Position numbers and translations under genes: made by a program. DNA of 50,532 bases from NCBI GenBank assembly GCA_048939015.1, contig JBHLPW010000041.1, positions 1-50,532 of the forward strand, given 5' to 3'. Under the pieces are notes generated by a model that saw only the letters and a list, made by a program, of their open reading frames with translations, did no database searches and had not been told where the DNA came from. Origin of the DNA: Promethearchaeota archaeon (lineage in GTDB: Archaea > Asgardarchaeota > Lokiarchaeia > Sigyniarchaeales > SOKP01). Below, piece by piece: positions 1 to 50,532 of the stretch. Positions within the stretch are counted from its first letter, which is position 1. Each line of letters starts with the position of its first letter.

Positions 1-314
1 TACGAAATAAAACCTTGTAAAATTAATACTTAATATAAGATTACAGAATTAATATTTAAAATTTTTTTGACTCCTTATCTATTTTACAATATATTATATA
101 ATGTGAATTGTATATAGATACAAAAAAAGATACATCAATTTGATTAAATTCTGATCCAATCATTTTACGACATTTCTAAAGCATTTTAAAAGATTTTACA
201 ATTTTTTTTCTTTTTCAACTAATCCTATGATTTTAAGTCTGAAAATTTTTAAATAGTCAAAAGTATATTCATAAAAAAGTATTTGAAAAGCTCTTAATTA
301 AGAAATTTATAACT

Positions 315-1241
315 TTGATGGGAAAAAAATTGGATTCAACAAACTCTGACCAAAAAACCCAACCTGAAAACAATGTCATTAAAGAAGAAATTAGTTTAAA
401 TTTACGCTTATGGTTACCTTTATTCTATGTCATTTATTATTGCTCTTTTCTAATACCTGGTATTATTTTTATGCTATTTATAATGTTTTTTTATTTGCCA
501 TATTTCTTAGAAATAAGAAATTTTTTTTCCCTTTTTACGAATATACCGTCCCTTATAGCTTCTTTAACGTTACCTATTGTGATAATAGTATGTTATTTAA
601 TCCATTTGTTTATTGTTGCTTTAATTACTCGATTGTTTTGGAGCTACTCAGAAAAAAAGTCTCCCTCTAAATCGGGCATCATTCCAAGAAATATCCCAAG
701 CAAAACACTAAATTTTTATCATTTTCGGAGTTTTATTATTAAATATCCTAAAAACGCATTTTCTCGTGGGCCTTTTCCCTGGTTATTAAAATGGATGTAT
801 AATTTTGTAGGTACTAATCAAATAGGAAAAGGATCTGTAATAGAAGAACAGGTTGCGGGAGATAGATTTGTAGAAGTAGGAGAAAATTCTTATATCGGGA
901 CAAATCCTGGGATTAGTTCGCATTCAGTAGATGGAATATTCGGGAATATCTCATTTGCAAAAGTAAAAATTGGAAATAATGTCACTGCTGCAGGATTTAA
1001 CTGTTTTGCTCCAGGTATGGATTCTGGAGATAACTCATGGTGGCTACCGATGACAGGTGCAACAAAATATAATATTATGAAAGGAGATAATTACTATTAC
1101 GGTACACCTCTTAGAAAGATTTTTAAGAAACGTGTAATGGAATATCTTCAAATTTCAGAAGAGGATTTAAAGAAAGGAGAAGAATTATCTAATACTTTGG
1201 AATTGTCAAAAAAGAAAAAAAAGGAGAAAAAGTTAAGATAA
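315..1241 (+). CDS. Membrane LbH (hexapeptide-repeat) acyltransferase-like protein, module A (Pls/NRPS terminal-domain-like)
   Basis: Two N-terminal hydrophobic helices, then SPSKSGIIPRN, then LbH repeats (IGKGSVI, VEVGENSYIG, SSH, VKIGNNVT, YYYGTP). Clearly paralogous to the N-halves of 10605..12431 and 12930..14786. Confidence 0.75.
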   Translation: MMGKKLDSTNSDQKTQPENNVIKEEISLNLRLWLPLFYVIYYCSFLIPGIIFMLFIMFFYLPYFLEIRNFFSLFTNIPSLIASLTLPIVIIVCYLIHLFIVALITRLFWSYSEKKSPSKSGIIPRNIPSKTLNFYHFRSFIIKYPKNAFSRGPFPWLLKWMYNFVGTNQIGKGSVIEEQVAGDRFVEVGENSYIGTNPGISSHSVDGIFGNISFAKVKIGNNVTAAGFNCFAPGMDSGDNSWWLPMTGATKYNIMKGDNYYYGTPLRKIFKKRVMEYLQISEEDLKKGEELSNTLELSKKKKKEKKLR

Positions 1242-2122
1242 TGGAACTCAATGTAAGAAATGATAAGGCTGTGGATTATACTATTGATTTTGTAACCACT
1301 AGTGCGATTAGTAAAATTGGTTATAAATTTCTAGCATTATATATACCAATTTTATGGGTTTCTGGATATATGGCTGCAACCGTATTTTTCGATGTATCAC
1401 GTTATATCCCATGGTATATTAATATGTTTTTAATACCTGTCTGGTTATTCATTTTATATTTTATTTTTGTATTTGGTATCGCCATTTTTACAAAAGCCTT
1501 TTTGCTCATTATAAATATGGTGCATAAGCCTAAGGAAGGTGTATTTAGAGCAGAAGAAGGTGATAAAGACTACGAATTCTGGAGGGTAAGAGTAGAACTT
1601 AAAAAGCTTGTCTTTTGGTTTATGAATAATGGTCCCATAACTTGGATAGTAATGTGGGGTTTTAGATGGATGGGTATTAAAGTGGATTTTTCAAGTCATA
1701 TGCAAGATGCTTGGGCGGATGGAGGATTTATAGAATTCGGTAGAAACGTTACCGTAGGTCAAGGTGCTGTAGTAATGAGCTCAATGGTAATAGGTAAATA
1801 TTTAATAATTAAAAAAGTAGATCTTGGGGATTACAATGTTGTTGGAGGTTTATCACTTATTTCCCCTGGTACTATTATGGGCAAAGAAACTATCATTGGG
1901 GCTTTTTCTGGTACAATTCCAAATCAAAAATTAGAGTCTGGATGGGTATATCTAGGTCCAAACAATGCTAGGAAATTAAAACCAAATAAATTTGCTGAAC
2001 AGAGAAGAGATTTAATATATGAAAAGCATGTTGATGATGAAGTGAAAATTAAAGTCACACAAGAAGTGAATATTGAAGATGAAAAGAAAGATCTTTTAAA
2101 TAACCATGGTGAGGATGAATAA
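1241..2122 (+). CDS. Membrane LbH acyltransferase-like protein, module B
   Basis: DFVTTSAIS, two TM helices, HKPKEGVF..DYEFW, FIEFGRNVTVGQGAVV, ISPGTIMG, WVYLGP, EVNIEDEKK. Start overlaps the upstream stop (TAATG). Paralogous to the C-halves of the fused genes. Confidence 0.75.
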   Translation: MELNVRNDKAVDYTIDFVTTSAISKIGYKFLALYIPILWVSGYMAATVFFDVSRYIPWYINMFLIPVWLFILYFIFVFGIAIFTKAFLLIINMVHKPKEGVFRAEEGDKDYEFWRVRVELKKLVFWFMNNGPITWIVMWGFRWMGIKVDFSSHMQDAWADGGFIEFGRNVTVGQGAVVMSSMVIGKYLIIKKVDLGDYNVVGGLSLISPGTIMGKETIIGAFSGTIPNQKLESGWVYLGPNNARKLKPNKFAEQRRDLIYEKHVDDEVKIKVTQEVNIEDEKKDLLNNHGEDE

Positions 2123-2124
2123 TC

Positions 2125-2973
2125 ATGTCAGTACCTTCAAGTTTAAAAGTAGGACCTAATACAACTCTCCTTTTAGCAAAAAAGAGATATCTTGTCTTCT
2201 ATATTTTTCTTATCTGGATTAGTCTTTTTTCAATTCAATTTGAATTCTGGGTACTGTGGATCCTGTATGAATCAAAATTTATTCACTTTTTATTGCTCCT
2301 CCCTTTAGTTGTTTTTATAATGTATTTAACTTCAATTTTAGTATCTTTAATCTTCGCTAAAATCATTCTTATTATTGTAAATCTTATTCATAAACCCCGT
2401 GAAGGGGTATTTTTAAGGCATCATTCAAATAAAGATTATAAATATTGGAGTTTAAGAAACACAATAAAAAAATGGCCAATTTGGTTATCACATAAGTTTC
2501 CTTTTCCTTTTATAGATAATTTATGTTTTAAAATGTTTGGCGTACGAACTAAATTGTCCAGTTCCTTATTTGAAGGATGGGTAGATACTGAATTTATCGA
2601 ATTCGGAAAAAATGTAGTTGTGGGACAAGGAGCTATTGTTCAGTCTGCAATCATAGTTGGAAATCTATTTATCATAAGAAAAACAATCATAGAGGATAAT
2701 GTTGTTATTGGAGCTCAGAGTGTTATTATGCCTGGAACACATATGAAAAAGAATTCAATTTTAGGAGGTCATTCTCTAACCACGGTAGGTCAAGAAATTG
2801 AAGAGGGTTGGATTTATTTAGGGGCTCCAGCAAAAAAATTTAAAAAGAATGTATTTCTTGAAGACGATTTGGAAGAAATTATACGCAAACAAGGAGAGAA
2901 ACAAGTTAAAGCAAAAATCAGTGTTGAAGAATTATATACGGTACGTAAAGATAAAGAAACCAAGCTTGAATAA
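2125..2973 (+). CDS. Membrane LbH acyltransferase-like protein, module C
   Basis: Two TM helices, HKPREGVFLR..DYKYWSLR, FGKNVVVGQGAIVQS, IEDNVVIGAQSVIMPGT, WIYLGAPAK. Close paralogue of 14783..15733. Confidence 0.78.
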   Translation: MSVPSSLKVGPNTTLLLAKKRYLVFYIFLIWISLFSIQFEFWVLWILYESKFIHFLLLLPLVVFIMYLTSILVSLIFAKIILIIVNLIHKPREGVFLRHHSNKDYKYWSLRNTIKKWPIWLSHKFPFPFIDNLCFKMFGVRTKLSSSLFEGWVDTEFIEFGKNVVVGQGAIVQSAIIVGNLFIIRKTIIEDNVVIGAQSVIMPGTHMKKNSILGGHSLTTVGQEIEEGWIYLGAPAKKFKKNVFLEDDLEEIIRKQGEKQVKAKISVEELYTVRKDKETKLE

Positions 2974-3019
2974 AAAAAATCTTTGCTTATAAATATTATA
3001 TTCTTAAGGTAAACTAAAT

Positions 3020-3814
3020 ATGAAAGTTGGTTATATTCAGTCATCTCCAGTATTTGGAGATAAAAAGAAGAATTTTGAAGAAATTGAAAAGCTTATATCA
3101 AATTTAAGAGCAGATTTAATTGTTTTGCCAGAATTATTTGCAACGGGATATACTTTTACGTCTAAAAAAGAAGCAGAATCTTTAGCAGAAGATCTTGAAG
3201 GTGAAACAGCTCATTTTTTAATTAAAATCTCCCAATCAACAGGAGCTATTGTTGTTGGAGGATATATTGAAAAAGATCACCAGAAGATCTATAATTCTGC
3301 AATGATTGCATCAAAAAATGGAGTCATTGACTCTTATAGAAAAATACATTTATATTTCAAGGAAAAAATGTGGTTCTCCCCCGGAGATAGACCATTAAAA
3401 GTATATGATATTAATGGAGTTAAAATAGGTATTATGATTTGTTTCGATTGGATTTTTCCAGAAACAGCACGTATTCTAGCAATCTTAGATGCTGATATCA
3501 TTGCTCATCCAGCAAATTTAGTACTTCCTTATTGTCAAAAGGCTATGGTCACGAGAAGTTTAGAAAATCGGGTATTTAGTATAACTTCAAATAGAATTGG
3601 AGAAGAAAAAAGAGGAAGGGATTATTTTAGATTTACAGGAAGTAGTCAGATAACTTCTTTTAATGGTGAAATTTTATCATCTGCTCCTAATGATAAAACC
3701 TATGTTGATATCATAGATATTGATATTCAGAAAGCTCGAAATAAAAAACTAAATGAATTTAATGATTTATTTAAGGATCGTCGAGTAGAGTTATATAAGA
3801 CCATTGTTAAGTAA
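3020..3814 (+). CDS. Carbon-nitrogen hydrolase (nitrilase superfamily amidase)
   Basis: Catalytic E-K-C triad motifs LPELF, YRKIHL, MICFDWIFPE. Confidence 0.93.
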   Translation: MKVGYIQSSPVFGDKKKNFEEIEKLISNLRADLIVLPELFATGYTFTSKKEAESLAEDLEGETAHFLIKISQSTGAIVVGGYIEKDHQKIYNSAMIASKNGVIDSYRKIHLYFKEKMWFSPGDRPLKVYDINGVKIGIMICFDWIFPETARILAILDADIIAHPANLVLPYCQKAMVTRSLENRVFSITSNRIGEEKRGRDYFRFTGSSQITSFNGEILSSAPNDKTYVDIIDIDIQKARNKKLNEFNDLFKDRRVELYKTIVK

Positions 3815-3837
3815 AAATAAACAATCCTTTTAATTGT

Positions 3838-4731
3838 ATGAAAATTGGATATCCTTGTATAAATTTATCTTTAGAATGCAGAAGTAGTAGAACTTTTCGG
3901 TTAAAAAATTATTCCGAAGAAAAGCTCATAGATACCATTGAAGGCAATTTAAACTGCTTACTGAAAATATTAGAATTTAACTTTAACAATAGTCTTTTGT
4001 TTTTTCGAATTACTTCAGATTTAATTCCATTTGCTTCTCATCCAATTATGAAATTTAATTGGCAAGATCATTTTAAATCTAAATTTCGGGAAATTGGTAC
4101 TTATATAAAGAAGAACTCCATGCGTATTACTATGCATCCGGGTCAATATACTGTTCTTAATTCTAAGAATGAGAAAGTGGTCCAAAATAGTATAAAAGAA
4201 TTGAAATACCACGTTGATGTTTTAGAACTATTAGGTTTAGACTCAACAGCGAAGGTAATGACCCATGTGGGAGGTGTCTATGGAGATAAGAACAATAGTA
4301 TTAAACGTTTTCTCCAAATATATACAACTCTCAGTGATACCATAAAGGAGCACTATATAATTGAGAATGATGATAAGAGTTACAATATAAAGGATTGCTT
4401 AAAAATCAATGAGAAGATAGGAATTCCAATTGTTTTCGATTCATATCATCATTTTTGTTATAATCTAGGAGAATCTTTAGAAATAGCTATGGAACTTATC
4501 AATAAAACTTGGAAAAAGTCAGATGGGATTCCTATTATACATTACAGCTCTGAACACCCAAATAAAGGTAAATATAGTCATGCTGATGAAGTAAACCTAA
4601 ACCATTTTAGTGAATTCTTAAAATTAACAAAAAAATTCAATTTTGATCTAATGTTCGAAATTAAAAATAAAGAAAAGAGTGCTTTACTTGCATTAAAATA
4701 TCTAATTAATGATAATCGCTTTAATAAATAA
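3838..4731 (+). CDS. uvsE: UV DNA damage endonuclease
   Basis: KIGYPCIN, FFRITSDLIPFASHP, RITMHPGQY, HVGGVYGDK, IENDD, FDSYHH, HYS, HAD, DLMFEIKNKE. Confidence 0.95.
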   Translation: MKIGYPCINLSLECRSSRTFRLKNYSEEKLIDTIEGNLNCLLKILEFNFNNSLLFFRITSDLIPFASHPIMKFNWQDHFKSKFREIGTYIKKNSMRITMHPGQYTVLNSKNEKVVQNSIKELKYHVDVLELLGLDSTAKVMTHVGGVYGDKNNSIKRFLQIYTTLSDTIKEHYIIENDDKSYNIKDCLKINEKIGIPIVFDSYHHFCYNLGESLEIAMELINKTWKKSDGIPIIHYSSEHPNKGKYSHADEVNLNHFSEFLKLTKKFNFDLMFEIKNKEKSALLALKYLINDNRFNK

Positions 4732-4779
4732 TGGATATGTATTAGATTTAATTTACGATAAATTTTTAAAAAAAAAAGT

Positions 4780-5262
4780 TTGATGTTATTGATGAAAATT
4801 GTTAAATTACCAAGAATGGATAATAGGGAAATAAAAGAAACAATTAATTCGCAAAAATTATGTAGAATTGCATTCATAGATGATAAATATCCTTATATTG
4901 CACCATTTCAGTATGTCTGTATAAATGATGAGCTATATTTTCATTTTACTAATTATGGCAAGAAGAAGAAGATCCTCTCAAAAAATACAAATGTGTGCGT
5001 TTCTATAGAAAATTTCGAACCGGATCTTAGTAGATATTATTTTATATCGATGCAAGGCAATTTAGAAGTAGTTGAAAATATCGATTTAAAAGCGAAAGTC
5101 ATTTATCAAATGAAAAATTCTGCCGGTAGTAATTATTCAGAAAATTTCCTTTCAGTGCATGGTTTTGATAAGAAACTTGGATGGGAAGGATTTGTAACGG
5201 AAGACCAACTGATATATAAATTCATTCAGTCAAAAGATACAATTGGATTAAAGTCTATTTAA
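4780..5262 (+). CDS. Pyridoxamine 5'-phosphate oxidase-like flavin-binding protein (NimA-like)
   Basis: LCRIAF..PYIAPF..LYFH...GKK..L..N.NVCV split-barrel signature. True start may be the ATG at about 4792. Confidence 0.82.
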   Translation: MMLLMKIVKLPRMDNREIKETINSQKLCRIAFIDDKYPYIAPFQYVCINDELYFHFTNYGKKKKILSKNTNVCVSIENFEPDLSRYYFISMQGNLEVVENIDLKAKVIYQMKNSAGSNYSENFLSVHGFDKKLGWEGFVTEDQLIYKFIQSKDTIGLKSI

Positions 5263-5319
5263 AAATCTAATAACTTTTTAGTTTAATATTTCATAAAAAT
5301 TTATTTTAAAAGAATAATT

Positions 5320-5389
5320 TGATTTGGACAAGTGTGGCCAACTTTGAAGAATAAAATCTCATTTTTATTATTTTATTCCCTCCAAATCA
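5320..5389 (-). promoter_or_regulatory. Structured 3' UTR of the selenoprotein gene (candidate SECIS-like element or terminator)
   Basis: Perfect 9-bp inverted repeat UGAUUUGGA/UCCAAAUCA enclosing an 11-bp GGGAAUAAAAU/AUUUUAUUCUU stem with an A-rich loop. It starts directly after the stop codon. Confidence 0.45.
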
Positions 5390-5863
5390 TTATTTATTAA
5401 TTTTTTTTAGAACTTCTAAAATTTCCTCGTTTTCAGGAATATCATGCATATTTTTACCATAGTATGCATATTGAATTATCCCTTGCTTGTCAATTACCAA
5501 TAAACCAGGCATCCGTCCCAATTTGATTAACCTTATTTCTTGTTTTAACATTTCAGCTACCTTCTTTGATTCGTCATAAAAAACAGGATACTTTCGTGCA
5601 TATTTTTGTTCCATTTTTTTTGCGTTATTTTCGTTATCTACTAGTATCGGATATAAATACCCATCCAATTCTTCAAATTTTTCTAGATCTTTTCTTAATC
5701 TAGCAGCATGCCACCGACAGTAAGGTCAATTAATGTCTCTAAATAACACAATTATTACATTTTTTTTATTTTCAAACTCTCTGATGTTGATTGTTTCGCC
5801 TCTAGAGTTTGGTAAACTAAACTCAGCAATTTTAGTACCAACTAAATTGAATTTATCTTTCAA
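5390..5863 (-). CDS. Peroxiredoxin-like (AhpC/TSA, thioredoxin fold) selenoprotein with UxxC motif, 157 aa
   Basis: The ORF track gives only 5390..5668. The same frame extends upstream through one TGA (5726-5728) to a TTG at 5863: MKDKFNLVGTKIAEFSLPNSRGETINIREFENKKNVIIVLFRDIN-U-PYCRWHAARL...PGLLVIDKQGIIQYAYYG...DIP. Confidence 0.88.
5694..5724 (-). promoter_or_regulatory. Hairpin immediately 3' of the in-frame UGA (candidate recoding element)
   Basis: mRNA UGA-C-CUUA(CU)GUC-GGUGG-[CAUG]-CUGCU(A)GAU-UAAG can pair as a 12-bp interrupted stem with several G-U pairs. Confidence 0.4.
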
Positions 5864-6139
5864 TTTGACGTCACTTTGGTTTTTATTTATATTTTAAATA
5901 AAGAATAAATAAATATTGTTTAATTATATATTCCTTTAAAATTATAAATTTAAATCCAAGTTTACCTAGTAGGATTTTTAATAATAGGATTAATACTGGC
6001 TGTTTGTTATATATATATAATTTTTTTTATATTTTATTAATAATTTTTACTTTTTTTTCTAGATTTTTAAGAATATAGTCTTGTTATTTTATAATTTCGA
6101 GAAGTATTAGTTATAATCTAATTTTCAATATTTTTAATT

Positions 6140-6979
6140 ATGAACTCTATTGATAAAAATGAAGAAGGTTGGTTAATACCAAAATCTCCAATCACATTTG
6201 AATACTTAAAAAGATTCAATCGTAATATGGGTATTTTACATTTAATACAGGGGTTACTTATGGTTCTATTTGGTTTTTTGCCTCAGCTTGCCTTTTCCAG
6301 AGACATATACACATTTTATCTTAAATTTGAACTCGTAGGTCCAGATTTTATTATCTCACCTAACCCAACTGTACTCTTTGTCTTTAGCGCTTTAGGAGCA
6401 TTTGTTGGTTCCTTTTTATTGATGTCTGCTATTGCTCATCTATTAATTGCTTACCCACTAAATAAAAGTTATGTTAGAAATTTAAAAAAGGGAATAAACA
6501 AAGTACGTTGGTTTGAATATGCACTTTCAAGTTCAGTGATGATATTCTTAATAGCTATTTTTTTTGGAGTCTGGGATTTCTGGTCATTGTTTATGATTTT
6601 TGTCTCGAATGCTCTGATGAATATGTTTGGCTTGATGATGGAATTATATAACGTATATACGAGAGAGAAAGGTGAAAAAGTTAAATGGACCCCATATTAT
6701 TTAGGCGTCATAGCCGGAGCTGTTCCCTGGATCGTTATTACCGCTTATTTTATAAGTACTGAAACAATTGGAGGAGAAGTGCCATTATTTGTATATTGGA
6801 TTTACGGTATCGAATTGTTTTTCTTTAATACATTTGCAATCAACATGATCCTACAATATAAAGGAGTAGGTAAATGGAAAGATTATCTATACGGTGAAAG
6901 AGTATATCAAATTCTAAGTCTTGTATCTAAAACATTTCTAGCGTGGCTTGTATTTGGTGGAGTATTTAGTCCAACATAA
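6140..6979 (+). CDS. heR: Heliorhodopsin
   Basis: Seven TM helices; N.xMGILHLIQG, SAIAH, RWFEYALSSSVM (counterion Glu), FNTFAINM, YLYGERVYQILSLVSKTFLAW (retinal-binding Lys). Confidence 0.95.
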   Translation: MNSIDKNEEGWLIPKSPITFEYLKRFNRNMGILHLIQGLLMVLFGFLPQLAFSRDIYTFYLKFELVGPDFIISPNPTVLFVFSALGAFVGSFLLMSAIAHLLIAYPLNKSYVRNLKKGINKVRWFEYALSSSVMIFLIAIFFGVWDFWSLFMIFVSNALMNMFGLMMELYNVYTREKGEKVKWTPYYLGVIAGAVPWIVITAYFISTETIGGEVPLFVYWIYGIELFFFNTFAINMILQYKGVGKWKDYLYGERVYQILSLVSKTFLAWLVFGGVFSPT

Positions 6980-6993
6980 AATAATAACTAAAA

Positions 6994-7013
6994 TTTTTTT
7001 CTTTTTTTTTTTT
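6994..7013 (+). terminator. Oligo-T archaeal-type terminator
   Basis: Long T tract just after the heliorhodopsin stop, between convergent genes. Confidence 0.5.
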
Positions 7014-7021
7014 ATAAAAAT

Positions 7022-8662
7022 TTAAAGTTCCAAAACATATATTGGCCATTTTTTCAAAATACCTTTAGGGTTTTTCCCGTTTCTTACTTTATTTAAAATA
7101 TCGGATCGTGTTGCTAAGAAATCTATTGGATAAGATTTGATTAATTCTATTTGAATTTCTTTAGTTAAAATAGCTTGTTGAAAATTTTCATTTTTAATAC
7201 AATTCACCAATATATCACTATAATTTTGTGAATTTGAACATTTTGTATTCTCTTGTGAATAAAGATATAATATTGATTTGGTATTCGCAGAAGCATTATG
7301 ATTTACTAAAAGAAGTGAGTCAATATCTATAGCACAGTTCTCTTTCAAACAATTTAGTAGCAATCTTGGATTTAAAATTTCGAAATTCGGAAAAGTAAAA
7401 AAATCTCCTACATATACTTTATAATTTGAGGGTATAAGAACCTCTTTTGAAAAATTTATTGGATATTTTAATTCAAAACTCGATCTTAATATTTGACCAT
7501 CAATTTGTGGAAGCCCTTCTTGGTCTTTAATTGATATAACATCCCCTAAATCTATATTTATTAATACTTCTGAATTATGAAGACGAGAAACATAAAGCTC
7601 ACCAATGCTATTTTTTGTTCTAGAAACTGCTTCTTTCTTTCCTTTATGTTCTAACACTGGTAATGTTAAGGGAAAGATGTACATTCGATTCGAACGTGAT
7701 ATTTCAAAATCTCCTTTATTAATGCTTGCCGCAAATGGTCCAATCTCAGATGCCACATAAAGGTTGGTAAATTTCTCTTTCCCTTCCTCCCATTTCATAA
7801 ATTTGCGAATTAAGTTCCAATCTAATTTTGATAAAGAACTAATACTAAAAATTAAAGTTGCCCCTGATAATTTTTGGGATAGTTCATTCTGAATTTGTTT
7901 TGTAGCATCAAGTAATCCATTTTTTTCTATTTTCAACAAGAAATCTTCAAGTTCAGAGTTTTGATTTTTATTTATCAAATCAAGTGATCTTCTTATTCCC
8001 TCTTGGAGTCTATTAATATCTGCCCATCCTAAAATTGTTATAGCGGGAGCGGAAATAACTGAGATATCATCCATTGTAAGAATTTTAGCTATAATCTCTA
8101 AATTCCTAGAATTTTTATATTCATAGAACGAATATGATCTTGGTTTAATAATAGAAAGCATGATCCGTTGAGAAAATTCTGAAGAATAGAGTGATACGTA
8201 CTTATTACCATCGAAAGTATTAATTCCATCAAATTTTAGTCTCGAAGGTACAAAAATTATAGCAGATGATTTTGAATCTAAACCGCTGGATTCAAATATT
8301 GCTTGCATACCAGGAGCCCATTGTCTCTTTACAACATCCTCTCCCATATAAAACCATTTAAGCATAGATAGCTTACTGTTTGTAGTCCCTGAAGAATGAC
8401 AAAAAATTAACGAGTTATTACCTTCCTGACTTTTCAAAAAGTCCTCTAAATTTATTGAAAAACTTCTTGATTCAGTGGTTTCAGACCTTAATCTTTCGAA
8501 GATATCTTCAACAGATGATAAACCCGATAGTTTCAGAGTCATTTCCTCATATTCTTCTCGAGAACTAATATCAAGCCACTTTCTCCATTTCGTTTTTTGA
8601 ATGTTGGAGAAATTCTTATCGAAAATTTTTTGAGTCTCTAAATCAAAATCGAACGTATTCAA
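7022..8662 (-). CDS. GH3-like / ANL-superfamily adenylate-forming enzyme
   Basis: Three adenylation motifs in the expected order: HSSGTT, LYVASE, IDLGD. These correspond to GH3 SSGTS, YASSE and YRxGD. Confidence 0.65.
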   Translation of the reverse strand: MNTFDFDLETQKIFDKNFSNIQKTKWRKWLDISSREEYEEMTLKLSGLSSVEDIFERLRSETTESRSFSINLEDFLKSQEGNNSLIFCHSSGTTNSKLSMLKWFYMGEDVVKRQWAPGMQAIFESSGLDSKSSAIIFVPSRLKFDGINTFDGNKYVSLYSSEFSQRIMLSIIKPRSYSFYEYKNSRNLEIIAKILTMDDISVISAPAITILGWADINRLQEGIRRSLDLINKNQNSELEDFLLKIEKNGLLDATKQIQNELSQKLSGATLIFSISSLSKLDWNLIRKFMKWEEGKEKFTNLYVASEIGPFAASINKGDFEISRSNRMYIFPLTLPVLEHKGKKEAVSRTKNSIGELYVSRLHNSEVLINIDLGDVISIKDQEGLPQIDGQILRSSFELKYPINFSKEVLIPSNYKVYVGDFFTFPNFEILNPRLLLNCLKENCAIDIDSLLLVNHNASANTKSILYLYSQENTKCSNSQNYSDILVNCIKNENFQQAILTKEIQIELIKSYPIDFLATRSDILNKVRNGKNPKGILKKWPIYVLEL

Positions 8663-8725
8663 TTCAAAACCAATATAAATTTATGTAAGAAAGAAGGAAA
8701 AAAAAAATAAATAATTATGTTAAAA

Positions 8726-9268
8726 TCATATAGAATGCGTTATAATACCATAAAGACCAGACTCAGAATCTAGAAATAATTGTATTGGTGGAGGAAAATA
8801 TGTGAATATCGCAAATATTACGCCAAATCCAATAAATATCACCCAAGATACATAATTATACCATTTTGATAATTGTTCTCTTGTCATGATTTTATAACTT
8901 ACAAATTGACCAATTATCACACCAATTACAAAACTTAAAATATCTATAATAAGTAATTCTGTTCCTAATATCGCTGTATAAGAATAAAAAACAATCAATA
9001 TCGTACTAATAGCCAATATAAATGAAATAGTTATTCCTAGAATGAAATTCTTCGCTTCTTCTTTAATAAAATTATATTCTATTAATGAAAATATGATTAA
9101 TGGCCAATATGGCAGTTTAAGATGCTCCCACACACTTTCATTAACTGGAAAGAATGGTGCTATTGGTATCCAGTAATTTAAGATCTCAAACATAAAATGA
9201 AATAAAGCCCCAACTACAACAACAAATACAATTCCTAGTAATTCCCATGTTAAAATTTTATTCTTCAT
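8726..9268 (-). CDS. DUF6512-like integral membrane protein
   Basis: GALFHFMFE, PVNESVWEHLKL, FYSYT, FTYFPP; about five TM helices. Confidence 0.7.
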   Translation of the reverse strand: MKNKILTWELLGIVFVVVVGALFHFMFEILNYWIPIAPFFPVNESVWEHLKLPYWPLIIFSLIEYNFIKEEAKNFILGITISFILAISTILIVFYSYTAILGTELLIIDILSFVIGVIIGQFVSYKIMTREQLSKWYNYVSWVIFIGFGVIFAIFTYFPPPIQLFLDSESGLYGIITHSI

Positions 9269-9466
9269 AATTTTGCTCCTTCATTTTAGATTCGATATTA
9301 TATAACTAAAGAATGTCTTTTAAAGTAGGAGTTCTGATGATCTATATCCGTATAATAATAAAAAAAGTGTTGTTTACATTATATAAACTTTATAGGAAAA
9401 TGGATTAATTATAAACTATACTGATACAATTTTAATTATAATTTCTAAACGAAAAATTAAGATAAA

Positions 9467-10477
9467 ATGATGAAGGCTGCTATATTTAATGGTAAAGAAA
9501 TCAAAATTGAAATGACCAATGAACCTAATATTAATGATTCTCAAGTATTAGTTCATGTAAAAGCAGTTGGTATATGTGGAACAGATATTGCTATTATACA
9601 AGGAGATTTACCAACAAGTACCCCGATTATCTTAGGTCATGAATTTGCGGGGGATGTGGTAAAATTGGGTAAAAATATTGAGGAATCTTGGCTTGGTAAA
9701 CGAGTTACTTCCGAAATTAATGCCAATATTGATTTTAATTGTTATTATTGTAGACAAGCTCAATATACACAATGTGTATCTCGAAAGGCAATTGGTATTG
9801 ACATCGATGGTGCTCTTGCAGAATATATCGCATTAGATACTTATTTATTACATGAGATACCAGTTGCAATGAGTTATGAAGAGGCTACCTTTATTGAGCC
9901 TCTCGCTGCTGCATATCAAACTTTTGAAATGATGCCTCTTGATGAAAATGACCAAACAATGGTAGTATTTGGACTTGGAAAATTGGGATTACTGATTACT
10001 CAAGTAGCTTTTTCAAAAGGATTAAAATTAATTGTAGTGGATGGTTCAGATAAAAAACTTCAATTAGCAAAAAAATTTGGAGCATATCAGATCCTGAATA
10101 GACTTAAAATTAAAGACATTCCAAAGGAAGTTAAGAATCTCACTGATGGACTAGGAGCGGATATAGTGGTCGATGCAACCGGTAACCCTAATGTTCTCAA
10201 TGATGTTATTGCATGTTGTAGAACTCGTGGAAAAATTCATATAAAGAGCACTCATGGTCTTGAAACTCCTATTAATCTAACTGAAATTGTAGTGAGAGAG
10301 CTCACTCTTTATAGTAGTCGATGCGGACCTTTTGACAAGGCAATCGATGGGTTAAGATCTGGAAATATAAAAGTTAAGGATTTAATCTCAAAAAAATATA
10401 ATTTAGATGAGATACATGAAGCCTTTAATTCTTATAGTATAAGTCGTGATCACATTAAAACGCTCGTTCTATTATAG
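9467..10477 (+). CDS. Zn-dependent medium-chain (MDR) alcohol dehydrogenase
   Basis: GICGTD, LGHEFAG, D-x2-CYYC-x7-C structural Zn site, FIEPLAAA, GLGKLG, SRCGPF. Confidence 0.92.
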   Translation: MMKAAIFNGKEIKIEMTNEPNINDSQVLVHVKAVGICGTDIAIIQGDLPTSTPIILGHEFAGDVVKLGKNIEESWLGKRVTSEINANIDFNCYYCRQAQYTQCVSRKAIGIDIDGALAEYIALDTYLLHEIPVAMSYEEATFIEPLAAAYQTFEMMPLDENDQTMVVFGLGKLGLLITQVAFSKGLKLIVVDGSDKKLQLAKKFGAYQILNRLKIKDIPKEVKNLTDGLGADIVVDATGNPNVLNDVIACCRTRGKIHIKSTHGLETPINLTEIVVRELTLYSSRCGPFDKAIDGLRSGNIKVKDLISKKYNLDEIHEAFNSYSISRDHIKTLVLL

Positions 10478-10604
10478 CGCAAGAATACCATTTATAAACG
10501 ACGAAATTACATGATCATAAATAAAACATTTAATTTTTTAGAAAATTTTAATTAATGCATAAATAATTAAAAGCAGAAAATAATATACTAAAGAAAGGGA
10601 AATT

Positions 10605-12431
10605 ATGGATAGCAGAGAAGAAACATCGAGTGAGAGTATTCCTAGGAAGCGCTCCATTCGAGAGGAAATTGAAACCCAATATTTTTGGTATCTTTTTGTG
10701 CTTTTTTCAATTTTTTTAGCATCATTACTTATTCCTGCTATTATCTTCATAGTATATGTTGTATTCTTTTTTCTGCCTTACTTTCTAGAAGCTACTAACT
10801 TTTTCGCTATTTTTACACAGTTTAAGCCATTTATAGCTTTAATCTCCATGCCATTAGTTCTTATTGGTTGCTATCTTATTCGATTATTTTTTATAGGATT
10901 GATAACCCGTGGTTTTTGGAGATTAGCCGAAAAAAGATCTCCAAGTAAAGAAGGGATAATTCCAAGAAATTTTCCAAGCAAAACTTTAAGCTATTATCAA
11001 CTTAAAGGTTTTATGATAAAATATGGAAAGAATGCGTTCATGAAAGGCCCTTTTGCATGGCTAGGAAATTGGTTTTTTAATTTTATAGGCGCTAGCAATA
11101 TCGGGAAAGGTACTACTTTTGAAGAATCCCCTAGTAATGATAAATTTATTGAAGTGGGAGAGAATTCCTATATCGGAGTTAATTCTGCTTTAGCTAGTCA
11201 TATTGTTGATGGTGTATTTGGTAATATTAACTACTTTAAAGTAAAGACAGGAGATAATTTTACTGCTTCGGCTAGTGTTGTATTAGCACCTGGATCTGAG
11301 GCTTATGAAAATTCTTACCTACTTCCTTTAGCAGCTACCCCTAAACATAGTGTAATAAAAGGAAATAATTATTATTGGGGAATGCCGCTAAGAAAAATAT
11401 TCAAAAAAAAGATTATGAATTATTTAAGAATAAAAGAAAAGGATTTAGAGAAAAATAAAAATATTAGTAGTTATCGAGACAAAAAATTATTAAAGAAATT
11501 AAAAGTCAAGAAGTTTTTAGAACAACAGGAGTCTAAGACAAAAAAACAAGAAATAATCGAGAAAAGTGAAAGATATTATAATCAAAATAATATAGATGAA
11601 GAAAATCTAAGAATTGACTTTACCACAAGTAGCGCAATTTCAAGAGTAAACATGAAGTTTTTAGCTATATATGTCCCAATTTTTTGGTTATCTGGGATGC
11701 TAGATACAGCAATCTTCTATGCTTTCACTTCCTCTGTCCACAATTGGCTTTTAATGGCTTTCTTCTTACCTGCTATATTAATCATTATGTGGTTTGTTTT
11801 CATTTTTGGCTGTTTTATCTTTAGTAAACTTATACTGATATTAATTAATTTGATACATAAACCCAAAGAAGGAATATTCAAGGCAGAAAAAGGGAACTCT
11901 GATTTTGAATTTTGGTGTGCTCGAAAAGAATTAAAAAAAATAGCTTTTTGGCTAATTAGAAATTGGCCACTTCCTTGGATGGATATTTTAGCGTTCAAAT
12001 GGTTTGGAATTAAAATGAGCTTATCAAGTACTCTATGGGACTCCTGGACTGATGGTGAATTTATTCAATTTGGGCGCAGAGTAATTGTTGGGCAAGCCGC
12101 TACTGTTATGAGCAGTTCAATCATCGGTAAATATTTAATAATAAAAAAAATCATTCTTGGCGATTATGTAGTTATTGGGGGGCAAGCTATCGTTTCTCCT
12201 GGTACTATAATAGGTAAGGATTCGGTTGTTGGGGCTTTAAGCACGACAAACTATGATCAAGTTCTCGAACCAGAATGGATTTATTTTGGAATTCCGGTAA
12301 TTAAAATGAAACCAAATAAATATGCTGAAGGAAGACGTAACATTCTTGTGAAAAGGAATGTTGATGAAGAAATAAAGTTTGAAGTTGAACATGAAGTAAA
12401 TATCGATGAAGATAAGAAAGAATTGGTTTAA
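10605..12431 (+). CDS. Fused membrane LbH acyltransferase-like protein, modules A+B
   Basis: N-half aligns by eye with 315..1241 (SPSKEGIIPRN, IGKGTTFEE, LASH, YYWGMP). C-half aligns with 1241..2122 (DFTTSSAIS, HKPKEG, EVNIDEDKK). Confidence 0.78.
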   Translation: MDSREETSSESIPRKRSIREEIETQYFWYLFVLFSIFLASLLIPAIIFIVYVVFFFLPYFLEATNFFAIFTQFKPFIALISMPLVLIGCYLIRLFFIGLITRGFWRLAEKRSPSKEGIIPRNFPSKTLSYYQLKGFMIKYGKNAFMKGPFAWLGNWFFNFIGASNIGKGTTFEESPSNDKFIEVGENSYIGVNSALASHIVDGVFGNINYFKVKTGDNFTASASVVLAPGSEAYENSYLLPLAATPKHSVIKGNNYYWGMPLRKIFKKKIMNYLRIKEKDLEKNKNISSYRDKKLLKKLKVKKFLEQQESKTKKQEIIEKSERYYNQNNIDEENLRIDFTTSSAISRVNMKFLAIYVPIFWLSGMLDTAIFYAFTSSVHNWLLMAFFLPAILIIMWFVFIFGCFIFSKLILILINLIHKPKEGIFKAEKGNSDFEFWCARKELKKIAFWLIRNWPLPWMDILAFKWFGIKMSLSSTLWDSWTDGEFIQFGRRVIVGQAATVMSSSIIGKYLIIKKIILGDYVVIGGQAIVSPGTIIGKDSVVGALSTTNYDQVLEPEWIYFGIPVIKMKPNKYAEGRRNILVKRNVDEEIKFEVEHEVNIDEDKKELV

Positions 12432-12446
12432 TCTTTTGATTAATTA

Positions 12447-12842
12447 TTATCTTAACTCTAAATTCAATTCCTCCTTCAAGAATTTCCTTAGATTTTTGCA
12501 GGTTCTATTGAAAGTACCTTTTCTTTTATAAAATAGATGAGTTCGAGGACACTCCTTATCATAAATGCATTTTTTTCTTTCGAAATCAAAAATGAGAGGA
12601 TAAAACTTACAACCTTGCGGACGGTATTTATAAATATTGCATGTTTTCGAATTTTTTTCAAAAAAGACACAATAACCTGCAATATTTTTTAATTGAAGAA
12701 GATTATCTTCATTTTTGAAATAAAATTTTTGTTTAGGTATATGATTTTGGCATTCTTTCTTTATTAAATTAATATCATCCTCGGAAACAACCATTTCTGT
12801 CTCTATACAGCACTTTCCACAATCCTTACAGTTATCTGGCAT
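12447..12842 (-). CDS. YkgJ-family cysteine-cluster (Fe-S/Zn) protein
   Basis: CKDCGKCC...CVFF...CNIYKYRPQGCKFYP. Confidence 0.9.
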   Translation of the reverse strand: MPDNCKDCGKCCIETEMVVSEDDINLIKKECQNHIPKQKFYFKNEDNLLQLKNIAGYCVFFEKNSKTCNIYKYRPQGCKFYPLIFDFERKKCIYDKECPRTHLFYKRKGTFNRTCKNLRKFLKEELNLELR

Positions 12843-12929
12843 TATTACTTGTTCTTTTTATCTGAGACTAATAGTTTTAAAAGAAAAAAAAATAACTATT
12901 AAATTATAATAAGTATCAATTGTTTTTTA

Positions 12930-14786
12930 ATGAAGAAAAAATTACTGAAACCTACTGAAGAAGTTATAAAGGAAGAAGTAAGTCTTCAATTTCACTTATA
13001 TATTATCATTTTCGCAGTAATCTATTATTTTTCTTGGTTAGTCCCAGGATTTGTCTTTTGGCTTTACTTTTTTTTCCCATTTCGAATATTTTTTTTAGAA
13101 AATCCGGGAATTTTTCATCTATTTACTAATTTAAGTTCTCTTATAACTTTACTTGTTATGCCTTTGGTTATTATCATTTGCTATTTACTTCATTTACTTC
13201 TAATTGGATTGATGACAAGATTATTATGGGGAATTACTGAGAGAATTTCTCCATCCAAGTCAGGAATTATCCCGAGAAACATTAAAAGTAGAGTTGCCAA
13301 TTATTACCATATTAGAAGTTTTATGATAAAATATGGAAAGAATACATTTACAAAAGGAATATTTCCTTGGTTATCAAATTGGTTTTTTAATTTTGTAGGA
13401 TCGAACAAAATTGGTAAGGGAACGACCTTTGAGGAATCCGTAGGCAATGATAAATTTATTGAAGCGGGAGACAATTGCTACTTTGGAGTAAATTCAACCT
13501 TAGCAAGTCATCTTATTCAAGGCGTTTTTGGAAATATATCATATTTTAAAATTAAGGTTGGCAATAATGTCACTTTTGCGGCAATGTGCGGAGTTGGTCC
13601 CGGTTCAGAGCTTGATGATAATGCTTACTTATTACCATTAGCGGCTACTCCAAAACATAGCATAATGAAAGGAAATAATTATTATTTTGGAATGCCAATG
13701 CGGAAAATCTTTAGAAAAAAAATTATGAATTATCTTGATGTAGTTCCTAAAGATTTGGAAATGAGTGAAAATATTCAAGGCTATTCTAATAAAAAATTAC
13801 TTAAAGAAATTAAAGAGAAAAAAGGAGTTTTAAAAACTTTTGACGAAAAATTTGATATAGAGCCAATTTTAGGTAAACCCCCTGAAGAAGAAAAAATAGA
13901 TATAGATGATTTGACTGATCAAGACTTAATGCTTGATTTCACTACCAGTTCAGCAATAAGTCGAGTCAATACAAAATTTCTACTTGTCTATATACCAATA
14001 TTTTGGCTTTCAGGATTAGTGGTAACTATAATTTGGTATTGGTATTCTCGAAGCCAAGTTGCCACCAATTTTCAATGGGCTTTTTTCTTTTTCTTTCCAC
14101 TTGTGCTTTTTGGACTTACATATATTTTTATTATAGGATGTCTCGCATTTAGTAAGCTTTTTTTAATACTGGTTAACCTCTTTCATAGACCTAAAGAAGG
14201 GGTTTTTAAAGCTGAGATTGGGGATACTGATTTCGAATTTTGGATGTTAAGGACTGAATTAAAGAAGATTCCACTATGGTTTTTTCGTAATTCACCTTTT
14301 CCATGGACTGATGTTTTAGCTTTCAAACAATTAGGTGCTAATATGGATTTTTCAAGTCATTTAGCAGATACTTGGTGTGATTCTGAATTTATTAAATTTG
14401 GGCGCAAGGTTATGATTGGACAAGGAGCTACCTTAATGTCCTCAATGGTCGTAGGTAGATACTTATTGATAAAGAAAGTATTTTTTGAAGACTATGTAAT
14501 GGTTGGAGGACATACTACTATTTCACCAGGGACTGTCATAGGGAAAGAATCCATCATTGGTGCTTTAAGTACAAGTACTTACGACCAGTATTTAAAACCT
14601 GCTTGGATTTATTTTGGAATACCTGCTATTGAAATGAAAGAAAATAAATATGCTGAAGAAAGACGAGATATAATAATAAAACGTGAAGTAGCTGATGCTA
14701 TGAAAATGGAAGTGACCCATGAAGTTAATATCGATGAGGACAAAAAAGACTTAATTAAAACCAAAAGTGAGAGTGAAGAAAAATGA
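12930..14786 (+). CDS. Fused membrane LbH acyltransferase-like protein, modules A+B
   Basis: Full-length paralogue of 10605..12431 (IGKGTTFEES, LASHLIQG, LLPLAATPKHS, DFTTSSAISRVN). Confidence 0.78.
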   Translation: MKKKLLKPTEEVIKEEVSLQFHLYIIIFAVIYYFSWLVPGFVFWLYFFFPFRIFFLENPGIFHLFTNLSSLITLLVMPLVIIICYLLHLLLIGLMTRLLWGITERISPSKSGIIPRNIKSRVANYYHIRSFMIKYGKNTFTKGIFPWLSNWFFNFVGSNKIGKGTTFEESVGNDKFIEAGDNCYFGVNSTLASHLIQGVFGNISYFKIKVGNNVTFAAMCGVGPGSELDDNAYLLPLAATPKHSIMKGNNYYFGMPMRKIFRKKIMNYLDVVPKDLEMSENIQGYSNKKLLKEIKEKKGVLKTFDEKFDIEPILGKPPEEEKIDIDDLTDQDLMLDFTTSSAISRVNTKFLLVYIPIFWLSGLVVTIIWYWYSRSQVATNFQWAFFFFFPLVLFGLTYIFIIGCLAFSKLFLILVNLFHRPKEGVFKAEIGDTDFEFWMLRTELKKIPLWFFRNSPFPWTDVLAFKQLGANMDFSSHLADTWCDSEFIKFGRKVMIGQGATLMSSMVVGRYLLIKKVFFEDYVMVGGHTTISPGTVIGKESIIGALSTSTYDQYLKPAWIYFGIPAIEMKENKYAEERRDIIIKREVADAMKMEVTHEVNIDEDKKDLIKTKSESEEK

Positions 14787-15733
14787 GTGTACCAAATACA
14801 ATGAGAGTTGGACCTTTTACAACAAACGTACTTGTCAAGAAAAGTTATTTGATTTTATATATTTTTATTATATGGGCGAGTTTCATTCCGATACTTTTGG
14901 AATTTTGGATTTATTGGCGCTTTTTATGGAATGCAGTAAGGCCTGTTCATTTCTATACATTTCTTCCACTCTTTGCTTTTCTAATGTATTTTACTCTTGT
15001 GTTTTCAGCGATTATTATTGCGAAAATATTATTAATTATTGTCAACGTGGTTCATAAACCTCGAGAAGGTGTTTTTCTACGAATTCCTGAAGATCAAGAT
15101 TATCGCTATTGGAGTCTTAGGAGTGTTGTAAAAAGATGGCCTATTTGGCTCGCTCACAGATTTCCATTCCCTGGATTTATGGATAATATTTGTTTCAAAA
15201 TGTTTGGCGTAAAGACAAGAATTTCGAATTCTTTATTCGAAGGCTGGGTTGATGCAGAGTTCGTGAAATTTGGCAAAGATGTGGTTGTGGGACAGGGCGC
15301 AATTGTCCAGTCAGCTGTAATTGTAGGCAATCTATTGATAATCAGGAAAACTATAATTGAAGATGATGTAAGAATAGGTTCCCATGCGATAATTATGCCA
15401 GGTACTCATATTGGGAATAAATGCATTTTAGCAGCAAATTCGGTGACTACGGTGGGTCAAGTTTTAGAAAGAGGACACATTTATGCAGGAGTTCCTGCCA
15501 AAAAGTTCAAGAAAAACTATTTTTTTGAAGATGGTTTAGAAGATAGAATCGGACATGTAGAAGACGTTGAGTCGTTAAGAGAGAAATACGAAGAAATATA
15601 TACAAAAAGACATGATCAAATCACCCGTAAAGATCGCAGAGAAATCAAGAGAGAAAAGAAAGAAGATGAGAAGAAGAGATTCGATCAAGCGGCTGAAGAA
15701 TGGGAAGAATTTGATGATGGTTTCAATATTTAG
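14783..15733 (+). CDS. Membrane LbH acyltransferase-like protein, module C
   Basis: Paralogue of 2125..2973 (SLFEGWVD, VVVGQGAIVQSA, IMPGTH). ATGA overlap with the upstream gene; charged C-terminal tail. Confidence 0.78.
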   Translation: MSVPNTMRVGPFTTNVLVKKSYLILYIFIIWASFIPILLEFWIYWRFLWNAVRPVHFYTFLPLFAFLMYFTLVFSAIIIAKILLIIVNVVHKPREGVFLRIPEDQDYRYWSLRSVVKRWPIWLAHRFPFPGFMDNICFKMFGVKTRISNSLFEGWVDAEFVKFGKDVVVGQGAIVQSAVIVGNLLIIRKTIIEDDVRIGSHAIIMPGTHIGNKCILAANSVTTVGQVLERGHIYAGVPAKKFKKNYFFEDGLEDRIGHVEDVESLREKYEEIYTKRHDQITRKDRREIKREKKEDEKKRFDQAAEEWEEFDDGFNI

Positions 15734-15880
15734 TGGAGAAGTTAATAATTAATTTATTATATTTCATACTCTTTGTTTACCTGTTTTAAATAGTAATTTA
15801 ATTAGTTTTATAATAGTAATTTTCTTTATATATTACTTAAGTATAGAAAGTTAGAATCCAAGTTTTTAATCCGATCATCT

Positions 15881-17860
15881 ATGGAAAACCATATTACCTA
15901 TATAGAACCTAAGGAATTAATTCGAGCGAAAAAGCTTGTAAATAAAGGTAAATTTGATGATGTACTCCTATTAATAAGGAAAGTTGAACAAATGAGAGAT
16001 ATTTCTCTTCATGATTTAGTCTCATGGCATTTACTCAAATGTGATATTTTATTCCAGCAATATTTACTTAAAGAGCTTAATTCTCTAGCTGAAAAAACAT
16101 ATAAGGAGAGTTTAAGATTAAGAAAAAGTCTCTTATCTATAGATGCTTTATATTATTGGGGTTGGGCTTTAATATGGTTAAGAAATCCGGAAAAGGTTGA
16201 AGAAATAATAATACATGGAGAAAAACTCTTAAAAACCCTAATACATGAATTACCAAGAAATTACAGGCAAAGAGAGGGTTCTCTAGCGTATCTTAAAGGA
16301 TGGCTTTACAGATTATCCTTTTTTTCAAAGCATGATCTCGATTTGGCATTAAAGCACTTTAAGCACAGTTTAACATTGAGAGAACAATTTGGTTCCAAAC
16401 ATGAGATCGCTGAAAGCTTTTTATCTATTGGTTCAATATTTTTGATTAACAACGGGGAACTGAACCATGCATTTAAGTATATAGAACGTGCTTTAACTAT
16501 TGCTAAGGAAAGTAACAAAAAGTTTACTATAGCATGGAGTTTTTATTATAAGGCGATCTATCATTCTTATAAAGGGGAATTAGACCGTAGTATTATAATT
16601 AATGAGTACATTTTGTCATTATTTAAGGAACTTAACAGTAAAGGTATTATTGGGCACATTCTTAACAACTTAGCGGAAGATTATAGAAAGAAAGGAGAAT
16701 TGGATCGTGCTTTAAAGTACTCAGAACAATCTTTGGCACATTATGAGGAGATTGGAATTTTAAAAGACACTGCTAATGCCTATGATTATTTAATTCAAAT
16801 ACTAATTGATAAAGGCGATCTTGAGCGGGCACAGAATTCTCTTCGTGATTTAGAACAAATAACCATTCAATTAAATGACAAACAAATTAATTTGATGTAC
16901 CTTTTTGATAAGGCTTTAGTGTTGAAAACTAGTACTCGAGCCATCAATAGGGGTAAAGCTGAAGAAATATTAAAGGAACTTCTTGAAGAGAAAAATATAA
17001 TTTATGAAAGTCATTTAATGGTATTACTTCACTTATGCGATTTACTCATAGTTGATTTACGGATGACAGGTGATTTAGATGTATTAAATGACATAAATTC
17101 TTGTATTACTCAAATATTGGATATAACTGAAAAATCGCGCTCCTATTGGGTTTTAGGGGAAGCTTATCTTTTGCAAGCTAAACTAGCTTTATTTACATTG
17201 GATTTGAAAAAAGCACGACGGTTATTGACAAAAGGGCAGCAAATTACTGAAAATTATGAGCTGAATTTGCTAGCCCAGAGAATTTCAAATGAACATGATG
17301 AATTGCTAAAAAAATTAGATATGTGGAAGAATTTAAAAAAAACAGAAATATCTTTGACTAAACGTATGGAATTATCCCAATTAAATGAACAAATGGGGTT
17401 AATGGTCCGAAAACGAGTAGTAGTCGTTCCTGAACTTTCAGATGAAGACCCAGTACTTCTTCTAATAGTCTCAGAAGGAGGGAGACCAATATTTTCACAA
17501 TCGTTTATAAAGGACCAGATTATTGAAGACCATCTTTTTGGAGGGTTTTTAAGTGCTATTGATTCTTTTGTGAATGAAATGTTTTCTGAAGGACTTGATC
17601 GTGTTAGTTTTGGTGAACATACACTCCTTATGAACTCTGTATCACCTTTTTTTATGTGTTATGTATATAAGGGTCAGTCTTATTTAGCTCAGCGGAGAAT
17701 TAGTTATTTTCTAGATAAAATACAGAACGATGAGGAAATTTGGAAAACTTTTAATAACTTTAATCAATTTAATAAGGAGATCCAATTAAAAGATATCCCT
17801 TCACTTGAAACATTGATAAAGGAAATATTTATAGATAAAAAAATTTTAATTAAAAGGTAA
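15881..17860 (+). CDS. TPR-repeat protein with C-terminal longin/roadblock-like domain
   Basis: TPR motifs (LDLALKHFKHSL, GELNHAFKYIERAL, GELDRALKYSEQSL). C-terminal LLIVSEGGRPIF...LFGGFLSAIDSFVNEMF...F.EHTLL pattern. Confidence 0.75.
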   Translation: MENHITYIEPKELIRAKKLVNKGKFDDVLLLIRKVEQMRDISLHDLVSWHLLKCDILFQQYLLKELNSLAEKTYKESLRLRKSLLSIDALYYWGWALIWLRNPEKVEEIIIHGEKLLKTLIHELPRNYRQREGSLAYLKGWLYRLSFFSKHDLDLALKHFKHSLTLREQFGSKHEIAESFLSIGSIFLINNGELNHAFKYIERALTIAKESNKKFTIAWSFYYKAIYHSYKGELDRSIIINEYILSLFKELNSKGIIGHILNNLAEDYRKKGELDRALKYSEQSLAHYEEIGILKDTANAYDYLIQILIDKGDLERAQNSLRDLEQITIQLNDKQINLMYLFDKALVLKTSTRAINRGKAEEILKELLEEKNIIYESHLMVLLHLCDLLIVDLRMTGDLDVLNDINSCITQILDITEKSRSYWVLGEAYLLQAKLALFTLDLKKARRLLTKGQQITENYELNLLAQRISNEHDELLKKLDMWKNLKKTEISLTKRMELSQLNEQMGLMVRKRVVVVPELSDEDPVLLLIVSEGGRPIFSQSFIKDQIIEDHLFGGFLSAIDSFVNEMFSEGLDRVSFGEHTLLMNSVSPFFMCYVYKGQSYLAQRRISYFLDKIQNDEEIWKTFNNFNQFNKEIQLKDIPSLETLIKEIFIDKKILIKR

Positions 17861-17901
17861 ATTCGTATTTTTAAATTTTAAGTATATTCAAACGGTATAG
17901 G

Positions 17902-18480
17902 ATGGTAGCACATATAATCATGGTCTCTCATGCATTAGTTTGTTATCCAAACTTTAACACATCTAAAATAGAAGCTTTTAGGAAAAAATATGATCCTCAT
18001 TATAATCTGATAAAACCACATATAACGCTTATTTTTCCAATTGATAACACATCACTTTCAAGGAACTCACTTTTAGAACACATAAAATCGGTCATTAATA
18101 ATTGGGGGTCCTTTAACATTGAACTTGGCGGTTTAACAAAATCTTGGGATCATTGGTTATTTCTCTTAGTGAAAGAGGGAAAAAAGGAAATTATTGAATT
18201 ACACGAGGACCTATATCAAGGAATTTTATTACCTTATTTCAGAAATGATCTTGAATATATTCCTCATATAACTATCGGACGTTTTATAAAGAAAACACTT
18301 CAAAATAGTCCACAAAGTACAGAGGGCATTTTATTTGACGAGATTAGTTATAATATAGCACTAGAAGAAGCCCAAGCTCTCAACTTAATATATCAAACTG
18401 AGGTAAAGGTTGTTCACTTAATACAAATTAATGAGGAATTTACCCAAACTAAGAACCTTAAGGAATTTAATTTAAAATAG
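17902..18480 (+). CDS. 2H phosphoesterase (2'-5' RNA ligase/YjcG-like)
   Basis: Two HxT motifs, PHITL and PHITI; FRKKYDP. Confidence 0.88.
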   Translation: MVAHIIMVSHALVCYPNFNTSKIEAFRKKYDPHYNLIKPHITLIFPIDNTSLSRNSLLEHIKSVINNWGSFNIELGGLTKSWDHWLFLLVKEGKKEIIELHEDLYQGILLPYFRNDLEYIPHITIGRFIKKTLQNSPQSTEGILFDEISYNIALEEAQALNLIYQTEVKVVHLIQINEEFTQTKNLKEFNLK

Positions 18481-18481
18481 T

Positions 18482-19189
18482 TTATTTTAGAATGAAGTAC
18501 ATTCTTCTATTGTTTTTTCCTTTATTGACAGTTTTAGTTACCTCAATTTTACCAATCTCATTAAGGTGCTTAATATGAGTGCCTCCGTCGACTTGTTCGT
18601 CGATATCTCCTATTCTAATGATGCGAAATTCTTTAATGTTCTTAGGCAATCCTATTGCTAAGCGTGCTAATTCAGGTTTTCCTAAAACCTCATCTCTATT
18701 CATATAGTCAATTGTTATTGGTAAGTCTTGTTCAATGATATTATTAGCCTCATCCACAAAAACTTTTAATTTTTCAGGAGAATAATCTTGCATTGAAAAA
18801 TCCATTCTAGTTTTATCCATTTCGATTTGATTCCCAGTAATTTTAGCATCGGCTCTCTTGTAGAGAATATTGCTAATTAAATGAGACGCTGTATGATATC
18901 TCATAAAGGTATACCTACGTTCCCAATCAAGTTCACAATGAACTTCATCACCTTCCTTTAAGCCCGGTTCATCGACTTCATGACTGATATTTCCAGAAAA
19001 CTTGCCAACATAAACCACTTTATATTCTTGATCGTCCTTTATGATTAAACCTTCGTCCCACGGTTGACCTCCTCCTTTTGGATAAAAGGCGGTATTATCA
19101 AGTACGGCATATTTCTCATCTGTGACACTTACAACTTTCGCATTCCAGCTTTTAAGGTAAGAATCATCCATATAGAGTGCTCTAGCCAT
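18482..19189 (-). CDS. alaX: Alanyl-tRNA editing protein AlaX-M
   Basis: LY..DSY, TAFYPKGGGQPWDEG, MRYHTASH, DGGTH (Asp in place of the usual Cys of CGGTH), NKGKNNRR. Confidence 0.92.
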   Translation of the reverse strand: MARALYMDDSYLKSWNAKVVSVTDEKYAVLDNTAFYPKGGGQPWDEGLIIKDDQEYKVVYVGKFSGNISHEVDEPGLKEGDEVHCELDWERRYTFMRYHTASHLISNILYKRADAKITGNQIEMDKTRMDFSMQDYSPEKLKVFVDEANNIIEQDLPITIDYMNRDEVLGKPELARLAIGLPKNIKEFRIIRIGDIDEQVDGGTHIKHLNEIGKIEVTKTVNKGKNNRRMYFILK

Positions 19190-19220
19190 AAAAAGAAAAA
19201 TAATCCTTTACCTTATAACT

Positions 19221-19373
19221 TTAATCCTTTTCATGGATTTCAGAAGGTTTTACGCCATCAAATAATTCAAGTTTCAAAAATTTAACTTCTTTTTCACATT
19301 GAGGGCAATAGTAAAATCCAGGTTCCTTATTTTCAAAATGAAAGCCACATTCTTTACAAACAGCGTAAAACAT
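19221..19373 (-). CDS. Small zinc-ribbon microprotein, 50 aa (not in ORF track)
   Basis: MFYAVCKECGFHFENKEPGFYYCPQCEKEVKFLKLELFDGVKPSEIHEKD*, with CxxCG and CPxC. Co-oriented directly upstream of alaX. Confidence 0.72.
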   Translation of the reverse strand: MFYAVCKECGFHFENKEPGFYYCPQCEKEVKFLKLELFDGVKPSEIHEKD

Positions 19374-19572
19374 ATATTAAGAAAAAGTAAAATGGTATTT
19401 AATTTATTTCATTAAGTTCATTAGGTTTAGCACCATGATTATTTGATAAATAAATAGTGTTTTATATGTTGTTTATTCCTCATTGCTATTTAACTGGTTT
19501 GTCAAATCGATAAAAATCTATAAATAAAATAATATAAATACAATTTATTATTAAAAATTATTTTAAAAAAAA

Positions 19573-22266
19573 ATGACAGAAATGAGAAAATCCAAAATAT
19601 ATATACTATTTCTCTTGATTGTTCTACTTATTTCAATCTCGCCATTTTTTGAATTCCAATCATCTTATACTTATAGTATTGCAAAAAATGTTCCTAAACC
19701 TTCAAATTTTTGGGTAATGGGACCACTTCATATAGATGATACTGGAGGTGGAGACTATACATGGGCAGAAGCAGCGTTGGAAGATTGGTGTAGCGGAGAT
19801 GGTTCATTTAATAATCCATACATTTTAGAAAATATTACCATCGATGCGAATTGGCTGGATAATTGTATTCTAATCGAAGATTCAAACAATAAATATTTCA
19901 CTATTAGAAATTGTACAGTTATAAATTCGGGAACATTATTCCAGGCACATGCCGGAATTGAATTACTTAGATCGTCTAATGGGACAATTGAGGATAATAT
20001 ATGTTTGAACAACTTAAAATGGGGGATATATCTTCAAACGGATTGTTATAATAATACAGTTCAGAATAATTATATTCAAAACAGTTCGGCAGCGGGTATT
20101 AGAGTTTTCGAGTCAACTCATAATATTATTTTTAATAATACAATTTTAGAAGGTGGTCCAAATGACTCAGACGGCATAACAGTGGATTTCAACAGTGAAT
20201 TTAACACGATTATGAATAATACAATAACTAGTCATGATTATGGTATTTATATTGCTGTTTCTTCGCATAACAATACAGTTATTAGCAATAAAATTAACGG
20301 TGTAAATGAGACGGGGATTTATTGTTATACTGATAATTGTATTATAAAGATGAATAAAGTGAACGGCTCATTACGAGGAATTTGGTTGAGTGGGGACGAT
20401 TCAATTATCTATGGAAACAGATTAACTAATAATAATGAGAATGGAAGGGATAACGGAAATAATAATGTATGGTATAATGGAACATTAGGGAACTATTGGG
20501 ACGATTATACTGGATTTGATTGGGATGAAGATGGAATTGGAAATACTCCTTATGATATTCCTGGATCTAGCAATTCAAGAGATTATTACCCTATTTGGGA
20601 TATTGGACTTGATCCGATATATATTATCGGAGATGCAACTGGAGTTGGCGCACATAATTGGACATGGGCTAGTAATCAACCGTGGTGTACAGGTTCTGGA
20701 ACTGTTAATGATCCTTACACGATAAAAGAATTAGTAATTAATGATGGAGGTACAGGAGGTTGTATCTGGATTAAAAATTCCAATGTATTTTTCCAAATTT
20801 TGAATTGTACTTTACGGAATGGAGGAAATTCTGGTTATGAAATTCTACTGAATAACACTAATAATGGGATTATCAGGAATAATACTTGTCAACAGGGATA
20901 TTGTGGTATTTTTTTAACCTCTAATTCTGATCATAATAATATTTCTGAAAATATCGTTATAAACGGATATCGTCGAGGAATTTGTGTCTCTAGCTATTCG
21001 GATTATAATAATATAGTAGACAATATTATAATTGAAAGTTATGTGGGCATTCTAGTAACTGCTTCTTGTCATGATAATGTAATTGAAGAAAATTATGCTG
21101 ATGGAAATAATATCGCGGGAATTTATCTAAGTAGTAATTGTACCGAAAATCTCATCCTAAAAAATGATATTATAAATTCAACGAGTTGCGATAATGGAAT
21201 AGTTATTGTTTATAATTGTGATAATAACAAGTTCTATCAAAATTACATTGCAAATAACTGGCGTGGAATTTACATGTATGATGGATGTGATGATAACATA
21301 TTCTGGGATAATGAATTCATTGATTTAAGAGATTATGGACTCTGGATAAGAAATCTAACATCACCTAGTTCTGGGAATATCATCTTTGGTAATACTTTCT
21401 CCACTCGGGGTCAAAATGGTAACGACGGATGTTTTGGAAACTATTGGTATAATGGGACAACAGGAAATTATTGGGCAGATTATAATGGTGTCGATGCTAA
21501 TGATGATAGAAGAGGCGATATTCCATATAATATAACAGGAGATGGAAATCGTCAGGACCTCTATCCAATTTGGGATGATGGTGATGATGTTAACCCAACG
21601 CTTTCAGTTATTTCACCATCGGCAGGATCTATTTTCGGAGCTAACCCTCCTACATGCGATCTAGATATCGTTGACACATACCTAAATACAACTTGGTATA
21701 CTTTAAATAATTCTTTTACAACATTTTTCCCAGGTAGTAATGGAGTGAATGTAGTTCCTATTGATGAAGTAACATGGAATTCTTTTTCTGATGGCTCAAT
21801 ATTGATGACATTTTACGTGAATGATTCTGCTGGGCATCCTGCCAGCATTTCATTTGTAATCATAAAAGACATTACAAATCCCTCAATCATTGTGAATTCA
21901 CCTCTTGGAGGTATGACCTTTGGTGCTGATGCTCCTGAATTTAATGTAACAATATACGATCTACATTTACAAGATGCATGGTATACTATCGGGTCTTCTT
22001 CAACAATATACTCTTTTACGCCTATTAATGGTATAAACATATTCCCAATTGATGAAAGTAGCTGGGATGCTCTCGCTGAAGGTGATATCACAATCAATAT
22101 TTTTGTCAATGATTCTGCGGGTAACACACACAGTATTCAGGTAATTGTTAATAGGGATTTACCTTCTGGTGGAGGAAACATTCCCTTTGGAAACTACCAT
22201 CTTATATTTCTTGGATTAGGAATTGTCTCATTATTAATAATCGAGATTAAAAAAAAGAACAAATAA
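19573..22266 (+). CDS. Cell-surface right-handed parallel beta-helix (NosD/CASH-like) protein with Ig-like repeats and C-terminal anchor
   Basis: Signal peptide; two beta-helix units each capped by TW...WC.G.G...PY and GNYWxDY..D..D..G..PY; two NDSAG Ig-like repeats; IPFG-TM-KKK tail. Confidence 0.85.
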   Translation: MTEMRKSKIYILFLLIVLLISISPFFEFQSSYTYSIAKNVPKPSNFWVMGPLHIDDTGGGDYTWAEAALEDWCSGDGSFNNPYILENITIDANWLDNCILIEDSNNKYFTIRNCTVINSGTLFQAHAGIELLRSSNGTIEDNICLNNLKWGIYLQTDCYNNTVQNNYIQNSSAAGIRVFESTHNIIFNNTILEGGPNDSDGITVDFNSEFNTIMNNTITSHDYGIYIAVSSHNNTVISNKINGVNETGIYCYTDNCIIKMNKVNGSLRGIWLSGDDSIIYGNRLTNNNENGRDNGNNNVWYNGTLGNYWDDYTGFDWDEDGIGNTPYDIPGSSNSRDYYPIWDIGLDPIYIIGDATGVGAHNWTWASNQPWCTGSGTVNDPYTIKELVINDGGTGGCIWIKNSNVFFQILNCTLRNGGNSGYEILLNNTNNGIIRNNTCQQGYCGIFLTSNSDHNNISENIVINGYRRGICVSSYSDYNNIVDNIIIESYVGILVTASCHDNVIEENYADGNNIAGIYLSSNCTENLILKNDIINSTSCDNGIVIVYNCDNNKFYQNYIANNWRGIYMYDGCDDNIFWDNEFIDLRDYGLWIRNLTSPSSGNIIFGNTFSTRGQNGNDGCFGNYWYNGTTGNYWADYNGVDANDDRRGDIPYNITGDGNRQDLYPIWDDGDDVNPTLSVISPSAGSIFGANPPTCDLDIVDTYLNTTWYTLNNSFTTFFPGSNGVNVVPIDEVTWNSFSDGSILMTFYVNDSAGHPASISFVIIKDITNPSIIVNSPLGGMTFGADAPEFNVTIYDLHLQDAWYTIGSSSTIYSFTPINGINIFPIDESSWDALAEGDITINIFVNDSAGNTHSIQVIVNRDLPSGGGNIPFGNYHLIFLGLGIVSLLIIEIKKKNK

Positions 22267-22352
22267 ACAAAAAATCTCTTTTTTTTTTTTAATTTTTAAA
22301 TCTTTTACATAAAGGTCTCTTTAATTTGTAAAGAAATAAAACAAAGAAAATT

Positions 22353-22436
22353 TGATAAATCCCTACTATACCATTGCAGGTTGTCATCCACCAACAACAA
22401 TTTATTTGAAGGAGTCATTCATAATGGGATCCATCA
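22353..22436 (-). ncRNA. Candidate structured RNA / long 3' UTR stem-loop
   Basis: UGAUGGAUCCC pairs with GGGAUUUAUCA (11 bp), continued by AUUAUG/UAUAGU, with inner GUUGUU/GACAAC. The G-U pairs work only on the minus strand. Confidence 0.4.
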
Positions 22437-22456
22437 TTTTTTTTTGATTTTATTTA

Positions 22457-22567
22457 TCACTTAAAGCTTAAGAGCATAAAATAGGTTAATTTTCCACAAG
22501 TCGAACAGAAATAATATCCTTCTTTATTTCCATTTTCTTGATTTCCACATGTTAAACAGAAAATCAT
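22457..22567 (-). CDS. Small zinc-ribbon microprotein, 36 aa (not in ORF track)
   Basis: MIFCLTCGNQENGNKEGYYFCSTCGKLTYFMLLSFK*. Same Cys spacing and G-[FY]-Y motif as 19221..19373. Confidence 0.68.
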   Translation of the reverse strand: MIFCLTCGNQENGNKEGYYFCSTCGKLTYFMLLSFK

Positions 22568-22726
22568 TCTACATCAATTGGTTAATGAGAAGCAGGATTT
22601 AAAATATTTGAGTTATAAGATAAAAGTAGGTTTTAAGAATTATAAATAAATAATAAGTCTTATATAATTATACATACGGATTTAGTATAATTTCGTTTAT
22701 TTTCAAAGATTAATAAGGTATTATAC

Positions 22727-23764
22727 ATGAAATTTGTTGAAGTACTTGGTTCTAAATTTGAGGTTAAAAAGGGATTTCTAGATTTAAGTCTTTTAGACAT
22801 AAAAAATATTGACGAAATACAAGGGTTATCAAAAATAAAAGATCTTAAAAATTTAGAATTGAGTTCTAATGATATTGGAACAATAGAAGGCTTAGATGAT
22901 TTAACTGAGTTAGAGATCTTAAATTTAGGTAATAATAAGATAATCGACATAAAAGGATTAGATCAATTACAAAATCTCAACATTCTACATCTTATAAGCA
23001 ACCAAATAAGTGAGATCAAAGGATTAGAGAATTTAACAAATCTAGAAGAGTTATATTTGAGGGGAAATCAGATATCTGAATTAAAAGGATTAGAAAAACT
23101 AAGTTCTCTTGTACGATTGGATCTCTCCTGGAATGAAATCACAGAAATCAATGGTCTTGAAACATTAACAAAGCTAGAAGTTTTATGGATTGCAGGTAAT
23201 AAATTAGAAATAATCAAAAATTTAGATAACTTGGACAATTTAGAAGTATTAAATTTAGCAGGTAATCAGATTAAAAGTATCCAAGGATTAGAGAATCTAA
23301 AAAATCTAAAGAGTCTTTATCTAAATAATAATTCGATACAAGAAATTCAAGGTTTAGATTCTTTAGAAAGTATAGAGACATTATGGCTTAATACAAACCA
23401 AATATCAAATATTAGAGGATTAGACAATTTAAAGACTTTAAAAATTCTAAACTTAAAACAGAACAATCTAACTCAAATTAGAGGTTTGTATTCCTTGACT
23501 GAATTAGAAACATTATTTCTTTCTGAGAATAGCATTGGTGAAATTAAAGGTCTTGAAGCATTAGCTAACTTGGAAACTCTTGATTTAGGTCAAAATCGTA
23601 TAATTCAAATAAAAGGATTAGAGTCGTTAATGCATTTAAAGGATTTATGGTTGGCGGATAATCTCATCCCTCAAAAAATATTAGATGAATTGGGAGGATT
23701 AGATTCAGGAGGTTGCGCTAACGATCCTATGCAATTTGTGAAATATTCTCTTATCAATTTATGA
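22727..23764 (+). CDS. Leucine-rich repeat protein (SDS22-like 22-aa repeats)
   Basis: About 13 repeats of LxxLxLxxNxIxxIxGLxxLxx. Confidence 0.95.
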   Translation: MKFVEVLGSKFEVKKGFLDLSLLDIKNIDEIQGLSKIKDLKNLELSSNDIGTIEGLDDLTELEILNLGNNKIIDIKGLDQLQNLNILHLISNQISEIKGLENLTNLEELYLRGNQISELKGLEKLSSLVRLDLSWNEITEINGLETLTKLEVLWIAGNKLEIIKNLDNLDNLEVLNLAGNQIKSIQGLENLKNLKSLYLNNNSIQEIQGLDSLESIETLWLNTNQISNIRGLDNLKTLKILNLKQNNLTQIRGLYSLTELETLFLSENSIGEIKGLEALANLETLDLGQNRIIQIKGLESLMHLKDLWLADNLIPQKILDELGGLDSGGCANDPMQFVKYSLINL

Positions 23765-23841
23765 ATTTTTTTTAGTAATTTTTTAAATATTAGATTATAA
23801 TAATACAGATCATATATCACAAATCTAAATGGTAGAAATTT

Positions 23842-25092
23842 ATGGAATTAACTGCGTTTGATGTTGCAAAAAAACAAATTGATATTGTAGCTGAAGAAAT
23901 GGGATTAGATCCTAATATAGCTAATTATCTTAAGAGAGTTGAAAGAGCTTTAATAGTTACTATCCCTATTATGATGGATGATGGATCTCTTCAGATTTTC
24001 GAAGGGTATAGAGTTCATCATAGTACTGTTAGAGGTCCAGGAAAAGGAGGTATAAGATTTTCACCAGAAGTTAATTTAGACGAAGTTAAAGCGTTGGCAA
24101 CTTGGATGACTTGGAAGAGTAGTCTCCTTAATTTACCACTAGGAGGAGCGAAGGGAGGAGTATGTGTGGATCCTCGAAAATTATCTAAAGGTGAATTAGA
24201 ACGACTCACGAGGAGGTACACATCTGAAATAATCAATATTATTGGCCCAGATATCGACATTCCTGCTCCAGATGTTAATACTAATTCTCAAGTTATGGCT
24301 TGGATTATGGATACTTACTCTATGAATAAAGGAAGGTCCGTACCTGGTGTGGTTACCGGTAAACCTATTGAGATTGGTGGATCAGTTGGTCGAGAGCCAG
24401 CCACTGGAATGGGGTTATATTATGTACTTGAAGCCATGTGTGAGAAATTAAATTTAGATATGAAATCACAAAGAATAATAGTTCAAGGATTTGGAAATGT
24501 GGGAGGCACAATAGCTGAGCTATTATATAGAGATGGATGCAAAGTAATGGCGGTTTCAGATATATCTGGAGCTCTATATTTCTCAGAAGGATTAGAAATT
24601 GACAAATTGTTAGATTGGACCCACCAAGGAAATTATTTAAAAGATTATGAGGATAAAAGGTACAAATTAATCACAAACGAGGAATTGCTCTCATCAGATT
24701 GCGATGTATTGATTCCAGCTGCTCTTGAAAATCAAATCACACATAAAAATGTTAAAAATATAAAGTGTAAAATTATATTAGAAGGTGCTAATGGTCCAGT
24801 CACTCCGGAAGCAGATAGAATCTTATTTGAAAAGGGAATTAATGTCCTTCCTGATATTCTTGCTAATGCTGGTGGAGTATGTGTTTCATATTTTGAATAT
24901 GTCCAGGACATTCGTGCTTATTTTTGGGAACTAGATAGAATTAATAAAGAATTAAAGAAAATAATTCTGAAAGCGTTCGAAGAAGTATTTAAGGTTGCAA
25001 AAGAAAGAAATATTGCGCTTCGTACAGCAGCATATATAATTGCAGTTTCTAGGATTGCTAAAGCAATAGAATTAAGGGGTTTTTTTCCTTAA
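23842..25092 (+). CDS. gdhA: Glutamate dehydrogenase (Glu/Leu/Phe/Val family)
   Basis: GPGKGGIRF, GGAKGG, DIPAPDV, VTGKP, QGFGNVG, EGANGP, NAGGV. Confidence 0.95.
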   Translation: MELTAFDVAKKQIDIVAEEMGLDPNIANYLKRVERALIVTIPIMMDDGSLQIFEGYRVHHSTVRGPGKGGIRFSPEVNLDEVKALATWMTWKSSLLNLPLGGAKGGVCVDPRKLSKGELERLTRRYTSEIINIIGPDIDIPAPDVNTNSQVMAWIMDTYSMNKGRSVPGVVTGKPIEIGGSVGREPATGMGLYYVLEAMCEKLNLDMKSQRIIVQGFGNVGGTIAELLYRDGCKVMAVSDISGALYFSEGLEIDKLLDWTHQGNYLKDYEDKRYKLITNEELLSSDCDVLIPAALENQITHKNVKNIKCKIILEGANGPVTPEADRILFEKGINVLPDILANAGGVCVSYFEYVQDIRAYFWELDRINKELKKIILKAFEEVFKVAKERNIALRTAAYIIAVSRIAKAIELRGFFP

Positions 25093-25134
25093 TATTTATA
25101 TTATTTTTACTTTGTCAAATTTGAAGGTGTTCTT

Positions 25135-25428
25135 ATGAAAATTAGATTACTATTAATTTTACTCATTTCTATTATTGAAGGACTTATAATTACTTATATA
25201 ACAGGATTTTTTATTTATCCTATGAATGGATTGATAGGAAGTGAAAGATGGGGTTTTCCTTTCTATTGGATAACTCAAGCTGTTGTTCCGGGGGCTGAAA
25301 AAGTCATTAATTGGTCTAATTTTGCAATTAATACTATGTTCTGGGGGTCCTTAGTCTTTATAGTGAATTATATGATACAATATTTATTATTCAAATATAA
25401 GAATAGAAAGAGCAATAAAAAAAGTTAG
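25135..25428 (+). CDS. Small two-TM membrane protein
   Basis: Two hydrophobic segments flanking RWGFPFYWI; basic tail. Confidence 0.65.
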   Translation: MKIRLLLILLISIIEGLIITYITGFFIYPMNGLIGSERWGFPFYWITQAVVPGAEKVINWSNFAINTMFWGSLVFIVNYMIQYLLFKYKNRKSNKKS

Positions 25429-25476
25429 AATTTTATGTTTAAGAAGGTTATCAATGAATCTATGGAGTTATTATTC

Positions 25477-25899
25477 TTAAAGTTCTTTTAAAACATCTCC
25501 AACCATTCCATTAATTTCTCCATATGCTATTGCATCTTGGAGATTACCTTCAATTTGCAAATCTCCAGCCATATAAGCACTAGTAGCGTCAAGCTCACCA
25601 GATCCTAGGGCGCCCCAAGTCGTACTAGTCGCTATCATGGTTACAGATGGATCTTCTGCTTCTCCTTCAGCGTATTCAACTTGACCTTCCCCAAATTTCA
25701 CCCAATATTTATAACCAACATCTGACCATTCAAACTGAACAACGGTAAGGTCCATATCTTCAACTTCTTCTTTGATATCTTCATTTTCAGCAGCAAGTTG
25801 TTTAAAAGCTTCACATAATAAAAGAGCATCAGAAGGTTTTCTTTCACCTTCTCCAGCTCTCATAGCTGCTAATTTTTTTAATAAATCTTCACTAACCAT
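25477..25899 (-). CDS. SCP2 sterol/lipid-binding domain protein
   Basis: GEAEDPSVTM...GELDATSAYMAGDLQIEGNLQDA signature. Confidence 0.9.
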   Translation of the reverse strand: MVSEDLLKKLAAMRAGEGERKPSDALLLCEAFKQLAAENEDIKEEVEDMDLTVVQFEWSDVGYKYWVKFGEGQVEYAEGEAEDPSVTMIATSTTWGALGSGELDATSAYMAGDLQIEGNLQDAIAYGEINGMVGDVLKEL

Positions 25900-26117
25900 A
25901 TTTTACACCACTTCTTTTTTGTTTTTAATTCTATCTTTTATTAAAAGATAATTTAATTTATATTGTATATTATAAAAAGATTTTATTTGAATAGAGTTAG
26001 CATTTATACAGAATTTAATATTACCATTTAAACAAAATAATAGTTTTAAACTTTCTAAAAGTTAAATTAATAACGAATGAGAATTAATAAAAAAAAGAGA
26101 AATTTAAGATTAAATTT

Positions 26118-27203
26118 TTATAAACTTTGTCCTAATATATCTATACTTCCAGTTGATGTAGAAACACCAAATGTATACTTATTAGTTGCAGAATTATAAT
26201 CCATTGTAGATATCAGGCCACCAACTTTATTTAATCCCCCTATCCCTAGTGGATTATATGAGATAGAACCTGTACTTACAGAACATGAAAATTCTGCTCC
26301 AATTGTACTTAATGAATCATCGTATAATAAATCTATACTACCCGTAGAAGATCCAATAGTTCCTGTAATGCTAGCATTCATTTCGATATATTGTCGGATT
26401 TGAATATTTACACTTCCCGTACTTGTGTGGATATACCAAATAGAATCTTTCATATAAATCATATTATAGCTTTTAAGTGATACCGAGCCTGTAGATACCG
26501 TTCCAATTAAATCGCCTCCAAGAATACATTGAGAAAAATTCAATATAAGAGACCCTGTAGATGAATCTGCATTTATTCCATGAGAAAAATTAGTATGTTT
26601 AGCAAACACGCTTACTTTTCCTGTACTAGTACTTACTCCTAATGAACCTTGAAAAGTAGTATTCTTTGCAGAATATAATGCAACGGAACCAGTAGATGTA
26701 CTTAGAGATGTATTATTAATTACAATATTTTCTGGAACATTCATGTTTATTCCCCCTGTACCACAGTAAGTATTTACATCATAAATTACATCTGTTCTAA
26801 GGGTTAAATCAATAGTTATTCTATGAGATAATCCAAATATAAATACTGGATTGGTTTTTGCATCAAGTTTGAATGTTACAATATTACTTGAATTAGTCCA
26901 TTCAATTGGATGGAAGAAATCAGAAAAAGTCTTTTCTTCAACAAAACCACCAACAATTTTTATATCTAAATCTACTTGAGCGACAAGATTCGTTGGCGTT
27001 GCATTATATTTGATATTCACTTGCCCAATATCACTAATAATGTTTAATTTCTCTATTAGTGAAACATTACTAGGTGCATAATGATAAGAATCAGCATATT
27101 CATATTCTCCCCACGTGGTAGCTATAACAATTCCAAATGATGTTCCTCCAAGAACAATGCAGGATGCCACTATCATTAGAATGATACTTGATTTTTTTTT
27201 CAC
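26118..27203 (-). CDS. Membrane-anchored beta-strand repeat protein (DUF4097/adhesin-like)
   Basis: N-terminal TM; repeated STSTGSV/I motif; LRTDV motif shared with the neighbour. Confidence 0.7.
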   Translation of the reverse strand: MKKKSSIILMIVASCIVLGGTSFGIVIATTWGEYEYADSYHYAPSNVSLIEKLNIISDIGQVNIKYNATPTNLVAQVDLDIKIVGGFVEEKTFSDFFHPIEWTNSSNIVTFKLDAKTNPVFIFGLSHRITIDLTLRTDVIYDVNTYCGTGGINMNVPENIVINNTSLSTSTGSVALYSAKNTTFQGSLGVSTSTGKVSVFAKHTNFSHGINADSSTGSLILNFSQCILGGDLIGTVSTGSVSLKSYNMIYMKDSIWYIHTSTGSVNIQIRQYIEMNASITGTIGSSTGSIDLLYDDSLSTIGAEFSCSVSTGSISYNPLGIGGLNKVGGLISTMDYNSATNKYTFGVSTSTGSIDILGQSL

Positions 27204-27374
27204 TTAGATCACACTTTTAAAATACTTTTTACTTAAGAAAGAGCAATTGTTATAGGTATTTAAATAAATTTTAGACTAATTTTTGATTTTCAAAAATATT
27301 TTTAAAAGAAAATAACAAATTAAAATAATTCAAAAGTTAAAGAAAAAAAATTTTGGGTTAGAAGATTATATTAA

Positions 27375-28478
27375 CTAGCTGCTTTGACCATCTACATTAA
27401 TATTACCTGTAGTAGTAGTGAGAGAAAACACAAAAGTATAATTTGCAGTTGAAAAATCTGTTGTTCTAAAATTATCAAACGTTGGAGTATCAAATCCACC
27501 TGAATTTATGGGATTAAAGCTACCTGTAGTTGTAGATGCTGTAAATGAAGCACCTACTGTAGAAAGCCCATCAATATAATCCAAATTAATATTTCCCGTA
27601 GTTACATCCCATATACCATCAACATTTGCACCCATATCTACATACTGGATGATATCACTATTCAAAACCCCTGTAGTAGTTGTTAAATCCCAACTGACAG
27701 CACTACTACATCTGGTATTATATGAATTAAATGTGAGTCCTCCTGTTGTTACTTCCGCGGTAATATCACCATTAAGAAAACAATTTGAAAAATTTAATCT
27801 AAGATTTCCCGTAGTTGCCTCAGCCGTTATTGATGTAAAATTAGATTTCTTGCCATATATAGATAGTCCCCCAGTTGTTGCATCTACTCTGAAACTTCCT
27901 ACTGAAGCCTCTTCTAAACGAGTAACTGAATTTCCGGTGGTTGTTTCTATAGTTAAATCATAAATATTTACATCTTTTGGAATTTCGTTACCAATATTAC
28001 CAGTAGTTGCATATTCTTCAATTTGATAAATAATATCGGTTCTAAGAGTTACATTTATTTCAATCCTCTTTATTGCGAACCAATTTGTTGGATCCAGATT
28101 CACTCCTGGTTTGGTACTCAATGTAAAACTTGTCTTTTCCGTTGGTTGTGAGGTTATGTTATCCCATTCTAAAAGAAAAAAGCTAGATATGGATTTTCCA
28201 ATCATATAGGTACCACTTATCTTAATGTCATAATCTACTTTCATTACATTTTGCATAGCAGAAGTATTATATCTTACATTAATATCTCCAATATCAGTAC
28301 GTATATAAATTGGTTCTGGAGATCTAGTTATTAATGGCGCATAAACTCGAGATCCAGAAGATTCAATAGTACCATAAGTTAAAAACCCCACTAAGAAAAA
28401 TATTCCAACACCAGATGCAACTATGATAGCTATAATAATACCTATTATTTTATGACTTCTTGCCATTTTTGTAAACAC
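27375..28478 (-). CDS. Membrane-anchored beta-strand repeat protein (DUF4097/adhesin-like), tandem paralogue
   Basis: N-terminal TM; repeated TTTGN/G motif; DIG.IN.RYN, LRTDIIY, LNFSNC, GQS end shared with 26118..27203. Confidence 0.7.
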   Translation of the reverse strand: MFTKMARSHKIIGIIIAIIVASGVGIFFLVGFLTYGTIESSGSRVYAPLITRSPEPIYIRTDIGDINVRYNTSAMQNVMKVDYDIKISGTYMIGKSISSFFLLEWDNITSQPTEKTSFTLSTKPGVNLDPTNWFAIKRIEINVTLRTDIIYQIEEYATTGNIGNEIPKDVNIYDLTIETTTGNSVTRLEEASVGSFRVDATTGGLSIYGKKSNFTSITAEATTGNLRLNFSNCFLNGDITAEVTTGGLTFNSYNTRCSSAVSWDLTTTTGVLNSDIIQYVDMGANVDGIWDVTTGNINLDYIDGLSTVGASFTASTTTGSFNPINSGGFDTPTFDNFRTTDFSTANYTFVFSLTTTTGNINVDGQSS

Positions 28479-28590
28479 TCAATTTCTAATTAGATTTCAT
28501 TATTTGAATATTTATGTGCTTTCGCATAAAAAGTCGTCTGTTTTACACTAAACGTATGAAAAAAAGATAAAGAATTAATAAAAAAAACTC

Positions 28591-29124
28591 TTACAGCTTT
28601 TCTATTACGGAAAGAGCAAATTTCTTTGCATTTTCTAGATCTTCTTCGTTTGGATGTCCTTTTACATATTTTAGATATGTTTCTTCCGCTTCCTTCCTTT
28701 CTTCAGGCGAAAGTCTAGAATACATTGCCTCTCTCTGCTCCTGCGCTTTAGGAACTAAATTTTCACCACAACAATCAAACTCACCTAATACCTCACAATT
28801 CTGTTTAAAAATTACATCATTTACAGAGTTAAACGCTTTCGGCCAGGGAGTTGAGCTTTCATGTGTGTAAAAATAGGCAAATTTTGAGGGAAGTTGTGGA
28901 GTCTTTTTTATCAGGCTAGTAATTTTTCGGCTTACATTAAAACCATAAGTACCTGATCCCAAAAAGGTCAGATCATAGGATGAAAGTGTATTTGGATCTA
29001 CCTCTTTTACCGGGAAAAGATCAACTTCATGTTTTTTTAATGCCTCTTTAATTGCTTTTGCAACTTTTTCTGTATTGCCAGTTCCAGTATAATAAGTTAC
29101 TAAAATTTTCATATAAAATACCAT
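28591..29124 (-). CDS. Flavodoxin family protein
   Basis: YYTGTGNTEKVAKAI FMN-binding loop, FLGSGTYG, HPNEEDLENAKKFA. Confidence 0.9.
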   Translation of the reverse strand: MVFYMKILVTYYTGTGNTEKVAKAIKEALKKHEVDLFPVKEVDPNTLSSYDLTFLGSGTYGFNVSRKITSLIKKTPQLPSKFAYFYTHESSTPWPKAFNSVNDVIFKQNCEVLGEFDCCGENLVPKAQEQREAMYSRLSPEERKEAEETYLKYVKGHPNEEDLENAKKFALSVIEKL

Positions 29125-29180
29125 TATTGAGATTTTTTTATTAAGAAATGAACTTTCATAAAAGAATATTATTCAAAAAT

Positions 29181-30119
29181 TTATTTTGCGATTTCAAGAT
29201 TAAAAAATTGTATAGCATTCTCTACAGTTTTTTCGCTAACAGTTTTTTGAGAAATTTCATGGGTGTGAGCAATAGCTGCTATTGAATATCTTACATTTGA
29301 AGGTACATTTATAGGCCCTCTCTTATAAGGATGTTGATAATAAGAATCAGTTTCAGTTAACAATGATTCTAAAGGTGAAAATTTGGTAACCTTTCGCCAT
29401 CTATTGAAACCATATGCAGAACTTGGTACAGAAAGCTTAAATCCTTGATTTGGTAAAGTTTTTCCATATTCTTCTGGTCCTGAGAAGCAATGCCATAAAA
29501 CTCGATGAGGATCTATTTTAAATTCATTTAAAATGTTGAGAATTTCTTTATTTACTCCATCACTTTTATTGAACCTATGTTTTGGATTTTCCCTATCTAA
29601 TTCGTGTTCAGCGGCATTACGAACATGTAAAATATATGGTTTATCTAAGTCCTTTGTCAATTCGAATATTTTTCTTAAAACTTCAATTTGCTTATTTCGT
29701 TTGTCTAAGGTTTTAGCATGATGAAAATCTAATCCAATCTCTCCAATTCCAAGGTATTTCTTAGGGTTGTTTAGGATAAAATCAATCCATTTTTTCCATT
29801 CTAATTCATATTTTTGTTTTGGTGTGTAAGTAACTGTTTGTGGAGCCCAACCGCATGTAAAACCAAAGTTTTTATCAAACTTTTTCATAAAATTTAACGT
29901 CAAATTTAAGGTCTGCATGTCTATAGTACTGGTGATTAAATATAGACCCCCCATTTTAAAATAATCAAAATATTGGTCTTTATCAGTTGGTAATTGATCA
30001 TTCTTTGGACGAAAAAAAGGTAAATGACAATGAGCATCAATGAAATTTAAGCCAGATTGTGGTTCTGGAACAATTAATTTTTTAGTCATTGCTAAGTTAG
30101 GGGAGATTTGGTTAACCAA
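29181..30119 (-). CDS. tatD: TatD family metallohydrolase/DNase
   Basis: DAHCHL, GIGEIGLD, LHVR, WHCFSG, LTETDS. Confidence 0.9.
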   Translation of the reverse strand: MVNQISPNLAMTKKLIVPEPQSGLNFIDAHCHLPFFRPKNDQLPTDKDQYFDYFKMGGLYLITSTIDMQTLNLTLNFMKKFDKNFGFTCGWAPQTVTYTPKQKYELEWKKWIDFILNNPKKYLGIGEIGLDFHHAKTLDKRNKQIEVLRKIFELTKDLDKPYILHVRNAAEHELDRENPKHRFNKSDGVNKEILNILNEFKIDPHRVLWHCFSGPEEYGKTLPNQGFKLSVPSSAYGFNRWRKVTKFSPLESLLTETDSYYQHPYKRGPINVPSNVRYSIAAIAHTHEISQKTVSEKTVENAIQFFNLEIAK

Positions 30120-30193
30120 AATTTTGATTAGTTAAATTTTTAAATAAATTGTGGTATTAAGATTTTATCAAATCACTAAATTTTGAACTTAAA

Positions 30194-31102
30194 ATGACAT
30201 TGAATACCGAAAAAGGAGGAAATAAAAAATTTTTAAGTATTATTATTGGATTTGCAGTTTCACTAACAATTTTCATTGTAATCTACATATTATCACTACT
30301 GCAAAAGGGTTGGGTATATGAAAATTTAATACCTCGCGAATATGTTAAATATTTCGTATTTATATTACCTGGCGAGTTATGGACAGATACTATTTTGCTA
30401 TATTTATTCCCATTGGCAATCTATGGTTTATTTCATATAATAGCTCCCTATACAACATTATTCTTCCTAAAATTACATCGAATCTTCTATAGGTCAAAAA
30501 AGCGTTTTCACTATGGCATTGTAAAATTAGGACATCAAGTAAAACCATTTATGCTATTTCGTAGATCTGTTATTGTTAGTCTATTTGCCTTTAGTGTTAG
30601 TGCCCTTATTGTCCAAGCAGGGTTAGGATCACTATTTAGAGTAGGGATGATGGAAGATTCTGCTTTAAATGAAGCAGAAGCAATATTTTTAGGAACATTT
30701 ATTATAATACCTATTGTATTATTGATATTTCTGCCATTATGGTTATTAGAAGATTCTGGTATTGTAATCTGTAAATTATATGCGGATAGACGTAGACCAC
30801 CTCTTATAGAAGGGACTCACGCGCCTTTTGTTAATGTCCTCCAAGGTTATGCTGGAATTTCGACAGTTATAATTCTTGTAACTTATATCGTACGAACGCT
30901 TGCTGAATCTGTAGGTCCATCAATATTGACTCCAATTATTATGATAGTACTCCCGTTTTTTATAACAGGGCTTATCTCATTCGCTGTTTATGCATATGAA
31001 AAAAATATCCCTAAGCTTATCGGAAAAATTCAACCCCATTTAACCAAGTTAAATATATATGAGATAGAAATCCCTACATTCGATGAAATGAAAAGAAATT
31101 AG
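30194..31102 (+). CDS. Hypothetical multi-pass membrane protein
   Basis: About six hydrophobic helices; PLWLLEDSGIV motif. Confidence 0.7.
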   Translation: MTLNTEKGGNKKFLSIIIGFAVSLTIFIVIYILSLLQKGWVYENLIPREYVKYFVFILPGELWTDTILLYLFPLAIYGLFHIIAPYTTLFFLKLHRIFYRSKKRFHYGIVKLGHQVKPFMLFRRSVIVSLFAFSVSALIVQAGLGSLFRVGMMEDSALNEAEAIFLGTFIIIPIVLLIFLPLWLLEDSGIVICKLYADRRRPPLIEGTHAPFVNVLQGYAGISTVIILVTYIVRTLAESVGPSILTPIIMIVLPFFITGLISFAVYAYEKNIPKLIGKIQPHLTKLNIYEIEIPTFDEMKRN

Positions 31103-31205
31103 GAACAAAACCAATTTAAATCTTTTTTTTTTAATTTTAAACCTAATATGAAATATACTGAATTGTATCTAACTCTTTAAATAAAGTCCTTTATTACTGA
31201 CTATT

Positions 31206-31619
31206 ATGAGTAATCAATTAAAAGATAGATTGAAAGAATTAGAATCAAAAAAGAAGGAATTGCAGCCCAAAATCGATGAAATTAATGCAAAAAGGGAAAA
31301 AGAAATCCAAACTATTAATAAGAAATATGATCATTTGATATATGATGTCAATTACACAGCTCAACAATTAGAGGATGAATTTTATAACGATTTAATTAAA
31401 TCCTTTGCGCAAATTGTTACAAGAGAATTCGATTTAAAACGAAGTTCAGATATTTATGAGGTTTCAGATGAATTCAAGGATTATAGAGAGTCTATTGCTC
31501 AATTTGATATATTTCCAGAAGAATTAGTAAATAAATTACATAGAGTAATAAATGGAGACCCAATTGAAAACATTATGTACGAACTTGATAATATTCAAAA
31601 AAAATATAGAAGACCTTAG
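31206..31619 (+). CDS. Hypothetical protein with N-terminal coiled coil
   Basis: Heptad-rich charged N-terminal half; no family recognised. Confidence 0.7.
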   Translation: MSNQLKDRLKELESKKKELQPKIDEINAKREKEIQTINKKYDHLIYDVNYTAQQLEDEFYNDLIKSFAQIVTREFDLKRSSDIYEVSDEFKDYRESIAQFDIFPEELVNKLHRVINGDPIENIMYELDNIQKKYRRP

Positions 31620-31750
31620 ATTTTACTACTTTCTAAAATAATATTAAAATTTTTACAATTTTTTAAGGTAATATTTAGATAATACTCAGATAAATATGTA
31701 TTATTTACCCTTTTGGAGTATAGTGGAACTATAACTAAAGTAAGTTTAAA

Positions 31751-31894
31751 ATGGAATTATTCGAAGAGGAAGTAGAGATATATAACTCTAAAATGCGGCA
31801 ATTAAATTGGCTATATGATGAGTTAAGACTCCAACCAGAGATTTTAAAAGATATCCTCAACGAAAAAGGTCAAAAATTACCATTGAATTTATAG
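31751..31894 (+). CDS. Candidate 47-aa helical microprotein (not in ORF track)
   Basis: MELFEEEVEIYNSKMRQLNWLYDELRLQPEILKDILNEKGQKLPLNL*. Protein-like composition; TTTAAA directly before the ATG; T tract after the stop; overlaps the 3' end of convergent pcp. Confidence 0.5.
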   Translation: MELFEEEVEIYNSKMRQLNWLYDELRLQPEILKDILNEKGQKLPLNL

Positions 31895-32454
31895 TTTTTT
31901 TTAAAATGTGCTTTAATTATTGCCATAATTATAACTTTTATCAATTTGATACTTTCTATTACATTACCTTCCGCAGGAATGTGAATAAAAATAACAGGAT
32001 ACTCTCCTTTTGAAATAGATAAAGCCCAATAATATAGATAATTACATATGTATGATCCAGCATAATTGGAGATAATTAATCGTGATTTATCTTTTACTGC
32101 AGAATAAACTTCATGTGTGTTTATAATTGTTTTAATCAATGGGCGAGAACATAATTTTATAAATCCAAATTTAAATTTTCCTTCAATATCTTCTCCAATT
32201 TTAAAATTCCACCCAAATTTTTCTAAAGCATATTTTTTATCATCATGAATACCAAGTAAAACCACTAAATCAGGTTTAGAATTTGTTTCTATTAGTAAAT
32301 TTTGATACAAATCTATACTGCGTTTCCAACTTACAGGTAATATTTCTTTCTTGAGTTGGACGTTTTGAATTCCTAAAGATAAATCTTTAACAATTTCACT
32401 GGTTAAATTCACAAGATGTCCCTTAAACGGTCCAAAACCAGTTAATAGTATCAA
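31870..32454 (-). CDS. pcp: Pyroglutamyl-peptidase I
   Basis: ILLTGFGPF, LPVSW, SNYAGSYICNYLYY, FIHIP. Confidence 0.88.
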   Translation of the reverse strand: MILLTGFGPFKGHLVNLTSEIVKDLSLGIQNVQLKKEILPVSWKRSIDLYQNLLIETNSKPDLVVLLGIHDDKKYALEKFGWNFKIGEDIEGKFKFGFIKLCSRPLIKTIINTHEVYSAVKDKSRLIISNYAGSYICNYLYYWALSISKGEYPVIFIHIPAEGNVIESIKLIKVIIMAIIKAHFKKNYKFNGNF

Positions 32455-32529
32455 ATTTTAATAAAGTAAATTAATTTTCAATAAAAAATTAAAAAAATAT
32501 TTAGAAAGAATTATACATAGTAATTTGAT

Positions 32530-32961
32530 TTAATCTTCTGCTGCGGCTGCTGCGGCTGCTTTAGCTTGCTCTTTCTCAATAGCAGCGATCTGTTTTTCTA
32601 AACCTTTGATTTCACTTTGGATTTGTTTAATCGTAGATTTTTTATCATTCTCGATTTCTTTTAACTTGCTATTTAAAGCCTTTTCTTTTTCACTTTTTAA
32701 TTGAGAAAGAGTTTTACTAGCAGTTTTAGCAGCAGCTATTTTTTCTTTCTTTTTCGCGGTCCATTCTTCAGCTTTTTGTATCGCTTCATCACGTAATTTT
32801 TCTTCCTCCTCAAGTTTTGCTTGAGTTTCTTCTATTTTAGGATCATATTCCTCCTCAACCTCTGCTTCTGCTGAAGCTTCCTTTTTTGAAGCATCTTCCT
32901 CTATACGAGTGATTTCATCTTCCTTGGCACTAATTTGGCCTCTTATATTTTCTATAGACAT
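32530..32961 (-). CDS. All-coiled-coil hypothetical protein with poly-Ala tail
   Basis: E/K/A-rich heptads throughout, ending AKAAAAAAAED. Confidence 0.75.
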   Translation of the reverse strand: MSIENIRGQISAKEDEITRIEEDASKKEASAEAEVEEEYDPKIEETQAKLEEEEKLRDEAIQKAEEWTAKKKEKIAAAKTASKTLSQLKSEKEKALNSKLKEIENDKKSTIKQIQSEIKGLEKQIAAIEKEQAKAAAAAAAED

Positions 32962-33086
32962 ATTTTATCAAATCTTAATACTTTTAGTTACTTTTTTTGT
33001 TTAATATTTTTGTAAAATTTTCAAATCTTTTAAATTTTAAGCTTGTTAAAGTAGTTTTAAGATAATTAACTTTTTAAACTTTATAT

Positions 33087-33116
33087 AACGCATCCTACAA
33101 GAAGAGTAGAAGCGTT
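33087..33116 (-). terminator. GC-rich hairpin downstream of the DUF6125-like gene
   Basis: AACGCUUCUAC-[UCUUCUU]-GUAGGA(U)GCGUU, an 11-bp stem about 35 nt after the stop. Confidence 0.4.
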
Positions 33117-33151
33117 TTCTTCGTATTTAATTTAGAAAACTATTACAGAAA

Positions 33152-33670
33152 TTAGCTTTCTACTAAAGTAAATTCCCAAGCACACCAGTAATCTTCTGGA
33201 TGTTTACCTGGAGGACATGCAATGCATTTAGTTTCTATTCGTGGATCTACAGCTTTAGCAAATAAACCATATTCTACTACGCCAACTTGTTTGCAAGGAA
33301 AATCTGGAAGGCCTCTACGTTTTCTAGCAGATTGTACACGGCAATCATTCATCCTGAAAATACATCTATTATCCGAGACCTCAATAACTTCTTGCTTGTT
33401 TAAATTTGCATACACTCTATACTTTAAAGCCTTTATAAGAGCTGGAATACCTCCATTTTCCGGAATTTTGAAACGATTCATGATTCTTTTTGCTTCTATA
33501 ACTGTAAACCTTACCCATTGTTTTACATCTAAATCTATAGCTTTATCAAGCCCATATTCTTTTTCAACAACTTGAAACCATGTACCATCAATAGCTAACC
33601 AGTTCTTAGAAAGATCTTCGATATAATTTAATAATTCTTTTCTTGTGAGTGATTCCAAGTCTTCTCTCAT
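33152..33670 (-). CDS. DUF6125-like protein (V4R/HNOX-related fold, metal-binding)
   Basis: KNWLAIDGTWF, CRVQSARKRRGLPDFPCK, CIACPP, WCAWEF. Confidence 0.78.
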   Translation of the reverse strand: MREDLESLTRKELLNYIEDLSKNWLAIDGTWFQVVEKEYGLDKAIDLDVKQWVRFTVIEAKRIMNRFKIPENGGIPALIKALKYRVYANLNKQEVIEVSDNRCIFRMNDCRVQSARKRRGLPDFPCKQVGVVEYGLFAKAVDPRIETKCIACPPGKHPEDYWCAWEFTLVES

Positions 33671-33907
33671 ATCCTAGTCTCCCTAAGTATTTTCTGATTT
33701 TAAATAGAGAAAGAATTTTTCGATTATATCTTTTATTGATTTTTTTTGAGGAAATTTGCCTAACTACACGAAAGTTAATGAAACATTCGGCGAGTTTTAA
33801 AAATAATTATTATTTTTTTTATGAAATATTTATATATAAAGTTAATAAATTGTAATTTAAAGAAAGTTTAAGAAAACCAATGAGAATCTTTAAAAATCAA
33901 TAGAAAG

Positions 33908-36148
33908 ATGTCTTTTGATAAGAAGCATTTACTTAAATTCACTTTCCTATGTTTCTTAATTGTTTTAACCAATTTTAATCTAGTGTTAAATCATTATTTT
34001 AATAAATGTCATAATCGAAGTGTGGAAAACCAAGATAAAATTAATGTGTTTATTTCAGATTTTTTTAGAATTAATCCAATTAGAATCAATGAATTAGGAG
34101 TGTATACTTGGGCAGATGCGGTAAGTGAATCTTGGTGTACTGGTTTAGGAACTAAGAGTGACCCGTATATTATTAAAAATTTGGTAATTGATGGTGATAA
34201 CCAAGATAGCTGCATTAGTATAATGAATTCTAATGTTTTTTTTAGGATTGAAAACTGTACTCTTTTTAATTCTGCTAAAGGGGTTAATGCAGGGATCTTT
34301 TTAACTAATGTAAATAATGGAGAGTTGAAAAACAATAACTGTTCTTTTAATAATGGGGAAGGAATTATTCTTTTAACAAGTAACAAAATTAGTGTTTCAC
34401 GAAACATCATCAATTCCAATAAGGGTCATGGTATGTCTTTAACCATGAGCCATAGTAATACTATATTCAGAAATAATGTAAGTAATAATTATTTTGGTAT
34501 TTGGATTGAATTGAGTAATAATAACTCTGTTTTTGATGATAATTTTAATGGCAATAGTAAATCTGGCATAATATTAACAGATTGTATTAATAACAATATT
34601 TCAGGGAATGGTGTTCACAATAATATTCAACAAGGGCTTTATATTATTAATTCTAATAAAAATTTAATAATTGGTAATAACATAGCTAATAATCTTAATG
34701 ATGGAATATATTTAGAGAAAAGTAATAACCAATCAATATTTAAAAATACATTAGATAATTGTACATATGGGATCTCGTTAATGAATAGTTATAATAATAG
34801 TCTTGGGGAGAACTTTATTTACAGATGCGGATTAAGGATCTCTGAATCCTCAATTGAAAAAATGTCTTCTAATAATATTGGAATTACAAATTTAGTTAAT
34901 GAGAAAAAAATATACTTTTATAAAAATGAAAACAACCTACGTACCAAGAATTTTTCAAATGCAGGACAGATTTTATTGGTCAATTGTAATAATACATTGA
35001 TTTCAAATACCAATACTTCTCAGGTTTCAATAGGAATTTCATTATACTATTGTAATAACAATACGATTTTAGATTCTGTTGTTTCAAATAACATTGAATT
35101 TGGAATTTATTTATTCCATAGTAACCAGATTGCAATTTTGGCAAATAATTTAAGCAGCAATAAAATAGGAATCTGTTTATTGAAGTGTAAAAATATTTCA
35201 CTTTATTCAAATTCAATGAGATATTGCGGAATCAAATTACTTGAATCTTCGATCGAAGAAATGACTTCTCATAATATTGATAATACTAACCTAATTAACC
35301 AAAAACCTGTATATTATTTTAGTAGTATATCTAATTTGCAACCAAATAACTTTTTGAACGCAGGTCAAATAATTTTAATCAATTGTTCTAATTCATGGGT
35401 ATCAAATGTTAATATTTCTTTTAGTTCGATTGGAATTTCTTTATTTTATTGTACTAATGGTTTGATATCAAATTGCATCGCTACATATAACAATGATAAT
35501 GGTATTTATGTATCAATTTGCCAGAACATCACAATATCTAGAAATGAAATAATTCATAATGGTAAGTTAGGAATTGGATTGATTAATAGTAGTGATAATA
35601 TAGTTGTAGATAATTTGATAACAAATAATACTCTATACGGACTCTTTTTAACTAATTCAGAATCAACTAATAATTTAATCTATAAAAATAAATTTATTGG
35701 GAATCATATGAACGCTAGAGATGATGGAATTGGTAATAGATGGGATAATGATATAATTGGTAACTATTGGGACGACTATCAAGGTATGGACGCGAATGAT
35801 AATGGTATTGGAGATATTCCATATTTTATTGAGGGTACAGCTGAAAGTCAAGATAATTTTCCAATCTGGAATGATGGACCTGACCCTAATATCTTTTTTT
35901 TTATTATAGTAGGAATGATCATTTCAGTTGTAAGTTTATCAACAATTTCAGTGGGTTTCGTAATTCGGAAAAGAATTTTGAAAGCAAGACAAAAGGGTAC
36001 ACGAATTTGTATAGTATGTAGAGGTTTAATCTCAGGTAATATTTATTTATGCCCAAAATGTCAAGCTTTTTATTGTGAAAGATGTGCTTCAGTTCTAAAG
36101 GAGAATGATGATAAGTGTTGGTCATGTGATAGTGAAATAAATTTTTAG
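33908..36148 (+). CDS. Receptor-like protein: beta-helix ectodomain, single TM, cytoplasmic C8 RING-like zinc finger
   Basis: Signal/TM; TW..WCTGLGT..DPYII cap; Asn-rich coils; GNYWDDY cap; TM; C-x2-C-x10-C-x2-C-x4-C-x2-C-x10-C-x2-C. Confidence 0.82.
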   Translation: MSFDKKHLLKFTFLCFLIVLTNFNLVLNHYFNKCHNRSVENQDKINVFISDFFRINPIRINELGVYTWADAVSESWCTGLGTKSDPYIIKNLVIDGDNQDSCISIMNSNVFFRIENCTLFNSAKGVNAGIFLTNVNNGELKNNNCSFNNGEGIILLTSNKISVSRNIINSNKGHGMSLTMSHSNTIFRNNVSNNYFGIWIELSNNNSVFDDNFNGNSKSGIILTDCINNNISGNGVHNNIQQGLYIINSNKNLIIGNNIANNLNDGIYLEKSNNQSIFKNTLDNCTYGISLMNSYNNSLGENFIYRCGLRISESSIEKMSSNNIGITNLVNEKKIYFYKNENNLRTKNFSNAGQILLVNCNNTLISNTNTSQVSIGISLYYCNNNTILDSVVSNNIEFGIYLFHSNQIAILANNLSSNKIGICLLKCKNISLYSNSMRYCGIKLLESSIEEMTSHNIDNTNLINQKPVYYFSSISNLQPNNFLNAGQIILINCSNSWVSNVNISFSSIGISLFYCTNGLISNCIATYNNDNGIYVSICQNITISRNEIIHNGKLGIGLINSSDNIVVDNLITNNTLYGLFLTNSESTNNLIYKNKFIGNHMNARDDGIGNRWDNDIIGNYWDDYQGMDANDNGIGDIPYFIEGTAESQDNFPIWNDGPDPNIFFFIIVGMIISVVSLSTISVGFVIRKRILKARQKGTRICIVCRGLISGNIYLCPKCQAFYCERCASVLKENDDKCWSCDSEINF

Positions 36149-36256
36149 GTTTTTATCTACTAAACATTTAATTAAATTCTAAAAAATTATTGAAGATAAG
36201 GTTTAAGTAAGCGATACACATAATTTATTAATAAGAAAACCAATCTTTACAGATAT

Positions 36257-38911
36257 GTGAAAAAATCATTGAGATTACATAATAGACTTGCAATCTACTT
36301 TATGCTCATTATTTCAATTTTCATAATCTTACATATTACTCATCATCTCAATAGCTTCTCGCTAAAAGAAATTACAAAATATGAATTATATGATGATAGA
36401 AAAGATGATGATCTACAACCAATCATATCTCAATATACACCTCTTTTTCCATTTGTAATTGATGATCATGGGGGAGGAGATTATACATGGACACAAGTCG
36501 TTCAAGAAGCATGGTGTAATGGTTCTGGAACTTTCTATGACCCTTATATAATTAAAGAAATACAGATTAATGGCTTTGGTATGGCTAGTTGTATTACAAT
36601 CAAAAATTCTGATGTATATTTCAAGATAGAAAAGAGTATATTTTATAATTCTGGAACAAGTTTGGAAGCAGGAATCTATTTGATTAACACTAATAAAGGA
36701 GAAATATTGAAAAACAATATTACTGATAATAACGGCTATGGAATATATGTAGAGCATAGTAATAATATTACAATATCAGAAAATAAAATTATTAGAACAA
36801 CGCAGGACGGGATTAAATTGTATAATAGTTCACTAAATTCAATTCTAAGAAATAATATAGCTCAGAGTAAAGGAAGTGGAATATATCTTATTCTTACATG
36901 TAGTCATAATCTAATAGATAGAAACATTTTGTATAATAATACATACAGAGGGATTAAAATATTAGGTAGCTGTAATTATAATAATGTAACAAGAAATTCA
37001 GTAGTTAAAAATCAATGGTCTGGTATGGATTTTTGGGGCAGTAATTATAATATAATATCAGAAAACAATGTCACTCAAAACATAGATACTGGATTGATAA
37101 TATCGTATTGCCCTTATAATAATCTTTCCTATAACCTTGTAGAAAATAATAGTCAATGGGGAATTTTTTTATCCCAATGTGATGATCTTTGCATAAAAGG
37201 AAATGAAGTTAGAAATCACAATATGGGGGGTATAGTATTACTTCAATGCAATAATGATACCATTTATGACAATACTATTTTTAATTCAAATATCGGAATC
37301 GGTGTTTTAGATTGTGAAGACATGGTGGTTTCTAGGAATATTGCAGCAAATAATAGTCTTAATGGTATAGAATTAGAAGAATCTAATTATACCATCATTT
37401 CTAAGAATATTGCAATAAATAATAGTGGTATAGGTATATCTCTAAAAAATTCTTATAATAATCATATCTCCGAAAATTCTTTGAATTATAACGGAGACAT
37501 TGGTTTAAAATTAGAAAATTGTAAAAAAAATGAAATTTTAGATAATCGAGTAAATTTCAACTTCATTGGAATAGTTTTAGAGATGTGTACTAACCAATTG
37601 ATTACAGAGAATAATGCATCTCATAATTATGGAGGTTTAGGTCTAATGACCTCTGATAATAATATCATTTCCAATAATAATTTTAATAAGAATGAAGCGG
37701 GGATAAGCTTAGGTAATAACAGCGACTATAACGAAATATATGGAAACCACATGGAGTTCAATTCATATGCTGGTATAACAGTGTCTGAAAGCTTTTATAA
37801 TATTATCTCAGATAATTTTTTAGAATCCAATGATTATGGAATAAGTTCAATTTATAGTGAAAGAAATGAATTCTCAGAAAACTATATTAGAGCTAATAAT
37901 AATTCAGGGGTATTTTTTACATGGAGTCACAATAATAAAGTATTCCATAATTTAATAATGCAAAATGAGATTTGTGGAATAAAAATCCTAATAAGTAATA
38001 ATAATACTGTAAAACTCAATCTTGTGAATAATAATTCCAATAAAGGTTTGATACTAGACTGTAGCGATTTTAATAAAATTTTAGATAATAATATAACCAA
38101 CAACAAAAATGATGGATTGATATTATTTAATTCTCAAAATAGTACAATCTACCACAATAATTTTCATAATAATACTCATATTGGTTTATCATTGGATAAT
38201 TCGTCAGGATCAAACCTTATTTATGATAATTGTTTTATAGGGAATGGGGTAAATGCCTGGGATGATGGCATAAATAACTTATGGAATAATGAAACTGTTG
38301 GTAACTATTGGGATGATTATCTAGGTGTTGATGCAAATAATAATAATATTGGAGATCAGCCTTATTTAATTCCAGGATTAGCGGAAAGCCAAGATAATTT
38401 TCCTCTTGTATTCTGTAGAGCAAGACCCCTCAAGGTTCCCCATCCCTTTAATTATTTACCACTTATTATTACAATAATTTTATCAGTAATTATTGGATCC
38501 TTGGTTACCTATGGTTCTACAATAACAATTAGAAGAAGAATCCTTAAAACCAAATATAAAAAAATCTTTCATGAGGAAGTTGATGAGATAGATGATGATG
38601 TTTTTGAGATTTCAGAATCAGAATTAACAGTTCCTCCAACTCCTACTATTGACGATCAATCACAGAAATTTACAAGTTTACCTCCTACAGAGGAAATTGT
38701 AAGCCCGCAAGAAGTTGAAGAAGTTGAACAAATTGAATCTGAAGTGCAAGTTGAGATAGAAAAGTTCACTTGTATCATACATAAAGGAAAAATAACGGGT
38801 TCCCTATATCTATGTCCTAAATGTAAGACTTATTATTGCATGAATTGTGCTACAGATTTGAAGAAAAAAGGTCAAAAATGTATTAAATGTAATAAGAAAA
38901 TAAAAATATAG
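36257..38911 (+). CDS. Receptor-like protein: beta-helix ectodomain, single TM, acidic linker, RING-like zinc finger
   Basis: Same caps; TM followed by IRRRILK; E/P/T-rich linker; C-x2-H-x10-C-x2-C-x4-C-x2-C-x10-C-x2-C. Confidence 0.82.
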   Translation: MKKSLRLHNRLAIYFMLIISIFIILHITHHLNSFSLKEITKYELYDDRKDDDLQPIISQYTPLFPFVIDDHGGGDYTWTQVVQEAWCNGSGTFYDPYIIKEIQINGFGMASCITIKNSDVYFKIEKSIFYNSGTSLEAGIYLINTNKGEILKNNITDNNGYGIYVEHSNNITISENKIIRTTQDGIKLYNSSLNSILRNNIAQSKGSGIYLILTCSHNLIDRNILYNNTYRGIKILGSCNYNNVTRNSVVKNQWSGMDFWGSNYNIISENNVTQNIDTGLIISYCPYNNLSYNLVENNSQWGIFLSQCDDLCIKGNEVRNHNMGGIVLLQCNNDTIYDNTIFNSNIGIGVLDCEDMVVSRNIAANNSLNGIELEESNYTIISKNIAINNSGIGISLKNSYNNHISENSLNYNGDIGLKLENCKKNEILDNRVNFNFIGIVLEMCTNQLITENNASHNYGGLGLMTSDNNIISNNNFNKNEAGISLGNNSDYNEIYGNHMEFNSYAGITVSESFYNIISDNFLESNDYGISSIYSERNEFSENYIRANNNSGVFFTWSHNNKVFHNLIMQNEICGIKILISNNNTVKLNLVNNNSNKGLILDCSDFNKILDNNITNNKNDGLILFNSQNSTIYHNNFHNNTHIGLSLDNSSGSNLIYDNCFIGNGVNAWDDGINNLWNNETVGNYWDDYLGVDANNNNIGDQPYLIPGLAESQDNFPLVFCRARPLKVPHPFNYLPLIITIILSVIIGSLVTYGSTITIRRRILKTKYKKIFHEEVDEIDDDVFEISESELTVPPTPTIDDQSQKFTSLPPTEEIVSPQEVEEVEQIESEVQVEIEKFTCIIHKGKITGSLYLCPKCKTYYCMNCATDLKKKGQKCIKCNKKIKI

Positions 38912-38991
38912 GATTTCACTTTATAACTGACAAAAATGTTTAAAAGAGTTTTATGATAATAATAACTCGTTTTAAAATATGAAAATTTTGG

Positions 38992-41900
38992 TTGAAAAAG
39001 TTGTTAAAATCCAATAAAATTAGGAAATTCAAATTTTATGTACTAATAGCTTCAACTATATTTATGGTCTTTTCTGGTTATACTTTCATGGATGAAAGGG
39101 TTTATAATAATTTTGCAAGAAAATTAAGAATTTCAGGATTTTGGGTTCTTAATCCGTTTATTATTGATGATAATGGATTTGGAAATTATACTTGGGCAGA
39201 AGCAGCTCTGGAGCCTTGGTGTGATGGCTCTGGTACATGGAATGACCCTTATATTATAGAAAATATTACAATTGATGCAGGATTTTCAGGTGATTGTATC
39301 GGGATTGAAAATTCAAATGTATTTTTTATAATTAGAAATTGCACATTAATTAATGCAGGATATCTTAATACAGGAGGAATTTATTTATATAGGGTAAACA
39401 ATGGAGCTCTAATTGATAATATCATTTCATTTAATTATTTTATTGGAATCGCTTTATTCCAGAGTAACAATATCACGATTCAAGAGAATACTGGTAATTT
39501 TAATGGATATTGGGGGATTTTTCTAAATGATAGTCATAATAACATCCTTATAGGAAATACATTTAACAATAATTATGAGGGTATCTACTTATTATATTGT
39601 AGTAATAATACTATAATAGATAACACAGCAAATTCTAATGAAGATGACGGGATAGATATTGATTATTGTTGTTATACTAATATCTCTAAAAATACTATGA
39701 ATGGTAATGGTGACACTGAATATCACAGAGGATTAGAAATGAATTATTGTAATTTTAGCTATATTTCAGAAAACATTTTAAATTATAATGGAGAAATTGG
39801 GATAATGTTGCATTATTGTGATTATAATAATGTTTTAAATAATACTGTAGAATATAATGGAGTTCATGGGATTCTTGTTCAACATGGTGATAATCATAAT
39901 ATTTCTAATAATATTGCTAAAAATAATGGAGATATCGGTATATTTTCAAGCAATTGTCATTATGTTAATGTTTTAAATAATTCTGCCAAAAATAATGGAC
40001 GTTATGGGATTCTTGTTCAACATGGTGATAATAATATTATTTATAATAATATTGCTGAGAATAACGGAGGTACCGGTTTATACATATATAACTGTAATGA
40101 GAATTCTGTAATAAACAATACAATAAATTTTAATTTAAGTGGAATTTCCCTTGGATCTTGTACAAACAACACATTATCCGTAAATAGGGAAATCTCTAAT
40201 GTTAACTATGGGATTTCTTTCTCCGAGTGTGAAAATATTGAAATCCTTAGCAATATTATAGAAAATAGTGGGTATAATGGGATAACCCTTAGGGATTGTA
40301 ATAGTAGTAACATTTCATTTAATTATTTAAATAAGAGTGGTAATAATGGGATAAATATCTGGGATTCTAATATTAGTAATGTATCTTCAAATTATATACA
40401 TAATAGTGGTATTAATGGGATATACATCCAGGATTCTAATTTTAATAATTTATCTTCAAATTATATAAATAATAGCGGTAATAATGGTATTGAAACTTTT
40501 CGCTGCGACAATAATACAATTATACAAAACATTATGATTGACAATAATTCTACAGGAATTTATGTTTTTTCTGGTAAACACCATGAAATCTCTGAAAATC
40601 TCGTGAATTATAACAAGGAGAATGGAATATACTTACATCGCTGTAATTATATTAATGTAAAAAAAAATATAGCAGATTTTAATGGACATTCCGGGATTAT
40701 TGCCAGTGATGGGGATTTTTTTAATATATCATATAATACTGCTACCTCCAATGAGGATTATGGAACCGATATATATGAAACTCGATATTCTAACGTTTTA
40801 AAAAATAAGTTGGACTTTAATAAATTTGGACTTCGTCTTTGGAGTTGTAATGAGAGTAGTTTTCTTGAAAATTCTCTGTGTGGAAACAATTACTCTGGAC
40901 TAGTTTCATATTTTTGTTATTTTAATAAAATTTCTAGAAACACCGCAAACTACAATGGAGGGGACGGAATTGATTTTAATAGCGGTAATTACAATAATGT
41001 TACAGATAACTCAGTAAGTTATAATGGAGAAACCGGGATTGATATGTATCAGAGTTATTATAACGAAATAGCAGGGAATAATATATTTCGAAATAATGAT
41101 AGTGGTATCTGGTTGTACGGTTGTAATGATAATATAATCTCAGAAAATAAAATTATTAATAATAAAGTTTATGGAGTATGGCTTTCTTATACCAGTTTTG
41201 ATAATCTATTCTATTCTAATTACTTTATATGCAATACCAGACATGTAATTGATTATAATACTAATAACTACTGGAATAATACAAATATAGGTAATTTTTG
41301 GGATAACTATACTGGAGAGGATATAAGCCCTGTAGATGGTATTGGTGACACTCCACATGTTATGAGTAGTGGTATAGATTATCTTCCGATTATTGATTTA
41401 AATATTCCTGTAATTGAAGTTATTTCTCCTTTTTCCACCAGTGTGTTTTCTCATAATGCACCTGATTTTACAGTTTGGGTTAGTGGAAATAATCTTGATT
41501 CAAGATGGTACACTTTTGGCAATGGAAAAACCATTTATACATTTCCAGGACTTACTGGAACTATCAACCAATCAGCATGGGATCAATTAGGAGATGGTTC
41601 TGTGACTATTATGTTTTACATTAATAATACAGCAGGAAATATTACATGTACTAGTAGTATTGAACTTATTAAAGATACTGTCGCTCCTACTGTTACTATA
41701 ATCTCACCATCTCCAAATCAATTCTGTGGAATATCTTCTCCTAGTTTTAATGTCCAAGTTTTGGATAATTATCTTCTTGAAAAAAGTTATTCCATTAACG
41801 GAAGACCTAATATTACCTTTACTTGGGAAACCCAATTTAATCAATCAGAATGGGACAATATAGGTAATGGAACGGTCTCAATAACTTTTTATGGGATAGA

Positions 41901-42345
41901 TAAAGCTGGAAACCTAGACTCGAGTCAAATTGTAGTTCGAAAAGACGCAATTGTCCCACAGATTTATCTCAATTCTCCCTTTCAGAACGAAGAATTCGCA
42001 GGTATAGCTCCACATTTCAATCTTACAATCATTGAGGATCACCTCACATCTACTTGGTACAAAATAGAGGGTATTACAGGTAATTTCTTTTTCACAGGAC
42101 TTAATGGTACTATCGACCAAACAGCATGGGATCTTTTACTTGAAGGTTCTGTTACTTTAACTTTTTATGCTGAAGATGCTGGTGGTAATTTTAATTCATA
42201 TTCAGTAGAAGTTATAAAAAGAATTCCTTCCCAATCACTAACATTTCCTTGGCAAATGGTAATCATTATCATAGCTGTTATAGCTGGTGTGGCTACAGCA
42301 TTAATCTATTACAGCATTCGCAGGAAAGCAAGAGTAGAACCTTAA
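38992..42345 (+). CDS. Large cell-surface beta-helix (NosD-like) protein with three Ig-like repeats and C-terminal TM
   Basis: WCDGSGTWNDPYII cap; long 22-23 aa Asn-rich coils; GNFWDNY cap; three AWD/EWD..G.V...FY...AGN/GGN repeats; TM plus RRK. Confidence 0.85.
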   Translation: MKKLLKSNKIRKFKFYVLIASTIFMVFSGYTFMDERVYNNFARKLRISGFWVLNPFIIDDNGFGNYTWAEAALEPWCDGSGTWNDPYIIENITIDAGFSGDCIGIENSNVFFIIRNCTLINAGYLNTGGIYLYRVNNGALIDNIISFNYFIGIALFQSNNITIQENTGNFNGYWGIFLNDSHNNILIGNTFNNNYEGIYLLYCSNNTIIDNTANSNEDDGIDIDYCCYTNISKNTMNGNGDTEYHRGLEMNYCNFSYISENILNYNGEIGIMLHYCDYNNVLNNTVEYNGVHGILVQHGDNHNISNNIAKNNGDIGIFSSNCHYVNVLNNSAKNNGRYGILVQHGDNNIIYNNIAENNGGTGLYIYNCNENSVINNTINFNLSGISLGSCTNNTLSVNREISNVNYGISFSECENIEILSNIIENSGYNGITLRDCNSSNISFNYLNKSGNNGINIWDSNISNVSSNYIHNSGINGIYIQDSNFNNLSSNYINNSGNNGIETFRCDNNTIIQNIMIDNNSTGIYVFSGKHHEISENLVNYNKENGIYLHRCNYINVKKNIADFNGHSGIIASDGDFFNISYNTATSNEDYGTDIYETRYSNVLKNKLDFNKFGLRLWSCNESSFLENSLCGNNYSGLVSYFCYFNKISRNTANYNGGDGIDFNSGNYNNVTDNSVSYNGETGIDMYQSYYNEIAGNNIFRNNDSGIWLYGCNDNIISENKIINNKVYGVWLSYTSFDNLFYSNYFICNTRHVIDYNTNNYWNNTNIGNFWDNYTGEDISPVDGIGDTPHVMSSGIDYLPIIDLNIPVIEVISPFSTSVFSHNAPDFTVWVSGNNLDSRWYTFGNGKTIYTFPGLTGTINQSAWDQLGDGSVTIMFYINNTAGNITCTSSIELIKDTVAPTVTIISPSPNQFCGISSPSFNVQVLDNYLLEKSYSINGRPNITFTWETQFNQSEWDNIGNGTVSITFYGIDKAGNLDSSQIVVRKDAIVPQIYLNSPFQNEEFAGIAPHFNLTIIEDHLTSTWYKIEGITGNFFFTGLNGTIDQTAWDLLLEGSVTLTFYAEDAGGNFNSYSVEVIKRIPSQSLTFPWQMVIIIIAVIAGVATALIYYSIRRKARVEP
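39866..40032 (+). repeat. Intragenic direct repeat, 138-bp period
   Basis: The identical 29-mer ATGGGATTCTTGTTCAACATGGTGATAAT occurs at 39866 and 40004. Confidence 0.8.
40330..40490 (+). repeat. Intragenic tandem repeat, 69-bp period
   Basis: TATCTTCAAATTATATA occurs at 40382 and 40451; repeated SG(N/I)NGI..DSN..N.SSNYI. Confidence 0.75.
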
Positions 42346-42448
42346 TAATCTATTAAATAAAAGTATTGTTGTTCTTCTACTGAATTAAAATTTTTAATAA
42401 AATTTATTTTAATTATAGTTTGTTTAGACTTATACAATATTATTTTAA

Positions 42449-44383
42449 ATGATAAAAATGGGAAAAACTTTAACTGAAAAAATCTTGGAACTACATTTAA
42501 TTGAAGGAACATTAGAAAAAGGTAGTGATATTGCTATTAGAATAGACCAAACATTAACCCAAGATGCTACTGGCACTATGGCTTACTTACAATTTGAGGC
42601 AATGGGAGTTCCTCGCGTTCAAACTGAATTATCTGTGAGCTATGTTGATCATAATATGTTACAAACTGATTTTAAGAATCCCGATGATCATCGTTATCTA
42701 CAAAGTATCGCAGCAAAATATGGTTTATATTTTTCAAGACCCGGAAATGGTATCTGCCATCAGCTCCATTTAGAAAGATTTGCTCGCCCTGGTAGAACAT
42801 TATTAGGTAGTGATAGTCATACTCCAACAGGAGGTGGTGTAGGGTCAATTGCAATTGGAGCTGGAGGCTTGGATGTTGCAGCAGCAATGGCGGGAGAATC
42901 TTTCCGTCTCAAAATGCCAAAAATCGTTAAAGTTCACCTTACAGGAGAATTATCAGCATTTGTTTCCGCAAAAGATGTTATATTAGAAGTCTTAAGAAGA
43001 ATAGGAGTGAAAGGGGCTGTTAATAAGGTCTTAGAATATGTTGGCCCAGGGATAAAAACACTTACAGTTCCTGAAAGAGGAACTATTACTAATATGGGGA
43101 CTGAAACAGGTGCTACTACCTCAATTTTTCCATCAGACGAAATAACAAAAGATTTCTTAGAAGCTCAAGAAAGAGGGGATCAATGGGTTCATTTAGAACC
43201 AGATCAAGATGCTAATTATGATGAAACTATAGAAATTAATTTAAGTGAGTTAGAGCCATTAATAGCTGAACCACATAGTCCTGGTAATGTGAAAACTGTT
43301 AAAGAGCTAGAAGGATTAAATGTAGATCAAGTATGTATAGGTAGTTGTACGAACTCATCATTAAGAGATTTAAAAATTGCTGCAAATATGCTAAAAGGGA
43401 AGACTATAAATCTCAATACAGTTTTAACAGTATCTCCTGGATCTCGTCAAGTAGTAGATCATATGATTGAATCCGGTGAAATGGGTTATTTAATAAAAGC
43501 TGGGGCAAGGATTTTAGAAAATGCTTGTGGACCGTGCCTAGGTCAAGGCTTAGCCCCAAAAAGTCATGCTGTATCTTTAAGGACGTTTAATAGAAACTTT
43601 CTTGGAAGATCAGGCACCAAAAGTGCTAATGCTTACTTAGTAAGTCCCGAAACTGCTGTTATAGCTGCAATTAAAGGGAAAATTACAGATCCTCGAAAAT
43701 TTGGTGATTTACCCAAAATAGAAATGCCTAAGAAGTTTAATGTTAATGACAATTTGATAGTACCACCATTACCACCTGAAGAAGCTGAAAAAGTTGAAAT
43801 CATCAGAGGTCCTAATATTAAACCTTTACCAGAATTTAATCCTGTACCAGAAAAATTAGAAGGAGAAGTTCTTCTTAAGGTAGAGGATGATATAACTACA
43901 GATCATATATTACCAGCGGGAGCAAAAATCTTACCACTTAGGAGTAATATTCCTGAAATTAGCAAATTTACTTTTAATGTAATTGATGAATCATTCCATG
44001 ATAGATCCCTAGAAAAAGGAGGGGGCTTTATTGTTGGAGGCGAGAACTATGGTCAAGGTTCCAGTCGTGAACATGCCGCAATAGCACCTAAATACCTTGG
44101 TATTAAAGCTGTAATAGTAAAAAGTTTCGCTCGTATTCATTTAGCCAATTTATTAAATTTTGGGATAGTTCCACTAACCTTTGTCAATAAAGAGGATTAT
44201 GATAAAATTGATCTTGCGGATCAATTTGAAGTTGATTTAACAACAATCAAATCAGGAAAGATTTTAATGAAAAATAAGACAAAAAACATAGATATTGAAT
44301 TAACTCATTCTCTTAGTGAACAAGGTTTAGAAGAATTAATGGCAGGTGGAAAATTAACACTAATAAAGCAAAAACACACCTAA
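42449..44383 (+). CDS. acn: Aconitate hydratase (short, putative-aconitase type)
   Basis: LTQDATGT, YVDHN, GICHQ, GSDSHT, IGSCTNSS, ACGPCLG, TFNRNF, ITTDHI, NYGQGSSREHAA. Confidence 0.93.
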   Translation: MIKMGKTLTEKILELHLIEGTLEKGSDIAIRIDQTLTQDATGTMAYLQFEAMGVPRVQTELSVSYVDHNMLQTDFKNPDDHRYLQSIAAKYGLYFSRPGNGICHQLHLERFARPGRTLLGSDSHTPTGGGVGSIAIGAGGLDVAAAMAGESFRLKMPKIVKVHLTGELSAFVSAKDVILEVLRRIGVKGAVNKVLEYVGPGIKTLTVPERGTITNMGTETGATTSIFPSDEITKDFLEAQERGDQWVHLEPDQDANYDETIEINLSELEPLIAEPHSPGNVKTVKELEGLNVDQVCIGSCTNSSLRDLKIAANMLKGKTINLNTVLTVSPGSRQVVDHMIESGEMGYLIKAGARILENACGPCLGQGLAPKSHAVSLRTFNRNFLGRSGTKSANAYLVSPETAVIAAIKGKITDPRKFGDLPKIEMPKKFNVNDNLIVPPLPPEEAEKVEIIRGPNIKPLPEFNPVPEKLEGEVLLKVEDDITTDHILPAGAKILPLRSNIPEISKFTFNVIDESFHDRSLEKGGGFIVGGENYGQGSSREHAAIAPKYLGIKAVIVKSFARIHLANLLNFGIVPLTFVNKEDYDKIDLADQFEVDLTTIKSGKILMKNKTKNIDIELTHSLSEQGLEELMAGGKLTLIKQKHT

Positions 44384-44432
44384 ATAAAGATTTTGTTTTT
44401 CTTTTTTTTTTTACTTTTTTTATTGAAATTTA

Positions 44433-44894
44433 TTATAATCTACCGGGATAATCTACAGTTTTGAAAGGCCAATGAGTTTTGATCCAATCTTTTACAGTAT
44501 CAAATAGGATATCATCCAACCCTTTATCGTATTCAGACTGGCGAACCCACATATGTACAACTGCATCTAGATTAGTTGCTTCCGATGGATTGATGTAAAC
44601 ACAGCCTAGAACTTTTGATTCATCCAATGATATAACAGTATAGGCAAACGCCTCGCGAGTAAGAAATTCTTGTTGATGTCTTTTCAGATCAACAAGATTT
44701 TCCTTGAGGGTAAAATCTTTCCTCGGCCATGGACCACCAAACATTCTATGTAATAAATCTTGGCTTTCCATGACCGCTTCATAGTCTTTTTCAACGTCAT
44801 TAGCTGACAACATCCGAAGACGAAAATATTTTGTATCAAGCTTTAAGGGGATATCGAAATTATCAGGAACGAATTGGTTTTTAGACATTGACAA
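44433..44894 (-). CDS. GNAT/RimJ-like N-acetyltransferase family protein
   Basis: DYEAVMES, NLVDLKRHQQEF, FAYTV, LGCVYINP, WPF...YPGR. Confidence 0.75.
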   Translation of the reverse strand: MSMSKNQFVPDNFDIPLKLDTKYFRLRMLSANDVEKDYEAVMESQDLLHRMFGGPWPRKDFTLKENLVDLKRHQQEFLTREAFAYTVISLDESKVLGCVYINPSEATNLDAVVHMWVRQSEYDKGLDDILFDTVKDWIKTHWPFKTVDYPGRL

Positions 44895-44976
44895 ATCAAC
44901 TTTAGAATATATATTGGATAAATTATATAGAATGCCTTGTTTTATAATTATAAGTTATTTTTATTTATAAGATATC

Positions 44977-45747
44977 ATGTTCGATAAAAAATTTAAACAG
45001 GATCCGAAAAAAAGGTTCAGTTCAAGAGTAGAAAATTATATCAAATATAGACCTAACTATCCTAAAGAGATAATGGAGTTCTTGAAGGAAAAAGAAATTT
45101 TGTCTACTCGTTCAGTTATCGCAGATATTGGATCAGGGACCGGTATTTTGAGTAAACTTTTTCTAATGGAAGGTAATCTAGTTTATGGAGTAGAACCAAA
45201 TATTGATATGAGAAATGCAGGTGATATGTTTTTGAAAGAGTTTTCAAACTTTGTGAGTATTGATGGTTCTGCAGAAAATACTACTCTTGATCAAAATACT
45301 ATTGATATTATAATTGCAGGACAAGCTTTTCATTGGTTTAATCTAGAGAAAGCTAAATTAGAATTTCTTCGTGTTCTTAAACCAAACGGCTGGGTTGTTT
45401 TGATTTGGAATCGTAGAAGAAAAAAAACTAATGCATTTTTAATAAAGTATGAAAAATTTCTTTTGAAGTATGGAACAGACTATAAAGCGATTGAAAAGAG
45501 TAAATTAGATTTTAATAAATTTTTTGGAGACAGGAATTATAAATATATAAAATTCGATAATTACCAGATTTTTGATTATGAAGGCTTAGAGGGAAGATTA
45601 CTCTCTACATCATATATACCTTTGGAAGATCATCCTGAATATAACAATATGTTATTTGATTTAAAACAGTTATTTGAAAAATACCAAGAAAAAGGACAAC
45701 TTAGATTTGAATATGACACTGAAGTTATTTACGGACAGTTACTATAA
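44977..45747 (+). CDS. Class I SAM-dependent methyltransferase
   Basis: YRPNYP, IADIGSGTG, GVEPN, AGQAFHWF, RVLKPNG. Confidence 0.93.
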   Translation: MFDKKFKQDPKKRFSSRVENYIKYRPNYPKEIMEFLKEKEILSTRSVIADIGSGTGILSKLFLMEGNLVYGVEPNIDMRNAGDMFLKEFSNFVSIDGSAENTTLDQNTIDIIIAGQAFHWFNLEKAKLEFLRVLKPNGWVVLIWNRRRKKTNAFLIKYEKFLLKYGTDYKAIEKSKLDFNKFFGDRNYKYIKFDNYQIFDYEGLEGRLLSTSYIPLEDHPEYNNMLFDLKQLFEKYQEKGQLRFEYDTEVIYGQLL

Positions 45748-45759
45748 CTTTCGTGAGAA

Positions 45760-46764
45760 TTAAGCTTCTTTTAAATAAAAATCTATTGTTCCCTTTATCA
45801 TTTTAAACTTCTCAAGTGAAGGCTGTATTTCTCCTTTTCTTAATAAGATTAGTCCTTCTTCATTTAATTTCTTCACAGATTCTTTAAGCTCTTCAAAACT
45901 AAGATCTCGTTTAAGCTTTACTAATATTTGAGAGTATTTTTCAACTAAATCAGTTTTTTTAATAGATTCAGCAAGTTTGAGAAGATTTTCACAATGAGAA
46001 ATTGCATTTTTAAATTTTCTATTTTTTTGATATAATTCTATTTCATTTATCATTCCATCTATCGATTTTACAACATTCAAATAGGTTTTTTCAGCATTTA
46101 AAATATCTGTTTGAATATACTCTAATTCTTGGAGATGAGTGTCTATATTATTTTTCTTTAATTCATTTATGATATTAGATAACTTTGGTTTTACTACATC
46201 AAATTGGAATTCTTCTTTTGATACAATACTTTGTTCAATTATTTCTCGTGCTTTAGTTATTATTTCATTTCTAATTTTTGCTTTATTATGTTTTTCTTCA
46301 AAAATATCCCATTTATTCCTGAGATTATCATCTTCAAGTTTAGAGAGTATTTTTTTTGCTTTTTCTAAAGTTTGTTCTGTTTTCAAAAAATCTTCTACAT
46401 TAAAACCAGCGTTGAAACTATATTCTAAATGGCTAAGTTCAGTTTTTAACTTCTTTATCTTTTCTAAGCGTAATCTTGCTTGTTCAAGCCTTAATTTTTC
46501 TTTTTCTTTTTCCTCTCTTTCTTGCTGAATCTTTTTGATTCGAGTAATTAGAGTTTCTTGTTCCTTAATAAATGATTGTAAGTCTTCAGGTTCTGCTAAT
46601 TCAATAATTTCATAAGCAAACGCTAACGCTGTTTTCAGGTCGCCCCTCATATATGCCTGTCCTTGTATTCCAATACGATCATCAATTTCTGAGATAACTT
46701 TAATTTTTCTTTTTTCTTCTTTTTCTTCTACTTCCTCAATTTGTTCTAATTGATCCTCAGCCAT
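45760..46764 (-). CDS. Alpha-helical repeat (TPR/MIT-like hairpins plus coiled coil) protein
   Basis: Repeats shared with 46784..48406, e.g. FNAG...LEKAKKILSKLEDDNLRNKW and YQKN...CENLLKLAE...KYSQIL. Confidence 0.65.
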   Translation of the reverse strand: MAEDQLEQIEEVEEKEEKRKIKVISEIDDRIGIQGQAYMRGDLKTALAFAYEIIELAEPEDLQSFIKEQETLITRIKKIQQEREEKEKEKLRLEQARLRLEKIKKLKTELSHLEYSFNAGFNVEDFLKTEQTLEKAKKILSKLEDDNLRNKWDIFEEKHNKAKIRNEIITKAREIIEQSIVSKEEFQFDVVKPKLSNIINELKKNNIDTHLQELEYIQTDILNAEKTYLNVVKSIDGMINEIELYQKNRKFKNAISHCENLLKLAESIKKTDLVEKYSQILVKLKRDLSFEELKESVKKLNEEGLILLRKGEIQPSLEKFKMIKGTIDFYLKEA

Positions 46765-46783
46765 TTCTATCTTTTCTGCTTAA

Positions 46784-48406
46784 TTAATTCTTATATTCTT
46801 GTAATTGATTAATAATTTGTTCAAATAAGTTTAAAGATTCTGAGCAGGATTCTTTTTCTAAAGCTTCAATACCATTTTGACTTAGTGCTTCTATATCCTC
46901 AATTAATTTTTTTGCTACATGAAATTTGTTCTTATATTCGTCCCATTTGTTTTTGATATCGTCATCTATTAGTTCAAATAAATTTATTTCAGCTTTCTTA
47001 AAAATGATAACGATTTTCTCCATTTTCATAGTTTGTAATTGCAATTTGAAGTCATTTTCTAGCTTTTCGAGTGCTTGTCTTAAATTTTTTTGCTTCTCTT
47101 CAAATTCCTTTCTTCTCTTAATTTCTCCTTTCGTTTGTTCTAAAATAGCTTGATATTTAGAACTTAATTCGGGTTTTTTTAATATTGTTGTAAGTTCGAT
47201 AATTTTTTCACATTCTTTTAAAATCTCATTAAGATTATCATTTTTTTGATAATTTTTAATTAGTTTTTCTAATTTTCCAACTTCAGATATTTGATTTTTA
47301 AATAATCTTTCTGCATCGTCAACTTCAGATTTTACCAATTCTAATTTACTACGATATTCTGGAAGATCTAAAACGTTTAATTCTCTTTCTAAGCTTTTTA
47401 TCCGAGATTTCAGTTCAGGATAAAAATGGTTTTCCTTTAAGTCTTTACTTTTAGTAATGAATTGTTCAAATCTTTCAATAAAATTGACTTTTTCTTTTAC
47501 TTCTTGAATTTTTTTGTTTAGATTAGTCCATCTACTTCTAATTTTTTCATCTAATAATTGAGAAAGTAATGTTTCTGCTTTTTCAAACAAATCAATTAAA
47601 TTTGGCACATCTAGCGTGTTTATTGCCGCATTAAAATCTTTCTCTAAGATACTTAGGGAATTTCTTAATTTTTCCTGTTCTGCATTCCATTTGTTTTTCT
47701 CTTCAGATATTAATTCTTTAGCTTTTGGTATTAGATTTAAATCATATATATCTTCAAATTTTTTGATAAAGTCTCCGACAACATTATGGGCACCAATAAA
47801 ATCCTTTGTTTTAATTAGTTCACTATATCTTTTCTCTACAATAATCGCGTCTCCTTCGATTTCGGAAATAATTTGTTGATTTTCATATTTTTCTTTTATT
47901 TCAGATATCATCTTTTTATGTTCTGTTATCAACGCATCATCTTGAATTTTTTGTGCTAATTCGATTATTTTTTTTAATTTCTCGATTCCCTCTTTATATT
48001 CTTCAGACTTTATTAATTTTTCAGATTCTTCTTTTAATTCATCTACTTTTTTCAAAATTGGGAGTACAATTTTTTCTTGATAATCAATAATTTCATATAA
48101 TTCATCTTTTTTAATCTCCAAATTCTTAAAGAAATCGTATGGTTCCGATCTCATATCAAAAGTTTGATTCCTTATAATTCTAAATTGAGGGAATTCTTCT
48201 TTCAAAATCACACGTATGTTGGGGATATGGTTTTTTAAAGCTTGAGTGGCGTTTTTTCCAATCCAAATATACATTGTTTTGATTTTTGTGATATAAATAG
48301 CTAATATATTAACAATTGTGAAAACATCCTTTATGTTCTCATAAGCTATCTCATCGAATGTCCCATCAAAATTCAACTTGAAGGTTTTTATTACATTCTC
48401 AACCAT
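46784..48406 (-). CDS. Gelsolin-like domain fused to long alpha-helical repeats
   Basis: The first ~95 aa contain ILAIY...MYIWIGKNAT...SEPYDFF, matching gelsolin-repeat IYxWxGxxA and EPxxF. The remainder is helical repeats. Confidence 0.65.
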   Translation of the reverse strand: MVENVIKTFKLNFDGTFDEIAYENIKDVFTIVNILAIYITKIKTMYIWIGKNATQALKNHIPNIRVILKEEFPQFRIIRNQTFDMRSEPYDFFKNLEIKKDELYEIIDYQEKIVLPILKKVDELKEESEKLIKSEEYKEGIEKLKKIIELAQKIQDDALITEHKKMISEIKEKYENQQIISEIEGDAIIVEKRYSELIKTKDFIGAHNVVGDFIKKFEDIYDLNLIPKAKELISEEKNKWNAEQEKLRNSLSILEKDFNAAINTLDVPNLIDLFEKAETLLSQLLDEKIRSRWTNLNKKIQEVKEKVNFIERFEQFITKSKDLKENHFYPELKSRIKSLERELNVLDLPEYRSKLELVKSEVDDAERLFKNQISEVGKLEKLIKNYQKNDNLNEILKECEKIIELTTILKKPELSSKYQAILEQTKGEIKRRKEFEEKQKNLRQALEKLENDFKLQLQTMKMEKIVIIFKKAEINLFELIDDDIKNKWDEYKNKFHVAKKLIEDIEALSQNGIEALEKESCSESLNLFEQIINQLQEYKN

Positions 48407-48795
48407 AAAGAATCAAAATTATCCCTAGTAATAATTTAGTCAAAATATTTGTTTTTAAACATTTGGCAATAGAAAAGCAAAATATGGTTAAAATTACACA
48501 TTTTAAGGCCATAAGATTTCTTTTGTTCAAATTCACAAAATCTTGCTTCAACTTTTGGTTTTAAATTGATCTAACTACCAGATAAAATTGTATTAATTTA
48601 TCTTGTGCTTAAGTTCTTCTTCTATATAATCTTCACATGCAAAAGTATTTGGTGTCTCACAGACTTTGATTCTCTATTCATTTTAATTATCAACTTGCAG
48701 GAAACAGTAGATTACCTTAATGTAAATGAAGTTGGTATTTAATTGCTAGTCTTTTAAATCATTAATAAAATTCTGATTAGAATCTAATTTTAAAC

Positions 48796-49563
48796 TTAAT
48801 TTTTTTCCCTGATTTTCATTAATGACCTTATAGGATTTAGCTTCCAAATTTTATATGATTCTAACACAAAAATAATTGTCCCTAAAATTAAAAAGAATAA
48901 CATTAGTAAATTAATCGGGTCTAGAAAAAAAGTTATACCTTGGATTAAAGCGAGAATTAAATATAAAATAAAACCTGATAAATAGATTATTAAATAGAGT
49001 GATATTCTAGGGATTGCTCGATTACCAATTCGTATAAAAAATTTTAATATTCCTACTTTAACATCTTTCTTAAGTGAATATTTTCCTTCTTCTTCATCTT
49101 TAGATATAATTCCTGCTTTTAATAATTTGTTTAATTGATAAGCAACAGTCCCAGAAGATGAAATACTCGATGCCTTTTGTATCTCTCTTACTCCAGCATG
49201 CCTTCTAACGAAGAAAAACCAATAAACTTGGAGTGTCTTACCTTGTAATAAATCTTCTATATTTAATGGTTTTGAATCATCTATTTCTTCTACAATCTCA
49301 GTCAGTTCAGTCTTAATTTTTTCAGTTAAAGGTTTTTCTAAGAAGTAAATTCCAATAATTAAAAAACTGTAAGATACGAACATTATAAAAGAGAAATATA
49401 GATAAAACACTATTATCTTAATATTGATATTTCGTTGAGAATAGAAAACTAGGAAACAAATTGTCATTATCGCTTGGAGAATAAATAAGGAATGAATTAC
49501 TTTTCTTAAATAAAAGTATAATAAAGGTTTATTACTATTTTTTCTTGATTTGAATCCCATCAT
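48796..49563 (-). CDS. Membrane-bound winged-helix transcription regulator
   Basis: Two N-terminal TM helices; LQGKTLQVYW..GVREIQK...SSSGTVAYQLNKLLKAGII wHTH; two C-terminal TM helices. Confidence 0.75.
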   Translation of the reverse strand: MMGFKSRKNSNKPLLYFYLRKVIHSLFILQAIMTICFLVFYSQRNINIKIIVFYLYFSFIMFVSYSFLIIGIYFLEKPLTEKIKTELTEIVEEIDDSKPLNIEDLLQGKTLQVYWFFFVRRHAGVREIQKASSISSSGTVAYQLNKLLKAGIISKDEEEGKYSLKKDVKVGILKFFIRIGNRAIPRISLYLIIYLSGFILYLILALIQGITFFLDPINLLMLFFLILGTIIFVLESYKIWKLNPIRSLMKIREKN

Positions 49564-49822
49564 ACCTTCTAGTACTTTTCTTATACATTAATTTTTGTTA
49601 AAATTAATATAAATAATTTCTTTTCTCAATATGGTTGAGAATTTTACGCTTCTTTTATATTATTGAAATTAACAAAATAAATTTTATTACTATAACTCAT
49701 TGTTCAGAAATTTGAACAAATAAATGTATTTAACGCTAGAAATTATATGTTTTTGTGAAGGCTACAAAATTTTCTAGTCTAAAAATTACGATAAAATAAG
49801 AAAAAGTAATAAAAGTGATTAT

Positions 49823-50532
49823 ATGAGTCTTATAAAATTCATAATAAAAAGATTAATTGTTATCGTACCGGTAATTTTTGGAGTTTTAACCCTTACTTTT
49901 ATTCTATCTAGAATGATGCCTGGTGATCCAGTTATAGCATTATTACGTGCACGCGGTATTACCCGACCAAACCCAGAAAGAATAGCAGCGGTTCGACATG
50001 AATTAGGATTAGATTTACCCATAGTATTACAGTATTTCAAATATCTAGCAGAATTATTTACAGGTAATTGGGGTACTTCTGTTTCAGTTGCAACTGGAAC
50101 ACCAGTATGGGTCCTTATCGCAAGGCGTCTTCCAAGAACTTTCGATCTTACATTATTTTCTATCATTATTGCTTCTTATATTGGAATCAAGGTTGGTGTG
50201 ATTTCTGCTACTCACAGAAATAAAGCAAGAGATACAATTTTTCGAGGAATGGCGTTAATAGGGGTGTCGATTCCGATTTTCTTTTTAGGAATGTTAATGC
50301 AATTTTTCCTAGGCTACAAAGTCGAAATCTTTCCTACGGTCGGCTATAAACAAGTGCAATACCCTGACCCTGAATTTATAACAGGGTTCTTCTTAATTGA
50401 CTCATTATTCGGCGGATATTTCTATTTGGTTATCGATTATCTGTGGCATATTACCATGCCCGTGTTTTGTTTAGCATTTGTAACTATTGCAGGAATTGTG
50501 AGACAGACACGCTCAAGTATGCTAGAAGTATT
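49823..50532 (+). CDS. dppB: ABC peptide/nickel transporter permease, truncated at window end (not in ORF track)
   Basis: MSLIKFIIKRLIVIVPVIFGVLTLTFILSRMMPGDP...LGLDLP...GNWGTS...GVSIPIFFLG...RQTRSSMLEV. Confidence 0.92.
   Translation, partial: MSLIKFIIKRLIVIVPVIFGVLTLTFILSRMMPGDPVIALLRARGITRPNPERIAAVRHELGLDLPIVLQYFKYLAELFTGNWGTSVSVATGTPVWVLIARRLPRTFDLTLFSIIIASYIGIKVGVISATHRNKARDTIFRGMALIGVSIPIFFLGMLMQFFLGYKVEIFPTVGYKQVQYPDPEFITGFFLIDSLFGGYFYLVIDYLWHITMPVFCLAFVTIAGIVRQTRSSMLEV

Follow-up and report, generated by a model that had tools for sequence, protein, structure and literature searches.

Stand-alone membrane left-handed beta-helix proteins of Asgard archaea, probable hetero-trimeric acyltransferases related to the Pls/PosA polymerisation domain

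The closest described relatives of the proteins reported here are Pls and PosA, the NRPS-like synthetases of epsilon-poly-L-lysine and delta-poly-L-ornithine (NCBIfam TIGR02353), which join diamino acids iteratively through isopeptide bonds. In these, adenylation and thiolation domains are fused to three tandem modules per chain, each comprising two transmembrane helices and a left-handed beta-helix (LbH). The PosA module has been published as a transmembrane hairpin followed by a beta-strand, two alpha-helices and a five-turn LbH (PMC10522769). No solved structure of the Pls terminal domain was present in the copy of the PDB that we searched. To our knowledge, there is also no agreed catalytic residue for the Pls/PosA polymerisation domain. 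The LbH fold and its hexapeptide repeats are shared with GAT/MAT/WcaF-type acyltransferases such as LacA, Maa and YvoF. These enzymes are soluble and homo-trimeric, with three active sites per trimer, and lack both the transmembrane hairpin and the linker. YvoF, an ether-lipid acetyltransferase of Bacillus and Haloferax (PMC9179154), is a small soluble protein of ~172 residues, unlike the proteins described below, all of which have transmembrane hairpins. Literature searches returned no description of this archaeal family.

The window, by which we mean the whole stretch of DNA that was analysed, spans 50,532 nucleotides of a Promethearchaeota archaeon assembly (GCA_048939015.1, contig JBHLPW010000041.1). 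Six of its genes encode membrane LbH modules, which we assign to three sets:

315 to 1241, plus strand: module A of set 1 (P0001, 308 residues), with two transmembrane helices, an S-P-S-K-S-G linker and an LbH that carries His203
1241 to 2122, plus strand: module B of set 1 (P0002, 293 residues), with an H-K-P-K-E-G linker and an LbH lacking the LacA-type His
2125 to 2973, plus strand: module C of set 1 (P0003, 282 residues), with an H-K-P-R-E-G linker and an LbH lacking the LacA-type His
10605 to 12431, plus strand: A-B fusion of set 2 (P0004, 608 residues), which has no C gene of its own
12930 to 14786, plus strand: A-B fusion of set 3 (P0005, 618 residues)
14783 to 15733, plus strand: module C of set 3 (P0006, 316 residues)

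A translation check found all six reading frames open at these coordinates, and an alignment of their eight modules bore out the original prediction of three types, A, B and C, arranged as three separate genes, as an A-B fusion, and as an A-B fusion followed by C. Each chain in the window thus holds one or two modules, three being reached only at the level of the gene set, and the overall count (three A, three B and two C) is not 1:1:1. Sequence identity in the alignment is 48–63% within a module type and 17–21% between A and B or C; P0001 is typed as A with 461 bits, compared with 55 for the next type. Every module contains a hydrophobic stretch of 60–80 residues that fits two transmembrane helices and is flanked by K/R-rich segments. 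Next come a linker, whose motif reads S-P-S-K-(S/E)-G in type A and H-(K/R)-P-(K/R)-E-G in the other two types, and hexapeptide repeats (Pfam PF00132) that close in Y-x-G-x-P. The 27-bit cut-off of PF00132 is exceeded by four of the six proteins, P0002 reaching 24 bits and P0001 15 bits. The genes within a set are tightly packed: the stop of A and the start of B overlap at 1241 in set 1 (TAATG), B and C are separated by 2 nt (2123–2124), and in set 3 the stop of the A-B fusion overlaps the start of C at 14783–14786 (ATGA). The start of the first gene, P0001, is uncertain (TTG at 315, ATG at 318 or a later codon). The module pattern is not a product of chance: the same proteins are found at 60–91% identity in hundreds of Asgard records. 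P0005 has 432 homologues, those listed being ~620 residues long and 60–88% identical, and LbH modules occur in all 41 sampled genomes of the window's family, most of which carry at least 10–13 modules.

Are these proteins members of a known family? The six window proteins score 10–48 bits on the TIGR02353 model, below membership at a cut-off of 423.1, and matches at this level are unspecific, as the model rings in 14 of 14 control genomes; direct membership was therefore rejected. So was membership in the YvoF family, as scores of 18–54 bits (at most 53.6, with E-values reaching 1.9e-14) compare with a cut-off of 300 bits for NF058585 and cover the LbH part only. The proposed HMMER comparison with TIGR02353 thus gave a weak and unspecific answer when run directly. 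When a profile of the archaeal modules was used as the query instead, it retrieved Pls/PosA NRPS proteins with E-values of 1e-30 to 1e-33 and three matched stretches in each, and one of the proteins so retrieved, P0399, is a true member at 614.9 bits on TIGR02353. The window proteins are relatives of Pls/PosA, and not members of that family.

The AlphaFold2 model of module C (P0003, mean pLDDT 76.6) contains helices at residues 20–47 and 52–88, a strand at 94–97, and helices at 103–123 and 128–137, followed by the LbH. This order of transmembrane hairpin, beta-strand, two alpha-helices and LbH equals that of PosA (PMC10522769). A Pls/PosA cluster of the Atlas matches the model over the whole module, with a TM-score of 0.66 for 217 aligned residues, whereas the solved soluble LbH enzymes found by Foldseek in the PDB (MAT, GAT, SAT and gamma-CA proteins) match the beta-helix only, with TM-scores by query of at most 0.33. 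The hhalign alignment of archaeal and Pls modules also spans only the beta-helix, and HMMER alignments to Pls have low posterior support through the transmembrane and linker region. As hhalign aligned the LbH only, homology of the transmembrane and linker region rests on the architecture and the structural match. Taken together, the module profile E-values of ~1e-30, the PosA-like order of elements and the structural match uphold the earlier suggestion that the layout corresponds to the C1-C2-C3 region of Pls.

Pls/PosA and an archaeal set thus both comprise three modules of transmembrane hairpin, beta-strand, two helices and LbH, the difference being that the archaeal form is spread over two or three chains, none of them fused to adenylation or thiolation domains. 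The lack of these domains had also been predicted, and a Pfam scan of the six window proteins found no AMP-binding or PP-binding domain. A phmmer search with the B module, which is weak evidence on this point, returned no long relatives fused to such domains. The stand-alone arrangement is not restricted to archaea. Stand-alone three-module proteins of 650–960 residues occur in Elusimicrobiota and other bacteria (P0299, P0305, P0316, P0348 and P0356), and one, P0386, is a membrane LbH protein of a chytrid fungus; all are uncharacterised, and all likewise lack the adenylation-thiolation didomain. These proteins score 168–264 bits on TIGR02353 and resemble the archaeal sets in having three modules of two transmembrane helices and an LbH. 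They differ in being single polypeptides, and they fall in a clade apart that has a triplication of its own. In trees, the Pls modules group together (SH-aLRT 92), as do the bacterial triples (100), and both groupings are separate from the Asgard clades of A and of B/C modules. Because these clades are separate, three-module forms appear to have arisen independently in Pls, in the bacterial stand-alone proteins and in Asgard archaea.

A single histidine sets module A apart. His203 of A (P0001) is invariant in 25 A-type sequences and aligns with His115 of LacA, as does the loop that follows it, in an alignment that is weak (E = 8e-4). The LacA-type His is absent from B and C, which carry an invariant His of their own in the linker, at position 95 in B and 89 in C, and so may not be inert. 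Single-module proteins that keep the LacA-type His occur in other Asgard families and in Thermoplasmata, and every singleton examined has retained it. In two- and three-module sets for which all modules were examined, exactly one keeps it: A in Asgard sets, the first gene in the C76-type pair, and module 2 in four bacterial triples. In Pls the residue is strictly conserved in C3 only, where it belongs to a Q-T-H-L-F-E-D motif. Since singletons keep the His and multi-module forms keep it in one module, it should be the catalytic base of a single active site, which makes His203 of A a candidate catalytic residue.

Could the assembly instead be mainly non-catalytic, serving as a scaffold, channel or sensor? 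Two of its three subunits have lost the catalytic His, and the best PDB E-values for the C model include gamma-CA-like subunits of complex I. In plants and protists, these form a hetero-trimer of paralogous LbH subunits attached to the membrane arm of mitochondrial complex I. The likeness is an analogy only. That trimer, part of a respiratory complex, belongs to a different LbH subfamily with metal-dependent chemistry and lacks a transmembrane hairpin of the archaeal type. Several independent lineages strictly retain the His in just one subunit, which points to a catalytic site that has been maintained, and the LbH of A aligns with transferases of the GAT/MAT/LpxD type. We regard a mainly non-catalytic role as very unlikely.

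The second question was whether A, B and C act together. The genes follow the order A, B, C both in the window and at 15 related loci (16 loci in all), and the exceptions are cyclic permutations, for example with C placed before an A-B fusion. Natural fusions of A-B, of C-A (contig C46) and of C-A-B (the relative P0252, with three modules in one chain) all retain the cyclic order. In a predicted A+B+C complex, contacts involve the transmembrane helices, the linker strands and the LbH faces; at least 85% of them agree between runs and partner pLDDT is at least 82. The ipSAE of this model is 0.84 and that of the best control 0.38, in a test that also passes close cousins of true partners. In calibration, the pass mark, which 0.84 meets, was reached by 58 of 80 solved complexes and by 2 of 110 mismatched pairs. 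As close cousins pass too and the PDB is rich in LbH trimers, the complex test cannot separate a hetero-trimer from homo-trimers.

LbH acyltransferases are classically homo-trimeric, and the unequal gene counts in the window, together with the His-keeping singletons elsewhere, are what would be expected if each paralogue formed its own homo-trimer with a separate substrate and the clustering reflected tandem duplication. However, B and C, without the LacA-type His, are under strong purifying selection and remain 60–91% identical across genera despite its loss; the fusions join different types in one chain; gene order is fixed and translation coupled; and the hetero-complex model is a confident one. 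We consider separate homo-trimers highly improbable. The predicted hetero-trimeric assembly is instead supported by gene order, natural fusions, the pattern of the His and the complex model, and the order itself, which was to be looked for across Asgard genomes, proved fixed apart from its cyclic permutations. The arrangement of sets 2 and 3, a solitary A-B gene lying upstream of an A-B fusion paired with C, is seen repeatedly in related genomes; in the window, a single C appears to serve both A-B paralogues. On balance, we think it probable, though far from certain, that the six genes encode membrane-anchored hetero-trimeric LbH acyltransferases with one active site, and that their modules are stand-alone, split relatives of the Pls/PosA polymerisation domain.

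In such an enzyme, a single copy each of A, B and C, or an A-B fusion and a C, would assemble into a six-helix membrane bundle, and on the cytoplasmic side the three LbH domains would pack about a pseudo-threefold axis; the K/R-rich segments bordering each hairpin support this topology. The single active site would be built around His203 of A, the counterpart of LacA's catalytic His115, and B and C, lacking the residue, would be obligate non-catalytic partners. Neither a carrier protein (PF00550, PP-binding) nor a phosphopantetheinyl transferase (PF01648, ACPS) was matched in the 94.9%-complete genome, and these two models ring in 10–11 control genomes. Because neither protein was found, the thioester donor would most likely be an acyl-CoA. 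Its acyl group would be transferred, at the surface of the membrane, to an amine or a hydroxyl.

The neighbouring genes were surveyed for hints of a substrate. Five lie among the LbH genes of the window:

3020 to 3814, plus strand: nitrilase-superfamily C-N hydrolase (Pfam CN_hydrolase, E = 4e-44), 46 nt behind C of set 1
7022 to 8662, minus strand: P0251 (546 residues), a divergent adenylate-forming protein (ANL: PaaK/GH3-like) by fold search
8726 to 9268, minus strand: DUF6512 membrane protein (Pfam, E = 3.7e-27)
9467 to 10477, plus strand: Zn-dependent alcohol/polyol dehydrogenase, a conserved neighbour in 11 of 15 related loci
12447 to 12842, minus strand: small CxxCxxCC (PF03692) protein, between the two A-B fusions

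The C-N hydrolase, which scores 300 bits on NF040852, below the cut-off of 500, stands beside a set of separate A, B and C genes in 9 of 15 related loci, directly behind C where coordinates were checked. The CxxCxxCC gene adjoins A-B genes in 12 of 15. Together with the dehydrogenase they are conserved neighbours that may have a functional link to the LbH sets. P0251 has no sequence match in Pfam, NCBIfam or the PDB. The Foldseek matches listed for its AlphaFold2 model (pLDDT 68) are nearly all ANL proteins, with E-values of 1.6e-6 to 7e-4 and TM-scores of only 0.21–0.31, and the motifs H-S-S-G-T-T-N and Y-V-A-S-E are invariant. On this modelled fold, P0251 is a weak candidate for a donor-activating enzyme of the LbH complexes. 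The DUF6512 gene, downstream of P0251 on the same strand, is paired with it in all nine loci that hold P0251. Elsewhere, other sets in the genome adjoin an MFS transporter, an acyl-CoA dehydrogenase, a metallophosphoesterase, or an AMP-binding enzyme and a PIG-L deacetylase, while sets in related genomes adjoin GT4, aconitase, adenylate kinase, an Rce1-like protease or an M20 peptidase. Across these neighbourhoods, no consistent partner that would hint at a substrate was found.

Given the relationship to Pls, might the complex be a polymerase that works without a carrier? As a Pls analogue of this kind, it would be a processive polyamide (or polyester) synthase: monomers activated in trans by an ANL enzyme, P0251 or another, either as CoA thioesters or as adenylates, would be joined one after another by the A-B-C complex to a growing chain, which would be exported by way of the six-helix bundle. 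The archaeal modules are homologous to a module class whose characterised members are all polymerases (PMC10522769), and the single His-bearing module, found in Pls too, fits one active site feeding one channel. In 9 of the 15 syntenic loci the cluster includes the ANL-fold gene, and in just as many the C-N hydrolase follows the set. P0251 homologues are nevertheless absent from 16 of 40 family genomes (present in 24), several of them 98–100% complete, whereas a separate search found LbH modules in 41 of 41. An AMP-binding gene also adjoins a singleton on contig C20 and an Elusimicrobiota triple. As a partner of the C20 singleton it was rejected, since the adjacency is absent from both of the genomes of family f2 that were looked at and, with 23 AMP-binding genes in the genome, a single one may be chance. 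Against a polymerase there is also the lack of any carrier domain among those searched for in the genome. The surroundings of the bacterial triples, which include an SDR (adjacent or fused), GT1, dTDP-sugar genes, a 722-residue AMP-binding enzyme, and FemAB-like and small EamA proteins, point through their GT1, dTDP-sugar, SDR and small EamA genes to sugar or lipid modification. We know of no polymer from these archaea. A carrier-free polymerase is thus an unlikely reading of the locus, and its specific form, a processive synthase that uses the single His of A and monomers supplied by P0251 and releases the chain through the six-helix bundle, is slightly less likely still.

Were the processive-polymer reading true, it would mean a new secreted or surface polyamide in Lokiarchaeial Asgard archaea and a natural split model for the unsolved polymerisation mechanism of Pls. 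As hetero-trimeric acyltransferases, the archaeal proteins would be a natural split version of the Pls/PosA domain, strongly conserved and present in many copies, which may ease its expression and dissection. The series from singletons through pairs of A with a second module to A+B+C sets would illustrate how a hetero-trimer can evolve from a homo-trimer. Asgard archaea are the closest known archaeal relatives of eukaryotes, and their envelope chemistry is largely uncharted; the family described here highlights a probable and abundant membrane enzyme of these organisms.

Six co-oriented LbH open reading frames lie in the window (~30% G+C). Together with their translations and a module alignment, they bear out the claimed layout of eight modules: A, B and C in separate genes, an A-B fusion, and an A-B fusion with a separate C.

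315-1241, co-oriented with the other five LbH ORFs, module A of set 1
1241-2122, co-oriented, module B of set 1
2125-2973, co-oriented, module C of set 1
7022-8662, minus strand, P0251, a protein inside the LbH cluster
10605-12431, co-oriented, A-B fusion
12930-14786, co-oriented, A-B fusion
14783-15733, co-oriented, module C

The three types emerge from the alignment of the eight modules, with 52% identity within type A, 17–21% between A and B/C, and B nearer to C than either is to A. Every module has a hydrophobic stretch of 60–80 residues with K/R-rich segments on both sides. Downstream of it lies a linker motif, S-P-S-K-(S/E)-G in type A and H-(K/R)-P-(K/R)-E-G in types B and C, followed by hexapeptide repeats (Pfam PF00132) and Y-x-G-x-P at the end of each module. 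Within sets, one pair of neighbouring genes overlaps at TAATG and another at ATGA, and a third pair is separated by 2 nt. The first A gene has an ambiguous start (window 315-330), either TTG 315 or ATG 318 in a frame open from 243; the ESM Atlas entry for this protein starts at residue 6.

The original prediction likened these modules to C1-C2-C3, the membrane region of epsilon-poly-L-lysine synthetase (Pls; NCBIfam TIGR02353, a family that also includes the delta-poly-L-ornithine synthetases, PosA). Profile searches upheld this in part. Direct TIGR02353 scores of the window proteins were 10–48 bits against a cut-off of 423, and since the model matched in all 14 control genomes, such weak matches carry little weight by themselves. 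Searched against 1.84 billion representative proteins, a 14-module profile (alignment A2) did find true Pls; of its 9254 matches at E 1e-3 or better, 148 reached at least 1e-30. The long NRPS-like proteins P0379, P0381, P0389 and P0399 each had three matched stretches (E 1e-30 to 1e-33), and P0399 belongs to Pls/PosA proper, scoring 614.9 bits on TIGR02353 and carrying an amino-acid adenylation domain. HMMER alignments to Pls span the TM region, linker and LbH, but their posterior support is low everywhere except in the LbH; hhalign aligned only the LbH part of archaeal and Pls modules (probability 99.5, E 1.6e-22).

Structure is more telling. The AlphaFold2 model of C (mean pLDDT 76.6) runs through helices 20–47 and 52–88, a strand at 94–97, helices 103–123 and 128–137, and a beta-helix. 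This order of elements is identical to that of the PosA model, in which TM helix pairs, a beta-strand and two core helices precede each five-turn LbH and the three LbH domains pack as in a sugar-nucleotide acyltransferase trimer (PMC10522769). No structure of a Pls terminal domain was found in the PDB copy searched. Two non-Asgard ESM Atlas clusters lay nearest to the C model: 'Pls/PosA family non-ribosomal peptide synthetase' (TM by query 0.66, 217 residues aligned over 1–239; 94% of members with PP-binding) and a carrier-domain cluster (TM 0.62). In contrast, overlap with solved soluble LbH enzymes is confined to the beta-helix, with at most 0.33 by query, for E. coli maltose O-acetyltransferase. 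The match to the Pls/PosA cluster thus speaks against a merely ordinary LbH resemblance. The window modules share a module class with Pls C1–C3, yet fall outside the Pls/PosA family by membership tests.

Homologues of the A-B fusion and of C number in the hundreds and carry Promethearchaeota, Lokiarchaeota or other Asgard labels, at 59–91% identity among the matches listed. Modules at E 1e-15 or better occurred in 101 of 201 sampled genomes of the phylum. All 41 genomes of the window's family carry them, usually 10–13 or more per genome; the sister family has 4–6, and more distant families 1–5 or none. The window's own genome (G000) has extra sets: a C-A fusion with B (contig C46), a two-gene pair (C76) and a singleton (C20). 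We found no description of this archaeal family in the literature searched. Thermoplasmata have proteins with a single module and Helarchaeota have proteins with two; stand-alone proteins with three modules occur in Elusimicrobiota, other bacteria and one chytrid fungus, Obelidium mucronatum (the 809-aa P0386, a eukaryotic relative). Two 700-aa 'stand-alone' proteins exceed the TIGR02353 cut-off, though one of them, P0387, carries a partial-gene-call label. A further eukaryotic relative of the same module class is a 'carrier domain-containing' Atlas cluster whose commonest phylum label is Rotifera.

In module trees (FastTree, 178 rows; IQ-TREE quick, 62 rows), Pls modules formed one side (SH-aLRT 92), bacterial triples a separate clade (100) made up of three sub-clades, and Asgard modules an A-like (92) and a B/C-like (93) clade. 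Sister-family sets pair A with a module X, which groups with B and C (99). From these trees the three-fold repeat seems to have arisen separately in Pls, bacterial triples and Asgard archaea, a tentative reading given the long branches and arbitrary root.

A single histidine sets module A apart from B and C. His203 of A, invariant in 25 of 25 A-type sequences, aligns to His115, the catalytic base of LacA (profile alignment, E 8e-4; position 115 by residue count). B and C have S or A there, and the loop after that position is absent. The histidine is present in 120 of 198 modules, including all singletons examined; it occurs in A only in A + X pairs, in the first gene only in the C76-type pair, and in module 2 only in four bacterial triples. 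In three Pls proteins the strictly conserved His motif is found in C3 only, with a nearby His in C1 and C2 of some sequences. That multi-module forms have repeatedly been reduced to a single module with the His is, among the comparative evidence, the strongest reason to think that this residue is important and that such forms would have one site. B and C may be pseudo-enzymes, a label tempered by their own invariant linker His (62 modules). In P0399, P0398 and P0387 (alignment A3), the C3 motif Q-T-H-L-F-E-D-R-V-M-K places its His at the LacA His115 position, a candidate catalytic residue of the unsolved polymerisation domain.

The C76 pair (L002:8060-9670, minus strand; 288 and 246 aa) has both members in the B/C-like clade. 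The sister family (L017, L019) keeps its gene order and types. In G000 the pair is followed downstream by a metallophosphoesterase, and a coiled-coil protein adjoins it in both G000 and another genome, G020.

Whether A, B and C form a hetero-trimer was approached through gene order and modelling. Along the direction of transcription the modules of each set follow the order A, B, C, both in the window and at 15 loci, each from a different genome of the window's family. Sets there are separate A, B and C, A-B with a separate C, or a lone A-B; at one locus C immediately precedes an A-B gene. Natural fusions (A-B, C-A on C46, and C-A-B in the 797-aa P0252) all keep the same cyclic order. P0252 is from another Promethearchaeota MAG. 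The C46 set, the fourth in G000 (L001:6636-9069, minus strand), permutes A-B-C cyclically: a C-A fusion (520 aa) comes first and B (293 aa) second, with an MFS_2 transporter downstream and a divergent acyl-CoA dehydrogenase.

The A+B+C complex model, with C as partner, gave an ipSAE of 0.84 (runs 0.86, 0.84 and 0.83) against 0.38 for the best control. This lies above a pass mark (at least 0.32, and at least 0.20 above every control) that, in calibration, 58 of 80 solved complexes and 2 of 110 mismatched pairs reached. Runs share at least 85% of contacts, and partner pLDDT is at least 82. Predicted contacts join TM residues 83–91 of A with 27–35 of C; others lie in the linker strands (B 100–103, C 95–98) and on LbH faces. 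The model supports binding, but scores of this kind can also arise from close paralogy or from the familiarity of LbH trimers, so the result is compatible with homo-trimers too and does not separate the two arrangements. The uneven gene count (3 A, 3 B, 2 C) points to one C serving two A-B paralogues.

By the positive-inside pattern, the LbH domains are predicted to lie in the cytoplasm, as the cytoplasmic A-T domains of Pls also imply. PP-binding and ACPS models had no match in G000 (94.9% complete) and matched in 10–11 control genomes, making a Pls-like tethered donor unlikely. By analogy with LbH enzymes, the donor would be a free CoA thioester. YvoF-type LbH enzymes acetylate ether lipids (PMC9179154), but their similarity to the window modules is generic. 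The originally proposed polymerase activity of A-B-C is possible but unsupported. Neighbours of the bacterial triples (L020, L021, L022, L026) include SDR genes (one fused, P0316), GT1 glycosyltransferases, dTDP-sugar biosynthesis genes, an AMP-binding enzyme of 722 aa, and a FemAB-like gene with two small EamA genes; they hint at acylation or modification of glycolipids or lipid-linked glycans in those organisms.

P0251 has no sequence-level family that we could find. Nearly all listed fold matches of its model (pLDDT 68) are ANL enzymes, PaaK-like ligases and GH3 amido synthetases (E 1.6e-6 to 7e-4, probability ~1.0), at TM-scores of only 0.21–0.31. It has invariant H-S-S-G-T-T-N and Y-V-A-S-E motifs and homologues in 24 of 40 family genomes. 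Present in 9 of 15 syntenic loci, each time with DUF6512, it is at best an optional partner. A nitrilase-superfamily hydrolase adjoins the three-gene A, B, C set in 9 of the 15 loci (directly behind C where coordinates were checked); of the 15, 11 retain a Zn-dehydrogenase and 12 a CxxCxxCC protein. Because all 15 genomes come from one family, this synteny may reflect shared ancestry. A heliorhodopsin gene inside the LbH super-cluster (6140-6979, plus strand; Pfam PF18761, E 8e-87), near UvdE (3838-4731) and a PNPOx-like flavoprotein (4780-5262), is kept in place in several related genomes (L032, L033, L034, L040). On C20 (L003:4459-8044, minus strand), genes for an AMP-binding enzyme (586 aa) and a PIG-L-family deacetylase follow immediately downstream of the singleton, an A-like module with the His. 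Two sister-family genomes did not show this arrangement; an AMP-binding homologue lies ~4 kb from a singleton in a distant Asgard genome (L010).

The LbH module family is real, strongly conserved and multi-copy. The best interpretation is a membrane LbH acyltransferase, split and hetero-trimeric, with one active site, a relative of the Pls/PosA terminal domain rather than a member.

Follow-up and report, generated by a model that had tools for sequence, protein, structure and literature searches.

Tandem beta-helix surface proteins with a shared C-terminal tail

The window studied here, a stretch of 50,532 nucleotides from the 4.86 Mb assembly of a Loki-type Asgard archaeon of the Promethearchaeota (contig JBHLPW010000041.1), harbors three neighbouring, co-directional genes for beta-helix proteins (Table 1). 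The NosD/right-handed beta-helix models (PF05048, PF13229) match all three genes above threshold, with 162-260 bits in four to six stretches against Pfam cut-offs of about 24-26 bits; NosD and Beta_helix reach 162.6 and 132.7 bits in gene 1 and 259.5 and 226.5 bits in gene 2. The beta-helix ectodomain is a widespread surface module in archaea. The ectodomains of genes 1 and 2 are paralogous (33% identity, E 4e-72). Gene 3, which is 30% identical to gene 2, is a third tandem paralogue with the same ectodomain type; a zinc tail is absent from it, and its cytoplasmic stub comprises 12 residues after the TM helix. For gene 2 two start codons are available, GTG at 36257 and ATG at 36302, and translation from the GTG yields a charged n-region and a hydrophobic anchor that are missing from the ATG form.

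Table 1. Features of the tandem surface-protein locus. Positions are those of the window.
Feature	Position	Strand	Description
Gene 1	33908..36148	+	746 aa; N-terminal anchor, NosD/beta-helix ectodomain, one TM helix, predicted RING-like tail
Gene 1 TM helix	35891..35947	+	Residues 662-680; hydropathy peak 2.64
Gene 1 basic stop-transfer	35963-36004	+	IRKRILKARQKGTR, C-terminal to the TM helix; read from the sequence
Gene 1 tail	36008..36145	+	Predicted RING-like domain, C4C4; residues 701-746; stop codon next
Gene 2	36257..38911	+	884 aa from GTG; layout as in gene 1
Gene 2 TM helix	38453..38509	+	Residues 733-751; from hydropathy; followed by IRRRILKTKYKK
Gene 2 tail	38771..38908	+	Predicted RING-like domain, CHC6; residues 839-884; stop codon next
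Gene 3	38992..42345	+	1117 aa; beta-helix, Ig-like repeats, C-terminal TM helix

In genes 1 and 2 the TM helix is followed by the basic motif IRKRILK or IRRRILK, and in gene 2 an acidic, Pro-rich cytoplasmic linker of 87 residues precedes the tail. N-glycosylation sequons (N-x-S/T) are found 20 times in the ectodomain of gene 1 and 23 times in that of gene 2, and a count in the cytoplasmic part and tail of both proteins gave zero. Judged from these sequence features, genes 1 and 2 probably encode N-glycosylated single-pass surface proteins. The original prediction had described both as an ectodomain, a TM helix, the motif IR(K/R)RILK and a terminal domain of 46 residues with one and the same spacing of eight ligands; open reading frames, Pfam matches and hydropathy confirm this layout, and spacing and positions are as read directly from the sequence.

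Ligands and predicted fold of the tail

The last 46 residues of both proteins follow the pattern C-x2-C/H-x10-C-x2-C-x4-C-x2-C-x10-C-x2-C with eight ligands. Ligand 2 is a His in the gene 2 tail, as is usual in the subfamily to which both tails belong (below, the terminal-type subfamily). A six-frame, genome-wide search matched one tail to the other with E 6e-12; their shared spacing thus reflects homology and not chance. Both fit the spacing of the RING superfamily (C-x2-C-x9-39-C-x1-3-H/C-x2-3-C/H-x2-C-x4-48-C-x2-C was used as the rule), except that ligands 4 and 5 are separated by four residues, as in p44, instead of the usual two or three.

A profile built from 17 paralogous domains retrieved the RINGs of MDM2 (E 1.2e-4), p44 (E 1.7e-4) and RNF4 (E 2.1e-4) from the PDB, and its alignment to these three runs ligand by ligand and covers all of them. 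When the family was compared with the genome's own RING-H2 protein, hhalign gave a probability of 47% with all ligands aligned, which indicates a weak relation. Pfam searches with both tails returned no model at the gathering threshold. Their subthreshold matches comprise C1_4, ANCHR-like B-box, zf-C3HC4_3, C1_2, zf-RING_16, zf-RING_2 and DZR; the tails score 13-21 bits on zf-RING_16, zf-RING_2 and zf-C3HC4_3 (cut-off about 27) and 13.8-18.3 bits on C1_4 (PF07975; cut-off 28.9). The best score in the family on zf-RING_2, 25 bits against a cut-off of 27.3, belongs to members with TPR repeats. A feature search of the ESM Atlas reached at most 0.85, a level that shuffled proteins attain one-third of the time, and its nearest named clusters, archaeal zf-RING_2 and Prok-RING_1 proteins, are to be read as leads only.

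AlphaFold2 models of the two tails were obtained independently, from a 17-sequence alignment for gene 1 (pLDDT 88.4) and, for gene 2, from 32 aligned members of its subfamily (pLDDT 86.1). Two short strands and a helix are predicted in both, forming the beta-beta-alpha core of RING domains. With either model, Foldseek searches against the PDB placed RINGs on top (TMq 0.6-0.75, rmsd about 2 A), among them Bmi1/Ring1B, TRAF3, RNF125, RNF4, MDM2 and TFIIH p44; ZZ domains, including that of p62, and PHD fingers ranked below them. VIA-align, which is independent of Foldseek and was run against 48,161 representative chains, returned RING or U-box domains for nearly all of the top 50 matches, with Z-scores of 7.4 for Nse1, 6.6 for RNF146 and 6.2 for p44; Z-scores of this size are common for models of 50 residues, so the weight lies in the uniformity of the lists. 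With high confidence we assign the tail a RING-like cross-brace fold, as predicted by these models, and place it in an Asgard-specific family; it would probably bind zinc in a binuclear manner. The likeness to the C4C4 RING-like C-terminus of p44 and the cross-brace topology put forward in the original prediction are supported by spacing, profile score and the structural lists.

The tail family and the ubiquitin-system neighbourhood of some members

Within this genome the domain occurs in about 20 proteins. Three combine a beta-helix, a TM helix and the tail (genes 1 and 2 and C125:42758-44275), one is a further single-pass protein, and nine are multi-pass membrane proteins. Five carry TPR repeats, and three of these have C-x-C at ligands 3-4; the domain is moreover found on one ATC_hydrolase-like protein and once as a stand-alone protein of 72 aa. 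An acidic segment of the (I/L)TEEEV type precedes most copies; in gene 2 the tail is preceded by the variant ESEVxVEIEK, and gene 1 has none. The tail is a portable, mobile cytoplasmic module, joined to a wide range of unrelated N-terminal parts.

Beyond this genome, the family profile was run against 1.84 billion representative proteins and detected 1,307 clusters at E <= 1e-3, of which 964 reached E <= 1e-10. All relatives recovered from the species-genome collection are Asgard, from Promethearchaeota, Hermod-, Hod- and Thorarchaeota MAGs. Of 102 genomes sampled from the same family, 84 contain the terminal-type subfamily, to which the tails of genes 1 and 2 belong; in neighbouring families it is sporadic. 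It occurs in two forms, as a protein of about 70 aa that is found roughly once per genome and as the terminal part of open frames that range from 500 to more than 3,000 aa. A word-based search with the TM-plus-tail region lacked the sensitivity needed for a census; it retrieved three proteins: the window's own, a beta-helix protein with 81% identity and a DUF285 protein that carries this tail too.

Asgard archaea possess ubiquitin, E1 and E2 enzymes, soluble RING E3s and ESCRT. In agreement with the remark in the original prediction that ubiquitin, E1 and E2 are encoded by Asgard archaea, genes for three UQ_con E2s, two ThiF E1s, several ubiquitin-like proteins and JAB proteases are present in this genome. 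Contig C32 carries, in this order, a multi-TM member of the tail family, a gene for a membrane protein of 91 aa and one for a beta-grasp ubiquitin-like protein (Ubl) of 89 aa that ends in VIGGF; these face genes for an E2 (with HPN motif and Cys), a ThiF-type E1 and a JAMM/JAB protease. The census of related loci was queried with the nine closest sequences and is therefore biased towards the multi-TM branch; at least 10 of 80 Asgard loci, which come from different orders, have orthologues of Ubl, E2, E1 and JAB beside the domain within 4-kb flanks, and as these loci are orthologous they represent one conserved synteny and not independent events. Records from Hermod- and Hodarchaeota are included, and the Ubl gene lies 100-130 bp downstream of the RING-like gene. 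Another operon (contig C5), conserved in about 25 genomes, consists of ubiquitin, E1, E2 and JAB genes and closes with a gene for a multi-pass protein of another kind, whose C-terminus is less clearly RING-like (hhalign 61% against the tail family). On contig C46 two tandem TPR-RING-like genes are located beside a ubiquitin-like gene.

The terminal-type subfamily was compared with the operon-linked multi-TM branch by hhalign (99.6%, E 1.9e-23) and, at the level of sequence profiles, the two clearly belong to one family. The flanks of genes 1 and 2, with DUF6125, pyroglutamyl peptidase and aconitase genes, contain no ubiquitin-system gene. Likewise, no ubiquitin, E1, E2 or JAB gene was found within 1.5 kb of 29 related terminal-type tail loci, and ubiquitin genes are absent from the vicinity of the 72-aa stand-alone member in this genome.

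Possible function of the tail and comparison with known systems

In the srfp E3 of Caldiarchaeum, residues I30 and W58 contact the E2 and matter in tests, and the linchpin R69 is required, as seen with the R69A variant (PMC5654768). The equivalents of I30 and W58 in the tail family, an aliphatic residue two positions after ligand 1 and a Leu four positions after ligand 6, are hydrophobic and conserved, and the operon E2 retains the loop-7 Pro-Ser. At the position after the last ligand, where E3 RINGs carry a basic linchpin, gene 1 has an Asp and gene 2 an Asn; most relatives have D, N or H, and a Lys appears in the 72-aa stand-alone form only.

As one branch of the family sits in a conserved Ubl-E2-E1-JAB cluster, recruitment of a charged E2 would be the most likely role of the tail. 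This E3-like function is the best supported one, and we give it a little less than an even chance, since the evidence for it comes from a paralogous branch and the absence of the linchpin counts against it. Support for it applies to the family and extends to genes 1 and 2 only indirectly; these two may encode membrane-bound ubiquitin ligases. Such a protein would expose a right-handed beta-helix of the NosD/CASH type outside the cell and carry the putative binuclear cross-brace zinc domain at its inside end. The tail could recruit E2~Ub/Ubl to the membrane, whereupon the protein's own lysines or those of membrane proteins nearby would be modified, and the modification might mark these proteins for turnover or ESCRT-type sorting. 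It is conceivable that binding to the ectodomain is coupled to the action of the tail; for the ligand-sensing receptors of the original prediction, the architecture is the support at hand, and nothing beyond it was found to favour them.

The main rival explanation takes the tail as a non-catalytic interaction or oligomerisation module of RING-, B-box- or ZZ-like type that does not recruit an E2 and instead clusters surface proteins or ties them to the cytoskeleton, ESCRT or an adaptor. The RING of p44 binds p34 in TFIIH and is known mainly as a protein-binding module, and the tails share its ligand spacing. The absent basic linchpin, the lack of adjoining ubiquitin genes in the terminal-type subfamily and the p62 ZZ domains among the structural neighbours point in the same direction, as does the fact that C1_4 and ANCHR-like_BBOX are the commonest subthreshold leads in this subfamily (8 and 9 of 32 sequences, respectively). 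On the other hand, the tail family is embedded in the conserved Ubl/E2/E1/JAB cluster, and B-boxes are missing from the top 50 structural hits of both models. The gene 2 tail does open with C-x2-H like a B-box, yet the terminal His-x-His ligands of B-boxes and ZZ domains are replaced by C-x2-C in the tails; a B-box-like reading keeps some probability. Taken together, we regard a non-catalytic module as a serious possibility, though one we would not expect to hold.

Two further explanations concern the kind of finger itself. A C1- or FYVE-like cross-brace finger that binds lipid and positions the cytoplasmic end at a membrane patch is suggested by weak matches to C1_2 and FYVE_2 (E 5e-4 to 0.3). 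These matches are below threshold, though, the basic motif of FYVE domains is not visible in the tails, the structural neighbours are RINGs and not C1 or FYVE domains, and soluble TPR proteins and the stand-alone protein contain the domain as well, all of which makes a lipid-binding finger very unlikely. Even less probable are two sequential zinc ribbons serving as a generic structural or nucleic-acid-binding cap. Four CxxC knuckles and matches to DZR and DZR_2 (E 0.002-0.7; 10-19 bits on DZR, PF12773, cut-off 27.3) would fit such an arrangement, which the original prediction had named as the outcome that would speak against it. However, both confident models contain the RING core and can be aligned with cross-brace domains along 46-51 residues, and the ligand-by-ligand profile alignment leads to RINGs, so that the double ribbon was rejected.

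With an E3-like tail as the preferred reading, it is tempting to speculate that Loki-type Asgard archaea run an expanded, lineage-specific set of membrane-anchored RING-type ligases, in which binding by the beta-helix outside is coupled to ubiquitin-like tagging and ESCRT/proteasome handling of membrane proteins inside; in this full form we consider the proposal unlikely. The tail family offers clonable candidates for the selection of Asgard membrane proteins for ubiquitin-dependent sorting. With active tails, E3s tethered to the membrane would be older than the eukaryotic ones or run parallel to them; with inactive tails, the family would put the RING fold to a new, non-catalytic use.

Among known domains, the C4C4 RING of TFIIH p44/Ssl1 (PDB 1Z60, 5O85; C1_4) has the same all-Cys pattern of eight ligands and the same four-residue spacer, and is 28% identical to the tail in the structural alignment. 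In contrast to p44, the tails remain at 14-18 bits on C1_4 and have no TFIIH context, no vWA domain was detected by Pfam in genes 1 and 2, and the domain ends a surface protein. RINGs of the MDM2/IAP type (zf-C3HC4_3, PF13920) provide the best sequence match of the family in the PDB. They share with many family members a CAxxL helix and an ending of the C-x-V-C-x-x-P-I type, and five of ten tail paralogues have subthreshold matches to PF13920; however, ligands 3-4 of the tails are Cys-Cys and not His-His, and the tails lack the basic linchpin and the long C-terminal dimerisation tail and stay below the Pfam threshold.

The srfp proteins of Caldiarchaeum (PMC5654768) and Helarchaeia (bioRxiv 10.1101/2023.07.25.550441) are likewise archaeal, of RING type and tied by gene order to ubiquitin, E1, E2 and JAB, and both of the tested E2-contact positions correspond to hydrophobic residues in the tail family. 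A soluble Asgard RING E3 is active in the Helarchaeia cascade (bioRxiv 10.1101/2023.07.25.550441). As a soluble RING-H2 protein (C3H2C3) that depends on its Arg linchpin, srfp differs from the tail family, whose members are of the C4C4/CHC6 type and for the most part anchored in the membrane. Our literature search found archaeal RING E3s described as soluble proteins only, and no membrane-anchored Asgard RINGs.

The overall layout of genes 1 and 2 is that of RNF43/ZNRF3, GRAIL/RNF128 and the plant RMR proteins (PMC4021871, PMC12552968), type I membrane proteins with an ectodomain, a TM helix and a cytoplasmic RING. The likeness to RNF43/ZNRF3 drawn in the original prediction thus holds for the architecture and fails for the ectodomains, which are unrelated (a PA domain there, a beta-helix in genes 1 and 2); the RINGs of the eukaryotic proteins are of the RING-H2 type. 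Since the Asgard tail family appears to be lineage-specific, the likeness to eukaryotic ectodomain-TM-RING ligases is best seen as an analogy, and the two membrane RING layouts were probably invented independently. If the proposed set of membrane ligases exists, it would be a prokaryotic counterpart of RNF43/ZNRF3 and GRAIL that arose independently of eukaryotes or before them.

Ubiquitin-type gene clusters elsewhere in the genome

Two ubiquitin-type gene sets were located on other contigs of the 4.86-Mb assembly. The complete and conserved cluster on C32, which was found again at at least 10 Asgard loci, encodes in order a RING-like multi-pass membrane protein, a 91-aa membrane protein, an 89-aa ubiquitin-like protein (Ubl) with the C-terminus VIGGF, a divergent E2, a ThiF E1 and a JAMM/JAB protease, and is followed by two GTPase-like paralogues of ~300 aa each. 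In the second operon, on C5, the gene 3' of Ub-E1-E2-JAB encodes a multi-pass membrane protein of 393 aa, in which a Ser/Thr/Arg-rich linker leads to a C-terminal RING-like C4-H-C2 finger. This gene order is kept in ~25 genomes of the host's family.

Features of the window and of the host's other contigs (C), with the corresponding cut stretches (L)
Feature	Location	Cut stretch	Strand	Remark
Ubl cluster	C32:68204-72903	L051:4204-8903		complete
Second operon, Ub-E1-E2-JAB + membrane protein gene	C5:33117-37427	L052:6118-10427
Ubiquitin-like gene	C46:104714-105046	L050:4715-5047		110 aa
Two tandem TPR genes	C46:105434-108125			RING-like C-terminus
Stand-alone tail-family member	C40:116345-116563	L054:8346-8564		72 aa
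Repeat protein	C40:113530-114800	L054:5531-6807
Internal duplication in gene 1	window 34790-35480			residues about 295-525
Fourth NosD/beta-helix surface gene	window 19573-22266			897 aa
C-terminal finger of 383-aa protein	C46:63529-63666		-

Other carriers of the RING-like domain

The tandem TPR proteins of C46 (446 and 455 aa) both end in the tail-family RING-like domain and score 25 bits with Pfam zf-RING_2. Their gene pair is oriented divergently from a ubiquitin-like gene, the product of which carries an acidic extension at its N-terminus. In the 72-aa protein of C40, the N-terminal part contains a PPPPxLPP motif, and the linchpin position, the residue after the last zinc ligand, is occupied by Lys. 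This stand-alone form occurs at ~1 copy per genome throughout the host's family and may represent the core soluble version of the tail family. In the host genome, no ubiquitin genes adjoin its gene. The same contig also encodes a protein made up of EKAFMIEKRREQDEKRKEIHPDLE-type repeats, each 33 residues long, and its gene is broken by an assembly N run.

Surface proteins of the window

The gene 1 duplication comprises two ~90-residue segments with a common motif (in order R-(Y)-C-G-(L/I)-(R/K), ESSIE(K/E)M and NAGQI(L/I)L(V/I)NC), which is absent from gene 2. The fourth NosD/beta-helix protein is devoid of the zinc tail.

A p44/Ssl1-like candidate

In the 383-aa protein of C46, the N-terminal part appears vWA-like by eye; a zinc finger comes next, and the C-terminal finger is of a C4HC3 RING/PHD-like type. 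The protein would share its domain order with TFIIH p44/Ssl1 if this visual reading of the vWA part holds.
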